Shown: positions 1 through 64,000 of the stretch, one piece after another | Numbering within the stretch: the stretch's first letter is position 1 | Layout of the letters: the number at the start of each line of letters is the position of its first letter | Position numbers and translations under genes: made by a program | The notes under the pieces: generated by a model | Database searches by the model: none | Told to the model about the DNA's origin: nothing | The model's input: only the letters and a program-made list of their open reading frames with translations | Assembly (NCBI GenBank): GCA_026770705.1 | Contig: JANJGN010000017.1 | Location: 41,664,001-41,728,000, forward strand | Direction: 5' to 3' | DNA: 64,000 nucleotides | DNA from: Isurus oxyrinchus | Lineage: Eukaryota

Positions 1-427
1 TTTTTACAAGGTTCTATAGCTTTTCTGATTGAATTGTAGTCTAGAAATTACCCCTGGCCAAATGAACAGATGAGCTCTGCAAGCGGACAAGTTTAACTTC
101 TGATCTTAATTTATAAGGGACTATATATATCAAATTGCCTGTCCACAATACAGCCTGCTAATCTTTCCATTGAAATTAGTATGTATAATGAACTCTGATA
201 GTCTATCATCCACCATTGCTGAAAATTGAAGTACCCACCACATGGGTACTTCTTGAAATATTGCACTTCATTGTCCACTGTTTTAATGTAAGCATTAGCG
301 TATTTATTTAAATGTAAATTAGTATAATAAATGTAACACAGTAGACATACTCATATTCTATAAATATCCTAAGTCTTCATCTGCTTCTATTGCCAACAGT
401 ATATATTTTCTATGACATGGTGCCTAA

Positions 428-3400
428 ACACATTGGTACCAACAATATAGTAGAAAAATGGATGAGGTCCTGCTCAACATAAAAACAAAAACACCTGGAA
501 AAACTCAGCAGGTCTGGCAGCATCTGCGGAGAGGAGCAAGGACCTTTGAAGTCCTGCTGGCTGAGTTTGGAGAGTTAGGAAAGAGATCAGCAAGCAGCAC
601 CTCAAAGGTAGTAATCTCCGGATTACTTCCAAGGTCACGTGCTAGTGAGTATGGAAATTGGAGAATACACCAGATGAATGCGCAGCTGGAGAGGTGGTGA
701 TGGAGGAAGGGCTTCAGATTTCTGAGGCATTGGGACCAGTTCTGGGGAAGGTGGGATCTATACAAGCAGAACAGTCTACATTTGAATGGGACCGGATGAA
801 TGTCCTTGCAAGGAGATTTGTTAGTGTTGTTGGGAGGGTTTAACCTTGATTGGCAGAGGAATAAGAACCTGAGGGCAGATTCAGAGAGGATAAATTCAGA
901 GCAGGGAGCAGGAGACAGAAAATTAGCGGGTGACTCTGAAAGACAGAAGAAGCAAAGGTTAAAAGGTTTACAGCACAGGAATTTGGCAATGTTAAAAGGT
1001 ATTTATTTAAATGCAAGGAGTTTAGCAAACAAAGCCGATGAGCTGAGGGCACGGATAGACAAGGCAGCATGATATCATCGCTATAATGGAAACTTGGCTT
1101 AAAGAGGGGAAAAAATGGCAGCTCAACATCCCTGGATATAGGGTTTTCAGGCAGGATAGAAAAGGGTCTAAAAAAGGTGGGGGTGTAGCATTATTGGTTA
1201 AAGAATCAATTACAACTGTCAGGAGGGATGATAGACTAAATGAATCATCAAGTGAGGCCATATGGGTTGATCTGAGGAATATAAAGGGGGCAGCCACACT
1301 ACTAGGAGTGTACTATAGATCGCCAAATAGTGAGAAGGAGATAGAGGAGCAAATATGTAGGCAAATTTCTGAGTGCAAAAACAGTTGGGCGATAATAGTT
1401 GGGGACTTCATCTACCCTAATATCGCCTGGGATACACATGGTGTAATAGGCACAGAGGGCACAAAATTCATGAACTGAGAGGGAGTGCGATTCTAGATTT
1501 AGCATTAGGAGATGAATCCGGGCAAGTGAATGGAGTAGCAGTGGGCGCTGTTTTGGAGACAGTGACCATAATGTAGCTAGATTTAATGTAATTATGGAAA
1601 AGGATAAATATAGAACAGGAGTAAATGTTCTAAATGGGGGAAAGACAAATTTTATGAAGCTGAGAGGAGTTCTGGTGAAAGGGGGTTGGTTATAGCTATT
1701 TGAAAGGAAATCAGTGACAGATCAGTGGGAGGCATTCAAAAGCAAGATTCTGTGGGCATAGTGTATACATGTCCCCACAAAAAAAAGGACAGTACAGCCA
1801 AATATAGAGCCGCCTGATTATCTAGAAGTATACAAGGTAAGATAAAGTAGAAAAAGAAGGCTTATGACAGTCACAAAAACCTTAATACTGTAGAAAGCCT
1901 AGAAGAGTATAGAGAGTACAGGAGTGAAGTAAAAAAGGTAATTAGGAAAGCAAAGGGAGGATATGAAAAACTATTGGCAGGTAAAATCAAAGAAAACCCA
2001 AAGATGCTTTACCAGTACATTAAGAGCAGGAGAGTAACTAAGGGAAGGGTAGGGCTGATTAGAGATGCACAAGGTAACTTATGCGTTGATGCTGAAGATG
2101 TGGGCATGGTTCCCAATGAGTACTTTGTCTCTGTCTTCACTAAGGAGAGGGATTATTCAGATATTCTAGTTAAAGAGGAAGAGTGTGAAATATTAGATAC
2201 AAAAAGCATAGTGAGAGAGGATGAACTGGAAGGGCTAATATCCTTGAAGGTGGATAAATCACCAGGGCCAGATGGATTGTATCCTAGGCTGTTAAAGGAA
2301 GCGAGAGAAGAAATAGGGGATGCTTTGAGGATCATTTTCCAACCTCACTAGATACAGACAATGTACCAGAGGATTGAAGGTCTGCGAACATTGTACCATT
2401 ATTTAAAAAGAGTGCCAGGGATAGATCAAATAATTGCAGGCTGGTCAGTCTGACTTCTGTGGTGGGCAAATTATTAGAATCAATTCTGAGAGACAGGATA
2501 AACTGTCACCTAGAAAGGAATGGATTAATCAGGGATAGTCAGCGTAGTTTTGTTAGGAGAAGGTCATGTCTTAAAAATTTAATCAAATTTTTTGAGTGAG
2601 TAACAAGGAGGCTTGATGAGGGTAGTGCAGTGGGTGTTATCTACATAGATTTTAGTAAGGCATTTGACAAGATCCCACATGGCAGACTGGTCAGAAAAGT
2701 AGAAGCCCATAGGATACAGGGGAATGTGGTGAGTTGGATTCAAAATTGCTCAGTGACAGGAAACAAAGGATAATGGTTGATGGATGTTTTTGTGAATGGA
2801 AAACAGTTTATATTGGTGTTCCACAGGAATCAGTGTTGGTTCTCTTGCTGTTTGGTGTATACATTAATGCTTTGGACTTAAATGTGGGTGGTATGATTGG
2901 GAAATTTGCAGATGATAGTGGAAAGGATAACTGTTGTCTCCAAAATTATATCAAGGGTTTGGTTGAGTGGGTGGAAAATTGGAAGATGGAACTCAATTCA
3001 GAGAGGTGTGAGGTAACGCATTTGGGGAGGGCAAACAAAGCTATGGAATACACATTAAATGGGAGGATATTGGGAAGGGTAGAGGAAGTGAGAGATCTTG
3101 GTGTGCATGACCACATGTCCCTGAAGGTAGCAGGACAAATGGATAAGGTGATAAAGAAACCATATGGAATACTTTCCTTTATTGGATGAAATATAGAATA
3201 CGAAAGTATGGACGTAATGCTGGAACTGTATAAAATGCTGGTTAGGCCACAACTGAAATTTTGTGTATAGTTCTGGCCGCCACATTACAGGACGGATATA
3301 ATTGTTCTGGAGAAGGTGCAGAGGAGGTTTACAAGAATGTTGCCAAGGCTTGAAAATTGTAGCTATGAGGAAAGATTGGATAGGCTGAGGTTGTTTTCCT

Positions 3401-3811
3401 TGGAACTAAGGAGGCTGAAGGGTGACTTGATTGAGGTATACAAGATTATGAGGGGCCTAGATAGAGTAGACAGGGATGCCCTGTTTCTCCTAGCAGAAAG
3501 TTCAATTACCAGGGGGCACAGATTTAAGGTGATTGGTTGAAGGATTAGAGGGAACATGAGGAAAAATTTCTTCACCCAGAGGGTGGTAGGTGTTTGGAAT
3601 TCGCTGCCTGGTTTGGTGGTAGAGGCAGGAACCCTCAACTCACTTAAAAGGTACCTGGATCTGCACCTAAAGTGCTGTAGCTTGCAAGGCTACGGACTGG
3701 GTGCTGGAAGCTGGGAGTAAAATGGGCAGCTAGTTTTTTTCTTTTTTGGCCGGTACAGACGCAATGGGCTGAATAGCCTCTTTCTGTGCAGTAACTTTTC
3801 TATAGTTCTAT
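428..3811 (+). mobile_element. CR1-type LINE, 5'-truncated and decayed (ORF1 esterase remnant, APE endonuclease, RT, 3' tail)
   Basis: ORF1-like HIGTNNI...DEVL...VVISGLLP. Endonuclease motifs YLNARS, ETWL, RQDR..KGGGVALL, VGDF.YP. RT motifs KSPGPDG, GVPQ.SVL, FADD. The 3' end is the CR1-type ...gaatagcctctttctgtgcagtaacttttctatagttctat. Many stops and frameshifts. Confidence 0.92.
475..546 (-). mobile_element. Short PLE-derived fragment inserted in CR1 ORF1
   Basis: Contains cctggaaaaactcagcaggtctggcagcatctgcggagag, shared with the hammerhead-bearing family at 11058, 23473 and 63102. Flanked by tgaggtcctgct (463-474) and tgaagtcctgct (547-558), a 12-bp TSD with 1 mismatch. Confidence 0.75.
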
Positions 3812-3959
3812 TTGAACTAATTTCTGTAGACATGCACTATTGTTATGTAGCCTAGCAATTTCTTTTAAAAATTATTTTGACACATTCTCTGCACATTGAT
3901 TGTAATCCAGCTACTAGTGTCAACTTGGTAATTTGAGTTTAACTGCGACTGGCGCTTCA

Positions 3960-4230
3960 TCGCATTGAGGGATTGCTATGTTGTCGGCGATGTAATCTTT
4001 TAAATGAGCTATTAAACTGTCTGCCTGCTCCAGTAGATTTAACAGATCCCATGGCACTATTTAAAGGACAGGAAGTTCTCCCGGTGCCCTGAGCACTTTG
4101 ACCTCATATACTAGTACCAAAAATGAATTAACTGTTCATTGGTTTACCATTTGTGAGAGCTTGCTGTGCACATATTGGTTGCCTACACAATTTCTAAAAG
4201 TAGTAAATTGGCTACCAAATATTTGTAGTG
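3960..4230 (+). mobile_element. Deu-domain SINE (SacSINE1/AmnSINE1-like), old copy
   Basis: gatcccatggcactattt...gttctcccggtgccctg...tttgtgagagcttgctgtgcacatattggttgcc resembles the DeuSINE central domain as I recall it. Boundaries approximate. Confidence 0.65.
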
Positions 4231-4267
4231 TTTTGTAGGATATGATTGTTTCCTAATGAAAATTCAC

Positions 4268-4314
4268 GATGGGCTGAAGGGCCTGTTTTTGTGCTGTATA
4301 ACTCTATGACTCTA
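4268..4314 (+). repeat. Isolated CR1/HE1-type 3' tail
   Basis: gatgggctgaagggcctgtttttgtgctgtataactctatgactcta: a CR1-like 3' stem-loop plus short terminal repeat. Confidence 0.65.
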
Positions 4315-5779
4315 CAAAATTCTTTCTTTCCATGTCTTTCTCTAGCTCTCCCTGTGTTAATTTAATTCCATTCATTGTATACTTATTTTGTTAATCTACT
4401 CATTGGAATCTGCTAAGTCTTTACTGTATTAATTAGTTACCATAAGTAACAATAAAAACATAAAAAGTTTTGCTAAGTTAATGAAAGTGTTAAATGATTA
4501 GAATACTTGAAAAATCCCCGAGCAGTCTCTATGGATAACTCTGTGAATTTTCGGCACACAGCAATTTTCTTGGATTGTTTATTCTAAAGAGGAGCATTTA
4601 ACATTTCCCAGGAAAATCTCAGCTTGTACACAACCCATTCAGTCTGAAGTTTCCTTCTATGCTGAAGCAAGGTTTGAAGCATGAAAGTTGTGAGTGCTCA
4701 GCACACAGCTAAAGCGATGGGCTGAATCAAAACCTGGTGGGTTGGGGTCATGTCAGAGGTTAAAATGCAAACATCTGGAACCGAAAACAAACATGCCTCC
4801 AACCCACTCACTTCCAGTTTAACCAAGGTGGGACAAGGACCAATGGTCAACTTGCTTGTGTGAAGTAAATTGGTCAATTAAATACTATAATGAGGCTCTT
4901 GACTTTAACAGTCATTCTAATTTTAACCATAGGTAGCCGGGTTTCCCAAGTCTCAAGAAACTTGGCAGTTTAAAGGAGGCGAGATGGGTTTGTAAGGGAT
5001 TGGGACACTACAACGCCTTGGACCAACATGTGCCCCCCCCCCCGCCCCCACCACAATTGGGTAACCTCTGATTGGGACTCCTGGACTATCATCTAACCCT
5101 CCCCCCATCTCCGCAATCCCCTCACCGTGATTGGGACCCCAGACACCCATGGGGACTTCCTCTGCAATCCAGACCCCCCTACCCCATGATCTTTCTTATT
5201 CCCCCAATACATTGACCTGCTCACATAAACTTTGGCCCTGTGAAACTTCCCGCCTGAAACACCTCCAGCCTGTCAGTCATGTAAGCTGTAGTGACCTCAC
5301 AACCAATTATAAAGTGACTCACAAACCTAGGCTCATTGATGACTTAGAGAGATTGTGGCCCAGAAATTTGATCGCACTATGCACTTTTTTTAGGTGCTAA
5401 ATGAATGCATATGCCACAAATATGGTGTGCAAGTTGTCTTCACACATTTTGAATCTGAGGTGCATCAGCCACCATATTGGAACTGTCTTCTCCAGAATGT
5501 ATGTTGAAGGTGACGAACGTATGAACGGAAAGTAAGAGAACAATAATTTTTCCTTGCCAACCCTTTTTGTGACATTGCAGTCATGTCTTTGGAGCTGAGC
5601 TTCTGGCAATGACCTCCTTAGTGACCCTGGTGGCAGAGTTGTTGCCTGTGGGGAGGGAGGAGGATCTTTCTCCTCCTCTCTATTGTTTGTTCAGGGCTTC
5701 CAAGGTAGCATGGGAGAACCTAGGTATCTAATCTGTAGGGCCAGATGTCATTTCTCGCTTTACAAGCTTTCCCTCCAGA

Positions 5780-7176
5780 TTGAGTGCACCTCCCCTTGAA
5801 CCCCTACTGGGGTTATGTTTTAGTTGTCCATCTGAGCTGACCTGCATCTCCGCCCACCACTGATTGCACTCCCATGCAACACCCCTGCCTGTCCAACACG
5901 AGGCTTCGCTCACTTTCGATTTTGACAGCCTGGTTCTCGTTAACTTTCTGGTCAGCACCTCCATCCTTTCTTCTCCTTCAGTCAACCACTTCCTTTCCCC
6001 CATCACTGTTGGGCCCCCTGGCATCACCCCACCTTCCCACCATCACCTATCAACCTGGACCCTTTTCGTTCCAGGGTGTTCAGGTGAACATGCACGTTTC
6101 CTACCTTCATAAGAATCCCATCCTGTCCACATTGACCTCCCTGCCCTCCTCCCTCCCACCTCCAGAGTCCAAATCTGTCTCCAAGTCTCCACCAACCGTC
6201 CTCTTCTTCATTCCTACCGCTACTGTCACACCCTCACCCTCCCACTTTTCCGGCTCACTCCGCCCCCTCTTATGCTCACCATTCCCTCCTACCATGCCCA
6301 ACCTCAGTTGACACCACAGACCTCTCCCATGCATGTTCACCTGGACATCCCCCCAACTTACTCCTTCCTCCACCCTTACTCCCTTCTCCACCCTTACTCC
6401 ATCCTTCTCAGAGACTCCTTCCCTCCTTCCTCCCCCCTGAACTCCTTCCCCCCTCCGAGCTTCTTCCCTTATACCTTCCTTCCCCCCTTACACCTACCTC
6501 CCCACTTGCCGTGTTCTCCCCATTTACACCCTCCTCCCCCGCTGTACCTCGCCCCCTCCCTCCCAACCTCGCCCCCCCGACACCTTCATTATCCCACAAC
6601 CTCAGCACCCCCCTCCCCCAGTACACCTCCCTCTCTCATTCACAGCTGCGCCTTCCTCTCCCCCCACCTCTCTGATCATCCGTAGCAGCCCATGGTCAAG
6701 ACTGTGATGTTCTGAAGTAGAGCTGAGACATCAGTGGAGATCTCCCACCTTCCGTGAGCTGCTTAGCAGTGGAGCCGTGCCCATGAGAACCCATCCAGCA
6801 TGTGATGTACGTGTTCCTCCAGGGACTGGTTGCTGTGGGGCTCCAGCATCTTCTGCTCCTCGGATTTCCTTGATGTGCGCAAAGTCCTAACAGTAAGTCC
6901 TGACTTCTGCACATCACACTTGTCGAGGCATGTTCTGGGCTGGCATATTTTCCTGCTGGCGCAATGGTAAATTTGGCATGGGGAGACGATTCCGGTCAGG
7001 CCTTACTTTGCATCCCATTAGCAGGCATTGAAGTTCCGCCATGGTGGACACCATCGGATGTTCCAGCTGTGCTTTCACGTCGGCATGAAACTGATTTTTG
7101 GCCACCTTGTTATATTATCCCGTCCTCTTCGCCCGCTATGGCACCCGATGCCAACGGGGCCAGAAAATTCCGGCCT
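5780..7176. mobile_element. Non-autonomous Harbinger-like element with a long polypyrimidine tract; homologous to 50327-51970 in opposite orientation
   Basis: 6740-6960 is the reverse complement homologue of ~50590-50790, and 5950-6380 matches ~51100-51900. Right end ...ccagaaaattccggcc resembles the GGCnGGAwTTT TIR-like termini seen elsewhere in the window. Confidence 0.55.
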
Positions 7177-7344
7177 TTGTCAGTGGGGTCGGATGCTGGT
7201 AGCTGATTTTGGGAAACACAATGCATATATACAGAGGAACTGAACAGTGGCAACTCACAGGTGGACTTGGATTGATGTGGGATATTTGAAGTCCTGCTGA
7301 TTTCAAGCATGGACAGCATGCACATGGGATTCAGTAACTGTGGT

Positions 7345-8195
7345 GTCAGGAAAATATAATAATTTTCATAATGTTCTTGGAATTTATTGTAAGTATAGGA
7401 AGTGTGTGTGATTGTGTGTGACTTAACTGAATTAAAGGCAGCTGGTCTGAAGGCTTTGATGCATCAGAAGACAAGCTAGGAATGAAATGTTAACGAGGTA
7501 AACATGGTTAAAGTTGTAGAATATGAGGCATAAAAGGAAAATTTGCATTTTTAGATAGACCTGAGTAGCGAATTTCAAAGAGGTGGTAAGGTGTTACACC
7601 TAGCCAACAGAGACTAAGTCAAACAGTATTCCCAAAGCTTACTGATAAAATTGGCACTATGAAATATTTTTATGACTAGAAAAGTAGAGTTGAAAATACA
7701 TATTGAAACAATGGGATTTATGTTAAAAAGGAAGACATATATATAAAAGAGATGAGGTTATGTGTAAGGAAAGAAGGAATTCTAAGATCTAACACATGTG
7801 AAAAGCCTCCAGCCTCTGTTGCTGTCTACATGAATGGAAGTGAAGAAAACTCAATTTGAATTCGACTGTTGAGGGTATCATTTACTTTGGTTGGGTCTTT
7901 TAAAATCTATTTGTTTTACTGTTGCCTTAAAGGAGGTGTAGCTGGGAGTTCATTAACTAAGGGAGCTAGGAGTTATCATAGTAGTAATTTGTAAACCTAT
8001 ATAGGTGCTTAAAATCATTTTTTTAAGATTTACTAAAGGCTTAATTTAGTTTTGTAAGAATTCTTTAAGATTCAGTGGTCTTATTAATACTGAATTCAAG
8101 GCATGCAACTAGAAATAAATACAAATTGTAAAATAGTTGTGGCAGTTGTTTCAAGTTTCCCTCAGGGATTTGAACAGCTCAGCATTTATCATCCA
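7345..8195 (+). mobile_element. Possible solo LTR
   Basis: Starts tgtcagg..., with a composition and TATA/AATAAA-like motifs resembling LTRs. No TSD or partner LTR found. Confidence 0.3.
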
Positions 8196-8984
8196 TATAC
8201 AGTAGATACTTGTTATTTATGCCTCTTGCAATCCAATTTGCAAAGTTTGAAGGAATATTCCAGAATAACACCCATATATATGCATATTCTTGAGTATTTG
8301 AGTCAAAAATATCTCCAAACTAATTAAAATTGAAAATTCTAAATTAAAATACCATGTTGGCCTTCCCAATTGAGGTTGCTATTTTTATGTTCTTTCTGCA
8401 GCTGGATATTGAAATGCAAAGTCTTTGGCTTTAGCTCCCAGCATCTTCCTCTGCCACTCTCTGCTTTCAATAGAATAGTGTGGGGGAGTGAAGGAAGCCA
8501 TGCTAAGGGAAGAAATGTCACCATTCAGTGGCCAAGTTTGAAAAATATAGTGGTCATAATACAGTAAGCTTTTCATAAAAGATTTTGGAGAGAAATTTCT
8601 TTTAAACAAGTTCATAGTTGTATTTTCTATGCAGTTGATCAAATATATATCTGTTGTAAAGCCTTACCCTGAAATGTTTTATGAAGCCAGTTTTCTTTCG
8701 AACTAATTAAATTGCAATTTATTAAAATGTATCGGCTTCCTAAAAGGACTATAAACTATTAATTAAAGAGCTGATAGTTAACTTGATGGAATAGTAGCTA
8801 GGCAAAACAGGCAGTGGACTGAGAATTATGCGTTTTCTTGGACGCAGAACCTGTTGTGATCAGACTTGAATAGAGGAGGGAATAAGTTTGCTTCTAACAT
8901 TACAATTCTTTGCAGTACCCTGCACCCAGAATATATGCAGCACCACAAAAGAAGTCCAGTGCAAGAGAAGGTGCCATTACTAAT

Positions 8985-9590
8985 TGGCTGAAACTTCCTC
9001 CAATTAACCATTAGAAAGACCAATGTAATCATCTTCAGCGCGCACTACATACTCTGTTGCTTAGCCATTGATTCTATCCCATCCATGGCCACTGTTTCAG
9101 CATGAACGTGGCATTCTATTCAACCCTTAGCTGAGTTTCTGACCACATATCTTCTCCAACATAAAGACCTTTTTACTCCCACATCCATCTAACCGCCCGT
9201 CTCCACCCCTGCTTCAGCCCACCTGTTGCTGAAACTCTGATGCATACTTCTTATCTCAACTATTCAAACGCTTTTCTGATCAGCTTCCCATCTTCCATGA
9301 GCTTAAGGCCAACCAAAACTCTGCTTTGCTTACCCTAACTCGCACCGAGTCCCGTTCACCCACCATCCCTGTGCTCGCTAACCTACATTTTTTCCTGACC
9401 CACCAATGGGTGATTTTAAAATTTTTAATTGCTTCATGGTCTCGCCACTCACTAGCTCTGTATCATCCTACAAACCTCTGTGTTCCTCCGACTATGGCCT
9501 CTTATGCAGCGCCCTCTTCATTCGCCGCATTATTGGTGGCCATGCCTTAAGCTGTCTGGGTCTTCAGCTCTGGAATTCCTGGAAATTCTG
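8985..9590 (+). mobile_element. L2-type LINE 3' RT fragment, decayed
   Basis: Degenerate NFLQL..KT..I.F, L.YSN..L..LP and LTRTESRSPTIPVLANLH (cf. L2 ..HITPVL..LHWLP). Confidence 0.7.
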
Positions 9591-11057
9591 GAAAAACTCT
9601 CCAACACTGCTGATTTTAGATCTCTAGTGGTGTAGTTTTGAAAACTTTTTGTTAATTTCTCTTGGTCCCAGTGGAGAGGTTAAGTGTAATTTCTGTACAA
9701 ATATTATCTGATGGTCCAGAAATGAATAGTATTTGTCAAAAGTGCCAGAACTAACATTATTGCATTACATCAGCATTAGAAAATACATTTAACGTGTGAT
9801 GATCTTGTGTGTACAAGCCAACAGCTTTGGCTTTGTGGGGTGACAGTGGAAGTGCGGTCAGGCAGTGCAGAGCCCACTTTCATCAGCCTTGTATTCAGTG
9901 AGAATTCTGGGCTATTCACGGGCAATATTAGAAGATCAAGCAGCAAGGGACATGGGTTGCTGTGGTTGCACATAATCCGCAGTGCAAAATTACAGGACGT
10001 TTTGGGGTAATACAGAGGATAGTTGAGGTCACACTGATTACACTGATTTCTGTCATCTAATGCTGAGGCATAGACTTGGGTTGCAAACACTTAATGTTGG
10101 TATGAAACTCTGATGGTTGGCTTGCCTGCTTATGCCTACATGCTGTGAAAGTTTACGCCAAAGGGAATACTGCGATCCAGTGAAACCTGTGTATCATGTC
10201 CAGACCATGCCTTTTTGCGAAAGTAAAAATGAAGAAATTGTTATTATCTTGCAACTTAATTGACTATCATGTCCTTTATTCAAGTGTGCACTGCAACTGT
10301 CTGGTATAATAGATGTCTCCTGGGGGGCTTAAGGATGGATGCGTTTATATAATTGATCCATATCTGCTGGAGGAACTATGGACAAGATTTTCAAGCTCAC
10401 TTCGAGGTGAGCATGGAGGCGGCCAGACGCAAAGCTTGCTGGCTGCACTGTGTCCCCAGACCATTTTCCCAGAGGTGGGATCAAAGTCGGCAGGGCTACC
10501 CATCAGCAAGCGGCTGATAGTCAAGTGAGGATGGTTAAAGGCCTATTAAGGCCTAATGTCAGAGGCAGATTAGAATTTTCCAGGGGCCCTCGAGGCATCA
10601 GGGAAAAGGCCAGCTGCCTGAAAGTGGACCTCCTGGCAGAAGACTGGAGCAGGATGGGGTAGGGGAGTGCTCCCAAGTCAGGGGTTTGAAGGTTGCCTCT
10701 GCTTGCCTGGCCACAACTGGCTGCCCCCATCACAATGGTGGTCTGACTGCTGAGGACAATTTTCAAACTTAAAAGTTTAGTAAGTTGGAAAGAAGCAACT
10801 CAAGATGGAGACGCCGTCTCTCTTTCTCTTGCCTGAACTGCAGGCTGCAGCTTAATTGGAGAGCTGCTTTTGACCCTGCAGCTTCGAGAGTTCATCTGAG
10901 CCTATCCTCTGGCCAGTAATCAGCCAATTTGGGGAAATTAATTCCAGTGATCATTTCATACACAATGTGGGGTTGTGGACCCCCCCTCCCCCCCCCCCTC
11001 CCCCCCCCCAACCCCCCATTTGACCCCCACATAATGTTCCCAATCCAAAGGGCACAA

Positions 11058-11295
11058 AGGTACAGGCAAAATATTTCAGATGCTGGAAATCTGAAACAAA
11101 AACACAAAATACTGGAAAAACTCAGCAGGTCTGGCAACATCTGTGGAGAGAAAGACAGAGTTAATGTTTCAAGTCCGTATGACCCTTCTTCATAGCTCTG
11201 AGGAAGAGTCATACAGACTCAAAACGTTAACTCTGCCTTTCTCTCCACAGATGCTGTCAGACTGGCTGAGTTTTTACAGCATTTTTTGTTTTTTC
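11058..11295. mobile_element. Fold-back (palindromic) PLE-derived element with degenerate hammerhead motifs
   Basis: Inverted arms centred on AGCT (11194-11197) with no spacer. The left arm carries an extra ~35-nt tail. TSD tccaaagggcacaa (11044-11057) / tccaaatggcacaa (11296-11309). Right-arm motif CTGAGGA-A-GAGTC-atcaa-type loop (ataca)-GACTC-AAAAC-GTTAAC. Confidence 0.8.
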
Positions 11296-12920
11296 TCCAA
11301 ATGGCACAATCTTGCTCTTTGTTTCAAAAGTTCTATATTTGATGCTTCACAGCATCACATGGCACAACTCTGTGGTAGCCTGCTATGTGAAGCAGAGGTG
11401 TCTCTGTTGACATGGCCAGGAGTAGATCCCAGGGTAGCGATAGGCATAGCAGAATGTCTCAGGCCATTGTTTCTCAGGAATTCTTTCCCTTATTTCAGTT
11501 ATGCAGTGTATTCAGAACCATAAAGGAACAATCAACATTCCCTCTTCATGGTACCATGTCAAAGTCATCAGTACGCAGGCATAATGCCGAAAGGTAATCG
11601 TGGAAAGATAAACAAAAATCACAAAAATATAGAGGCCTTTACAATAACTCCAAAGAAAACATGAACCGAAGTGCAGCCAAGGCACATAGAGGATGAAAAA
11701 CTAAGAGAGGTTTGTATTGTCTTCTTTTGCAAGGTCTTCTTGTGTGGGCATTGTCCCTAACATTCCAGTGTGTCCAATTTTTAAGGACAAGCCTGATGCT
11801 GAGGTTTGGTCTTGCCCAAAGTTGTGAAATCGGGGCACTAAAATATTGAAAAAGGATTTGTATATTTGAGTGAAGGTGCAGGCAGCAGTCAATTTCGCTT
11901 TTTACCCCAAATCATGGGGAGTAAAACAAAGACTGAATGCGATGTCCTGCTGTTAGATTGAGGCCTCACATTCTGAGCTTGAGGCCTGAAACAGTTAAGA
12001 TCTTGCATTTTTTTACTATTTTGTACATCAGCAGCACTTGCTTTAACAATGTTTTGAAATGTAAATTGACTGAATTATGAGCAGGTACAATTGAACAAGT
12101 GAGTTTCTTTAGTTATAAAACAGCAGCATGATAATATTGATTGCAAATACTTCCTTTTGCCTGCTTTTAGCTTTTGAGAGTACAAGAAAACGTTCAATGC
12201 TACTACACAGCAACACCTTACCAAAAGATTACATGGTGCAGGGAGCCCTGATGTTAGGGGACATATCAGGGAGGTTTTGCTGCAGGAACTCCAGTTATTT
12301 TCTATTTGTTTACCATGGCTCTCAGAAATGGTGCCATTCAGGTCACCCAGGGAAGTGCTGGAGATGTAGAATGTTTAGAAACACAAAACCATGAAAATGC
12401 AGAGAGGAACATACAACCTTTTAACACAAATCAGACATTGCTGGATTCACTAGTATTTTGGAATTGTATTGCTTAACAAATGGAATCAACATTTTTCAAC
12501 TGAAGAAAATCTGTGATAAGATCTTTATTGTGAAACTTTATTTTTTTTACTTGTCCTCATTTAGGCAGTTGTTTTACCTCTTAAGCTATCAGTTTAAAAG
12601 TTAATATATGCCCCCTATAATGTTATGTATATTTTCCTCATTATTAAAGCCATGCAGCTCCCTCAATGATTTCCCTCAAAGAATAATGTCTAGTTCTCCA
12701 TCAATAATGGGGCATCCATTTACTGCTTCTCACTACGCTATACAGTTTGATTATTGTTTTTTGAAGATTGGTGCAATGCCTTTGATTTTACTGTTTAAAA
12801 ATTTGTTTTTTCACCAGGCCCTTGCATTGGAAAGTAGTTCACAGTTATGTGGTAATATTTTTAAAAGGTATTTATCTTCTTTTTGAGTCCATTTTTACAC
12901 AGCTTCTCGAATGAGTCAGG

Positions 12921-13025
12921 TGCTCTGAAGAAGAGTCATACGGACTCGTAACATTAATTCTGTTTCTCTCTCCACAGATGCTGCCAGGCCTGCTGAGCTT
13001 TCCCAGAATTTTCTGTTTTTATTTT
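12921..13025 (+). mobile_element. PLE-derived single arm with degenerate hammerhead
   Basis: CTGAAGA-A-GAGTC-atacg-GACTC-GTAAC followed by tctccacagatgctgccaggcctgctgag...; same family as 11058. Confidence 0.7.
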
Positions 13026-13664
13026 AAATGAGAAGGATGCCAGGCATGTGTGTGTGCTGAGTGAAGCCGTGGATGGGATGATGAGGTGATCTGCAGAGGA
13101 GATGAGGCCAGGTGGAGATGTGAGGGTGTATGTGAGAGAGCAAGTGGTGATGTCCCTTGAGCTGGCAGTGACTGAGATGCCAATGAATGTGTGATGGGCT
13201 TGTGAGTGGGTGAGTTGAGAGTGATGAGATGGTTGACTTACCTTGCTGGATGAGATCATTCATCCTATTTCTGCACTGGATGGCCGATCTCTTGTCTGCA
13301 GTGTTGGCACTGACCACCGCAGCCACCGCTTCCCAAGCCCAAGGAGACTAATGGGCCTCCTGAGACCAGAGCAGAGGTAGAGAGTGGTGGTCATCCACAT
13401 TGACCAAAAGATATTCAAGGGATAAGTCACTGTAGTAATTGTAGCTTTCAGGGATGTAGTGATTGTAGCTTTAAGATTTATTGTGTTGTATAGTATCACG
13501 TGACAGTGTGAATGAATCAGCTCTAAGCGTGGGGCATCTTGGAGCAGCAGTTCTTCTTCTAGTTGTGGAGCTCGATGGAAGCATGTAACTGCTGCTGCAA
13601 CCTGTAAATAATTATCGATATTTCTAATGAGAAACCTGTCTTGAAAATCAAGTCCATATCAAAC

Positions 13665-13683
13665 TGGCGATGAGGATGGGATT
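13665..13683 (+). promoter_or_regulatory. Primer-binding site complementary to the tRNA-Ser(GCU) 3' end
   Basis: tggcgatgaggatgggatt versus the expected TGGCGACGAGGATGGGATT (one CpG-type transition), starting after a 3-nt gap following the 5' LTR. Confidence 0.85.
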
Positions 13684-14511
13684 GGGTCCAGCGTTGTCCC
13701 TCACCCAGCAACTGTGAGTATCTTGTTTAAACAGAACAAAAAGAAAATATATTCACCAGGTATGCTGAAGAGTTCAAACAGAAGAAACAGAAGTGATGTT
13801 GTTTTAAGTTAAAAAAATACAGGCTCCAATCCAAATGGCAGAGAAATCTCTCAGACCACCCCCAACAATAAAAAAAAACAGGACCTGCAGAGGTAAAAAG
13901 AAAAAGAAGAGAATCTGTACTTAGATTATAAAATAGGCAGCAGCCCCGTGGGGATGAGGTGATCTGCAGAGGAGGCGTAGTAGGCTAGAGAAGCTGCAAG
14001 AAAAGAAAAATGTAAAAACAACCTGTAGTGCACAGTAAAAAAAAAACTGCAAAAGTTAAAAATAAAAAAATGCTTGCTGCAGAGTTGATAGTTGCAAGTT
14101 AGAAAAGGGCAATCAGAGCAGAAAGCAGTGCTGCAGTTTTAAATTTTTTTAAAAAGTGGCCCCGATCGGCCCTTGAGGCTGTACGGTCTCCCGAAGTGCG
14201 GAATGTCCAACATCAAAAGAACCTGCGAAGTTATTTAAAAAAATTTGCAGGATTGCCCAGAAAAGGGAGAAGAAATTGCTGCTGTGTTTTTTTTTGAACA
14301 GGAATAAAGTTTTTTCAAAGTTAAAAAGAAAGCAGCCACGTTCGCCAGTGAGCCCGCCAAAACACAAAAAGTGCAGGAAACTCAAAAGCAGCACAGAAAA
14401 GCCAACAGCTACAGAGGCAGTCCAAGTAAAAAAAAAAGGTCACTGCTCTTAAAGTGGACATGCATTTAAAATGGTAAATGCAAGATAAATGACTCTGGAC
14501 AGAAAATTAGA

Positions 14512-14780
14512 AGAGACCCCAGAGAGAGGGCAATCCTGAAGAAAGCAACAAGAAACCCGAGAGAGAGCGACTCTGTCAAGGGCAATAGGAGGCCCCAGAG
14601 GAAGAGCAACTCTGCTGAAGGGAATAAGAAACCCCAAAGGGTGCGTAACTCTCAATACCAGTCTATTGGCAACAAGAGACCCCAGAGAGAGGGCAACTTT
14701 GCCGAAGGGTACAAGAGAACCCAGAGAGACGGCAACTCCACCAAGGGCAACAAGAGACCAGGAGAGGGAGGGCAACAAGA
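14512..14780 (+). repeat. ~39-bp tandem repeat (about 6-7 degenerate units) encoding KRPQREGNxxxGN-like 13-mers
   Basis: Recurrent aagagaccccagagagagggcaac units. The ORF at 14641 reads GNKRPQREGNFAEGYKRTQRDGNSTKGNKRPGEG. Confidence 0.75.
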
Positions 14781-15989
14781 AAATAAACAGTTGAAAGGAC
14801 AGTTGATTGTCCTTCAAGATCAAATGCAAAAGGAATATGTCATCATTCAGCAACATGAAGAAATGAACACTGTCTTAAACACTAGAATGAAGCACAGCAG
14901 AAGAAACTCGAAGAGGGCTCAGGGAAAGCCCTGGTAATTGGAGAGGGCTCACTGGGAGACCTGGGAATCATGTATAGCTGGATACAACCTGGAGACAGGA
15001 GTTCAGAGAAACTCCAAGGCAGTGCCAGCTCAGTGAAGCTAGCTATCTGACAAAGAGCTAAAGAATCAGCTAAATGAAGCAAAAAAGGCTTTGAAAGGTA
15101 GTGTCATATAACTTTCAAAGATGCAAGTGGTTAGCTGGTGTAATAGTTTCTGTGACCGGACCCTTGTCATACCACACAGACGTGAAGGGCCAGATCACCT
15201 GAAAACACACGGATCATTTGAGAAGAAGGGAGATACCCCAACAAACTGATATTTGAGCTGTAAGCATTGTAGAATCCATGGTCCCTGTTGAAATTGTACA
15301 ACCAAGGATAGACATACCAGACATCTCTGTCCGAGTAGATAACACTGTGCCTAAAGAGGTATCTGATGTTGCTGCTGTTCCAGATAATGTGGATCCTGTA
15401 AGAGATTTGAGAGTCGTGGAGCTATGACATTCCATCTGGATCAGGAAACCACCTGAGAGACTGAACTTATAATTCCATGACCCGTATATATTTGTAATGT
15501 CATGAAGGTACATGTTCTTGTAAATACAAACTGTACAAAAAATTTAAAGAGGAAGGAATGTAGTAATCATAGCTTTAAGGAATGTAGTGACTGTAGCTTT
15601 AAGACTTATTGTGAGTATAGTATCACATGACAGTGTGAACAAATCAGCTCAAAGCATGGGGTTCCTTAGAGCGGCAGTTCTTCTTCTGGTTGTGGAGCTT
15701 GATGGAAGCATGTAACTGCTGCTGCAGCCTGTAAATAAAATTCAATGTTTTGAATGAGTAACCTGTCTCAAAATTCAAGTCTGTAACAGTCACTGAATTA
15801 GAGGGTGGCACTCTTCTTGGCTTTTGGGGCCATGTCTTCACTGGAGCAGACTGGAAGTGGTGAGATAATGGCGTGACAGGCAAATCAGAGGCTACCCTCC
15901 AGCGAGATGATGTGTTTCCCATGACTGCATATTTTATGAGTTGGGAAGAGGATGATACTGTGCGAAAAGCCGCCATTGCAGCCAGCAGG

Positions 15990-16912
15990 TAAAACATCAT
16001 TTTTCATGCCCACTACCGCACCTAGTGCAATTCTGGGATGATTCTGATTTTGAACCTGCTTATATCGTTGCTCTGCTGCAGTCTGAGGCTGCCGCATGGG
16101 TATCATTAGCCTCTGCGAGTAGCCCTTGTCCCCGAGGACCCAACCGTGAAGCTTCTGTGGATCCTGGAAGACTTCAGGGATCTGTGACTGACTGAGGAGG
16201 TAGGAGTCGTGCACACTCCCTGGAAACCATGTGCACATCTGCAGAATGCGTTTCTGGTAGTCGTACACCAGCTGCACATTCAGCAAATGGAAGCCCTTGT
16301 AGTTGATGTAGTTCACCTGTACTTTGCATGTTGTGACAGAGATCTGAGCGCCACAAGAATGCAGTCAATCACACCCTGCACCTTTGGGAAACCCAAGATC
16401 TGGGCGAATCCAAATGCCCTTGCATCCTGGCTGTCCTGGTCCCGGGTGAAATGGACAAAGCTGTGTGCCCTCGCAAAGATAGCATCCATGACCTCATGGA
16501 TGCATTTGTGGGTGGAGGCTTGTGGGATCCCACTGAGGTCACCTGTGGAGCCCCAAAAGGAGCCACTGGCATAGAAATTGAGCACCGCAGTCACTATCAT
16601 AGCCATTGGCAGAGGATGCCCTCCATATCCCCATGGCACCAAATCCTGCAGTAGCTGGCAGATGTGACCGACTAGCTCCCTAGACATGCGCAGTTTTTGA
16701 TGACACTGGTTCTTGGTCATCTGCAGGAATGAAATGCAGTGCCTATAGACCCTGAGTGTCACTAGGCGCCGACCAGCAATGGCTCACTGTGGCTCTTGGA
16801 TGGTGTATGCGGGAGCCCCAGCCGTCCCTTCTTCCTGAGGTTGCTGCTCCTGTCTCTGCACAGCCAGGAGCCTCAGTTGTTGTCTCCTCCACCGTCTTTG
16901 TGCTCTGTAGGC
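15990..16912 (-). pseudogene. Harbinger DDE transposase remnant
   Basis: ORFs 16313..16762 and 15885..16316 carry HARBI1-like DDE_Tnp_4 motifs. Frameshifted and C-terminally truncated. The probable N-terminus (MEPGELAV) lies beyond the CR1 at ~19772-19797. Confidence 0.85.
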
Positions 16913-19740
16913 CATTTGTGGGGTACAGGCACCAGTATTGAGGACAGTGGGATCTATGCTGTTGAGACGGTCTAAACCTGAACTTTGCTGGGGCTGGTGT
17001 CTTCGCAAACCAACCAACTAGGTGAGTAGAGAGTTTATAAGCTGAATAATTGGGCAAGGGATCAAATTTGGGAAGATGTGGTAAACCAAAGAGTGGAGAC
17101 AAGGCAGGCCAGACAGGAAAAAAAATGGGAAACGATAAACAATGTGACAGGAAGGGAGAAAGAATAAAATTCTAAGAGTAAATCAGCAGATAAGGCTAGA
17201 TACTACAAAAATAATAAAAGGACAAAACTAAAGGCTCTGTATCTAAACCCATGCAGCATTCAAAACAAAATAGATGAACTGATAGCACAAACAGCAATAA
17301 ACAAGTACGATTTGAAAGCCACTACAGAGACATGGCTACAGGATGACATAGATTGGGACCTGAATATTAAAGGGTACATGGCATTTAAGAGGGACAGGAA
17401 GTTCGGAAAAGGTGGAGGGGTGGCTCTGTTAATTAATGATAGTATTAGCACATTAGATGGCCTAAGTCCAGGAAACCAGGACGTAGAAGCGACTTTGGTT
17501 GAGATGAGGAATGACAAAAGCAAGAAGTCACTTGCAGGGGTGGTGTACAGGCCTTCTAATTGTAACTGCATAGTAGGACAGAGTATAAAAGAAGAGATAA
17601 TGGAAGCTTGTCAGAAAGGTACAGCAGTAATCATGGGAGATTTTAATCTACATATAGAATAGAAAAATCAGATTAACAAAGGTAACGTAGATAAAGAGTT
17701 CATAGAATATTTTCGGGATAGTTTCTTAGAACAGTATGTTCTGGAGCCAACCATAGAGCAAGCTGTACTAGACCTGGTATTGCACAATGAGATAGGATTA
17801 ATTGATAATCGCATAGTGAAGGCACCTCTAGATAGCACAGATCATAATATGATTGAATTTTACATTCATTTTGAGGGAGAAACAAGTGATTCGAAGACTG
17901 GTATTTTAAACTTAATTAAGGGCAATTTTGAGGGCATGTAAACAGACCTAGCTAAAGTGAACTGGCAAATAAGGTTAAGGGATATGTCAATAGAAGTTCA
18001 GTGGCAGACATTTAATGGGATATTTCAGAATACGCAAAAGATATACATTCTAATGAGAAAGAAAAATTCTAAGGGGAAGGTCCCCCATCCGTGGTTAACT
18101 AAGAAATTTAAAGAGAGTATCAAACATAAAGAAAAACCATATAATTACACAAAGGCGGATAGCAGGTCACAAGATTGGAAAGAATATAAAGAAAAGCAAA
18201 AGACAAAAAGATTAATAAGGAGGGAAAAATTAGAGTATAAGAGAAAGCTAGTTAGTAATATAAAGATGGATAGTAAGAGTTTCTATAGATATTTAAATAA
18301 GAAAAGAGTCAACAAAGTGAGCATTGGTCCTGAAGAGAGTGCGTCCTCGGGAATTGATAATAGAAAGTAGGGAAATGGCAGATGAATTAAACTGGTATTT
18401 TCCTTTGGTCTTCACTGTAGAGGACACAAGAAACATCCCAGGAATAGCTGTAAATCAGGAAATGGAAGGAATGTTGGAACTCGAGAAAATTGCAATCACC
18501 AGTGAAGTGGTATTGAGCAAATTGTTGGGGCTGCGGGCTGACAAATCCCCAGGTCCGAATGGACTTCACCGTAAGGTCCAGAAGGAAGTGGCCAGTGAGA
18601 TAGTTGATGTACTGTTTAATTTTCCAAAATTCCCTAGATTTGGGAAAGGTTCCACTAGATTGGAAAATAGCAAAGGTAACTCAAAAAGGGAAGGAGACAA
18701 AAAACAGGAAACTACAGGCCAGTTAGCCTAACATCTGACATAGGGAATATGTTAGAATTTTTTATTCAAGAAGCTGTAGCAAGACACTTAGAAAAATTCA
18801 AAGCAATCAGGCAGAGTCAACATGGTTTCATAAAAGCTGGAGTCATGTTTAACCAATTTATTGGAGTTCTTTGAAAGAGTCACATGTGCTGAGGATAAAG
18901 GGGAACCAGTGGATGAACTGTGCTTAGATTTCCAGAAGGCATTTGATAAAGTGCCACCTGAAAGGTTATTACAGAAAATAAAAGCTCATGGTGTTGGGGG
19001 TAACATATTGACATGGATAGAAGATTGGTTAGCCAACAGAAAGCAGAGAGTGGCATAAATGGGTCCTTTTCTGATTAGCAGGATGTGACGATTGGTGTGC
19101 TTCATGGATCAGTGCTGGGGCCTCAACCTTACAATTTATATTAATGGCTTGGATGAAGGGGCCAAAAGAATGGTGGCTAAATTTGCTGACAACATAATGA
19201 TAGGTAGGAAAATAATTTGTGGAGAGGATGTAAGGAGGCTACAAAGTCACATAGATAGGTTAAGTGAATGGGCAAAGACTTGGCAGATGGAGTATAATGT
19301 GGGCAAATTTGAAATCGCTCATTTTGACAGGAAGAATAAAAAGGAAGCTTATTATCTAAATGGTGAGAGATTGCAGAGCTCTGAGGTTCAGAGGGAACTG
19401 GATGTCCCAGTGCATGAATCACAAAAGGTTAGTATGCAGGTTCAGCAGGTAATTAGGAAAGCTAATAGAATGTTACCATTTATTGTGAGGGGAATTGAAT
19501 ACAAAAATGGGGAGGTTACGCTTCAGTTGTACATGGCACTGATGAGACCACACTTGGAGTACTGTGTACAGTACTGGTCTCCTTATTTAAAGAAAGATGT
19601 AAATGCATTAGAAGCAGTTCAGAGAAGGTTTACTAGACTAATACCAAGAATGGGCAGGTTGTCTTATGAGGAAAGGCTGGACGGTTTAGGCTTGTATCCA
19701 CTGGAATTTAGAAGAGTAAGAGGCGACTTAATTGAAACCT
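16912..19740 (+). mobile_element. CR1-type LINE, truncated at both ends, inserted in the Harbinger transposase
   Basis: ORF1 remnant ..HQY*G.WDL..DGLNLN. Endonuclease ETWL..GKGGGVALL..IMGDFN. RT LDFQKAFDKVP, KFAD, RPHLEYCVQYWSPY. Ends at RGDLIET with no 3' tail. Confidence 0.9.
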
Positions 19741-22700
19741 TCCTGTTCCTAACTCATATCATTGTATGTCTATACAGCCAGTTCACCAGGCTCCATGATC
19801 CTGATGTACTCCTCCTGCAGGATGAAAGAGAGAGACACTTGGTTTGCATGGGTATACTAAAAACCTGTCCTGGTTAAGTGTGAAGGCTCTTTAATGCTTC
19901 CCAGAGAGTGCTGGCCACCACTTGGATGGCCAGAGATTAGTGCGTTGCATGGCTGTCTGAAACCCCATCCACCTCCACCCCACTCCGCTCGACTGATTGG
20001 CGGCAGCTTTGCCCATTGGACTGCATGCTTTGCTCTCAGCTCAGGCACAGGCTTTCTCCTAACCTGCGCTGCAAGGCTGCATTGCTAGCTTGAATCATCG
20101 GGGAGACTGGTCCAAACCAGGATTCGGACACTGCAAGGGGCTGTGAGCATCTCCAGCAGTGGTTGTTCCACGGCCAGCTTTAGCAAGGAGATTGTACAAC
20201 ATGTGCAGTCATCCAACTGTTCTGCAGTCCACTAAAATGCTCATGAATTTGCAGTCTGTGCCAGGGTGGGGGGGAGAGGTGAAAAGCTTTGGGGCACTTG
20301 GTGGCACTTTGATGCCTCTGTGTTGCTTGAGTGGACAGATAATCTAGAAGCCCGACACCAATCATATCAATGTGGCTGCACTTGAACTGAATCAGCTTCA
20401 GAGGAATGGTCACTTTATACAGGTTTCCCTAATACGTGGCTGCTTCCCTCGCCCACCCTACCCCCCACCCTGAAAGCTTGTGCACTATATTCAATGACAG
20501 GGTTTCCCTTGTCCCCACCCCCCCAAATGCTTGTGCACTATATGCAATGGCAGGGCTGCCCTTGCCCCTCCCCCCACAAGTCACCTCAACCGAATGGCAG
20601 CCCTTGTCCCCCCCAAGTTACCTCAACGGCAGGGCTGCCTTTGATCCCTCCAACGCTCCTCAAGCTTGAAGTCCAGCAGGCGACTCTGGCAAGCACTGGA
20701 CATCTTTGCTATGTACTCAGCTTCGAGTTTCCCTCAAAGTGCAGCCCACCAAGTGGACGCCTTTTATATGCTGTTGTGAAACACGCTGGCTTGCTTTCCC
20801 GCCAATGTGGATGGACAATCCAGCGGGGTGGGGTGGCGGGGATGGGGGGGGGTGGTGGGGGTGTGGAATGATTCCGGCAGGCTGGCCTAATAATGATATG
20901 CAGATGTATTACAATGAGGTTCCCAAAATCCAATGGCGGGAAACACGGGCCGCTGTTGGCAGGCTGAGTGGATGATCGCGAACTAGTTTCACACCGTTGT
21001 GAAACCGATCATGGCATATTGCCTGCTCATGCCACCAAACACGCCCGACGCCAGCAGGCATGGAAAATCCCTGCCAAAGAATAACTCCCACCTCACAATT
21101 TTAAAACTGAAATCATGGCCCACAGAAGGTGTTCTGCTGATTCAGAACAAGTGTAGTTCATAAATGGCAGAAAGATAACTGTGGCAACATTTTGGCAGCA
21201 GTATAGTAAAATATTTTTAACAAGATCTTTTAAGATGAAATCCACTTTAAGATCACCCCTGTCAAATTGCGAGTTCAGCTCTGCTGGAGATAGCACATCC
21301 CATGTTAGGCAAATTCTACTTACTCTTTTAAAACAGTTAAACTACATTTGGATTAAATCATCCACTGGAGCCTGATACATACACAGATCTCTGCATGCGC
21401 TCCAATTAAAATTGCGCGACATGTTTCTTCCATGGTGCCTGATCACGAGCCAACAGTATGCTCAGTTTGTTTATATCTAGCTGCCACCAGAGAGGTGGAA
21501 ATTGTAAGCGGGCCACTGGAACTATTAAAGGATCATTCAGCCCTCATTAAAATCACAGCTGAGCTACAAGGCCAATTCTCATCATGTCAGATACTGTTAT
21601 GTTCTGTAGTGGAATGCTACCGGCATGAAGTAAGCAGAAGTTAGACAGGAAAGCATTTTGCACATTTAGCAATAACTATTTAGAGAAATTTATATAATGT
21701 ATGATATGCTATTAAATGACTGGACATGTTCACCCTAATTATTGCCTTATATGGAGACGGTAGGTCAATGTGCAATTGAAGTGAGCTCCTGAAGATGGCT
21801 GTAACCAAAAGAGCACTGATCAAAATCTCAAGATCTTGCAGCCCTTTTTTCTTTGAAATGTATGCCTTTCACTTTCTTTCTGCTGTGTTGGAAAGAAAGT
21901 TTCAGAGTGTAAATCGGATGTGTGGGTGGAAATGTGCCCGGTTTCATTTAATCTTTCCGAGCTAAACAACCAGCAGTGTAGGTGCTAATTAAAAATAAAA
22001 CACAATGATGGAGACTGGCAATGATTTATGTGCACTGAATGCATTTTAAAAAGGCAATCAATTTGTTGGATATCTCTAGGATCATTATGTTCTTTGCAGC
22101 TTATTCAATAAGGTTGGCTCTTCTTGCAGAATAATTAATTCATTGAATTGTTAATCTATTTTTCAAATAGATATTTTGCGCAACCAATTTAAATGAACAA
22201 TCCTTTCTTCCCTCATTCCCATATGGGCATAAAGAAGGGATGAGAATGTTACCAGGGTATAATTGTGGGCCAACTCAATCTTGATCAGTTCACTTAGGCT
22301 GAACCAGTAGTGGGTCAGCACGGTTGAAACCTGTAGATTGCAGGTGACTCTGGTGGGGAAGGCCAGTCTCACATCTGATGAAATGGTTATTTGACATGTA
22401 CATTCTCAAATCTGCTTTAAGAGGAACAGCCTTGGTTATATTTAGCCACTGTGTATATTTGACTGCCTGTTGGATCGGAAAATATTATTAAAGCCTGTTT
22501 ACAGGTGCAAAACTAAATTTACTACTGTGACACCTATAACTTAAGTGTGTTAACTTTGCAACTGAGGTTGGAAAGGAATTGAAAGCAACTTATGGAAAAA
22601 TGTAGGTGAAAGGAGTTCCAGACTGCAAACCGCATAAATCTGGACAGCAGGTGGAGATCTGTAACAATTACTCTCATTTTTGGACTCTCTGCTTTTCTGA

Positions 22701-23129
22701 AGTTCTGGTTTTCTTACATTCGGCTAGCAGAAAGTGATAGTTTGACCAGTGGACCGCCCTGCAGAGACTTTTAGTTCAGTGTTGTTACATTTGAAGTGAT
22801 ACTTGACAACCTTTTTGGAGCAGAATTGGTTTTGCTGTCTCCCTTCAGAAACAAACCTGGAATGCTTGTCCAATCTAATGAGACACCTGAACCTAGCAGT
22901 GCCATCTTGTTCTTGATGGCCCTTGGAGTTGGCATTGCTTCCTCCTCTTGCTCTGTTGGCCATGCTATACACCTAATTTTCTCAAGGTTACATGGTGCAA
23001 GTCAAGATATTCACTTCCTTTTCTGCATTTCCCTCCCTGTATGGAAATGAGCTTTCCATGACATGCATCAGAAGCTCACACACTTGGATAAATACCTGGA
23101 TTAGCAAGCAGATGAGCTGGAATCCATGA

Positions 23130-24805
23130 TCTGTCCTTTAGCATCTAAAATGGTAGCTGCTGAGATAGTGAATACACTAGTTGTGATTCTCCCAAATTCC
23201 CTAGGTTCTAGAATGGTTCCAGCAGATTAGAAGTTCGCAAATGTAACATCGCTATTCAAAGGTGGAAAAAAAAAGGGTACCACAGGCCTATTAGCCTGAC
23301 ATCAGTCATTGGGAAAAAGCTGGAATCTATTATTAAGGAAGTCTCAACAACTTGGAATATCACTTATGATCAGACAAAGTCAGCATGGTTTTATGAAAGG
23401 GAAAACCTGTTTAACAAATTTATTTGAGGTTTTTGAGAATTTAACTGGTAGAATAGACAAAAGGAATCAGTACAAAAACAGAAACAGAAATACCTGGAAA
23501 AACTCAGCAGGTCTGCCAGCATCAGTGGAGGAGAGCACAGTTGATGTTTCGAGTCCTCATGACCCTTCAGCAGAACTATTCTGTCTGGATGGACAATCCA
23601 GCGGGGTGGGGGGGTGGGGGTAGAATGATTCCGGCAGGCTGGCCTAATAATGATATGCAGGTGTATTACAATGAGGTTCCCAACATCCAATGGCGGGAAA
23701 CGCGGGCCGCTGTTGGCAGGCTGAGTGGACGATTGCGAACTAGTTTCATACCGTTGCGAAACCGATCATGCCATATTGCCTGCTCATGCCACCAGACACG
23801 CCCGACGCTGTCAGGCATGGAAAATCCCTGCCAAAGAATAACTCCCACTTCACAATTTTAAAACTGAGATCATGGCCCACAGAAGGTGTTCTGCTGATTC
23901 AGAACAAGTGTAGTTCATAAATGGCAGAAAGATAACTGTGGCAACATTTTGGCAGTAGTATAGTAAAATATTTTTAACAAGATCTTTTAAGATGAAATCC
24001 ACTTTAAGATCACCTCTGTCAAATTGCGAGTTCAGCTCTGCTGGAGATAGCACATCCCATGTTAGGCAAATTCTACTTACTCAGAACAGAACTGTTCTGT
24101 TCAAGGGTCATGAGGACTCGAAGCGTCAACTGTGCTCTCCTCCGCTGATGCTGCCAGACCTGCTGAGTTTTTCCAGGTATTTCTGTTTCTGTTTTTGTTT
24201 TGGATTTCCAGCATCCACAGTTTTTTGCTTTTATAAAAGGAATCAGTAAATGTAGTATACTTTGATTTCCAAAAGGTATTCAGTAAGATGCCACAGAAAA
24301 GATTAATGTGCAGTTTAAGGGCTCATGGAGTTGGGGGTAATATATTAGCATGGATAGAGAATTGGTTAACTGACAGGAAGCAGAGAGTAGGGATAAACAG
24401 GTCATTTCAAGTTGGCAGGGTGTGATTAGTGGTGTGCTGCAAGGACTGCAAGACCTCAGCTATTTAAAATCTATATTAATGACTTAGACAGAGAGTAATA
24501 TATCTAAGTTTGCTGATGATACAAAGCTTGGTGGGAATGTAAGGACAAAAAGTGGGACTTGGGTGTACTTGTAGCAGGAACACAGGAAGTTAGCATGTAA
24601 GTATGAGAGCATTCCTGGTGTATGGTGCACAGTTTTCATTTCCATACTTAAGAAAGGATTTCCTTGCATTGGAGGAGGTAGACTGAAGGTTCACTAGATT
24701 GGTTTCTGGGAGTGTTGTCTTAAGGTGAGTGACTGGGTAAACTGGTCTTATAGTCTGGAGTTTTAGAATGAGAAGTATCTCATTGAAATATTTAAAATGT
24801 TGAAA
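23130..24805 (+). mobile_element. Decayed CR1 RT fragment, interrupted by the composite PLE insertion
   Basis: IRQSQHGFMKGKTCLTNL.E.FE before 23459 continues as ..DFQKVF.KMP..KFADDTK after 24248. Confidence 0.8.
23473..24234. mobile_element. Composite insertion: inverted PLE arms (23473-23585, 24083-24234) enclosing a copy (23586-24082) of 20808-21325
   Basis: Exact 14-bp TSD aaaaggaatcagta (23459-23472 / 24235-24248). The arms are reverse complements, and the right arm has the extra tail. The interior is ~96% identical to 20808-21325 by manual count, apart from a shorter G-run. Confidence 0.9.
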
Positions 24806-24807
24806 GG

Positions 24808-27010
24808 TTTTTTTTAATTCTTTCATCGGATGTGGGTGTTGCTGGCAAGTCCAGCATTTGTTTTCCATCCCTATTTGCCCTTGAGAAGGTGTTGTGGAGC
24901 CGTTTTTTTGAACCGCTGCAGTCCATGTGGTGTAGGTACACCCATGAGGCTATAAGGAAGGAAGTTCCAGGATTTTGGCCAGTGACAGTGAAGGAATGGC
25001 AATATATTTCCAAGCCAGGATGATGAGTGGCTCAGAGGTAAACTTGCAGATGATGGCGTTCCCATGCTTCTGCTACCCTTGTCCTTCTAGGCGGTAGAGG
25101 CTGTAGGTTGGAAGGTGTTGTTGAAGGAATGTTGGTGAGTTGCCGCAGTGAATCTTGTACATGGTACACATGCTGCTACTTTTTTTTATTCATTCATGGG
25201 GTGTGGGCTTCACTGGCTGAGCCACATTTATTGCCCATCCTTGGTTGTCCTTAAGAAGGTGGTGGTGAGCTGCCTTCTTGAACCATTGCAGTCCATGTGG
25301 TGTAGGTACACCCACGAGGCTGTAAGGTAGAAAGTTCCAGGATTTTGAACCAGTGACAGTGAAGGAACAGCGATATATTTCCAAGTCAGGATGGTGAGTG
25401 ACTTGGAGAGGAACTTCCAGTTGGTGGTGTTCCCATCTATTTGCTGCCCTTGTCCTTCTAGATGGTAGTGGTTGTGGGTTTGGAAGGTGCTGTGCAAGGG
25501 GCCTTGGTGAGCTCCTGCAGTGCATCTTGTAGGTGGTACAAACTGCTGCTACTGTGCATCGGTGGTGGAGGCAGTGACTGTTTGTGGAAGGGGTGCCAGT
25601 CAAGTGGGCTGCTTTGTCCTGGATGGTGTCAGGCTTCTTGAGTGTTGCTGGAGCTGCACTCATCCAAGCAAGTGTGAAGCATTCCATCACACCCCTGATT
25701 TATGCCTTGTAGATGGTGGACAGGCTTTGGGGAGTCAGGAAGTAAGTTACTCATCGCATGATTCCCAGCCTCTGACCTGCTCTTGTAGCCACAATATTTA
25801 TATGGCTAGTCCAGCTCAATTTCCGGTCATGGTAACCCCCAGGATTTTGATAGTGGGTTATTCAGTGATAGTAATGCCAGTGAACGACAAGGGGTGATGG
25901 TTAGATTCTCTGTTGTTGGAGATGGTCATTGCTTAGCACTTGTGAGGCATGAATGTTACCTGCCACTTGTCAGCCCAAGCATGGATATTGTCCAGGTCTT
26001 ACAGCATTTGGACATGGACTGCTTCAGTACCTGAGGAGTAACGAATGGTGCTGAACATTGCGCAATCATCATCGAACTTCCCCACCTCTGACCTTATGAT
26101 GGAAGGAAGGTCATTGATGAAGCAGCTGAAGGTGGTTGGGCTGAGGAAATTACCCTGAGGAACTCCTGCACTGAGTCCTGGAGCTGAGATGATTGACCTC
26201 CAACAACTGCAACCATCTTCCTTTGTGCGAGGTATGACTCCAACTTAGCAAGATGTATCAGTGGTGGAGGGAGTGAATGTTTGATGTGCTGGATGGGGTG
26301 GCGATCAAGTGGATTGCTTTGTCATGGATGGTGTCAAGTTTCTTGAGTCTTGTTGGAGCTGCACTCATCCAGGCAAGTGGAGAGTATTCTATCACACTCC
26401 TGACTTGTGCCTTGTAGATGATGTACAGTTTTGAGGAGATGAGTTACTTGCTGCAGTATTCCCAGCCTCTGACCTGGTCTTGTCGCTACAGTATTTATAT
26501 GGCTAGTCCAGTTCAGTTTCTGTCATTGGTAACCCCCAGGATGTTGACAAGTGGGGGATTCAGTGATGGTAATGTCATTGGATGTCAAGGGGAGATGGTT
26601 TGATTTAAGGGGAGATAGTCACTGCCTAGCACTTGTGTGGCACGAATGTTGCTTGTCACTTAACCTGAATGTTGTTCAGGTCTTGCTGCGTACAGACATG
26701 GACTGCTCCAGTAGCTGAGGAGTCGCAAAAGGTATTGAACATTGTGCAATCATCAGTGAATGTCCCCACTTCTGACCTTATGGTAGTGAGAAGGCCATTA
26801 ACGAAACAGACGAAGACGATTAGGCCTAGGATACTGCCCTAAGGAGTTCCTGCAGTGATGTCCTAGAACTGAGATAATTGACATCCAACAACCACAACCA
26901 TCTTCCTTCGTGCTTGTATGATTCCAACCACTGGAGAGTTTTCCCCCTGATTCCCATGGACTGCAGTTTTGCTAGCGTCTCCAGCAAAAACTTCTCTTCT
27001 GACACCACTA
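24808..27010 (-). mobile_element. CR1/L2-superfamily LINE 3' part with a second copy of the same family nested at ~25179-26245
   Basis: Two 3' ends (ttt..attc(a/t)ttcat.gg.tgtggg) at ~24808 and ~25179. RT C-terminal MECFTLAWMSAAPATLKKPDTIQDKAA..SWNFLP. The outer copy resumes at ~26255. Confidence 0.75.
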
Positions 27011-27015
27011 TCATT

Positions 27016-27140
27016 AGAACCATAGAACACTATAGCACAGAAAACAGGCCATTCGACCCTTCTAGTCTGTGCCAAAATATTATTCCGCTAGTCCCATTGA
27101 CCTGTACCTAGTCCATAACCCTCCAGACCCCTCCCATCCA
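27016..27140 (-). mobile_element. CR1 3' end fragment
   Basis: agaaccatagaacactatagcacagaaaacaggccattcg is the reverse complement of a CR1 3' tail and stem-loop. Confidence 0.7.
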
Positions 27141-27349
27141 GTTACCTCTGGAGTCCCCAAGGTTCTTTCATTGGTTCAATTTTTTTTCCAGAACAAGGTC
27201 GTATAATGTCAAATCGTCATGAACAGATCAAATAAAGAATTCATCAGAAATTGCTTTACACAAGGAATGTTAATTTAGGCCACAATGGAAGCAAAAAGGA
27301 TAATTTTGTAAGCCTTGCTTGGAGTGAGCATGATGGCGAAATTGAAGCT

Positions 27350-28000
27350 ATCATAGAATGACACAATGCAGAAGACCATTCTTCCAATCATGCCTGTGCT
27401 AGCCTTTTGTTAAAGTTATCCACTTAATCCCACTCTGCTGCTCTTTCCCTATAGCCCTGTAAATTAGCTTCCTTCAAGTATTTATCCAATTTTCTTTTGA
27501 AAGTCATTATTGACTCTGCTTCCATCCTTTCAAGCAGTGCATTCCAGATTGCAACAACTCATGTAAAAAATGTTTTTTTTAATGTTGCTGCAGGGTTTTC
27601 TTTTTGCCAATTACCTTAAATATATGTCCTCTGGTTACTGACCCTTCTGGTACTGGAAACAGTTTCTCCTTATTTACTTTATCAAAACAATTCATGATTT
27701 TGAAAACCTCTATCAAATCTGCTCTTAATCCTCTCTGCTCTAAGGAGTAGAATCCCAGCCTGACCATATACAATCACTGAAGTCCTTCATCCCTGGTACC
27801 AATTTAGTAAATATATTCTGCATCCTCTTCAAGGTCTGGCCATCCTTTCTAAAGTGTGGTGCCCAAAGTTGAGCAAAAAACACAAGCTGAAGCCTAATCA
27901 GTGTTTTAAAAAGGTTTTGTATTACTTCCTTGCTTTTGTCCTCTATTCCTGTACTAATAAAGCCCAGGATCCCATAAGTTTTTTTTTAACAACTTTCCTT
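27350..28000 (-). mobile_element. CR1 3' fragment
   Basis: ORF 27579..27773 (LGFYSLEQRGLRADLIEVFKIM..TRGH.FKV) with a tail near 27352. Confidence 0.8.
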
Positions 28001-28339
28001 TTACACTGGCCCAAAAGGCTGTTTTGACATTTATACATTGAATGAATCTAGCAGGGAGTTGAAAAAAATCAATTGCTGCCTAATTTCCTGGCCCTCACAT
28101 GTCTAATTTGTTGACTGGAAGTCAGCCTGATTTTCTCTACATCATTATCAAGCTGATTTCTAAAGCCATGTTATTATAGCCCTGTCTCTGACCTGCATTC
28201 ACGTCTACTAAAGCATTCTGCCAGTCGCAGAACTTCTTAAAATTACCTCCAGAGTGACTGGAAGACATTTAGTTCCTGAAATAGACCAATTTGAACCATT
28301 TTTCAGGGGTTTTGCTGATCTTGGAGATCAGGAAAATTG

Positions 28340-29855
28340 CAGCGGAATTTCAGGGCTTCGGTTTCTTTCAAAAGCATCGTGGCCTGAATCTTCTGGTTGA
28401 TGTGCAGGGGTGGGACCTGCTCGCCAAGGTGTAAGATGACGCACGGTAATGTCGGGCACCTGTGACAGAAGCACTAAACACCATATTCATTTTAGCAAGT
28501 TTTGGCGAAAGATCAGAACTTTTCACAAACATTATGGCCACGATATTGGGCTGCATTGCATCCAGGGTTTGACACAATGTGCGCCAAATGGTACCAAAAT
28601 ATTATCTGTGTATGCACACGCACACTCCTGGTCTAGCGCATGTCAAATCAGTGTTGAGGGTGTTAGCACAGACATTAGGATTGTACCCTGAAGCATGCGG
28701 AGTAGATAGATCATGATATCAGCTAGCTTATAATGTCGCTCTCACTAACACCTCTTAACCTTGCATTGCTGAGCATGCATTCAGCAGCAGGAAGCACTGC
28801 CTCCCCCCCGCCACCACCACCACCCCACCCCGGCCCCGGCCAACCAGTGCTAATTAAAGGGTTAGTTTCTGATTGTTTTCTGTTTGAGCATGTTTTGAGG
28901 AATTGGATACAGTTGCTGATGTCTGCAGGGAGTCCTGCTGTATGTGCAGAAGCCATTGGTTGTGACTACAGATGCTCTAGGCACACCCAGACCCTGCTTC
29001 CAGTCATGGGTGGTACAGTTACAATTCCCCTTGAGCTGCAGCATGAGAGGAAGATGGAAGAGAGGCAAAAAAGTGGAGGAAAGCTCCTTGCAGAGAGAGG
29101 AGGAGTGGGAGAAAGCTAGGCTCTCAGTTGGATGCCTTATCCGCCTAAGGTGTTCTGGGAGCACTTCTTCCCTCCAACTAAAGCCAGGTTGTGCAATGTG
29201 TCTATTGTCTTTGTTTATGAAGGGAGTGCTCACAGAACTCTGTCACTGCTTGGAATCAGAGCTGCACCTCAGAACAGGGCAAGGACAGCACTGCCTGTGG
29301 CTGCGAATATGACTGTGCCCTTGAAATTCTTTGTGTTTGGATCCTTCCAGGCTGAAGCAAGTGAAATATCTAACATTTTCCAGTTCAGTGTTCCCTGTGG
29401 CATCAGAGATGTGACAGACACTCATAATACCTGGAGCAAGGAGTTCATTATGTTCTCTCTGAACAGAGAGAAGCAAGCGGAGCATGCATGTAGTTTTACC
29501 AGGTTAGTGGGCTTCCCTTTGCTGCTGGGCCATCAGTTATAGACATGGCTTTGTGGGCATCACATCTCAATATTGCGATGAACCACAATCGCAAAGGCTA
29601 TTGCTTGCTGAATGGGCAGTCGGTGTGCAACCGTGCTCAGCATATCCTACTGGTGAATGCCCGCTGTCCTGGCAGCAGTCATATTGCTTTTGTTCTGTGC
29701 CAATCCACAATTCACTCAGCCTTTCAGCTGCTATGTTCAAAGCACACGTTGTCTGCTATGGAGGTCAAGGGTTCTCTGCTGACCACCTGACTCCTGACTC
29801 CATTCAATGTTCCAGTTTCATGTGGCCAGCCATGCTGTCACGAGAAACAACATAG
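28340..29855 (+). mobile_element. Second Harbinger transposon, left part with decayed transposase
   Basis: LPVAA..TVPLKFF.FGSFQ, GFP, NRKGY.LLN.Q.VC, VNARCPGSSH.AFVL, which are HARBI1-like. Frameshifted. Confidence 0.8.
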
Positions 29856-32009
29856 AGTATGAAGTGGATCATAATCCTGGCCCCTTTTTGAGACTATTCC
29901 GGATCAGGTGTACTCCTCGGATGATTACTCTCACTTAAGGTTGAGAAATACAGACATCACAGACATTTAAATGGGTCTGAAGAACTGATCTAACTCCTCC
30001 TGAAGGACTGGAGACACCAGAGAATATTACCGTGCTCCAGGTAGCATTTTTAACAAGTTTTAACTAGGTTGTAGCAACCCGGATATTATAAGGGTCCGGA
30101 CATCTCTCCTCAATAGTGTATCTCTCCACTGAAGTGTGTATGGAGGTAGTTTATGAGTTTGGATACAGAAGACTGTATGTGACAATATATTTTCTAAATT
30201 ATATAAATATAACAAAATAACCAAACATGCAATTCATTTTTGATGGTAACAATAACATTGACAGTTCTAGAAAAAGTAAGCATAATCTTGTTTCTATTAG
30301 AGAATCCAAGACTTATTAATGTTACAGAGCGAAATTTTAATATACCTATCAATATTTAAAGTAGTACTTACCTTAATTCCATGAGTAAAGCCACTGAGCC
30401 TAGTAAGATACCTCTATCCCAATTAAGGGATAGCAATGCCATTACCTTGAGAGGTGCTGGAGTGAATCCAACAAATCTAAAAATCCTACTGTATGGTTCT
30501 GATATTTGTACCATACAAGAACTGAAGCAGCAGAAAGCATGTTGAGCACTCATGTTGGACAACATCCTTGTTTTCATCAACACCCTTCATTTTAGAATAG
30601 AAGGTCAATTTAGAATTTGAGAATGCAGATAGTGGTCCCTACGCTCAGTTTCCAGGATTCGGTTAACAAGTTATTTAGTGTCATCCTTCAGGTTATCCAT
30701 TGTTAGATGGATTATCTATTGTAGTATTTTATAATTTATCAACATTTCACTGAGGTGATGTAGAGGCCAGTTCCTGTTTTTTCAGGACTGCCTTGTGTTT
30801 AAGGATATGCCATATTCTATGCTACAGGATGTTGGTGTGCTTGAACATCCAATATGCTGGTATGTTTATAATCTTTTAAACCCTTATCCAGCAAGTGAAC
30901 TCTGTTTTTAATTTTTAACCCCTACTTGATAGAAGAATCGCTATTTTAATCTTATAACGGCATTCCTTCACAAGTGGACCATTGGGTGCGGAAGCAATGG
31001 TTCCACTGCCTCAACCTCTCTGGAGGAAAGCTCCAGTACTCATTGGAGTAGGTGTCCTGATTCATGAAGACCAGCACAAAAACACATCCCTTGGCACTAG
31101 GGTACAGTGAGCACCTCAGGAGGAGGAGCAGGGGCAGGGAGAGGTGGAGACAATCGGCACATCCACATTCTTACTAGGCTGCCTGTGAACATCTTCACTT
31201 GTCTCTGGATCCCATGAACAAACCCCATTGTACAACCGTCCCAGACCTTCCCATCCTTCTATTATGGACCACGACAGTTTCCTCTTGGCCACACTACTGA
31301 AATAAAAGCCACCAGAAAACAATTCCAGACCACTTTTATCCAATTTTATTCAATATAAAACTCAAATAATCACCCTTTGTGCTTTCCCTTGGTGCCTGTC
31401 TTCCACACGCCTTTGTCCTGGTGTTCCTGTGCAGCATGGCAGGTGGAAGGTTGCTGACTTTCAATGGGGGAACTGCAGCTGGCCTTGAGGGATGACCACA
31501 AGCAGCCCTGGATCTAGAAGGCTCAACTTTGGACAGCACCACCTTGACATAGGCAGCAGCAATCTGGTCTAGCTGGAGATAACAGCACGGGCACTGGCAG
31601 AGTGGCAGTGGTGGGATGTTATCATCCTGAGAGAAAACAGCAGGTTTATGCACCATGCCACACTGCATCAGCAATCCTAGCAAGGTACTGGAGCACAGCT
31701 TGCTGGACTTCTGAGACACTCTTCAAGTCCCTTTGAGAAATAGTATTGGCAACCATGATGCCCCAGACTGAGTCTGCATGGCAACAAGCTGGGATATCAT
31801 GACATCATCTGAGCTTCCTCTCAGATATTGAGTAGCTTCTGCTTGAGTTGCAATGGAAACAGAGACATCAGCCATCAGATGCTGCATCTTGGTTGGGTTC
31901 GCAAGTGTTCTCATGGGTTTGACCACCACTTCCACACTGGAGAGAATGAATTCCAAGTTCTGCACAAAGCCCTGATCTAAGTTGGTGCGAGATGTCTCTA
32001 TGTTCCTTT

Positions 32010-33055
32010 GACAGGAAATCTAAAGGATTTCTAAAGGGGAAGTCGTGTTTAACTAACTTGCTGGAGTGTTTTGAAGAGTTAACAGAGAGGGCTGATGAGG
32101 GTAATGCTGTTGATGTGTACATGGACTTTCAAAAGGCATTCGATACAGTGCCACACAAAAGACTTGTGAGAGAAGTTATAGCTCATGAAATAAAAGGGAC
32201 AGTAGCAACATGGATACAACATTGGCTGAGTAATAGGAAACAGAGGGTAATGGTCTATGGACGTTTTTCGGGCTGGAGGCATTTTTGTAGTGGAGTTCCC
32301 CAGGGGTCAGTATTGGGACCCTTGCCTTTCCTGAAACATACTGATGATCTAGATCTTGGTGTACAAGGGACAATTTCAAAGTTTGCGGATGATACAAACT
32401 TGGAAGCATTGTAAACTTTGAGGAGGACAGTGTAGAACTTCAAAAGCACATAGACAACTTGGTGGAGTGGACAGATAAGTGGCTGGTCAAGTTCAATGCA
32501 GAGAAGTGTGAGGTGATTCATTTTGGTGAGAAGAACATGGAGAGACAATATAAAATAAGGGGTGCCATTCTTAAGGGTGTACAGGGGCAGAGAGACCTGG
32601 GTGTATATGTGCATAGATCATTGAAGGTGGTAGGGCAGGTGGAGAGAGCAGTTAATAAAGCATACAGTATCCAGGGCCTTATTGATAGGGGCATAGAGTA
32701 TAAGAACAGGGAGGTTATACTGAGCTTATATAAGACATTAGTTAGGCCTCAGCTGGAGTATTGTGTACAGTTCTGGGCGCCACACTATAGGAAGGATGTG
32801 ATCGCATTGGAGAGAGCAGAAGAGGTTTACAAGAATGGTTCCAGGGATGAGAAACTTGAGCTATGAAGATAGATTAGAGAGGTCAGGACTGTTCTCCTCG
32901 GAGAGGAGAAGGCTAAGAGGAGCTTTGATAGGCATATTCAAAATCATGAGAGGGCTGGATAGAGTAGAAACTGAGAAACATTTCTCGCTCGTAAAAGGAT
33001 CTAGAACGAGAGAGCACAGATTTAAAGTGATTTGCAAATGTGATGTGAGAAAAAC
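32010..33055 (+). mobile_element. CR1 RT fragment
   Basis: GFLKGKSCLTNL, YMDFQKAFD, GVPQGSVLGP, KFADDT, RPQLEYCVQFW. Confidence 0.9.
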
Positions 33056-33384
33056 TCCTTATCTGAGTCCCCTGCAACAGAACCCATCTGCAACCTTATC
33101 CTCTGTGGAACTGCCACCTGTCCTACCTTCTCCCCCAGCTGCAGGCCACTCATGCCCGATGATTCATCAGTTAGAGATTCTGCTTCTGTGCTTTCCTCTA
33201 AAGTACACTCAGTGCCAATATCAGAGCTGGTGGCTGCAGTATCAGATCGGACAATGGTGTTTCTTTATCATTAGTGCCATGCTCCTCCTGGTCTTCAGGC
33301 TCCTTCACCAGGGCCTGGCTGAGTAGCAGTTCTTGGGCATCTGATTTGAGGAAGGCACAAAGGTGATCCATATTAATGTCCTAG

Positions 33385-34328
33385 ATGGCCGTGCAGGGCT
33401 CAATATCAAAATCTGCAGATGACACAAAATTTAGAAGTAGTGTGAAATGTGAGGAAGATTGTGACAGAAATTCCAGAGGACATAGAGTGGTGGAATGGAC
33501 AGACACATGGCAGATGAAATTTAATGGAAAGAAGTGTGAAGTCATACATTTTGGTAGGAATAATGAGGAAAGGCAATGTAAAATAAATAGTGCAATTTTA
33601 ATAGGGGTGTAGGAACAGAGAGACCTAGGTATATATGTGCACAAATTATTGAAGGTGGCAGGGTAGGTTGTGAAAGTGGTTAAAAGGGCGTACGGGATCC
33701 TGAGTTTTATAAACTGAGGTATAGAGTAGAAAAGCAAGGAACTTATGATGAACCTTTATAAAACACTGGTTCAGCCTCAGCTGGAGTATTGTGTCCAAAT
33801 CTGGACACCATACTTCAAGAAGGATGTTTAGACTTTAGAGAGGGCCTAGAAAAGATTTATGAGAATGAGGGACTTCAGTTATGTAGATAGATAAGAGAAG
33901 CCGCGTTTTTTTCTTAGAAAGGAGAAGCTTGAGGGGAGATTTGATAGATATGTTCAAAATCATTAGGGACCCAGACAGAGTAAGTAGAGAGAAACTGTTT
34001 CCATTGGCAGAAGGGTCAAGAACCAGAGGACATTGATTTAAGATGATTTGCAAACATGAGACTAATGGAAACATGAAGATTTTTTTTTTTACACAGTGAA
34101 TGGTTAAGATCTGGAATGTACTGCCTAAGAGTGTGGTGGAGGAAGATACAAACATGATTTTCAAAAGGGAATTGGATAAAACGTGAAGAGAAAATAATTG
34201 CATGGCTATGGGGGAAAGATGGGGGAGTGAGACTAGCTGATTTGAATTGCAGAGAACCTGCACAGACATAATGGCCTGCTGAATGGCCTCTTTCTGAGCT
34301 GTAGCTATTTTTTTGATTTTATGATTCT
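33385..34328 (+). mobile_element. CR1 3' fragment with tail
   Basis: SKSADDTK..WQMKFN.KKCEVIHFG; ends gaatggcctctttctgagctgtag...ttttatgattct. Confidence 0.85.
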
Positions 34329-37300
34329 TGGGATAAGGTAGTGGTGAGGGTAGGTGGGGGGAGCTAGTAATGTATGCTTATACCATCATATTTAATGAGA
34401 TTGTAGGGTGAGGGGAAAGTTGGAAGTGAGGAAAAGAATTCGGTAGGACCATACCATTATCTTCTATGATCTCAGCCCTCCCACTGGCCATGGCCTTGAT
34501 GGCAGCTGCTCCAAGTATGATGACCATTCTTTCCTCCATTGGGTTGAGGAGATGTGGCTGTGTCAATCTTCTACTGGTTAACTGTTGCTGCCTGGTCCTG
34601 CAGGAAATTGGGGAGTGTTAGTGAGTGTAATGCGGTGTGTATGGGTGATGTGACTGTCATGGTGAATAGCTATTAGTGTTTGTAAACTGGGAGATATGAG
34701 TGCAGCTTGCAGTCATGCTAAGTGTGAGAGAGTGAGCTGAAGCTATGAAATTGAGGAATAAGTTGTGCTTAATAGAGAATGTTCATGGGTGAGTGAAGAG
34801 GATGTAGTGAATTGAGCTGAGTGTGAGGTTGATGGTTCAGTTGTAAGGATATTGTTTTGTTTTGGGGTTGAGATGGGGTTCTTTGGGATGTGCCGATCTT
34901 CCCTAAGTAAGCTATTCAAGACTGTAGTTTGTTAAGACCATTATTACTTGTTTACAGCTCTATGTACATCTTGGAACTCTGCAGGCAGTTGGACTTCTCC
35001 ACTCGCCAAAGCTCTGTTACTTGGACATGTGTCATTACATCATCGTTACATCAGCATCACATGCTTTTGATGTTAACCCTTTACTCTACATTTCCCCCCA
35101 CATCTTCATCCTAACTATATACATCTGCTTAACATCTCCCCTAAAGTCTCAGACTTCACAGGGTTAGTCTCTGAGGTGCCTTGCCCAATCTCCCTGATCT
35201 TGCTCTGATCTCTTTCTGAGGTCGAGGACATTTTGCTCTCTCTCTTTGTTCAATATGAGTGACTTTCGCCTGGGTGGTTGTAGAGCTTTGTCTTGTTTCT
35301 TGATCTTCATCTCCGTCTGGATCTGAATAGTAAGCCCAAGTTTCTGTCAACTTTCTTTCCAACGATATTAAGGCACTGTGGGTTCTCCTCATATTTTCCT
35401 GGTCCATCTCAATCCTGTAAGATCTTAGTTGTGGAGCTCTTTCTATTATTATGCCTTCTTTTTACTAGCCTTGTGGCCATACTCTCTCCCCAGGCTGTCG
35501 CACTGTTAAGTCTTGTACTCTGTGCCTGAGGTTGAAGTTACAAACTTATTTGTGTCTCTGCTCCTCTTCACAGTTTTTAACTCTCTTATGGTCATTGGAG
35601 TTGATATTTGGTTCTAGTTTCTGTTGCAGAGCTGAAAGTTGTGTTCTCAGGTTATCTTCCCATTAACAGCTGTGAGGGTGAGAACCCATTTTGCAGTGGT
35701 GAGATTCAGTAACTAAGAAGGGCTAAGTTGAGATCTTCATTTTTCTTCCAGTCTTTGACTTTAATGATTTCAGCTTCCCCATTTGATTGAGGATATTGAG
35801 GTGAGACACTCATGTGAATGAACCCATATTCCTTTGCAAAGTTGTGGAATAATTCATTAACAAATTGTGGACCATGTTCTGACACTACAATGTCCAGGAT
35901 GCCACATGTTGCATAGGTTCTCTTCAGTGAATGAATGACTGCTTCTGCCATGATGCTGTGCAATCTGTTTGCTTCAATCCATCTGGAGCAGTAATCAATG
36001 ACAAAAAGGAATACCTAGCCTTTAAAATTAAATGAATCCATTCCCAGGTGCTCCCATGGCCTTGATTGAAAAGTGGAGTGAGACAGTGGTTCTTTTTGCT
36101 CTTGGCTGTTCACTGCACATGTAAGGCAATTCAAAATTAGTTCTTCAATAGAGTGAGTAATGCCTGGCCACCAGCCTGATTGCTTGGCGCTTACTCCACA
36201 ATTTGCTATCCCTAAGTGACCTTGATGAATTTTTTGGAGAATATCAAGCCTAAGTCTTTTCAGATTGACTGTTTTGTCATTAAAAACTAGTAGATCATCA
36301 ATGATTGTGTCATAATTATAGTTTTGGAAAATGTTGGACTGTAGCTTTAAGAATAATCCTGTGTTGTAAGATCACATGATTTATGTAAACCAATTATTAG
36401 CAGCACTGGGAACCTCCACTAGAAAGTTCTTCTTTAGTTATGGAGTTTGATGTACACATGAGGTTGCTGCTGCTGTCTTGTAAATAAAATTAAATGTTTC
36501 CACCTAGAAAAGTTGTCTGAAGATCAACTCTACAAAAAACTGGCGATGAGGGTAAATCAGATTCGGTGCTGTACCTCACCCAGTGATTGTGGGTGTCTAC
36601 GTTCGTTAAAAATAAAAGATATACTCATCCGAAATGCCACAGTTTGGTGGAATTGATCCATTTGAGCCAGCTACAGATGCTTGGTCTCAATATATAGAAC
36701 GTCTTGCGTTCTTCTTTCAAGCAAACTAAATCGCAAGGGAGGAAAAGAAGAGAGCGATTCTCCTGAGTATTTGTGGGAGCAAAACCTACAGTTTAATTCG
36801 AAGCTTGTCGGCTCCCTTTGCCCCAGATTCGAAGACTTTCAATGAATTAGTAGACCTCATTAAGGGACATTTTCAACTTAAGTCCTCAGTAACAATGCAG
36901 AGTTTCAGGTTCAATTCACAGAATAGAGCTCTGGGGGAGACAATTGTTGCCTACATGGCGAAATTAAAACAACTAATGGAATATTATGATTTTGGGAAAC
37001 CCTGAATGACATGCTCAGAGATAGTTTAGTATGTGGCGTGCAGGAAGACACTATTTAGTAAAGATTATTGGCTGAAGTGAATCTTGATTTTAAGAAAGCG
37101 TTATAGCACTTTCGAACAAAATAGTGCTGGCAATGGAAAGCGGTGTAAGGGATTCACAAGCAATTCAAGGGGCGCAAAATGGCGCCATTCTCCTCATCGC
37201 GTGGGAACAGTCAGCCAAAAGTGACACAAAAAGCTGGGACTCCACTGCGAAGCAGGAAACAGCCCCAGCTAACCGAAAAATGAGAGGAAACAGCTTAGCA

Positions 37301-37892
37301 ACTAAGTCGAAAAATAACTTTCAGCGATATGGAAGCAATCATTCTTCCAGCAACTGGCAATTTTAAAAAGTATAATGTTATTTTGACACATAATGAGACA
37401 GTGTAAAGTGAGATTTAAACAGGCCTCCAAACCACAAACAAAGTCCAATGAAGCCTATAGTGTAGAAGAGTCAGAAATAACCAATTCTGACATTTATTCA
37501 TTATTCAACATGAAAGTTGGGCAATCAGAGCCAATATTTGTTACAGTGCAAGTGAATGATAAACCATTAAAAATGGAAGTAGACATTGGGTGTTTCTACC
37601 ACTGTAAAGGGAGAACATACCTTCAGATATTTAAATAAAAGTGATCAACAGCTAAATTTGGAACAAACATCTACCAAGTTGAAAATGTACACAGGTGAAG
37701 GATTCCAAATAAAAGGTATCACCAGAGCAACTATTCATTATAGACTCCAGTTGGCTCAGCTACCTGAGGGTCAAGATTCATTGAGTGAAATTAACCTTTG
37801 TTGGCCAGTGAGATTTCAAAAGGAAGCTGGAAGAAAAAGGAACAAAGCAAGTACTTCAGAAAGAGCCTGGAGAGTCCAAGGACCGCAACAGG

Positions 37893-38486
37893 ATGAAAAA
37901 GGAGTATGTAAACATTCAGCAACCTGAAGAAATGAAGACTGTCTTAAACAATGAGATGGAAGAACAGCAGAAGGAACCCAATGAGACTCTGCTGAATGAC
38001 ATAATTCAAGATGAAGCAAGTGAGCTTCACAAAGGAAAGGAAAACCTGTGGAAAGACCTTCACACACTACAAGGATCCCTCTGGTCAAAGTTTGTGCCTC
38101 TAAAAAATTATGAAGAGAAACAGGAAGAATTTAATAGCTCTCTGAACAACCTGGAGAACCAGTTGGCAGAGAAGATGCAACAATGTTCAAATTTCCAGGG
38201 GAAAGCCAATAGATATAAGGAGACAGAAGAGCTGAAGAATCAGCTAAATGAAGCTAAAGAGACTTTGAAAGCAGAAGTTGAAGAACTTTCCATAATGCGA
38301 GCAGATAATGAAGATAATGAAATCATGGGTAGCTCTACTACTGAACTAATTCAAGTTGAGATTGCATCTGAGAGAAGTACGGCTGACAATGAAATCAAAA
38401 AGAAGGCTGAGAATAAATTCTGTGGCAAAAAGAAGAAGACGAGATGTGCAATCAAGATGATATTTCATTATCAGATGCATGGGTAG
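37893..38486 (+). pseudogene. Coiled-coil ORF resembling the UACA/RAI14/ANKRD24-family C-terminal region, carried inside the LTR element
   Basis: 197-aa E/K/Q/N-rich heptad ORF (KEYVNIQQ.EEMK.VL...QDE..ELH...LHTLQ...KFVPLKNYEE...F...L..QLAE). A homologous segment lies at ~14780-15100. The family assignment is from memory of UACA, not from a search. Confidence 0.6.
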
Positions 38487-39787
38487 TAGTTCCTACACAA
38501 GGAAGGGAACCACTTTTAGTAGAGCTACACAGTGCCCATCCAGGGATCTCCTGAATGAAGAAGATAGTGTGGAGTTATCTTTAGTGGCCAGGGATGGACG
38601 GCGATATTGAAAATGTGGTAAAACAATGTGTGCAGTGTCAACAGCTACAAAAGTTGCCGGCAGCAGCCACATTACACCCATGAGAGTGGCCTGGTAGACC
38701 CTGGGTGCAATTGCACATTGATTACGTAGGTTATTTCCTTGGAACCATGTTTTTATTGATTATAGATGCTCATTCAAAGTGGTTAGACATTTATGAGGTA
38801 AAGTCACCAATGTCAGGTGCTACTATAGAAAAATTACGCCAGAGCTTCACCATCCATGGATTGCCAGAGGTAATCATCTCAGTTAATGGTACTGTAGTTA
38901 CGAGCGCTAAGTTCCAACGATTTATCAGCCTCAACAGTGTTAACCACGTGAAGACTGCACCCTACCATCAGTCATCAAACGGCCTGGCGGAAAGGGCAGT
39001 ACAAACTTTCAAGGTGGGAATGAAAAAGTTAACAGGTGATTCGTTGGAGACCAAACTTGCTCATTTTCTATTTCACTAGAGAATGACCCCCCACACACTA
39101 CGACAGGAGCAACACCTACAGAATTACTGAAGAGGTGCTGTCTTCACACAAGACTAAGCCTAATACTTCCCAATTTGAAGGGGAAGGCGGAGAAAGCCAA
39201 GGGAACCAAAAGAAACTCATGATTTGCATAGTCGTGAGCGACAATTTACTGTCAGAGAAGCAGTACATGTAAAGGATTCGGTGGAGGACCGAAGTGGTTA
39301 CCAGGTAAAGTGAGTTCTGTGACCAGACCATTGTCACACCACGTGGAAGTGGAGGGTCGGATCACCCATAAGCATGTTGATCATTTAAGAAAAAGAGAGA
39401 TGCCCCAACAAAATGATGTTCCACCTGTAACTGTTGCTGAGTCAGTGGTTCCTGTTGAGATTGCACAGCCAGGGATGGACATGCCCGATGTCTCTGTCAG
39501 AGTAGTGCCTAATGAGGAACCCGATGTGAATGCGATTTCAGAGAATGTGTTTCTTACAAAATAATATGAAGTCATGGAGCTACGACTTTCCACACGGGTC
39601 AGGAAACCACCTGAAAGACTGAACTTGTAATTTCATGGCCTGTGTAAATATTGTAATGGCATGAGATAAATATCCTTGTAGATACAAAATGTACAGAAAA
39701 GTTAAAGGCGGAGGAATGTGGAAATTATAGTGTTGGGAAATGTTGGACTGTAGCTTTAAGAATAATCCTGTATTGTAAGATCACATA

Positions 39788-40465
39788 GGCCAGAATTATT
39801 AGCTCATTGGGCGGGCACATGCCCAACCCGAACGACACGCGATGACATTGGTCGAGCATCCCAACATCATCATGCAATCTTGCAATATTTCAGTCAGCGG
39901 GCACACATGAGAGTTGTCAGTGCGCCCGTTGACAATTAACAGGCCTATTAAGGCCATTAAATTCCCAATTGAATTCAATTTTTCGCTGCCCATCCAACCT
40001 TATGATTGGCGGCCAGGTGTAAAGGCCAAGCGGCCTTTGGATTTTTTAGGAAACCTCATTCACAGGTGGAATGAGGTCTCCAGCAGCAAATAAAAATTAA
40101 ATAAAAATTTAAACATTTCATTGATAACATGTCCAAGCTCATGTGACTGTGTCACATGAGGGGACATGTTTTTTAACAATTTAAAATCTTTATTTTTAAT
40201 TCTTAAACTCTCTGACTCCCGGAGGCAGTTCTGTGCCTCAGGGAGCTTTTCCTGCACACACCCACACACATGCACAAAGTTCCCTGCTTGCCCTCCTCCC
40301 TCATCCCATATAGGCAGTGCTGCAGCACACATTTCATGCTGGGTAGGCATTAATTGGCCTGCCAGTGTGAAATCATGGTCGAACCCCGATCATGGGCAGC
40401 AATTGGCTTCCCAACCGCTCCTGTCCAATCCCGCCAAGCTGCCCAATGAGGGCAAAATCTTGGTC
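39788..40465. mobile_element. MITE (Harbinger-like) inserted in the 3' LTR
   Basis: Terminal inverted repeats ggccagaattattagctcattgggc / gcccaatgagggcaaaatcttggtc. Absent from the 5' LTR. A related copy lies in opposite orientation at ~53177-54210. Confidence 0.8.
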
Positions 40466-43104
40466 ATGATCTGTGCAACCCAATGGTTAGCAGCGCGATG
40501 AACGTCTACAAGAGAGTTCTTCTTTAGTTATGGAGTTTGATGCACACGTGTAGTTGCTGCTGCTGTCTTGTAAATAAAGTTAAATGTTTCCATTAAGAAA
40601 AGTTGTCTGAAGATCAACTCTGTAACAGATTGTAAGGTGTTTTCTCTGTTTGAAGTATTGCCCTAGTACTGGATTGTTAGGATTATAGTCTGGCCATCCT
40701 TCCAGACAGCATTCCTTTATCTGGACATATTCGTCATCTTCCTGTTTGTTTATTTTACCTCCTGCAACTTCTTTGCAGTAGCCAGTAGTTATGTGGTAGT
40801 GAGTGATGGATACACTTCCACCTCCTTGATGAAATTCAAATCCTCTATTTTGATTCCTTTTAACTGGTATTCTTGATGGTGTACCTGCTGTCACCTGGCA
40901 CTTCCCTTGAATGTACTCAGTTACTGAATTATGCTCATTAGCCTCAGCCTGAAGCGTTGAATCTTCGCAATTTCCTTCAAGTCCAGTACAGTGACTAATA
41001 ACTTATGGTCGGTTTCAATTTTAAACCGCAATTCCATTGAACTGAGAACTCCTCGCACCCAATGTTGCTCCCAACACTTCCTTTTCAATTGTAGCAGATG
41101 TTTTTTGTGTGTCTGTGAGTGATCTTGAGGCTTAATAAACTGGTCTACATTTACCATCTCTTTGTTCTTGGAATAAAACTGTACCCAGACCTATAGATGA
41201 TGCATTTGCTGCAACAATGGTCAACAGTTCTGGATTGTAGTGTGCTGAAATTTCAGGAGAAATAAGATTTTTGATCTTCTCAAAAGCATTTTGCTGGTCC
41301 ACATTCCAGCACCACTGTTGAGCATGTCTCAACAGCTATCTCAGCAGCTTGTTGGTTTCTGGCAAATTTAGTACTTGCCTACTTGGTTGACCATTCCTAG
41401 GAATATTTGTAGCTCTGTGATGTTCCTGAGTTGGGGAAACTCTCTAATCACTTTTGTTTTCTAATGGTCAGCTGTTATTCCTGAGGCTTGCAAGACATGC
41501 CCCAAAAATTTAATCATAGGTTTTGAAAATTTGCATTTTTCATTCAATATCAAATTTTCATCCTATAGAACCTTTAGGACTGCTCTCACTCTAAGGCCAT
41601 GCTGTTCCCTTGTGGAGCCATATGTTGTCCATATGCCATGTTACTCCTTCCATGCCTTCTAGGGTCTGAGACATTGTTCTCTGGAATATTTCTGAAGCAG
41701 ACACAATCCCAAATGGTAATCTGTTAAAGCAATAACAACCAAATGGCATTATAAATATGTTCTGCATCTCTATTCTTTGTCCAGAGCGACTGCCAAAAGC
41801 CACTGTTTGTGTTTAATTTGGTGAATAGGGTACTTTTAGCTAGTTTGTCAAGACTCTTATCCATTGATGCCATTGGGTGGATCCCACATTCCACTGAGCT
41901 GTTTAGTTGAGACAAGTCCATGCAGATTCTAATTGAGCCATTTGGCTTTGAGACTGTGACCATTCAAGAAAACCACTTTGTAGGTATGGTTACTGGAGAG
42001 ATAATTCCCTGCGGCAGCATGTACTCAATTTCACCCTTGACTTTGTCGAAGAGTGGGTGAGGGACCTTCCTTGGTAGGAAGAAGCAAATTAGTTTAGCAT
42101 CACCTCATAGGGTAAAATGTTATTTGGTCTTCAGTTTTTCCAAGCCTATAAATAATCTTGGAAATTGATTCCTGAATGTGTTTCTCTACTGCTCATTGGC
42201 AACTTCATCAACTTTATAGATCAGCTTCAATTGTAAGCATGCCTCCCTGCTTAAGCACAATGATTCTTGGTTCTGTATGAGGTAAAGATCTTCAATGATT
42301 TCTCTGCCTTTGTATTTTAATTCTTCCAGGTGTTGTCCTATGACTTTCATTATAGTCCCGCTGGCACCTTGTAACTGGATAGATGATGGCTGTTACATGA
42401 TATGCTTAAACCGCTTTACTTCGTCAGATAAGAATGAAACACCTGCCCCTCTGTCTACTTTTTAAACTCTGTGGGGTGTCTATCTGCTTCAAGCTTAATG
42501 CTCTAATATTTATTTTCTATTTCATATACTTCTCCTAGGGAAGTTAATTCCTTTTTCTGTGGTTCTTCGTCGTCTTGTATGTGGCTTGGCCTTAAAATTT
42601 TTTGGTTGTTTTTGCGGGCTCCCTGTATTTTAGATTGGCAGAAAAGTTTAAAATGTCCTAGCTCTCCACAGTTGTGGCACTCTGCTCCCCTGCGGGGCAT
42701 TCTCCTCGCTTGTGCAGGTTTTTCCCACCACACCGAGAGCATTTCATGATGGTGGTTAGCATGCATTTCTGCGTTTTCACGGGCTTCTGTTTTGGAGTGC
42801 TTTCCATCTTCTGGCCTGCACAATGAATGGCCTCACTCATTCATTTCCAGGGGACTTCACATTTCCAATGAACAAACGCTCTCTTTTGCTTTCTGAGCTC
42901 AGTTTGCCTCACGATTTGTACTGCCTTAATTAAAGTTAGATCTCCTCTCGGTTTGTAAGAGATCTTATAGAGATTGTTTAGGACCCAACTACTATACAAT
43001 CACAAATCAATTCATCTTTCATTTTCCGTAGTTGCAATTTTCTGCCATCTTGTATAGATCGTTGATCGCCGAATCCACGCTTTCACCTAATCTTAGTTTT
43101 TACT

Positions 43105-43428
43105 TGTTATAGTTGTCCTTTGCTTGTCTATGTGTGCGCCTGTGTATGTGTGCTGGGGGAATTCTTTAGGAAGAGATAGATAGTTATACTTCCTGAATAC
43201 AATTGTATGTTAACCAGTACTTGCAACTTGTTAAGAGAATTTTTGTTTTAAAATAATCGTTCTGAGTTTGAAAGAAACCTGGTCAGACTCTCTTTCCTTT
43301 TGGGTACTAGAGGTATAGCTACACAAGTGGCCATTTCAGTGAGAAAATTAAACACTTAAATTAATGAAACGGCCTGGGGCGTAGTGGGGCTTGATAATTC
43401 ACACACTCCTCCCATCTTGGTCGTAACA
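43105..43428 (+). mobile_element. Possible partial solo LTR
   Basis: tgttatag...ggtcgtaaca TG..CA termini; no matching TSD. Confidence 0.35.
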
Positions 43429-46400
43429 CTGGCATGGATCTTCTGAAAAGAGGTTGACTCATGTTGGCCACCTATGCACTTTACTAAGAGCTGTGGCTTC
43501 CAAGCAACATATTCAGTAATAGATTGATTCCTGTCATTGGTGGCAGCTCACCACAACCTTCTCAAGGGCAGTTAGGGATGGGCAATAAATGCTGGCCTAG
43601 ACAGTGACGTCCACATCTCATTAACAAATTTAGAAAGGACATCATTCTACAAGAGATTAATTCTTTACCACAATCAATAACATATTTCTGGCCTATTGGT
43701 CTCACCTCAGTGACACCAATAAATTCTAGATTGTGCTTCTTAGTCTTATTAATTTGTTGGTTGATCTTTACAGAACTGGTGAAGGATTGTGCTTGCCTAA
43801 GGTTAAGAGGTACAAACAATTGATAATATCACTGGCAACTTGGTTGCTCATAACTGATTGTCATGTCCAGTCATTTAGTTATCTTCTATTACATGCTCAC
43901 TTGCTATCATAGAAAGGAGTTATAGTTTCGAACTCAGAGTGATATGTGTGCTAATTTCATGTGTTACTGCATTTTATTTTCATGATTTTCAATGTAATGA
44001 ACAGTTCACTGACCTAGCCCAACTGTTGAAACATTTTGAACAAAAACATATTACCAGGATTTGTAGCTGTTAGGATAGATTCCCCTTTAGCTCTCAGGTC
44101 CCTGGCTAATATCAATCAATTCTTAATTTATAATAAGAGGGGGAGAAATTTGTTCACATAGTGCTTCTTCAAGTGATGCCGCAGGGGCCACTTTATCTCA
44201 GCAGAGCCTTGTTTAATTCTTATCAGCATCCCGGGCTGGGAGGGTAGGTGGGAGGCCTGTGCCCAGCCTTTAAACTGTTCTTAAAGTGAGGAACCATTTA
44301 GCCTATATTTGGTAATATGATTATGATTAATAATATAAAATGTGCCACAAAGTGACCCCACCTAGGGTGACATCACACATTCACTGAGTCCTTATAAAAT
44401 TTATTTTTTTCAATGATTTAGTTTAAAAGCATTGATGAACTTAAGTCTGGCAAAGACTAGGAATTTGACTTTCGAGCCTGGATAAAAAATTTTTAGATTT
44501 AAATTAGCATGGAACTTTGCTTTAGAAATGCTGTGGATTCCTTAGAGCTCAGTATCGGGTTAGGTCAGACTCAAGGTGTTAGAAATTGGGCTTACACCCC
44601 TTCTGAATGTGGGGGTCACGATTTGGAGCTTGTCCACACTGATTCCTGTGGAGGTGGGAAGCAAGTCAATTTGATATCTCCACCTCATTAATGTGATTTT
44701 AGTGTGTGGATGGGCATATTCTGCACTGCTGTCCTCCCTGTAGCACTGTTGCCAGCCTCTGGTCTGACCAGGGGACTGTGTAGAGTTAGGCTGTTAACAC
44801 CTGGTGCAGGTAACCTCCCCATTGCAAAGGTACAGTCCCTATTAAAAGGGAAGCTGCACTAATGAAATGAGGGCTGCAAGTAAATGATTTTGAAAGCCTC
44901 AAGCCACAGGGAATATAGCACGATCTCTTTGGAGACAGGGCTGCAACTGAATTTCTCATCCAGGGCTTGGTCGTGATGGAGCAGGACAGGAGAATTCCTA
45001 TAAAAGCTTTTCTTGCAGCGATCGGAATGACCCTGTACTATTAAGAATGCACAATAGCATCAATTTAAGGAGCTTTCCACTCTTGATACTTTGCTCGAAT
45101 GTCTGAGGAAGTTTTTGGTCTGGATATGAGAGTGGCTTGTGTCATTTCCCTGATTTCTCACTCTTCATTGCAACCTTGCAAAAATGCATGATCTTGCACA
45201 TTCTTCCAGTCTTCCGTCTGCACATATTTGAAAGCTGGACCGATTCCTCAATATCATAATTTCAATTAATTCTTTTCATTTCTCCAAACTGTCGAACTCC
45301 ATTTTTCCTTAAGTCTTCACTTCCATTGAATATATTCGGGCTTCTAGAACCCAAGCTTGGTATTAAAATTTATCTGGCGCCTATTATACGGAATTATCTT
45401 TGGAAAGAAAATTGTACCTGTTTGCTAATGGTATGCAGAAAAAAAGCTTGTAACTCAACATGAATCGCATGTAGGCCTCCGATCAATGGCACAGCTTTAT
45501 AATGGCTGAATAAGTTGAATGCTGCTTTCATTACATGGGATTCCAGGATCTTTGCCAGTTTTTCCAATGATCTCATTTGCACTGTGGCCCATTTTGAGAA
45601 AGCTGAAGCTCAAAAACATTGTCTATGACTTGTGAAGACACATGAGGTGCAGTAAGACGAGGCTTGTCATGATTCAAACTGTAAACATATACAATATTCC
45701 ATCATTTATATTACTGTAAGAAATAAATACACACAAAGGCGTCTTCTTACAATCCCCAAAATTAGACATTTCTTACAGGGGCTGAGAGCAATGATGGAGT
45801 AAATTTATTTTCCAGGGATAGGGATGGTTTGGAGGTATGGCCTCTACTCAATTTATATTTCTTCTCCCGCTTTCTAATTCATTTTCCAGTACTTTAGAAA
45901 TACAGGTGTAGATTTTCATCTTCATTGCTTGGACAGCAATTTGGGGGATGATAGCACACATTTTATAGAGCCTGCCTGATATTCGGTCTATTCAATTGAT
46001 GGAAAGATGGCTGTGTAACAATGCTCCAGTGACTGCAATAGGATCACAATGGTATTTTAACCAGGGCTTGAGCAGAGAAGAAAGCTGAAACAGGTCTGCA
46101 GCTGGTTATAGACAGAGGTCTGAATTTTTGTAAAGACACAGAGCTTCTCCATTGCAGAGACCCAAATCTGGAAGTACACCTCCTAACACAGCACCTAATA
46201 TTTTTGATGGGGTGGGGGGAATTGGGGGTGGGTACTAATATACACATCTGTGGTTCATGGAGACAGCTATAAATGTTAAGAGGTAGCTGCCTCAGGCTGA
46301 GCTGATTGTCACTGGTGGGATATCCAAAACACGACTTGTGCACTTGAAACCTCACTGGAGAAGGCCTAAAGCTGCCAAAGTTCTTTGGGGGGGGTAAGTT

Positions 46401-48529
46401 ACCCTTTTGGGTATGGTCTAAGGACACTTTTAAAGGAGGTCAGGTGCCTTTTAAGTGAGGTAAGGTGCCCTTTTCAAAAGATAAGGTTCCCTTTGGGGAG
46501 GTCAGGTATCTTAAGGGCATGTTCAGGTGCCCTTTGGGAGACATAAGGTGCTCTTTGGGGTTGTTAAAGGTAGGCGTGAATGTGAGTAAAAAGTGCTTAA
46601 ACTCATTGGAACTGTCAAGCTCATTGGAACTATCAAAAGGAGCTGTCAAAAGTATCTGTCAAAAGGAACATTCAAGCTGTCATTAAAACTCCTGCCCTTT
46701 AAAGATTTGAAAAAGAAACTGGCTATAGTGTGAAAAAAATCAGTGCTTGCTATTTCACCCTGTCTGTTGACTAAAGTCTAAGGACTAACATTATATGATT
46801 GATGATGCATGACTGATTTCACAGCTTTTCATTATCACAGTGGGGTGCCTGTCATTTCACTGGGCGATTGACACTCTAAGTGGCTGTAAATTATTTCAAG
46901 TGGGACTATGAATTCCACTGTTGGATCTTGTAAGGGATTAAAGGAAATTAAATCAGTTACTGTGTTTTTTTTATCAGTGAGAGTATTTATTTAAATAGTG
47001 AATTCTTCAATAGACACTTAATAATTTTATCTTATTTCAGCATGGGCCTTGAGCTCTGCCCAGGGTGAATACTGGGTGAATTGTCATGGTAACTATAAGG
47101 GAAAAGGGTGGAAGCATTGATTGGCAATAAGTTGGCATAGGGGCTATAAAGGGTCTTGGGGTATGTGTGAGGACATGGGTTGGCATGTACAGTATGAGGG
47201 GTCATGGGAGGCAGGTGGGGCCATGAGGTGGCATGGGTTGGCTTGGATGGAGCTTGAGGAGTGTGTGGGGGGGGCGGTGGTGGTGAGCGAGTGTGGGGGG
47301 TGAGGGTTGGAGAGCTATTTTATGTTACCTTGTTTTCTTTTTAAAACTTTGACACAGTGCCGTTGCACCAAGGCAAGCCTTCCGCCCAGCCTGCCTTCAC
47401 ACATTCTGCACTCGTTCCGGGGTCGCCCACCATGATTCCCAACATTCACCCATCATCGCCCCCCCCTCCCAACCCCAACCAGACTGAAAAACCAACCTTC
47501 TGGGCCACTTTCTCCCAGATCAGATTTGTGGAGCCCGGAATTGTCCTGACTCTGCACTCCTATTCCAGGAGCAATAATGCAGGCCAGAAGGGAACTGCCC
47601 ATGGTAAGTGTAAAACATTTCTTTGTGGAACCAGGAGTGACAGACTTTCTCTCAGTATGCAAAGACATCTCTGGACTGTTTGATCGCCCCCTCTCACCTG
47701 GCCGACTGTCACTTCCTGCCCCTTTTAGGTGAGCAACTGACTGTCAGCATCTGGGTGAGGCCTGGGAGTTAGAATACCTTGAGCCAGAAATTTCTGACAG
47801 TGGACACGTACTCCAATGTTTGCACCCTGTGCTCTCTTCTCCAAAACTTGCTAAGGGAAAACTCCATTCCTTAATCTCCACTGACACTAACAATGAAGGG
47901 AATGCTAGTTGTTTAGATGTAACTTACATAAGTGGGTAGAAGATGGAAAAACAGTTATTGCGTTAACCAATGCATTCACAGAAGGTCAAATAAGAAATTA
48001 AAGTAATAGTGTGAAAACCCATCTGCTAGGTGTGGTCTCAGAGGCTGAAATATGCAGACTGTACCAGAAGGTATGAGTGAACTTAATTTTTAAAGCTGCA
48101 ATGAAGGTTACTTCTTAACTTTAGTTGTCCAGATAGTCTCATCCCTGGTACTGCATCTGTCTTTAAAAGGTTTAACTATCGTAATTACAGTGAAAAAATT
48201 TCTTCCTTCAATATTTCAAAAAATGTTAAGGTAAAATTTTCCTTAGTGTAGGTTGGCTTGTAATTGCTAAGAAATCTTTTTTTAGAATGCTGCAGTCGCT
48301 TCAGATGTAGTCAGATTAGTAGCGTACTGTCTCTAACAGTGTTATTAAGATAATTATTTTTCACTCCATCAAAAAAGCACTTTACCTGCCTTAGTAGTAA
48401 AAAGATATCATTTCAGGTCAAATATTTTTATTTAAAATACATTTTATGTTGGTTCTGAAACACTATTTCAACAATATCTAAAGACTTCTTCTAATCTTTA
48501 AAAGCACTTTGGTAGATGCTTTTACAATG

Positions 48530-49285
48530 AAACAAAATTACATTGCATTTACATCGCACCTTTAATGTACAAAGAAACATCCTAATGTTCATCAGGGAAG
48601 CATAATCAAGCAAATTTGACACTGAACCAAAGGAGACACTGGAAAGGGTAACTAAAAGCTGTAGGTTTAAAGAGAGCCTTAAAGAAGGAGCAGGGTGTAT
48701 GGGCAGAGAGGGAGTGAATTCCGGAACTCAGTGTTGAGATGACTGAAGACACTGACAGCAATAGTTGGGTGAAGGGAGCAGGAGATAAAAAAAGAGTTGC
48801 AGGAACCTGAAGTTTTCAGAGGGTTGCAGGCCTTGAGGAAATTACAAAGATAGGAAGGGGTGAGGCCTTTAAGAGAACATGCAGGTGAGAATTTTAAATA
48901 AGACTATATGGATAAACAACAGACAATGTGATGTCGCTAAGCAAAGGTTAAATGGGTTTTGGATGAGCTAAGGTTTATGAAGGGTGGCCAGCCAAGGAGT
49001 AGTCAAGATCACAAAGGCATGGAAGCAATTGGTATTTTTAAAATAGCATGTGTGGAACCAAGTGAATGCAAGGCCTTTCAGCTGGACAATGAGGGATATG
49101 GGGAGAGGATGGTTGAGTCAACTGTAAACTGTGCCAAATGCTCCACAAACATCAAGAAGGATGGGGAAAGTGAGAAGTGATAATGTCCATTCTCACAGTG
49201 ACAGATGATGCAATTTGTGACTTTGATTAGCACAGTTTCAATGCTGTGGTAGGCATATAAGCTTAATTGGAGCGATTCATACACA
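48530..49285 (-). mobile_element. L2-type LINE fragment, decayed
   Basis: YHSIETVLIKVTN..FTVDSTIL (cf. L2 HSTETAL.KVTND..FDTVDH.IL), with an L2/SINE-like 3' end near 48540. Confidence 0.7.
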
Positions 49286-49287
49286 GA

Positions 49288-50310
49288 GACCAGGATTTTC
49301 CATGCCTGCTGGCGTCAGGTGTGCTCAGTGGCATAAGCAGACAATATTGGTTTCATGATGTCGTGAAACCAGTTTGCAATTATCATTCAGCCCACCGATG
49401 GCAGGCCGTGTTCCCCACCAATGGACGTTGGGAACCTCATTGTAATACATTAGCATATCATTATGAGACCAGCCTGCTGGACTCATCCCCCCACCCTACT
49501 AGATCATCTGCCTTTCCCATTGACGAGTTTCACAACAGCATATTTAAGGTATGCACTTGGCGGGCTGCGCTTCTCCCGGGCCTTACTTCGGTCAGCACTT
49601 ACAGCCATCAGCGCCAGGCTTCACAAACAGCATCACATCACTTTTATGGGGGCTCACGGGTATGTCTCTACCTACCAGATTAGCCATATATGGGTGGCTT
49701 TTCAGCAGCTGCAGGGCAAGGTCTTGCTTGGCAGAGCTGGGGGGGTGGTTAAGTGGCCTCAGGCAAGGGAAGAGGCTGCAGGACGAGAGCTGTATGGGGA
49801 AAGAAGGGCATCCCAGAGTGTGTGTGGGGGCACATGTTGAACTGTGCAAGTAGTCTCAAGATGATGAGCGCTGAGGAGACAGCGTCCAGAGGAGATGAGG
49901 CCAGATGGACATGTGAGGGTATGTGTGTGAGAATGAGTGGTGATGTCGCGTGAACTGGCAGTGAGTGAGATGCCAGTGAATGTGTGAAGGACTTGAGTGT
50001 GTGAGTTTGGAGTGATGAGATGGTTGCTATACCCTGGCTGCATGGATGAGATCATTCATCCTCTATCTGCATTGGATGGCCAACCTCTTCTGTGCAACAT
50101 TGGCGCTGACCACCACTGCCATTGCCTACCAAGCTGGAGTGGTAATGTGGCTGCCCCTCCTGGGGCAAGAACGGGGTTAGAGGACATCACAGTGACAGTG
50201 TGAACAACAGGGACAGTTGCAGAGCACACATGAGTCCAGGAGCAGTTTGTGTGCAGACACTTCATGCCCTAGCTGTCAACTCCATTGATCTCCCTGGCCA
50301 CTGCGTGAGG
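49288..50310. mobile_element. Harbinger deletion derivative with a Myb-like exon remnant on the - strand
   Basis: Terminus gaccaggattttccatgcctgctggcgtc matches the 21075 end. 49860-50130 is homologous to 13040-13330. Confidence 0.7.
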
Positions 50311-50326
50311 CTAAACCAGACTGTTT

Positions 50327-51970
50327 GGCTGGGATTTTCCATGCCTGCTGGGGTTGGGTGTGTTCAGTGACGTGAGTGGACAATATGGCGCGATCGGCTT
50401 CATAACGGCGGGAAACCAGTTTGTGATCGTCCATGAGCCAGAATCTCTGCTATTGGAAACCTCAGTGTAATACATCAGCGTATCATTATTAGGCCTGCTT
50501 GTCAGAATCGTCCCCCCACCCCCACCCCCCCCCAACCTCCACGCGCCCTCATGCACCTCCATCTCCCCCGCTGGATCGTCCATCCACATCAATGGGAAAT
50601 CATACTGGCATGGAACCTGTCTTGACAACTATGATGTGCAGAAGTCCGCCAGGGTTTTGCTCACATTGCGGACATCTGAGGAGCTGGAGATGCTGGAGTC
50701 CGACAGCAGCAGCACACTAGGGGAATGTCCATGGCATGCTGGGTGGATTCTCATGGACGTGGCCCTGCTGTGAAGCAGCTCATGGAATTTGGAAGTCACT
50801 GTGGATGCTCACAACGGAAGATGGTCGAGGGGGTGGGAGAGGAAGGGCTAGGATCGATTGGGAGAGGAAGAGGTGTCCGAGGTGGGGTGAGGTTGGGAGA
50901 GGGGTATTGAAGGTGTCAGGATGCGGTGGGGTTGGAGAAGGAGGTTGGAGGGGAGGGAGGGCTGGGAGAAGGATGGGGTAATTGGGGAGGCAAGTGTAAG
51001 GGGGTGGAAGGTGCAAGGGAAGGAGTGCAGAGAAGGGAGAAGGGAGGGTGTCCAGGGGGAGGAAGAGCTGCAGAAAAGGGAAGGAGGCCGAGTGGAGGAA
51101 GGGGTGCAGAGAGGGGAGGGAGTAAGGGTGGAGGAAGAAGTAAGGGTGGTGGAAGGAGTCAGGAAGGGGATAGGAATAAGGCTGTAGGAAGCGATCAGGC
51201 TGGAGGAAGAGGTAAGGGTGGAGAAAGGAGTTGGGCAAGGGGAGGGACAAAAGGTGGCAGAAGAGGTAAGGATGGAGGAAGGAGTCAGGAAGGGTCAGGG
51301 ACTAAGCGGGCTGGCGGTGGGTGGGAGGGCTCGGGGAGGAAGGTGTCCTGGAAGGAAAGGGGTTCTGGGGGGAAGGAGTGCGAAGTCAGGAAGGGGTTCT
51401 GGGGGTTAAGGGGTGCAAAGAGGGGAAAGGGTGCAGAGGGGGAATGTGCAGGTGAGCGTGCATGGGAAGGGTAGGGTAGGTCCATGTCTGTCTCCTGGGG
51501 AGTGAACTGAGGGTGTGCGTGGCATGGCGGAAGGGTGAGAATGACTGAGGGCAGAATGAGGCGGTAGGGTGGGAGGGTAAGGGTTCAATGGTAGTGATAG
51601 ACAGGACAGCAAGAGTGGTTAGTGGGAACCCGGAGGCAGATATGGACCTTGGTGGTGGGAAGGTGGAGGTCAGGGAGGTGAAAGTGAATGTGGGTGGGAT
51701 TTTCAGGAAGATAAGGAATGTGCACGTTCACCTTGACATTCTCGAAGGTAAAGGGTTGTGGCTGGTAGGTAATAGAGGGCACGTGGAAGATGATGCTGGG
51801 GAGGTCAACTGCAATGGGGGAGAGGGAATGGGTGAACAGGGGAGGCTAAAAGATGGGGAGTTCATAATGCAGTGAAATCAGACCATGCTTGCTAAGTTGA
51901 AAGTGAAATGAGAGTCGTGGTGGGTGAGATCATGTGCTGCATAAGAGTGTGATCAGTGGATGGGTGGAGA
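50327..51970. mobile_element. Non-autonomous Harbinger-like element with a long polypurine tract
   Basis: Starts ggctgggattttccatgcctgctgg (same terminus family). Reverse-complement homologue of 5780-7176. Confidence 0.6.
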
Positions 51971-52765
51971 TACATTTCTTTCTTTTAAGTGCAGTCAATC
52001 ACCCAATATTCAAAATGGACCCCAAGGAAACATATGAAATCTACACTGATTTGATCTAGTCAAGCAAATAATAACCAGGGTATTTATTACTAAAATAACT
52101 AGCGGGGTTAGGTATTTTTTGAGTTTATTATAGTTAATGATATAAATTAGAATCAAAGGCATCAATTCTATCAATTACCCAGCATATAAATAAAATGGCT
52201 TCTGATCCTGATAGGATAAATTGAATGCTTTAATACTCCTGAGGAATTGAGCAAAGCAATCAACGAGGTGCTTAATAGTATTCGGTCAAATTTTATAAAC
52301 AAATTGAGCCAGATATCAGTAAATGCCTGCTGAATATATACTGACTCCTTCTAGGTACTTTGCATTTATCACATTCATCCATGCTGTGGGGTCTTATACT
52401 TGCCTAAATTTGCCAATAAATTTAACTAATAAACTTAAATTTCATAACTTTAGCTAACAATCGGAGTTTATTAGGCAGACAGTATTGAAATCAGACCTTG
52501 TTGGAGGTGGCGGCAGGTAAAGGCAGGCAGCTCACAACAGAAGTGTTGAGAAAAGATTTTCTAAATTCTTCCAACTCTCATGGTCAATGGCAAGTGCATT
52601 TTGGGGGCCCAGAACCATCTTACCCATAAACCTTTAAGGTGTTACATAAAAGTCATGCAATATGTTTATTTTCTTACTTCATGATTTATCTATTTTTAAT
52701 CATAAAAACAAAAAATAAGCACCATTTGTATTATCTATAATTCAGCGAGGCCATTCATTCTCTTA

Positions 52766-52910
52766 TATAATACCCGTTCTGAAGAAGAGTCACATTGGGC
52801 TCAAATCGTTAGCTCTGTTTCAATTTCCACAGATGCTTCCAGACCTATTGAGTTTTTCCAGCACTTCCGTTTTAATTTAGATATCCAACATCTGCAATAT
52901 TTTGCTTTGA
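52766..52910 (+). mobile_element. PLE-derived single arm with degenerate hammerhead
   Basis: gttCTGAAGA-A-GAGTC-acattg-GGCTC-AAATCGTT...ccacagatgcttccagacctattgagtttttccagc. TSD core cattctctta at 52756-52765 and 52916-52925. Confidence 0.72.
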
Positions 52911-53176
52911 TCGTCCATTCTCTTAACTCATTTTCCTCACCACTTCCCTCCATTTAGCAATACTTTTTCCTGCTTAAAAGAAGCATCCATCCTCTCCAAC
53001 TTCTTTCCACATTTTGCAGAGGCACTGTTTCCATCAAAACATCCCTGTTCACAGAGCACTTTTTGCCTCTTCAACTAGACACAGTAGCTTTCTTGCTTTT
53101 TAACCCCAGCACATTGGGATAAAAATGGGTCTGGGCCTGCAATGCAGTAGGAGTGTGGGATGAACTCAACAGACCT

Positions 53177-54210
53177 GGGGGAGGATTTTCTACTCGTCGG
53201 GTGGGCCTGGGAACAGCCATGAAACCGGATGCTGCCCATGATCAGGCTGCGCCCACGATTTCACCCTGACTGGCTAATTAACAGCCAGCCGGTGTGAAAG
53301 GCGCGCTGGCGCAGCGGTTTATGCTGAAAGTGGTGACCGGTGGCCCCAAGCTTGCCCTGGCTGCTGCTAATTACTCTAAACCGCATCTGGCTACCCTCTG
53401 GAAATATGCTCAGGCGGAGCTCGCTCCTTCAACTCCTGGAGAAACCCCAGTGGCTGTTGAAAGCTTCAAGGGTCTTGTGGCATCATTTAAGGCTGGGAGT
53501 TACAAATGAATAACTGTAAATGATGCCCTAAGGAACATGCCTGTGGCCACAGAAATTGTGATGTGATTTTACATTGGCCGAAGAGGCCTGATTGGATATA
53601 ACGTTTGAACCCTACTCTGTGTTGCACCAGCATTCCATTGTAAATGAATGAATAATATTTCAAATTAAATAGAGCCATTATTAGAACTTAAAAAAAAGAG
53701 CCTCAGCACTGCTGGTGTAGGGGGGGGGGTGGAGAAGCATGAGCACTGAAGTGTGCGCATGCGCGGGGAAGTATATATTGACAGCTCCCTAAAGGCACAG
53801 GGAAGTGATGAATTTTAAATACAAAAATAAACTTTTTACATATGAGATAAACATGTCCCCACATGTGACTCAGTCTTGTGAAAAAGGATGTTAAAAATGT
53901 TTTATTGTTTTTTTAATAAGCATTGGAAACCTCATGCCGCCTGTGGATGCGGTTTCGTTAAAAATGCAAAGGCCGCCTGTCCTATTCGCTGCCCACCAAC
54001 TGAATAGTTGAGCGGGCAGCGAAAAAATACAACTTAATTATTTACTTAAGGGCCTCAATAGGCCTCTTAATTGTCAGCGGCCGTGCTGCCGCCTCTTGCG
54101 CGCGCCCGCCGACCAAAAGATCACGAGTGTGTGCAATGACATTCACCGGATTGTGCGGGGACACTCACCGGACGTCATGGCGCACTGTTTCACTCACCGG
54201 ACGTCATGCC
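53177..54210. mobile_element. MITE related to 39788-40465 (opposite orientation) with an internal insert at ~53320-53700
   Basis: Reverse-complement similarity, e.g. acatgtccccacatgtgactcagtc, ggaaacctcat and ggcctcaataggcctcttaattgtcagcgg. Confidence 0.6.
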
Positions 54211-56300
54211 CCTAAAGATTGATAGAAATTGGAGCTTGAGCTTTCTGAATAAGCTGCTCATGCTGGCAAAACATCAGGGGCGTACTGACAGATAATTGTG
54301 TAGATGTGTATGGTATATGATGTGAGCCATGAGGTGAAAATTGTAAAGGCTGTGACCTCTCTCCATTAACAGTGGACATGTTTCATTGCGGCTCTTAAGG
54401 TAATGTCTTGTTTCACAGAAAATAACAAATATCCATTCTACCAAAAGATTATGGTCCATTTTTTAAAGGCATGGTTGACAGTACAAGGATAACATTAAAT
54501 TAAAAGTACAGCAACTGATTGAAGCTTCTCAGTGTCATCAATTAAGCTGACAGTAATCCTTAGTCAGAGTGTTTGGAGCTTTTGGAACCACAAACAAATT
54601 GACTATGCATAGATCAAATCATACACTTAAAAGTTTACTGGTTTAGTTTCATCATTCCTTTCATACTGTATAACCTGACCTCCCCATGATTAAATTGCAA
54701 TATTGTTGCCCCATTAAGGATGTTCTGGGGAACTCTTGACAGGTTGAAAAAATGTAGCAACAGCTTTCAGTTTGCTGTCTAAAATCACTCCCAGATGCAC
54801 TGCGGGCTGAACTTGATTGCAGCATGTATCCATCCTTACTGAAAATATTGGACTCAGAACGATTCTTGGATGATGTGACAGTTCTTTGTCATTGCACCTC
54901 TGCCAATAAGTGGGATCAGGTGTTGTTGCAAAGCCCAAGATTGAACATCTATCTTGAGTGGGACATATATCAGTTAAAGTGACTTTAATGACAGTATTCA
55001 ATATTGTTGCAATTTGTAGTGCATGCTCAATAGTCTTTTGTAACACCATGGAGGAATGAAAAGCCATACCGAACTCAGTAACATTACAAGTGGATCCTTT
55101 TTCAGCCCTATTCTTGACCAGGTATCAGGTATCAATTGCCAACTAATTAAAGTTTAGTCTTATCTGGTAGAATGCATTTTAATTATATTCAAAATATACT
55201 TTCTTGTTTGAGTGACACCATTGTAAGGAATGCACACTCATCATGTCCTTGAAATTATACTGTGATAGTTTATGATTGTTTAACGGTTATTGATTAAATA
55301 ATATTTCTGGTAAAATAACAAAAGGATATCATATAAATTTGTCAATTGTTGATGTGCTGTTTTCCAAATTTCAAGATGCACAATTTCTGTGTGAATTGTT
55401 AGCAAAGTAATTTCTTAAATGCAGCAAATATGTCTTTTTATGCAGTATTTGTTCAGGGAGCCCAGGCATAGTCCCAGCTCTGCATACAGTGCTGCATGTT
55501 AACATAGTTTGAATATTTTTGTTAGAAGATTTGGGGGGCAGGCTTGGAGAAAGGGTGTGAGTAAATGGCAGAAATATGCATCAGGCCAGATCCTCAACGT
55601 GTTCCCGCCTCCTTGCACTTATACTGCAGGTGTTAAGAGTGCCGAACCTGCCTATCAGCGGCAGGAAACCAATTAAGGTAATTAGGAAGGCAATTAGTGG
55701 GCATATTTGGAAGGCTATAGAATTTTGCCAGTGCAGCACAGGACATTGCTGTGCCTTCAGCTCATCTACTCAAAGGAGGCGCAAGCAGAGCAGAAGGTTG
55801 GATTCATATGTAGTGGTCACTTTAAAGGATAAAATTGGTATTCCTTAGGACATCAGCAGGCAATTGCTTGCAATTGTTTGCTTGTCACCTATAGCCGGAT
55901 TCACCATATAATGCTGGGTGTGAGGAATTGGCTGCAGGTCCTATCTGTAACAGAGGTCTCTGTTTTGTGCCATCCTCATCTTCTACATTCACAGCAGCAC
56001 AAAACACTCAGACTGGGTTTGCCAGCCACCCCTCACTTCGGGCCTGATTGGCCCTCCCATGCCCTCAGGCCGCCTGTCATCCCCAGTTGAACAGTGCTCC
56101 AGCAGATGCCTTCAAAATTGGGCTCCTCTGAAAGATTGCACCTGATGTCCCACCACATACATGTCCAGCTTCGCAACCCAGAATCAGCCCAATGTTGGGC
56201 TTACGACTCAAATGAGAAACTTCAGCTCGTTGTTGCCACATAAACGCATTTGAAGAGCTGTTTTCCTTCAGTATTAAATGAATTACTTTTCTAGGAATGA

Positions 56301-56522
<222 letters not shown>

Positions 56523-58113
56523 TAAAATAATAGATGCCACAGATAATTAATACATTCAAAGTATAAATGTAAAACAAGGAACTGAATTTGGACCAGTTTG
56601 CATTTAGAGCCAGTTTTCATGTGAGAGGCTCCAAGCAGAGTTTTCAATAGTTTTTGACATTCCAGTGGAGCTGGGAGAACTCCTGTATCTTCCAGATGCA
56701 CATTTAGCCCCATGGTCGGGTGCAAACAATGTAGCCTAGTTTTGCATTGGGTCTCGAACAGTCGTTATGCCCCCTATTCACAAAAACAAAGATCTTAATG
56801 CCTGCTTCAAACATAGGAGCTGGATGTCCTTTTACCTCCTTTATCAATATGGTGGATGGCGTGAAATGATTACATAGCACTGCCACGTTGTTAGATGTTT
56901 AGGCACCTGAAAAGCAGGCACAAATTTCTCCCCTCCGAGTTTTATCAGTATTCTTCAATAGATGCATTCAGAAATTATTGAAAATGAAATGATGTTTCTT
57001 TCTAAGATGCTTTATTTTGTTTAAAATGTTACTTTTGGGTGTGTATCCTAAAATAACACATAAATCACTGATATCTTCTTTCCTTATTCAGAATGGTAAA
57101 AATAAAAAGTTGGCATGAATTGTGTGTCGACATGGCTTGCTATGTATTATTTCACTGGGAAGAAGGCTGGCTAGGAATAGTTTCAATGACAATTTTTAGA
57201 TTAAATATATTTTTATTTTATAAAGGGGATTGGTTTAGTAATACTATATAGACTACCTGTGACCCTTCATGTACAGTTCATTTAGAAAATATAGATATTG
57301 TGCAAGTGATATATGACCAGCACTACTGTAATATTACATGCCTGCGGTGGCACTAATTATTGCCTTTTACAATCAGCCCTATAAATACTTTGTAAAGCAA
57401 AGGTCAGTGTCTAACTTTTGTCCTCTCCACTCCAGAAGAAAAAGATTAAACTGAACATTTGTGCCAAGTATCCATAAGTTCAAACTAATTTTTCGAGTCA
57501 AGCTGGTCAGTTTGTTCAGAGGTATACCACTTTTTACATCCTTCTAGAACAATTATCATAACAGATATTAATTATTCATTCCAGTAACAACGTGGATTTT
57601 TGCTGAAAATTGGAATCATAGCTCTCAAATCATGTAAACCATTCTTACTGGAGGACATAATAACATGGTTGTATCTTTCCATTGTTACTAGCTCTTTCTA
57701 CAGTATCATGCAGCCAATGCCTATGGAATTACCCATGAACTGGTGGCTTCCTATAGTCAAGATTTATAATCAAGTACTTTTGAAGTGCTTTGGATATAAA
57801 TCCTACTCCAGGGAAGGAAAATGGTGTAACAATGGTTAACCATTAGTATCTGTTGAACAAATGCAAAATTATCCATTATTTGCTGAGTCAAGTATATATA
57901 GTATGCTTCTTACTGTGTGAAAGCTTAGCCCCTCAGCAGTCAAGTAGAATTTTTCTCTGTGATCCCAGTAGCCATTTGTATCAAATTCGTGAAACATATG
58001 CCCTCTTTTCAATTATTTTTAGTTGCTAATCCTAGTGTAGGATTAATAAGATCATCACCACATAGAGCAAATTATCACCAGTTGTCTGTATCTACCTTAG
58101 TTTGAAACATTAG

Positions 58114-58338
<225 letters not shown>

Positions 58339-58426
58339 TAGCATTGTAGAGTTAGAATGTGATTACTGAGTCATATTCCCTTGCAAATATACTTGTTTTC
58401 AACTCATAATTCAACTAATATTTTGA

Positions 58427-58898
58427 TACACTGACAAACAATTTAAGATTGTCAGTTGGGCTCGCAATGTGGCACATTTGCATGCACTGGAAGCTACGTA
58501 TATTAATACATAGGACCCTATTCTTTGCACACAGAAAGAACATGTACACATACTGCGCCTGTTTCAGCTAAACAAAATAAGTGGCAGCCATTTGCTGGTT
58601 CATTCCCCAGGGTAATATCTTGATTATTCAGACTCGAGCTGCCTAGTTAAAATTTCAAACGATTCTTGGCAGTTAACTGTCAGTCATCATAAACTGGTAC
58701 ATTCTCCATGGCAATGCCTCTACCAATCAGAGTCCACTTGCCAACCAACTAGCACTCTCTTCTTATACAGTATAAATTTGTTGTTCCCCTGGCATGAGCA
58801 TTTTCTGGTGAATTGTCCTGATGAGCGCAAGATGAAAACCTTTGACAAAAAGTATCCTTTTTTTCAGCAATACTCAAGTTCTGTACTACCAAATGACT
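58427..58898 (+). mobile_element. Penelope-like element 3' end (GIY-YIG C-terminus, 3' UTR, hammerhead)
   Basis: YTDKQFKIVSWARNVAHLHALEATYINT*DPILCTQKE resembles the GIY-YIG tail (LE..yI....P.Lc.q). CCAAT/TATA-like motifs. Hammerhead at 58813. Possible TSD t(a/g)ttttgata. Confidence 0.75.
58813..58848 (+). ncRNA. Minimal type I hammerhead ribozyme motif (degenerate)
   Basis: TTGTC-CTGATGA-GC-GCAAG-AT-GAAA-ACCT-TT-GACAA: stem I TTGTC/GACAA, intact CUGAUGA and GAAA boxes, weakened short stem II and quasi-palindromic stem III. Confidence 0.7.
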
Positions 58899-59850
58899 GT
58901 TTTGATAATTAGTAAAAAAAAGTATATTACATCAAAACCTAACCAAGTGCTATGATTAACAAAGATAGCACATAATGATTGTTTATTGAAATTGTGAGGA
59001 ATAGCCAGGTGATATCAAGAAACAGCTAAGTTCACTGAATACAGTAAAGGCAATGGACCTCAACAAAACCTCACTGTAGTTCTCCAGAATGAGCTGCACC
59101 TCTAACTAATCTGTTCCAGTACAGCTAGAACACAGACAACTGCCCAACAAAGTGAAAAATCCCCAGGTATGTCCTGTCCACAGGACAAATCCAATCCAGC
59201 CAATTACTGCCTATCAGTTTACTCTCAATCATTAGCAAAATGATGGAAGGTGGCGTTGATAGCTACCATGTGGCTCTCCTTTATATGGCTTCATTCCGGT
59301 CTGTGATGCACTGTCTTTTTCCGCAAGTGGAAACGTGGTGTTGAAATGCTGGAAGTTTGAAAAGCACAAGGAGCTGCTGAAGTGTCTGTGCTTCATTCCA
59401 GTGGATGTGACTAAGTACACATGAATCACGCTGCTCAGTTTTGTTGGATGCTTGCTATATGAGCTCACCTTTCTTGATGCTAATGTGACAATAGTTTCAG
59501 TTTTAAGCTGCAACTTGAAATCTTCTGCAGACTGGCTAACTACATAGAACCAAATTTGGAAGAGGCTATTTTAGATCTTTTCTTGTGTAAGAGACAAGAT
59601 TAATTAATAATCTCATAGTAAGGGATCCTCTGGGAAAAGAGTGATCATATTTTTGTGGAATAGATTGAGTTTGAGAGTGACGTTCTTAAGTCTGAAACTA
59701 GAGTATTAAACCTAATAAAGCCAATTAAATAGGAATGATGCTAAAGTGGATTAGGTTGAGTAAGAAATCAGATTTAAATACATGGGGTAGATAAACAATG
59801 GTGAACTATGAAAAAATTTTCATAATTCTCAGTTAATATAGATTCCATTT

Positions 59851-61058
59851 ATTAATTCATTTTAGGTATGTGGGTATCACTGGCAAGAACAGCACTTATT
59901 ACCTGCCCCTAATTGCCCTTGAGAAAGTGCTGGTGAACCACCTTCTTTAATTGCTGCAGTCTGTGTGGCGAAGGTATTCCCACAGTGCTGTTAAATAGGA
60001 AGTTCCAGGATTTTGATCCAACGTGATGAATGAGCGGCAATAAAATTCCAAGTCATTGATGCTGTGTAACTTGGAGGGAAACTTAGAGGTAGTAATGTTC
60101 CCAAAAACCTGCTGACCTTGTCCTTCTAGGTGGTTAAGTTAGCAGCTTTTTAGATGCTATTGAAGAAGTCTTGGCAGGTTGCTGCAGTGCATCCTGTAGA
60201 TGCAAAGTGTGCTGGTGATGAAAGGAGTGAAGTTTTAAGGTGGTGATCAGGTGCCGATCGAGCAAAATGCTTCATCCTGGGTGGAGTCAAACATCTTGAG
60301 CTTTGTTAGAGCTGCACTCATCTGTAAAATGAAGACTTTTCCATTATACTCCTAACCTGTGCCCTTCAGTGATGGTATACTTTGGGCAGTCAGGAGGTGA
60401 GTCACTTGATGTGGAATACCCAACCTCTGACCTGCTGTACTTTATAGTATTTATATGACTGGTCTAGTAAAGTTTCTGGTCAATGGTGACTTTGAGGATG
60501 TTGATGTAGGGAGTTCTTGGGTAGGTGTTCAGATTCTCTCTTGTTGGAGAAGGCCTTTTCCTGGAACTTGGGTAACGTGAATGTTACTTGCTATTTATTA
60601 ATCCCCGTCTGAACATTGACCAGGTCTTGTTGCATGCGGCAAGGATTGCGAATGAAACTGAACACTATGCAATCATCAATGAACATTCTTGTTTCTGACC
60701 TTTTGATGGAGAGAAGGAGAATGATGAAACAACTGAAGATGATTGGCCATAGGACACTATCCTGAGGAATTCCTGCAGCAATTTCTTGGGACTGAGATGA
60801 TTGGCCAAATACAACAAAAAACACTTTCCTTTGTGCTAGGTATGATTCTAGCCAGTGGAAAGATTTTCCTTTGATTCCCATAGACTTCAGCTTTATTAGA
60901 GTTCCTGGATGCTACATCTGGTCAAATGCTCCTTGATGTCAAGGACAATAATTCTCACCTCACCTCTGGAATTCTTTTGTCCATGTTTGAGCCAAGGCTG
61001 TAATGAGATCTGGAGCCATGTAATTCTTGCAGAAACCAAACTGACCATCAGTGAGCAG
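59851..61058 (-). mobile_element. CR1/L2-superfamily LINE 3' part (same family as 24808-27010)
   Basis: 3' end ttaattcattttaggtatgtggg. RT remnants GIPQDSVL, MFIDDC and QFGFCKNY.APDLITAL. Confidence 0.75.
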
Positions 61059-61669
61059 GGGAAATAAAAACTCCATGGGAAAAATGATCCATCCATGGCT
61101 AACTAAAGAGCATAAGGATATAATTAGATTAAAAGAATCTAATGTTGCCAAGAAGAGGAGTAAGACTGAAGATTGGGAGAGTTTTGGAGACCAAAAATGG
61201 ATGAGCAAAGGAATTATAAAGAAGGAACAAATAGAAATGAGAGAATAGAATTTGACAATAAATTTCCAATAAAAATAAATTGTATGATCTTCTGTAAGTA
61301 TGTAAAGAGAAGGAAAATAGCAAAATCAAGAGTGAATACCTTTGAGGCTGAGACAGGAGAAATTATAATGGGGGATATGGAAATGGCAGTGACGTTAAAC
61401 ACCTATTTTGTATTTATCTGGACAGTAGAGCACACAAAAATATGCCAGAAATAGTAGCGAACTAAGGGTCTAGATAGAATAAGGAACATGAAGTAATTAA
61501 TATTAGTAATGAATACTTGTGGAGAAGTTAACAGGAGTAAAAGTCAACAAATCCCCATGGCCCAATGGCATATATCCTAGGGTCCTAAAAGAGATGGCTG
61601 CAGAGGAAGTAGATCACTGGTTGTGATCTTTTAAAATTCCATGGATTCTGGAATGGTCCCAGTGGATTG

Positions 61670-62182
61670 GAAGGCGGCCTTGACAAGGTGGACACCGAAA
61701 GCATGTTTCCTCTTGTGAGTGAGTCCAGAACTAGGGGGCACTGTTTTAAAATTAGGGGTCACCCTTTTAGGACAGAAACGAAGAGAAAATTTTTTTCTCA
61801 GAAGGTTGTGCGACTTTGGAATTCTCTGTCTCAGAAGGTGATAGAGGTGAAGCCACTGAATATTTTTAAGACAGAGGTAGATGGATTCTTATTGGATACG
61901 GACTTGAAACATCAACAGTATCCCTCTTCGCAGATGCTGTCAGACCTGCTGAGTCTTTCCAGGTATTTTTGTTTTTGTTCTAGACTTCCAGCATCCGCAG
62001 TATTTTGCTTTTATCTTAGATGGATTCTTGTTAGGTAAGGGAATCAAAGGTTATCGGGGTTAGATGGGAATGTGGAAATCGAAACACAGGAAGATCAGAC
62101 ATGATCTTATTGAATGGCGGAGCAGGCTTGAGGGGCTGAATGGTTTACTCCTGTTCCTATTTCTTATGTTCTTATGTTCCTA
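61670..62182 (+). mobile_element. Younger CR1 3' end, interrupted by a PLE arm
   Basis: LDKVD..MFPLV.ESRTRGH..FFSQKVVRLWNSL; tail ttcttatgttcttatgttc. Confidence 0.85.
61891..62016 (+). mobile_element. PLE-derived 5'-truncated arm
   Basis: gacttgaaacatcaac...cagatgctgtcagacctgctgag...ttccagcatccgcagtattttgcttttat. Exact 13-bp TSD tagatggattctt (61878-61890 / 62017-62029). Confidence 0.82.
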
Positions 62183-63101
62183 ACCTCTGAATTATTCAAG
62201 AAAGGCAGGAGAGAGAATATGGGAAATACAAGCCAGTGAGCCTGACATCAGCCATCAGTAACATTGGAATCTGTTATTAAGGAAGTGACAGCAGGGCACT
62301 TAGAAAATCATAATATGATTAAGACAGAGTCAGCATGGTTTTACGAAAGGGAAATTGTGTTTAAAAGTTTTGTTATTTTTTTGAGGATGTAACTAGCAGG
62401 CTAGATAAAGGGACCCTGGATGTAGCATATTTGGATTTTCAAAAGGCCTTTGATGTAGTGCCACCAAAAGGTTGTTGCTCAAGCTAAAGGCTCATGGAGT
62501 TGGGATAATGCAGTAAAATCAATAAGAAATTGGTTAAAGGACAGAAAACAGAGAGTAGAAATAAACATATCATTTTCAGTGGGCTGCTGCAAGGATACGT
62601 GCTCGGGCCTCAGCTATTTATAATTTATATTAGTGACTCAGGTGAAGGGATCAGGTGAAATCCATCTAACTTTGCTGACTACACAAAGCTAGGTAGGTGA
62701 CTAAGCTATGAGGAGGATACAAAGAGGCTGCAAAGGGACATAGACAAGCTAAGTGAGTGGTTAATAACATAAGAACATAAGAAATAGGAACAGGAGTAGA
62801 GCATTCAGCCCCTCGAGCCTGCTCCGCCATTCAATAAGAGCATAGCTGATCTTCTTGTGTTTCAATTTCCACATTCCCATCTAACCATTATAACCTTTGA
62901 TTCCCTTGCCTAACAAGAATCTATCTACCTCTACCTTAAAAATATTCAATGACCCCGCCTCCACCACCTTCTGAGACAGAGAATTCTAAAGTAGCACAAC
63001 CCTCTGAGAGACAAATGTTCTCCCCATCTCTGTCCTAAAAGGGTGACCCTTAATTTTAAAATAGTGCCCCCAAGTTCTGGACTCACCCACAAGAGGACAC
63101 A

Positions 63102-63413
63102 AAACAAAAACAGAATTACCTGGAAAAACTCAGCAGGTCTGGCAGCATCGGCGGAGAAGAAAAGAGTTGACGTTTCGAGTCTCCATGACCCTTCGACAGA
63201 ACTTGATTTCGAGTCCAGGAAAGAGTTGAAATATAACCAGCTTATATTTCAACTCTTTCCTGGACTCGAAATCAAGTTCTGTCGAAGGGTCATGGAGACT
63301 CGAAACGTCAACTCTTTTCTTCTCCGCCGATGCTGCCAGACCTGCTGAGTTTTTCCAGGTAATTCTGTTTTTTGTTTTGGATTTCCAGCATCCGCAGTTT
63401 TCTTTGTTTTCAA
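63102..63413. mobile_element. Young, near-perfect palindromic PLE-derived element
   Basis: Arms 63106-63236 and 63242-63372 are exact reverse complements around a 5-nt spacer (ccagc), giving near-identical ORF translations on both strands. The right arm has a ~35-nt tail. Exact 14-bp TSD cacaagaggacaca (63088-63101 / 63414-63427). Confidence 0.92.
63275..63313 (+). ncRNA. Minimal hammerhead-like motif with variant core (mirror copy on the - strand at ~63165-63203)
   Basis: AGTT-CTGTCGA-A-GGGTC-atgga-GACTC-GAAA-CG-TC-AACT: stem I AGTT/AACT, 5-bp stem II, palindromic ACGT stem III and a GUC cleavage triplet. A6 of CUGANGA is replaced by U. Confidence 0.65.
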
Positions 63414-64000
63414 CACAAGAGGACACATCCTTTCCACGTCCACCTTGTCAAGGCTGTTCAGGATCTTGTATTCTTCAATCAAATCACCCCTCACTCTTCT
63501 AAACTCTAGTGGAAACAAGCTCAGTCTGTCTAACCTTTCCTCATAAGACAACCCCTCATTCCAGGTATCAACCTAGTAAACCTCATTTTAAAGGCCTCCA
63601 ACGCATTTACATCCTCCCTTAAATAAGGAGACCAAAACTGCACACAGTATTCAAGGCGCGGTCTCACCAATGCCCTGTATAACTGAAGCATACCATCCTT
63701 ACTTTTATGTTCAATCCCTCTCATAATAAAGGATAGCATTTCATTAGCCTTCTTAATTAGTTGCTGTATCTGAATACTAACTTTTTGTGACTCGTACTAG
63801 AACACCCAGATCCCTCTGCACCTCAGAATTATGCAGCCGTTCTCCATTTAAATAATACTGTTTTTTTGTTCCTCCTGCCAAAGTGAACAACTTCACATTT
63901 CCCCACATTAAACTCCATTTGCCAGATCTTTAAACTCACTCAACCTCATGTCCTCTTCACAACATACTTTCTTACCTATCTTTGTGTCATCTGCAAATTT

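Follow-up and report, generated by a model that had tools for sequence, protein, structure and literature searches.

Host DNA of nearby origin between head-to-head Penelope arms in Isurus oxyrinchus: a probable local capture and a candidate mechanism

How did some 500 bp of neighbouring host DNA come to lie between two inverted arms of a Penelope-like element (PLE), and could the resulting unit move again? These questions were raised by an earlier note on a 64,000-nt stretch of the Isurus oxyrinchus genome (GCA_026770705.1, contig JANJGN010000017.1, positions 41,664,001 to 41,728,000, forward strand). This stretch is called the window below, and coordinates are window positions unless a locus name precedes them.

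The insertion and the source of its cargo

The features of the locus are collected in Table 1. The earlier note described a target-site duplication (TSD) around a left arm, a direct copy and an inverted, tailed right arm, and sequence comparison showed this bracketing to be exact. When the whole 64,000-nt window was searched, the 14-mer was found in these two places only. Of 3000 random window pairs drawn at 780-bp spacing as a control, one had a 14-mer in common, and that one may be the TSD site itself. TSD lengths in the family are mostly 11-19 bp. The arms (23472-23584 versus 24086-24198) are 93% complementary over 113 nt. The interrupted LINE, which we take to be CR1-like, is collinear across the site, but its reading frame does not simply resume past the TSD, as the note held; the frame shifts by one base there, and stops are present on both sides.

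Table 1. Positions of the insertion, its cargo source and the surrounding features in the window.
Feature	Position	Strand	Basis or remark
Cargo source	20808..21325	+	Dispersed-repeat end up to about 21077, followed by ~250 bp of unique flank
Decayed LINE RT fragment split by the insertion	23161..24535	+	Collinear with window copies 18596-19153 and 62228-62697
Left TSD, 14 bp	23459..23472	+	Exact 14-mer
Tail-less PLE arm, 5' ~105 nt of the pseudo-LTR	23473..23577	-	Ends at the family's recurrent 5' stop point
Hammerhead-like motif, left arm	about 23539-23577		Altered core
Partial copy, 8 nt, of the end of the partner arm; half the usual palindrome centre	23578..23585	+	Sequence
Cargo, same-orientation copy of 20808-21325	23586..24082	+	Alignment
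2 extra bases and 9-nt partial copy of the left arm's end	24083..24093	+	Sequence
Hammerhead-like motif, right arm	about 24093-24131		Altered core
Tail-bearing PLE arm, 141 nt (tail about 24200-24234)	24094..24234	+	
Right TSD	24235..24248	+	Second exact copy of the 14-mer
Host gene exon, discoidin domain	58174..58324	+	PF00754, E 1.1e-8; sets plus-strand transcription through the insertion

The 497-bp cargo matched its source at 478 positions, with 19 mismatches and a single 21-bp gap in a G-run. The source ends 2133 bp ahead of the TSD (source distance 2–3 kb). The segment 21085-21325 had two matches in the 4.98-Gb genome, the source and the cargo. Among the 40 matches scored for the whole cargo, no further close copy was found, and the next-best matches listed were at most 85% identical over the first ~250 bp only. 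The copied segment is therefore read as the end of a dispersed repeat joined to unique flank, as the earlier note had proposed, and the presence of that flank in the cargo bears out its view of local copying rather than independent transposition. The right cargo junction occurred once genome-wide with up to one mismatch allowed. The Harbinger label of the source-side repeat comes from the earlier note, and none of 18 ORFs in that repeat gave a Pfam match. Elsewhere in the window, 13027-13347 on the minus strand gave a weak Myb/SANT-like match (PF13837, E 8e-4, below cut-off) and is possibly a Harbinger-type remnant.

Source and insertion lie within one ~62-kb intron of a plus-strand discoidin/carboxypeptidase gene, presumably CPXM2-like, with further exons at window -22376, -6049, 56373, 91485 and 114853; pre-mRNA is therefore a possible template. 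The intronic duplication carries no sign of function.

The duplicated cargo was also found beyond the assembly. Contigs of run X1, which is possibly the source sample, held cargo-specific alleles at single-copy depth. Organism B differed from the assembly at 11 of 847 flank bases (1.3%), and its depth over the duplicated part was 1.4-1.8x in runs from three studies. One organism B contig held the cargo alleles at 23868, 23956 and 24015, and another crossed the left TSD and ran 24 nt into the arm with no differences, a length below the 31-nt bridging rule. No contig across the whole cassette was among the pieces listed, and the 15 joints shown included neither an empty site nor a palindrome-only allele. 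None of the holders listed for the sequence was an RNA data set. The insertion is very probably older than the divergence of these two organisms.

The Penelope family, its paired arms and their hammerhead motifs

The arms are 5' ends of the pseudo-LTR (pLTR) of a Neptune-like Penelope element, and the insertion at 23459-24248 holds pLTR ends only. The family copies L123-L125 gave an RT match (PF00078, E 1.8e-5, below cut-off). C-terminal to the RT and beside the pLTR, a GIY-YIG-type stretch (YCIRC...LYIGE) was recognised by eye in these copies, in which Pfam gave no GIY-YIG match. A CX2-5CxxC linker (CPRKRCNTC) is present between RT and EN; the consulted part of PMC8557442 gives this linker as a feature of EN+ PLEs of the Neptune/Nematis type. 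The EN+ PLE hallmark of an inverted pLTR, a 30-40-bp tail at one end and a TSD is present at the locus. Many family copies stop at one identical base, the start of helix I (window 24093), which may be the RNA 5' end and also resembles a splice acceptor. Family-wide, the body upstream of this base looks like an initiator and a splice acceptor both.

Head-to-head pairs are the family's normal product. Perfect palindromes of this kind, with the recurrent stop base at their centre, are common in the genome, with 1517 exact matches to the arm start behind a 5-nt fold-back, many of them paired. The gap between arms was no more than 20 nt in 157 of 188 distinct TSD-bounded pairs, an enriched sample. 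Exactly one tail was present in 100 of 101 close inverted pairs, and 2 of the 101 had arms of different subfamilies (L025 and L203). In these two-subfamily pairs, at L025:1370-1650 and L203:1370-1640, the arms differ by 13 mismatches over ~95 nt; a 15-bp TSD is clear at L025, and no TSD was found at L203. For a lizard PLE in vitro, the available text of PMC11167929 describes cutting and extension of both strands, with two RT start sites that bracket the tail. Together, the one-tail rule, the mixed-subfamily pairs and this in vitro result suggest that a normal pair consists of two end-joined cDNAs, one from each strand. Counting against this, private variants were common to both arms in most pairs, which is expected from one RNA or one source locus; a two-RNA reading needs RNAs of the same locus or arm conversion.

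Partial copies of the partner arm without cargo were common at these junctions. At about 25 junctions a TSD was not found within the fetched DNA, and at none of the three TSD-less junctions tested did the upstream DNA have a closely matching second copy, which suggests that insertion there was accompanied by deletion. At L131, L134, L138, L145-L149, L160, L171, L173 and L300-L305, a partial partner copy was seen with neither partner nor TSD nearby. The window itself holds two further TSD-bounded head-to-head pairs without host cargo (63089-63426 and 11057-11307), one young (98% self-identity) and one old (85%). It also holds inverted LINE-like 3' ends (61704-62194 versus 62750-63101, 86-90%), the first of which is split by a PLE arm with a short duplication.

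The minimal hammerheads that the earlier note saw in the arms hold up as a family trait and less well at this locus. The type I layout (helix I, helix II, palindromic helix III, bulge after position 9) was parsed in 339 of 424 distinct arm starts. Both cores of the insertion are altered, however, and neither matched the intact CUGANGA ... GAAA, the left arm having CUGCUGA and the right CUGUUCA with GAAG. Rfam gave no hammerhead or ribozyme match in window 20000-25000. Family cores are mostly CUGUUGA or CUGUCGA. Core position 6 is U in place of A in 305 of the 339 parsed arms, a sample picked by search patterns and dominated by young subfamilies; older copies have the canonical core.

The idea that the cassette might be re-mobilised as an RNA bounded by ribozymes is not supported. 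The two motifs lie head-to-head on opposite strands, both with altered cores, the predicted fold of a cassette RNA pairs arm with arm, and no daughter copies were found. A retrozyme would have two same-strand ribozymes bounding its unit and multiple copies, and neither was found here. Cleavage at the sense motif would part the cargo from the RT start sites. What results appears to be a local duplication of a rare kind and mostly a dead end, and not a ribozyme cassette able to move.

Recurrence and possible mechanism of capture

Recurrence was assessed from sampled junction classes in place of a direct genome-wide arm-gap-arm search, and the frequencies are therefore estimates from enriched samples. 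Junctions with a partial partner copy were fetched in 172 of 173 cases (83/83, 24/24, 57/58 and 8/8 by search pattern), a few of which look like duplicates of one insertion. Besides the window locus, four of these 172 imperfect junctions were same-chromosome host captures, so that the event is not the one-off accident the earlier note had allowed for. L172 carries 179 bp from a source 710 bp away, in the same orientation and present in two places in the genome, and L063 carries 31 bp from 1023 bp away. The junctions of both resemble the signature at 24083..24093. At L242/L358 (G000:C2:43.037 Mb), 538 bp are a 99.8% copy, on the opposite strand, of a source 146 kb away (L359, G000:C2:42890368-42890905); a 17-bp TSD surrounds a new tail-less arm and the copied block, which is made up of a complete earlier palindrome, with its own TSD at the source, and 300 bp of flank. 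L244 and L360 (G000:C2:229.254 Mb and 229.817 Mb), 563 kb apart, share ~170 bp of 5' flank at 98-99% together with the adjoining solo arm, and in L244 a 15-bp TSD surrounds the copied solo arm with its flank and a tail-less arm. Beside the source palindrome of L359, a 256-bp piece of unique flank is present as an older inverted duplication at 93% identity (L359:1504-1759 and 1946-2201).

No host capture was found within the 1.5-3.4 kb flanks of 79 unenriched arms (29 + 30 + 20), nor a second capture in 264 kb around the window, where there were 37 arm matches. A close local copy was obtained for 2 of 150 random 180-mers; a local match alone is therefore weak, and the TSD-bounded position decides. 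We conclude that capture is real and recurrent, with an estimated share that is probably about 1% of insertions or fewer. Their effect on genome evolution is probably modest, because capture is rare (4/172 enriched junctions, 0/79 unenriched arms).

Several candidates were set aside. The 812-bp interior of L143 is the 3' part of another LINE, apparently 5'-inverted and presumably with a restriction-like endonuclease motif; its best match (95%) is on another chromosome, and it is probably a separate insertion. This LINE (L143:7200-8011) sits at the palindrome centre with a 7-bp duplication. At L016 only 32 bp matched at 90%, inside a repeat and with no TSD. The interiors of L029, L039 and L262 are PLE-derived, and those of L140 and L311 are probably older PLE body or later insertions. 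L242, which was kept as a capture, does have an inverted cassette with flank copied into a new TSD, but its source lies 146 kb away in a 4.98-Gb genome and its junction has a partial partner copy, which speaks for capture by a fresh insertion and not for a freely mobile RNA.

For the window locus we consider it an even call that a single Neptune-like insertion took place in which both nicked strands primed cDNA, the join began and was aborted, and the RT extended one end on a nearby host template. A protein dimer would cut the target with a ~14-nt stagger. The two cDNAs would have different starts, the tail site for one and a point ~35 nt upstream of it for the other, and each would run off the RNA 5' end; in the usual course, one would then jump onto the 3' end of the other and give a perfect palindrome. 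Here each cDNA may have copied 8-9 nt of its partner before the join was aborted; that the usual join had begun is suggested by the 8-9 nt from the partner at each arm end. With hardly any homology to guide it, the tail-bearing cDNA would have switched to a template whose end lies at 21325 and copied ~500 nt. The extended cDNA would then have annealed to the other end at 2 nt, the gap being closed by microhomology.

The cargo junctions have 2 nt (left) and 1 nt (right) of microhomology. In all three captures over kb-scale distances, 2-5 extra bases accompany 0-1 nt of homology at the cargo end distal to the source, and microhomology of about 2-8 nt marks the opposite end. This pattern would suit an RT jump to a free 3' end followed by annealing; the R2 RT jumps templates via untemplated overhangs, according to the accessible text of PMC8857657. 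As the template here, nascent intronic pre-mRNA is slightly favoured over unwound DNA. The cargo orientation fits plus-strand pre-mRNA, an orientation test of one locus at even odds, and no host exon or strand was found at L172 and L063 (Pfam match in 0 of 47 ORFs). Of the earlier note's reading, a template switch by one RT to a local template and back, the single TSD-bounded insertion and the local copying are supported, but cDNAs on two strands fit the anatomy better than one RT returning.

The strongest rival starts from the same two-ended intermediate and has host repair, by synthesis-dependent strand annealing (SDSA) or Pol theta end joining, extend the cDNA end on nearby chromosomal DNA; we judge it unlikely, yet well worth keeping in view. 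It draws on the long-range copies L242 and L244, in which a homologous PLE arm and its flank were copied from 146 and 563 kb away; their start at a homologous arm suits DNA strand invasion by host repair no less than an RT jump and weighs against capture by the RT. The L172 junction has 8 nt of microhomology, which could be where copying started and not where it ended, and the TSD-less arms without a second upstream copy (3/3 tested) suggest resection and end joining at such intermediates. Against it, homology at the present locus is just 1-2 nt at either junction, and the 180-500 nt tracts exceed typical Pol theta insertions, which are shorter than this. The templated insertions of L1 have been interpreted as SDSA-like (10.1101/2024.08.27.596794, part consulted), in keeping with host repair.

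Less probable still is a history of two events, in which a plain palindromic insertion broke later near its centre, through cruciform cutting or a second cut by the element, before a templated repair patched it. About 15 bp of the centre are repeated on both sides of the cargo, and a duplicated palindrome centre would also be left by a later staggered break there, which weighs against RT capture; L143, with its 7-bp duplication, shows that another LINE can occupy a palindrome centre. Divergence is lower in the unique half of the cargo than in the arms (4/241 versus 7/106, CpG sites included, p = 0.04), which counts against one-event capture. Non-CpG divergence, however, did not differ between arms and cargo over two cases (7/190 versus 16/641, p = 0.45) and is compatible with a single age. 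A second break is moreover unneeded, as partial partner copies without cargo are common at junctions, and L063 would require a ~120 bp deletion from one arm as well. An assembly artefact, or an independent transposon copy landing between the arms, is highly improbable. Inverted repeats assemble poorly and no listed contig spans the whole cassette, but source and cargo differ at 19 sites, and an artefact is made unlikely by the cargo-specific alleles in contigs of a related organism, cargo alleles being present in contigs of two organisms; the unique flank within the cargo tells against an independent transposon copy.

If the single-insertion reading with an RT jump to a host template is carried to the family, a Penelope dimer would reverse-transcribe two RNAs from both strands, and the RT would jump between free 3' ends, usually to that of the partner cDNA and at times to nascent host RNA within the same chromatin neighbourhood, at distances of up to 0.6 Mb. 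We put this forward tentatively and think it somewhat doubtful. If true, the jump to the partner cDNA accounts for the long-unexplained inverted pLTRs; it would also be a general route of local duplication in vertebrate genomes and could explain intron retention and host cargo in PLEs.

Comparison with known systems

Capture of host DNA by Penelope elements is already known; mapped cis sources and a two-cDNA junction signature were not found in the literature searched. That search, with subscription papers largely outside its coverage, yielded no paper mapping cis sources of sequence captured between inverted PLE arms and no genomic evidence for two-RNA insertion or a two-cDNA junction signature. 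The origin of inverted and tailed PLE structures is described as unresolved in the consulted part of PMC8557442. The present genome offers thousands of young junctions on which the PLE mechanism can be tested, and captures with mappable sources make the question of an RNA or DNA template testable through strand bias. The finding serves better as an entry point to the PLE mechanism than as a case of a new mobile element.

The locus has a mark of templated insertions: a host segment occurs a second time within the TSD, and its source is still intact. The accessible text on L1 reports priming of reverse transcription from both target ends, a TSD that is kept, microhomology joins, and genomic DNA copied in at 22 of 3,598 insertions (10.1101/2024.08.27.596794; PMC11702581). 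L1 templates are typically <250 bp and within 15 bp of the site, whereas the templates here are far more distant (10.1101/2024.08.27.596794, part consulted). L1 twin priming uses different parts of one RNA, in contrast to the arms here, which are the same RNA segment with two fixed starts (same sources, as far as available).

The Poseidon element of Anolis shares with the present family two-strand cutting and extension, RT starts that bracket the tail, and a pLTR hammerhead, which was dispensable for insertion in vitro (PMC11167929, available text). Poseidon belongs to a different clade from the Neptune-like element here, so that the in vitro support comes from outside the clade, and two-cDNA joining and host-sequence capture are not described in that text. 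Minimal PLE hammerheads are described as type I with palindromic helix III and a bulge before helix II (PMC4209133; 10.64898/2026.07.22.740005, both in part), and opposite-strand paired motifs 100-700 bp apart were previously known (PMC4209133, in part). Retrozymes are tandem same-strand repeats (10.64898/2026.07.22.740005, in part), unlike the head-to-head motifs of this young family with U at core position 6.

The closest precedent is Penelope of Adineta vaga, for which the available part of PMC3846280 describes host sequence, including non-coding sequence, framed by pLTRs in one TSD, and, as here, inverted pLTRs arranged head-to-head whose junction forms a palindrome and which may carry a tail. 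The captured gene in Adineta vaga lies between direct pLTRs, whereas the present cargo lies between head-to-head 5' ends. A neighbouring source is not described in that part of the paper; the sources here lie 0.7-563 kb away on the same chromosome. The same text derives the palindromes from self-priming on an antisense template, while the one-tail rule and the mixed-subfamily pairs fit two sense-strand cDNAs better. Together with the partial partner copies, these two observations connect genomic products with the in vitro result of 2024 and speak against antisense self-priming.

Follow-up and report, generated by a model that had tools for sequence, protein, structure and literature searches.

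The locus considered here lies in a window of 64,000 nucleotides from the shark Isurus oxyrinchus and raises the question of how an open frame resembling a host coiled-coil protein came to stand in the place of reverse transcriptase (RT) and RNase H in a Gypsy retrotransposon, and whether it serves the element there. Our analysis indicates with good confidence that the element represents an RT-less shark Gypsy family (family A) in which pol beyond the protease was replaced by host UACA DNA, likely relayed from another LTR family by template switching, and in which this cargo is most likely a passenger. The whole element spans 36308–40627, with a GATTG target duplication on each side, and was resolved into the following features.

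36303–36307, plus strand: 5' target-site duplication GATTG, identical to the 5-mer at 40628–40632
36308–36537, plus strand: 5' LTR, beginning with TG; agrees with the first and second parts of the split 3' LTR at 64/70 and 138/163 positions
36541–36553, plus strand: primer-binding site, complement of the tRNA-Ser(GCT) 3' end, from comparison of the LTR-adjoining sequence with genomic tRNA-Ser(GCT)
36634–37420, plus strand: gag remnant, broken, with a decayed zinc-knuckle region; Pfam PNMA match at E 8.5e-4, below the cut-off
37520–37800, plus strand: aspartyl protease remnant, broken by private deletions; aligns with partner copies
37801–37892, plus strand: diverged protease-to-RT linker running into the cargo, the marker of family A; from alignment to the RT-bearing partner
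37893–38239, plus strand: UACA piece 1, host L029 6695–7047, about residues 909–1026 of UACA protein P0001 (268/353 nt, E 1e-68)
38231–38239, plus strand: 9-nt microhomology GCTGAAGAA at the joint of a 450-nt in-frame deletion, found at host 7039–7047 and 7489–7497
38231–38351, plus strand: UACA piece 2, with a private 9-nt tandem duplication; host L029 7489–7600, in part by alignment extension
38352–38434, plus strand: start of segment X1, non-UACA and common to family B (62–73% identical to family B copies)
38435–38440, plus strand: GAAGAC microhomology, switch to the integrase of the RT-bearing partner, from alignments
38441–39630, plus strand: integrase (H2C2, core and C-terminal tail), broken; Pfam Integrase_H2C2 at 46.8 bits and rve, 84–88% identical to partner copies
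39697–39716, plus strand: polypurine tract, directly before the 3' LTR
39717–40627 (39717–39786 and 40465–40627), plus strand: 3' LTR, ending with CA, split by a 678-bp insertion
40628–40632, plus strand: 3' target-site duplication GATTG, 5 bp, matching 36303–36307

The marks of a Gypsy element, namely paired TG...CA LTRs, target-site duplication, tRNA primer site and polypurine tract, are all present, and the domain order protease-RT-RNase H-integrase is found in partner copies with the same LTR, gag and integrase, the window element itself keeping protease before integrase. Its gag is 78–83% identical to that of sister and partner copies, and the same protease region in one partner copy gave a Pfam gag-asp_proteas match of 37.8 bits. 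Neither RT nor RNase H gave a Pfam match in any of the three plus-strand frames of the window element (stops read as X), in agreement with an earlier note on this DNA that had seen neither domain between protease and integrase. That note had also described gag and integrase as broken; stops and frameshifts interrupt both, and the protease as well. The window element is not an autonomous Gypsy, its own RT and RNase H being missing. Families A and B are putatively Mag-like.

Several other repeats occur in the window. The 678-bp dispersed repeat at 39787–40464 that interrupts the 3' LTR has ends of short inverted similarity, may be accompanied by a 3-bp CAT duplication, and by these features resembles a non-autonomous DNA transposon. 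The window element was inserted into an older, minus-strand Gypsy element (35700–36302 and 40633–43000), whose integrase H2C2 region (44.2 bits) continues across the insertion with rve downstream. A broken DDE_Tnp_4 transposase (52.7 bits), presumably Harbinger-like, lies at 15885–16783 on the minus strand, and a short dispersed repeat forms head-to-head inverted pairs at 63101–63377 and 11089–11302; the arms of the former pair are 136 nt long and 99% complementary, and the same repeat is frequent in host introns.

The open frame at 37812–38486 (plus strand) comprises 224 codons from stop to stop, or 197 residues counted from the ATG at 37893. Described earlier as one of the longest of the window, it ranks second among the 93 ORFs of at least 100 residues, and the openness of this copy is not special, as 185 or more of 206 codons are also open in 5/39 sister copies. 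A protein search with the ORF passed 4 of 1170 candidates, all of them shark UACA (P0001–P0004; E 6e-25 to 5e-19), at 51–58% protein identity, and the captured pieces show 75–76% DNA identity. The host UACA gene was located on G000:C25 at about 4.88 Mb, where one exon of 908 codons codes for residues 408–1315 and is 98.8% identical to P0001. Piece 1 matches this exon (L029) at 76%, and window positions 38231–38313 match host 7489–7571 at 75% (62/83 nt, E 5e-10), both pieces falling within the single exon. The same nine letters stand at both host ends of the gap, indicating that the 450 nt were lost at a microhomology. Judged from these alignments, the insert at 37893 to about 38350 is shark host UACA DNA.

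The UACA-like coiled coil that the earlier note had proposed is therefore matched by four proteins and by host-exon DNA, and the 76% identity over 353 nt goes beyond the low-complexity coiled-coil similarity it had named as the contrary outcome. Among the host relatives it had proposed, UACA was recovered, but RAI14, ANKRD24 and ANKRD35 were absent from the matches returned by the search of 1170 candidates. Its reading of the ORF as a host fragment holds for the UACA part; the ORF as a whole is a mosaic of pol linker, UACA piece 1, UACA piece 2, about 85 nt of non-UACA sequence and a short stretch read from integrase DNA, though in a different frame. When searched against Pfam and PDB, the ORF returned weak coiled-coil matches only, and an ESM Atlas search gave nothing at 0.9 or above. 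Unlike shark UACA, the cargo has no ankyrin repeats, covers about 150 of about 1400 residues, carries an internal deletion and is fused to element sequence; with the ankyrin part missing and neutral variation within the family, it does not have the character of a functional UACA paralogue.

A DNA search of the genome with the insert returned 4701 first-look candidates, of which the best 39 non-self copies are 83–86% identical over about 660 nt. A typical family A copy measures about 3.05 kb, with the order LTR-gag-protease-cargo-integrase tail-LTR. LTR pairs are 83–91% identical within a copy (13 A copies scored), protease and UACA cargo share one frame in 28/38 copies, and the cargo frame stops just beyond the basic tail. 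A 27-mer in the protease-to-cargo linker (37801–37892) had 717 matches at ≤2 mismatches, and its reversed control had 0. This 27-mer was recovered in 33/39 A copies, while 20 partner, 37 B-type and 11 C loci differ from it by 7 mismatches or more, so that family A comprises no fewer than 717 copies. The earlier proposal of an element that multiplied although RT-less is thus upheld by at least 717 copies. The layout proposed with it, RT and RNase H replaced and integrase kept, is correct for the window copy but proves to be a minority form, since the integrase core is missing in 39/39 of the closest A copies.

The 20 closest integrase-core relatives fetched are 78–91% like the window element in LTR, gag and integrase. 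None of the 20 carries the UACA insert, and Pfam matches to RT and/or RNase H take its place in 3/3 RT-bearing relatives tested. Absence from these relatives indicates that the UACA segment is not a normal part of this Gypsy clade, the other contrary outcome that had been named for a capture. Fixed changes between A and this partner amount to 4/146 codons in gag, 12/135 in the knuckle-protease region and 0/106 in the integrase tail, and so few differences make the partner the likely helper. In contrast to these few backbone changes, A and B differ by about 47 changes over 120 codons of cargo, which indicates that the cargo lineage goes back further than the split of the backbones. The linker, compared between A and partner, shows an identity gradient that is indicative only, resting on 44 pairs.

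A search with the UACA part that is missing from A gave 4007 first-look genome candidates, and the 17 stretches fetched define family B, a distinct LTR family whose elements measure about 4.2 kb and match A at the DNA level in the cargo only. Its primer site fits tRNA-Leu, whereas A uses tRNA-Ser. The B cargo runs in the order UACA (host 6050–7600, about 74–86% to host), X1 and TPR, and the TPR piece (PF25481, 62.9 bits) joins host exons on G000:C16 without the introns, up to 8.5 kb, which indicates capture from RNA. A search for a host source of X1 gave no match among 1117 candidates; X1 is absent from 30 kb around host UACA, matches no exon credibly within 80 kb around TPR, yielded nothing that stood out as host-like among the 150 of 1444 genome candidates scored, and by profile search matched only five hypothetical proteins of Scyliorhinus torazame. 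In copies L039, L041 and L042 a further coiled-coil-like segment follows gag and precedes UACA, some 150 nt ahead of host position 6050, and in three B copies (L038, L046 and L047) the UACA end and X1 start precede the rest of the UACA piece, a common rearrangement. Copy L157 holds host UACA 7635–7686 at 94% in its positions 3463–3514, beyond the usual captured range, which may represent a later, separate host pick-up.

Two further LTR families carry cargo, C the UACA cassette and D TPR. A member of the former is present in the window.

13466–15788, plus strand: second LTR element, family C, with UACA pieces at 14768–14915 and about 15050–15130 and the A-type joint

The UACA piece of this element is 79% identical to host exon 6639–6787, the A-type second piece is also present, and the family search gave 4040 first-look candidates. 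Nine of the 11 C relatives fetched run on into RNase H and integrase sequence from a relative that is about 70% similar to the partner of A. Tandem repeats of about 39 nt lie upstream of the UACA piece in family C (13466–15788; L166–L176), where no clear gag match was obtained, and a non-assigned stretch separates its two UACA pieces. Family D (12 stretches fetched, L067–L078), putatively Gmr1-like, combines a SCAN-type gag (34.7 bits) with TPR after the protease and has no UACA. Its TPR is spliced, starts from the first coding exon in most copies and is in frame after the protease in 2/2 scorable copies; the TPR search gave 1646 first-look genome candidates. Beyond TPR, a further coiled-coil-like stretch follows in D.

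Whether the cargo was of any use to these elements was approached through its substitutions. Distinct A variants contain 79 synonymous changes of 374 against 88.8 expected, and B behaves likewise, indicating that copies have decayed neutrally since insertion. The comparison of dN/dS among copies recommended earlier thus gave a clear answer within the family and mixed results on the A stem, where the tests, with p from 0.006 to 0.18, give no more than a weak hint that the cargo frame was under selection before amplification. Differences between A and B have an N/S of 1.59 against 4.31 in singletons (p 0.006), in the coding frame only and not in the other two. On the A stem fixed stops number 2 and 4 in the two alternative frames but none in the coding frame, third positions take 22/46 changes (p 0.03), and indels are in frame in 2/2 shared against 3/25 rare cases (p 0.03). 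These signals would fit a cargo that was a selected accessory, a Gag-protease-coiled-coil fusion that aided spread, for example by filling the place of Pol in the particle or by oligomerising. The shared protease-UACA frame in A, the single UACA-to-X1 frame in 20/25 B copies and the in-frame host TPR coiled coil of the SCAN-gag family D point in the same direction. However, base-matched permutation on the A stem set the 14 synonymous of 46 changes against an expectation of 11.0 (p 0.18) and the absence of stops against an expected 1.6 (p 0.19), and the net NG86 omega of the stem, 0.37 (CI 0.20–0.67), overlaps the within-family value of 0.53 (CI 0.40–0.70). Direct repeats of 7–9 nt in the UACA exon are in frame by chance in 70–81% of cases, which makes in-frame deletions weak proof, the gag-to-UACA frame in B is split 3/6/2, subfamilies retain very different cargo parts, and the finding was itself chosen for its open frame. 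We regard a selected accessory as doubtful and the cargo as most likely a passenger.

Two further candidate signals were rejected: the in-frame B deletions (126, 147, 210, 282 and 450 nt), since 7–9 nt repeats are mostly in frame anyway, and a drop in N/S between variants in four or more copies and singletons, since frame +1 shows the same drop. A wider proposal appears likewise doubtful, namely that at least three unrelated shark Gypsy backbones repeatedly swapped Pol for host coiled coils (UACA, TPR and an unknown X) in frame with Gag-protease, and that these were selected and traded between families as a mobile cassette for more than 100 million years.

The integrase of the window copy calls for a separate explanation. 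Both parents contain the word GAAGAC, at which the copy crosses to the integrase of the partner. An assembly error can be dismissed for this joint, since a contig of read run X2 covers 38294–38505 with 5 differences. Contigs of two runs guessed to be RNA match the element at 90% and can be assigned neither to the window copy nor to RNA. Cargo with full integrase could have been the ancestral A layout from which the common form later lost the integrase core, and a second copy with the same joint (L188, 81% identical to the window copy) indicates that the form is old. Against this, L188 is the only other of 40 scored matches to span the joint, the joint falls on microhomology with the partner, and common A copies and family C retain about 8 more cargo-tail codons than the window form. 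An ancestral layout seems to us improbable, and the longer cargo tail in common A and C leads us to read the window copy as a recombinant.

The source of the cargo in A can be traced through its joints. The A insert passes the end of host homology (position 7600) into the X1 of family B, with piece 2 and X1 together 62–73% identical to B copies, and the exact A joint (7047-to-7489, 450 nt) recurs in 8/20 further B copies picked by X1 similarity. A tree built from the host, 13 A copies and 27 B copies places A as one clade (support 100) nested among B; the stem of A measures 0.12, and tips are about 0.06 long in A and about 0.10 in B. Nodes inside B are weakly supported and the copies with the 450-nt deletion are not one clade; the nearest rows to A are L149, whose own, distinct deletion measures 564 nt, and L146 (support 87 and 78). 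As the deletion joint and the downstream segment belong to a different LTR family, the UACA piece of A was likely relayed from that family rather than taken straight from the host. Direct capture by A from the host, independent of B, is highly improbable: the mean distance of A is slightly smaller to the host (0.248) than to B copies (0.258–0.263) and a 9-nt repeat could produce the same deletion twice, but that gap is expected of B copies that have decayed since insertion, A nests within B, and A has non-UACA X1 at the mid-exon break of B while the host locus is without X1 (30 kb searched), so that the shared UACA|X1 joint largely refutes it.

The direct capture of host mRNA by the window element that the earlier note had envisaged accordingly gives way to family B as the nearer source, on the evidence of the joint and the X1 tail. 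An origin from spliced host mRNA stands for the TPR cargo of B and D; the UACA pieces lie within one exon, and for this reason the RNA route is documented for TPR and extended to UACA by inference. Apparent microsimilarity at the switch points amounts to 9 nt at the internal joint and 6–7 nt at the integrase joint, with none clear from linker to UACA. The lack of clear microhomology at this last joint, in the alignment to the RT-bearing partner, counts against the proposed relay.

The capture is likely to be old. Host and Carcharodon depart at 24 sites from a residue common to Heterodontus, Scyliorhinus and Stegostoma, and at 23 of these most B copies keep that older residue; at 5 sites uniting the host with Scyliorhinus, most B copies side with that group at 4. 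This site comparison used 16 B copies, and the protein tree was built by FastTree with 5 short A rows left out. Predicted protein P0005 of Scyliorhinus torazame spans the UACA|X1 joint. On the shark tree, with its orders Lamniformes and Carcharhiniformes, these residues and the joint in P0005 suggest that capture likely predates the split of the two, horizontal transfer being a possible alternative.

These results fit a history in five steps. An ancestral tRNA-Leu-primed family B would have copied host mRNAs during reverse transcription, as its spliced TPR testifies and as we suppose for UACA, and so come to carry UACA, X1 and TPR in one frame. Subfamilies of B then dropped internal stretches, a loss visible in their copies, one of them being the 450 nt at the 9-nt repeat. 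A and C would stem from the entry of a B piece of about 540 nt, placed in frame behind the protease linker, into a Gypsy lineage primed by tRNA-Ser, a transfer suggested by the shared joint, the shared tail and the tree. Family A, with its count of at least 717 copies, would have been mobilised in trans by the RT and integrase of the partner with near-identical gag, protease and LTRs. Another switch at GAAGAC may finally have brought the partner's integrase into the window copy.

Related cases are the HERV-K capture of FAM8A1, mentioned in PMC5131818, and the acutely transforming retroviruses with their gag-onc fusions. There, host sequence stands in place of replication genes and a helper supplies the enzymes, as the RT-bearing partner would in family A; the shark element differs in being Gypsy and not a retrovirus, without env and with no sign of a selected host-derived function. 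LTR-mediated retroposition in animals has been described by Tan et al. (2016, PMC5131818), who, in the part available, report template switching and young retrocopies, 15 in fly and 5 in zebrafish. Those retrocopies hold a partial host mRNA in place of part of the internal ORFs, with microsimilarity at the switches (PMC5131818); in the shark elements, too, host-derived sequence replaces part of the internal ORFs with both LTRs kept, and further non-autonomous cycles and multi-gene chimeras are shared. Unlike them, the shark cargo is old, reaches at least 717 copies in one family and likely crossed between LTR families with different primer tRNAs. Maize Bs1, as far as the available parts of PMC13317346 and PMC5131818 describe it, is an LTR element with transduced segments of several unlinked host genes; the shark elements likewise carry several host-gene segments, but whereas Bs1 is a plant element with enzyme cargo, they carry coiled-coil scaffold mRNA (UACA, TPR) in four vertebrate element families.

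The mechanism is thus already known, being LTR-mediated capture as in maize Bs1. What sets the shark case apart is how far the cargo has multiplied, how old it is, its likely relay between families that differ in primer tRNA, and the recurrence of coiled coils as cargo. The literature search found no account of cargo relay or mass amplification in sharks; Repbase, Dfam, subscription journals and supplements lay outside it and may hold these families with no mention of their cargo. For annotation, hundreds to thousands of UACA- or TPR-like matches in sharks represent retrotransposon cargo and not gene-family expansions, as the first-look candidates (4007 for UACA and 1646 for TPR) indicate, and five such predicted Scyliorhinus torazame proteins are already in databases. 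More broadly, host fragments captured by LTR elements can be highly amplified and, it appears, passed between families with different primer tRNAs, in steps that are readable from shared joints, and the many natural copies in these shark families make it possible to test whether selection ever favours captured host sequence because it benefits the element.

Follow-up and report, generated by a model that had tools for sequence, protein, structure and literature searches.

A head-to-head Penelope-like insertion in Isurus oxyrinchus and a putatively weakened hammerhead motif with U at core position 6 throughout its family

A stretch of 64,000 nucleotides from Isurus oxyrinchus, called the window here, contains at 63088-63427 a short head-to-head insertion of two 5'-truncated pseudo-LTR (pLTR) ends with no open reading frame between them. 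Its parent is a young autonomous Penelope-like retrotransposon (PLE) of the Neptune type, a clade assigned by motifs and not by a tree of the reverse transcriptase (RT). Each arm of the insertion carries a minimal hammerhead motif with U at core position 6, and this U6 is a fixed state of the family, not decay of this copy. Judged from sequence, the U6 ribozyme has probably been weakened and become dispensable for spread, with its fold kept.

The two 131-bp arms (63106-63236 and 63242-63372) are reverse complements without a single mismatch, and CCAGC stands between them. The sense arm (63242-63372, + strand) is a 5'-truncated pLTR that is matched genome-wide and also flanks intact 926-codon RT/GIY-YIG reading frames, while the inverted arm (63102-63236, - strand), likewise 5'-truncated and without a tail, complements it exactly from 63106 onward. 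A 41-nt tail is present on one side only (63373-63413, + strand) and reaches about 37 nt past the end point of the left arm, and the element is flanked by a 14-bp target site duplication (TSD), CACAAGAGGACACA, identical at 63088-63101 and 63414-63427. After in silico excision of the element, the flanks form one continuous repeat with an 86% match to a paralogue at 61677-61893, in which the target occurs as a single copy, and the TSD is therefore real. The exact inverted arms, one-sided tail and exact TSD described in the first-pass annotation are thus borne out by the coordinates and by the empty-site paralogue. Its 5-nt spacer was correct in that five bases lie between the arms, but these are no separate spacer: the head-to-head joint (63235-63241, + strand), which includes CCAGC, belongs to the element, whose upstream sequence extends further on the longer arm, the same bases being found upstream in family copies, and the arms overlap there by 2 nt. 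The host repeat that carries the insertion resembles, we assume, a CR1-type LINE fragment. The same kind of host repeat holds a solo older copy at 61878-62029, which is cut off in loop II and has a tail and a 13-bp TSD.

The insertion was also taken to be very young. It is recent, but zero differences over 131 bp bounds the divergence of the arms only to below about 2%, and the stronger evidence of youth is the letter at 63271, discussed below with the age of the subfamilies. The claim of a hammerhead-like motif on each strand holds as far as presence is concerned, with one motif at 63275-63313 on the + strand, identified by sequence and by covariation across 168 copies, and its mirror at 63165-63203 on the - strand (U6 at 63196, predicted cut site 63169), identified by motif scan and placed by the palindrome. 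The pair is not a special feature but a mechanical product of the palindromic arms.

The element is intronic, since exons lie on either side of it: an upstream exon for the F5/8 type C domain of a CPXM-type gene at 58174-58324 (+ strand), and a next exon about 27.4 kb beyond the window end, with M14 carboxypeptidase exons further on. This confirms its proposed location within a CPXM-type pre-mRNA, in a + strand gene that combines F5/8-C and M14 carboxypeptidase exons. The long perfect pre-mRNA hairpin that had been anticipated is indeed predicted by folding of the whole element (z = -37.6, with 0 of 100 shuffles equally stable) but is not special to this copy, since thousands of similar copies would form one too. 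Stem II is predicted to form with a probability of about 0 in the full hairpin, and with its arms paired and the motif buried this copy would not cleave in host pre-mRNA whatever its core. A miRNA precursor was considered and rejected, in that the Rfam matches to mir-2363 and MIR1888 scored 52-54 bits against thresholds of 72 and 90 and reflect perfect pairing.

In a search of the 4.98-Gb genome, the right arm showed 94-99% identity to 39 other scored places, and at the 29 other loci viewed the arm is joined on its upstream side to the 3' end of a reading frame (ORF) and, on the other side, runs into the beginning of the next ORF. Of 148 protein matches scored, about 56 by hand count fall within an open frame of 926 codons. 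This ORF matched the RVT_1 profile at 32.9 bits, above the cut-off, and the GIY-YIG profile at 19.9 bits (E 9e-4), below the cut-off of 22.6. A PDB sequence search with it returned no match. Its translation contains a DKG motif and, between RT and endonuclease (EN), a CX4CxxC linker; a CX2-5CxxC linker in this place is described as a Neptune hallmark (PMC8557442). Tandem ORF-pLTR arrays with a period of about 3.3 kb were found in loci L193-L198. The features of EN-bearing PLEs are all present, namely a single ORF with RT and C-terminal GIY-YIG, tandem arrays, and an inverted truncated copy with tail and TSD. The earlier assignment to PLEs is upheld by near-identical pLTRs that flank ORFs with RVT_1 and GIY-YIG matches genome-wide. 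The Neptune-clade PLEs of PMC8557442 share with this family a single ORF, DKG, RT, a Cys linker before a Cys-containing GIY-YIG domain, and a pLTR hammerhead, and the core here differs in carrying U at position 6. The family is present in contigs of run X15, while a search of run X21 for it gave no matches. On the strand opposite the PLE at locus L012 there is a 207-residue open frame that resembles, on our own assumption, the membrane-anchor end of a viral envelope protein.

The fold-back shape had been regarded as something special, but it is the published PLE layout and is common in this genome, and the palindrome itself is an ordinary PLE insertion. In 1.2 Mb of random DNA taken at fixed positions, 17 head-to-head pairs were counted among 67 young-type ends, a density that scales to tens of thousands genome-wide. 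Among 50 head-to-head pairs in fetched loci, the tail is on exactly one arm in 45 and the TSD measures 13-15 bp in 26, with a mode of 14. Inverted 5'-truncated pLTRs with a one-sided 30-40-bp tail and a TSD have been published as a PLE layout (PMC3846280, PMC8557442), and the tail was explained as the span between two RT start sites (PMC11167929). The same head-to-head arms, one-sided tail and TSD are described for Adineta vaga Pen2a (PMC3846280), in the scheme of Fig. 2 in PMC8557442 and for D. virilis Penelope (PMC2377424), EN-bearing systems in which the parent likewise has RT plus C-terminal GIY-YIG and forms tandem arrays. In contrast to EN-bearing PLE insertion units, this copy consists of two pLTR ends only and is ORF-less, and its TSD is 14 bp, against 8-10 bp in the A. 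vaga data given there.

A mechanism can be proposed in which the element's GIY-YIG endonuclease would have made a staggered cut that gave the 14-bp TSD, as suggested by published PLE biochemistry. Reverse transcription would then have started at two neighbouring internal sites, so that only one of the ends received a tail, and these short cDNA ends would have been joined head to head over the 2-nt overlap. The template for the second arm may have been a second RNA, or the first cDNA may have folded back on itself. The arms of a pair often share differences from the reference, three of which are shared in this copy, as is expected under a fold-back and a two-template origin alike.

Two other accounts of the palindrome were weighed. 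It would be an independent mobile unit, MITE-like or retrozyme-like and copied whole, only on a very improbable reading; its own TSD, its absence of coding capacity and its hammerhead motifs suit such a unit, but the joints vary among pairs (inner lengths 57 to 2,501 nt), the joint of this copy was shared with 0 of 29 other loci viewed, and retrozymes, as portrayed in the consulted part of bioRxiv 10.64898/2026.07.22.740005, are tandem direct repeats. A non-LTR retrozyme in particular was rejected, as it requires direct repeats in tandem, every one bearing a type I hammerhead, and the arms here are inverted with joints that vary between insertions. Hardly credible is a fold-back chimera of sequencing or assembly. 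The arms are perfect, and the exact locus, whose flanks are repeats, was spanned by no read or contig among the matches listed; but a chimera does not account for the TSD, the one-sided tail and the continuous host repeat across the site, many copies show the same layout with diverged arms, and independent raw Illumina reads of the related organism B also contain strand-switch joints near stem I.

Older copies in the window were also inspected. An inverted pair at 23459-24248 has a 14-bp TSD and 501 nt between its arms, a span that is captured or secondarily inserted DNA and includes a GC-rich repeat also seen near 20.9, 49.4 and 50.4 kb. An older pair of the A6 type at 11066-11302 is head-to-head and gapless with arms 82% complementary, so that the same layout is seen in an ancestral subfamily. 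The cores reported for the window were reread as first given, with CTGCTGA and CTGTTCA in the 23.5-kb arms and TGA(A/G)GA in the copies at 11, 12.9 and 52.8 kb.

The + strand motif consists of a 4-bp stem I (63275-63278 with 63310-63313), the core CUGUCGA at 63279-63285 with U6 at 63282, an extra A at 63286, a 5-bp stem II (63287-63291 with 63297-63301), GAAA at 63302-63305, the palindromic ACGU at 63305-63308, and a GUC site with the predicted cut after 63309. The canonical core C3 U4 G5 A6 N7 G8 A9 is not matched, position 6 being U. The stems, proposed for a covariation check, do covary across subfamilies in the 168 copies: two-sided stem II changes are found at pair 10.1-11.1 (G-C in 136 and A-U in 12 of 166) and at pair 10.2-11.2 (G-U in 76, A-U in 71 and G-C in 11 of 166), and the stem I pairs are formed in 137-155 of 164-165 copies. 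The minimal type I PLE hammerheads of PMC4209133 have the same short stem I, the extra nucleotide between 9 and 10.1, G10.1-C11.1, a palindromic 15.2-16.2 and a monomer without stem III. They have A6, whereas U6 is fixed here in about 75,000 exact copies, and U3-A8 is the only core variant reported in the portion of that paper at hand.

Computation of structure was of little help for the motif. An Rfam scan of the 64-kb window gave no hammerhead family match at E <= 1, and the motif, alone or in context, is predicted to fold no more stably than shuffled sequences (z -1.07 to +0.6). The minimum-energy fold of a dimer kept stem II and did not give the active dimer, and thermodynamic folding is therefore evidence neither for nor against activity. 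A permuted (type II) hammerhead that would use GGACTCGAAA in its upstream duplicate was also considered and dismissed purely by geometric reasoning.

In an exact motif search that left positions 6 and 7 free, position 6 was U in 74,858 of 76,649 matches (97.7%), C in 1,557, A in 141 and G in 93, the last by difference. All 34 motifs at 12 fetched loci that hold 18 intact 926-codon ORFs are U6, so that the suggestion of a recently active subfamily spreading with a non-canonical core was well founded. Of 36 fully paired motifs in the random 1.2 Mb, 33 carry U6 and two carry A6, and a broad motif search found A6 in 6,685 of 106,395 matches. Subfamilies were clustered on downstream columns from 168 copies, 92 of them random and 76 from pattern-selected loci. 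Two clusters are A6, at mean divergences of 14.8% (44 of 47 copies) and 6.4% (28 of 31), and two are U6, at 5.0% (29 of 32) and 2.7% (56 of 58). U6 is therefore derived and marks recent waves. The tabulation of subfamily consensuses by age that had been suggested thus places A6 in older copies (6-15% diverged) and U6 in younger ones (2-5%), with a non-canonical young consensus. A tree gave good support for the young clade (100/99) but does not show a single origin of U6, as it contains 13 changes, at least 6 of them forced by starred branches, from rows that included non-homologous flank.

Reads and contigs of organisms B and C were compared at 80% likeness, where A stays below 2% at position 6 among the rows listed, and U6 therefore likely predates their split. 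The letter at 63271 is shared by this copy and most copies beside intact ORFs and is replaced in about 96-99% of records of organism B, which dates the sub-wave to the window's own lineage; the letter marks a lineage-specific recent burst. A6 revertants stand at background, numbering 141 against 270 for a control change, U4 to A, and they lay on mixed backgrounds in 12 of 12 viewed. C6 is enriched on U7 backgrounds, with 88 of the first 100 matches listed by hand count, and also turns up in several of the intermediate upstream types, as would be seen if position 6 drifted. No report of this U6 core was found in the literature searched, and core-variant compilations or the supplements of PMC4209133 and PMC9901934 may record it; a measurement of A6U activity was likewise not found there.

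Other changes accompany the youngest subfamilies. At 63248-63272, two words that stand further downstream, TCAACTCTTT and the GGACTCGAAA named above, occur in them a second time as direct duplicates, a state reached via several intermediate upstream types. Pairing of this segment with the 5' half of the motif in a read-through RNA is predicted at 0.52-0.60; for the mid U6 group the value is 0.03. At 63356-63365 a splice-donor-like CAG/GTAATT follows an ATG-initiated short frame in young copies, and old copies have an acceptor-like pyrimidine tract ending in CAG just before the same ATG, a difference that possibly reflects a change in intron use. The 926-codon frame starts after a stop.

The 5' ends of copies point to a preferred start. 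In short copies they gather at the first base of stem I (63275), which lies 50-57 nt from the anchor on its upstream side; among ends at 10-69 nt, 16 of 33 young, 6 of 11 mid and 10 of 28 old ones fall in this cluster, and for older copies the peak may look too high because their upstream part has diverged from the references used. Of 23 short pairs, 15 have one arm that ends at 53-55 nt. This preferred start is common to A6 and U6 subfamilies. A TATA-like TTATATTT at 63242-63249 (+ strand), a putative core promoter, lies 33 nt upstream of the stem I start in this copy, and the distance is 30-33 nt in 203 of 207 copies measured. Transcription may therefore start at the first base of stem I, which would place the hammerhead at the capped 5' end; in D. 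virilis Penelope an internal promoter lies in the transcribed 5' region (PMC2377424). No copy 5' end was found at the cut site in 83 young, 29 mid and 40 old ends, and since such ends are absent from A6 subfamilies too, their absence does not separate active from inactive cores.

From the mid U6 to the young consensus, four of seven free positions changed against one of 31 constrained ones (Fisher p = 0.002). The free-position changes are N7, two in loop II and H17 (GUU to GUC), and the lone constrained change preserves its pair. The two consensuses are likewise identical over the 31 nt that follow the motif, so that the conservation is not hammerhead-specific. The family would thus keep the hammerhead fold under some selection, whether for slow or protein-assisted cleavage or for an overlapping promoter or protein-binding role, and restoring A6 would bring it no gain. 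A weakened core fits published work on position 6 and its neighbours: single mutants in the CUGA turn had low activity in deep mutagenesis (PMC9901934), and A6C cut Mg2+ activity more than 10,000-fold in one ribozyme (PMC7151607). Dispensability is in line with hammerhead mutants whose insertion in vitro was unaffected (PMC11167929). The role of the hammerhead in EN-bearing PLEs is described as unclear (PMC8557442). Another natural hammerhead that departs at position 6 and has an otherwise intact core is the A6C ribozyme of phage Bcep176 (PMC3088659, PMC7151607). That is a single phage example with C, slow in Mg2+, whereas the change here is to U in a mass-amplified vertebrate retroelement with a putative ribozyme.

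The preferred reading, a weakened and dispensable ribozyme, was weighed against one in which U6 is tolerated and the ribozyme still usefully cleaves in vivo through an element protein, a dimer or another metal ion, cleavage being part of the cycle. The rest of the core persists together with ACGU and the two stems, and the cleavage site turned GUC after U6 arose, a change that could be compensation for a still-useful ribozyme; the PLE hammerhead of the anole needs protein to cleave (PMC11167929), and the natural A6C variant works with Mn2+ (PMC7151607). Such retained function is nevertheless unlikely: the A6 revertants never expanded, C6 is common on several intermediate backgrounds as though position 6 drifts, the CUGA mutants cited above had low activity, and cleaved templates left no genomic footprint. 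It appears equally doubtful that the ribozyme has been fully dead since U6 and its sequence kept as an internal promoter or protein-binding overlap at the transcript start, where lost cleavage might spare a capped leader. That copies so often start where stem I begins, 30-33 nt past the TATA-like box, agrees with this, as do the D. virilis promoter and the very high copy numbers of the hammerhead-less Naiads (PMC8557442). But the post-U6 changes fell at hammerhead-free positions (N7, loop II and H17) with stem II still paired, a pattern not expected from a DNA promoter by itself, and the transcription start is a putative one.

A further and rather speculative extension of the weakened-ribozyme reading, which has little probability on its own, is that the change from A6 to U6 was itself selected: damped self-cleavage at the capped transcript start would have spared the mRNA, so that the lineage displaced its A6 ancestors and reached more than 75,000 copies, while the fold would have been kept for slow or protein-gated cutting. 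If this is true, the dated A6/U6/C6 subfamily series would serve, with its dozens of intact ORFs, as a natural experiment on the purpose of the PLE hammerhead. Searches based on CUGANGA miss the most abundant hammerhead-like motif of this genome. A fixed change at a normally invariant base, together with intact ORFs and dated A6 ancestors, would allow matched constructs that tell whether cleavage helps, hurts or is neutral for jumping.
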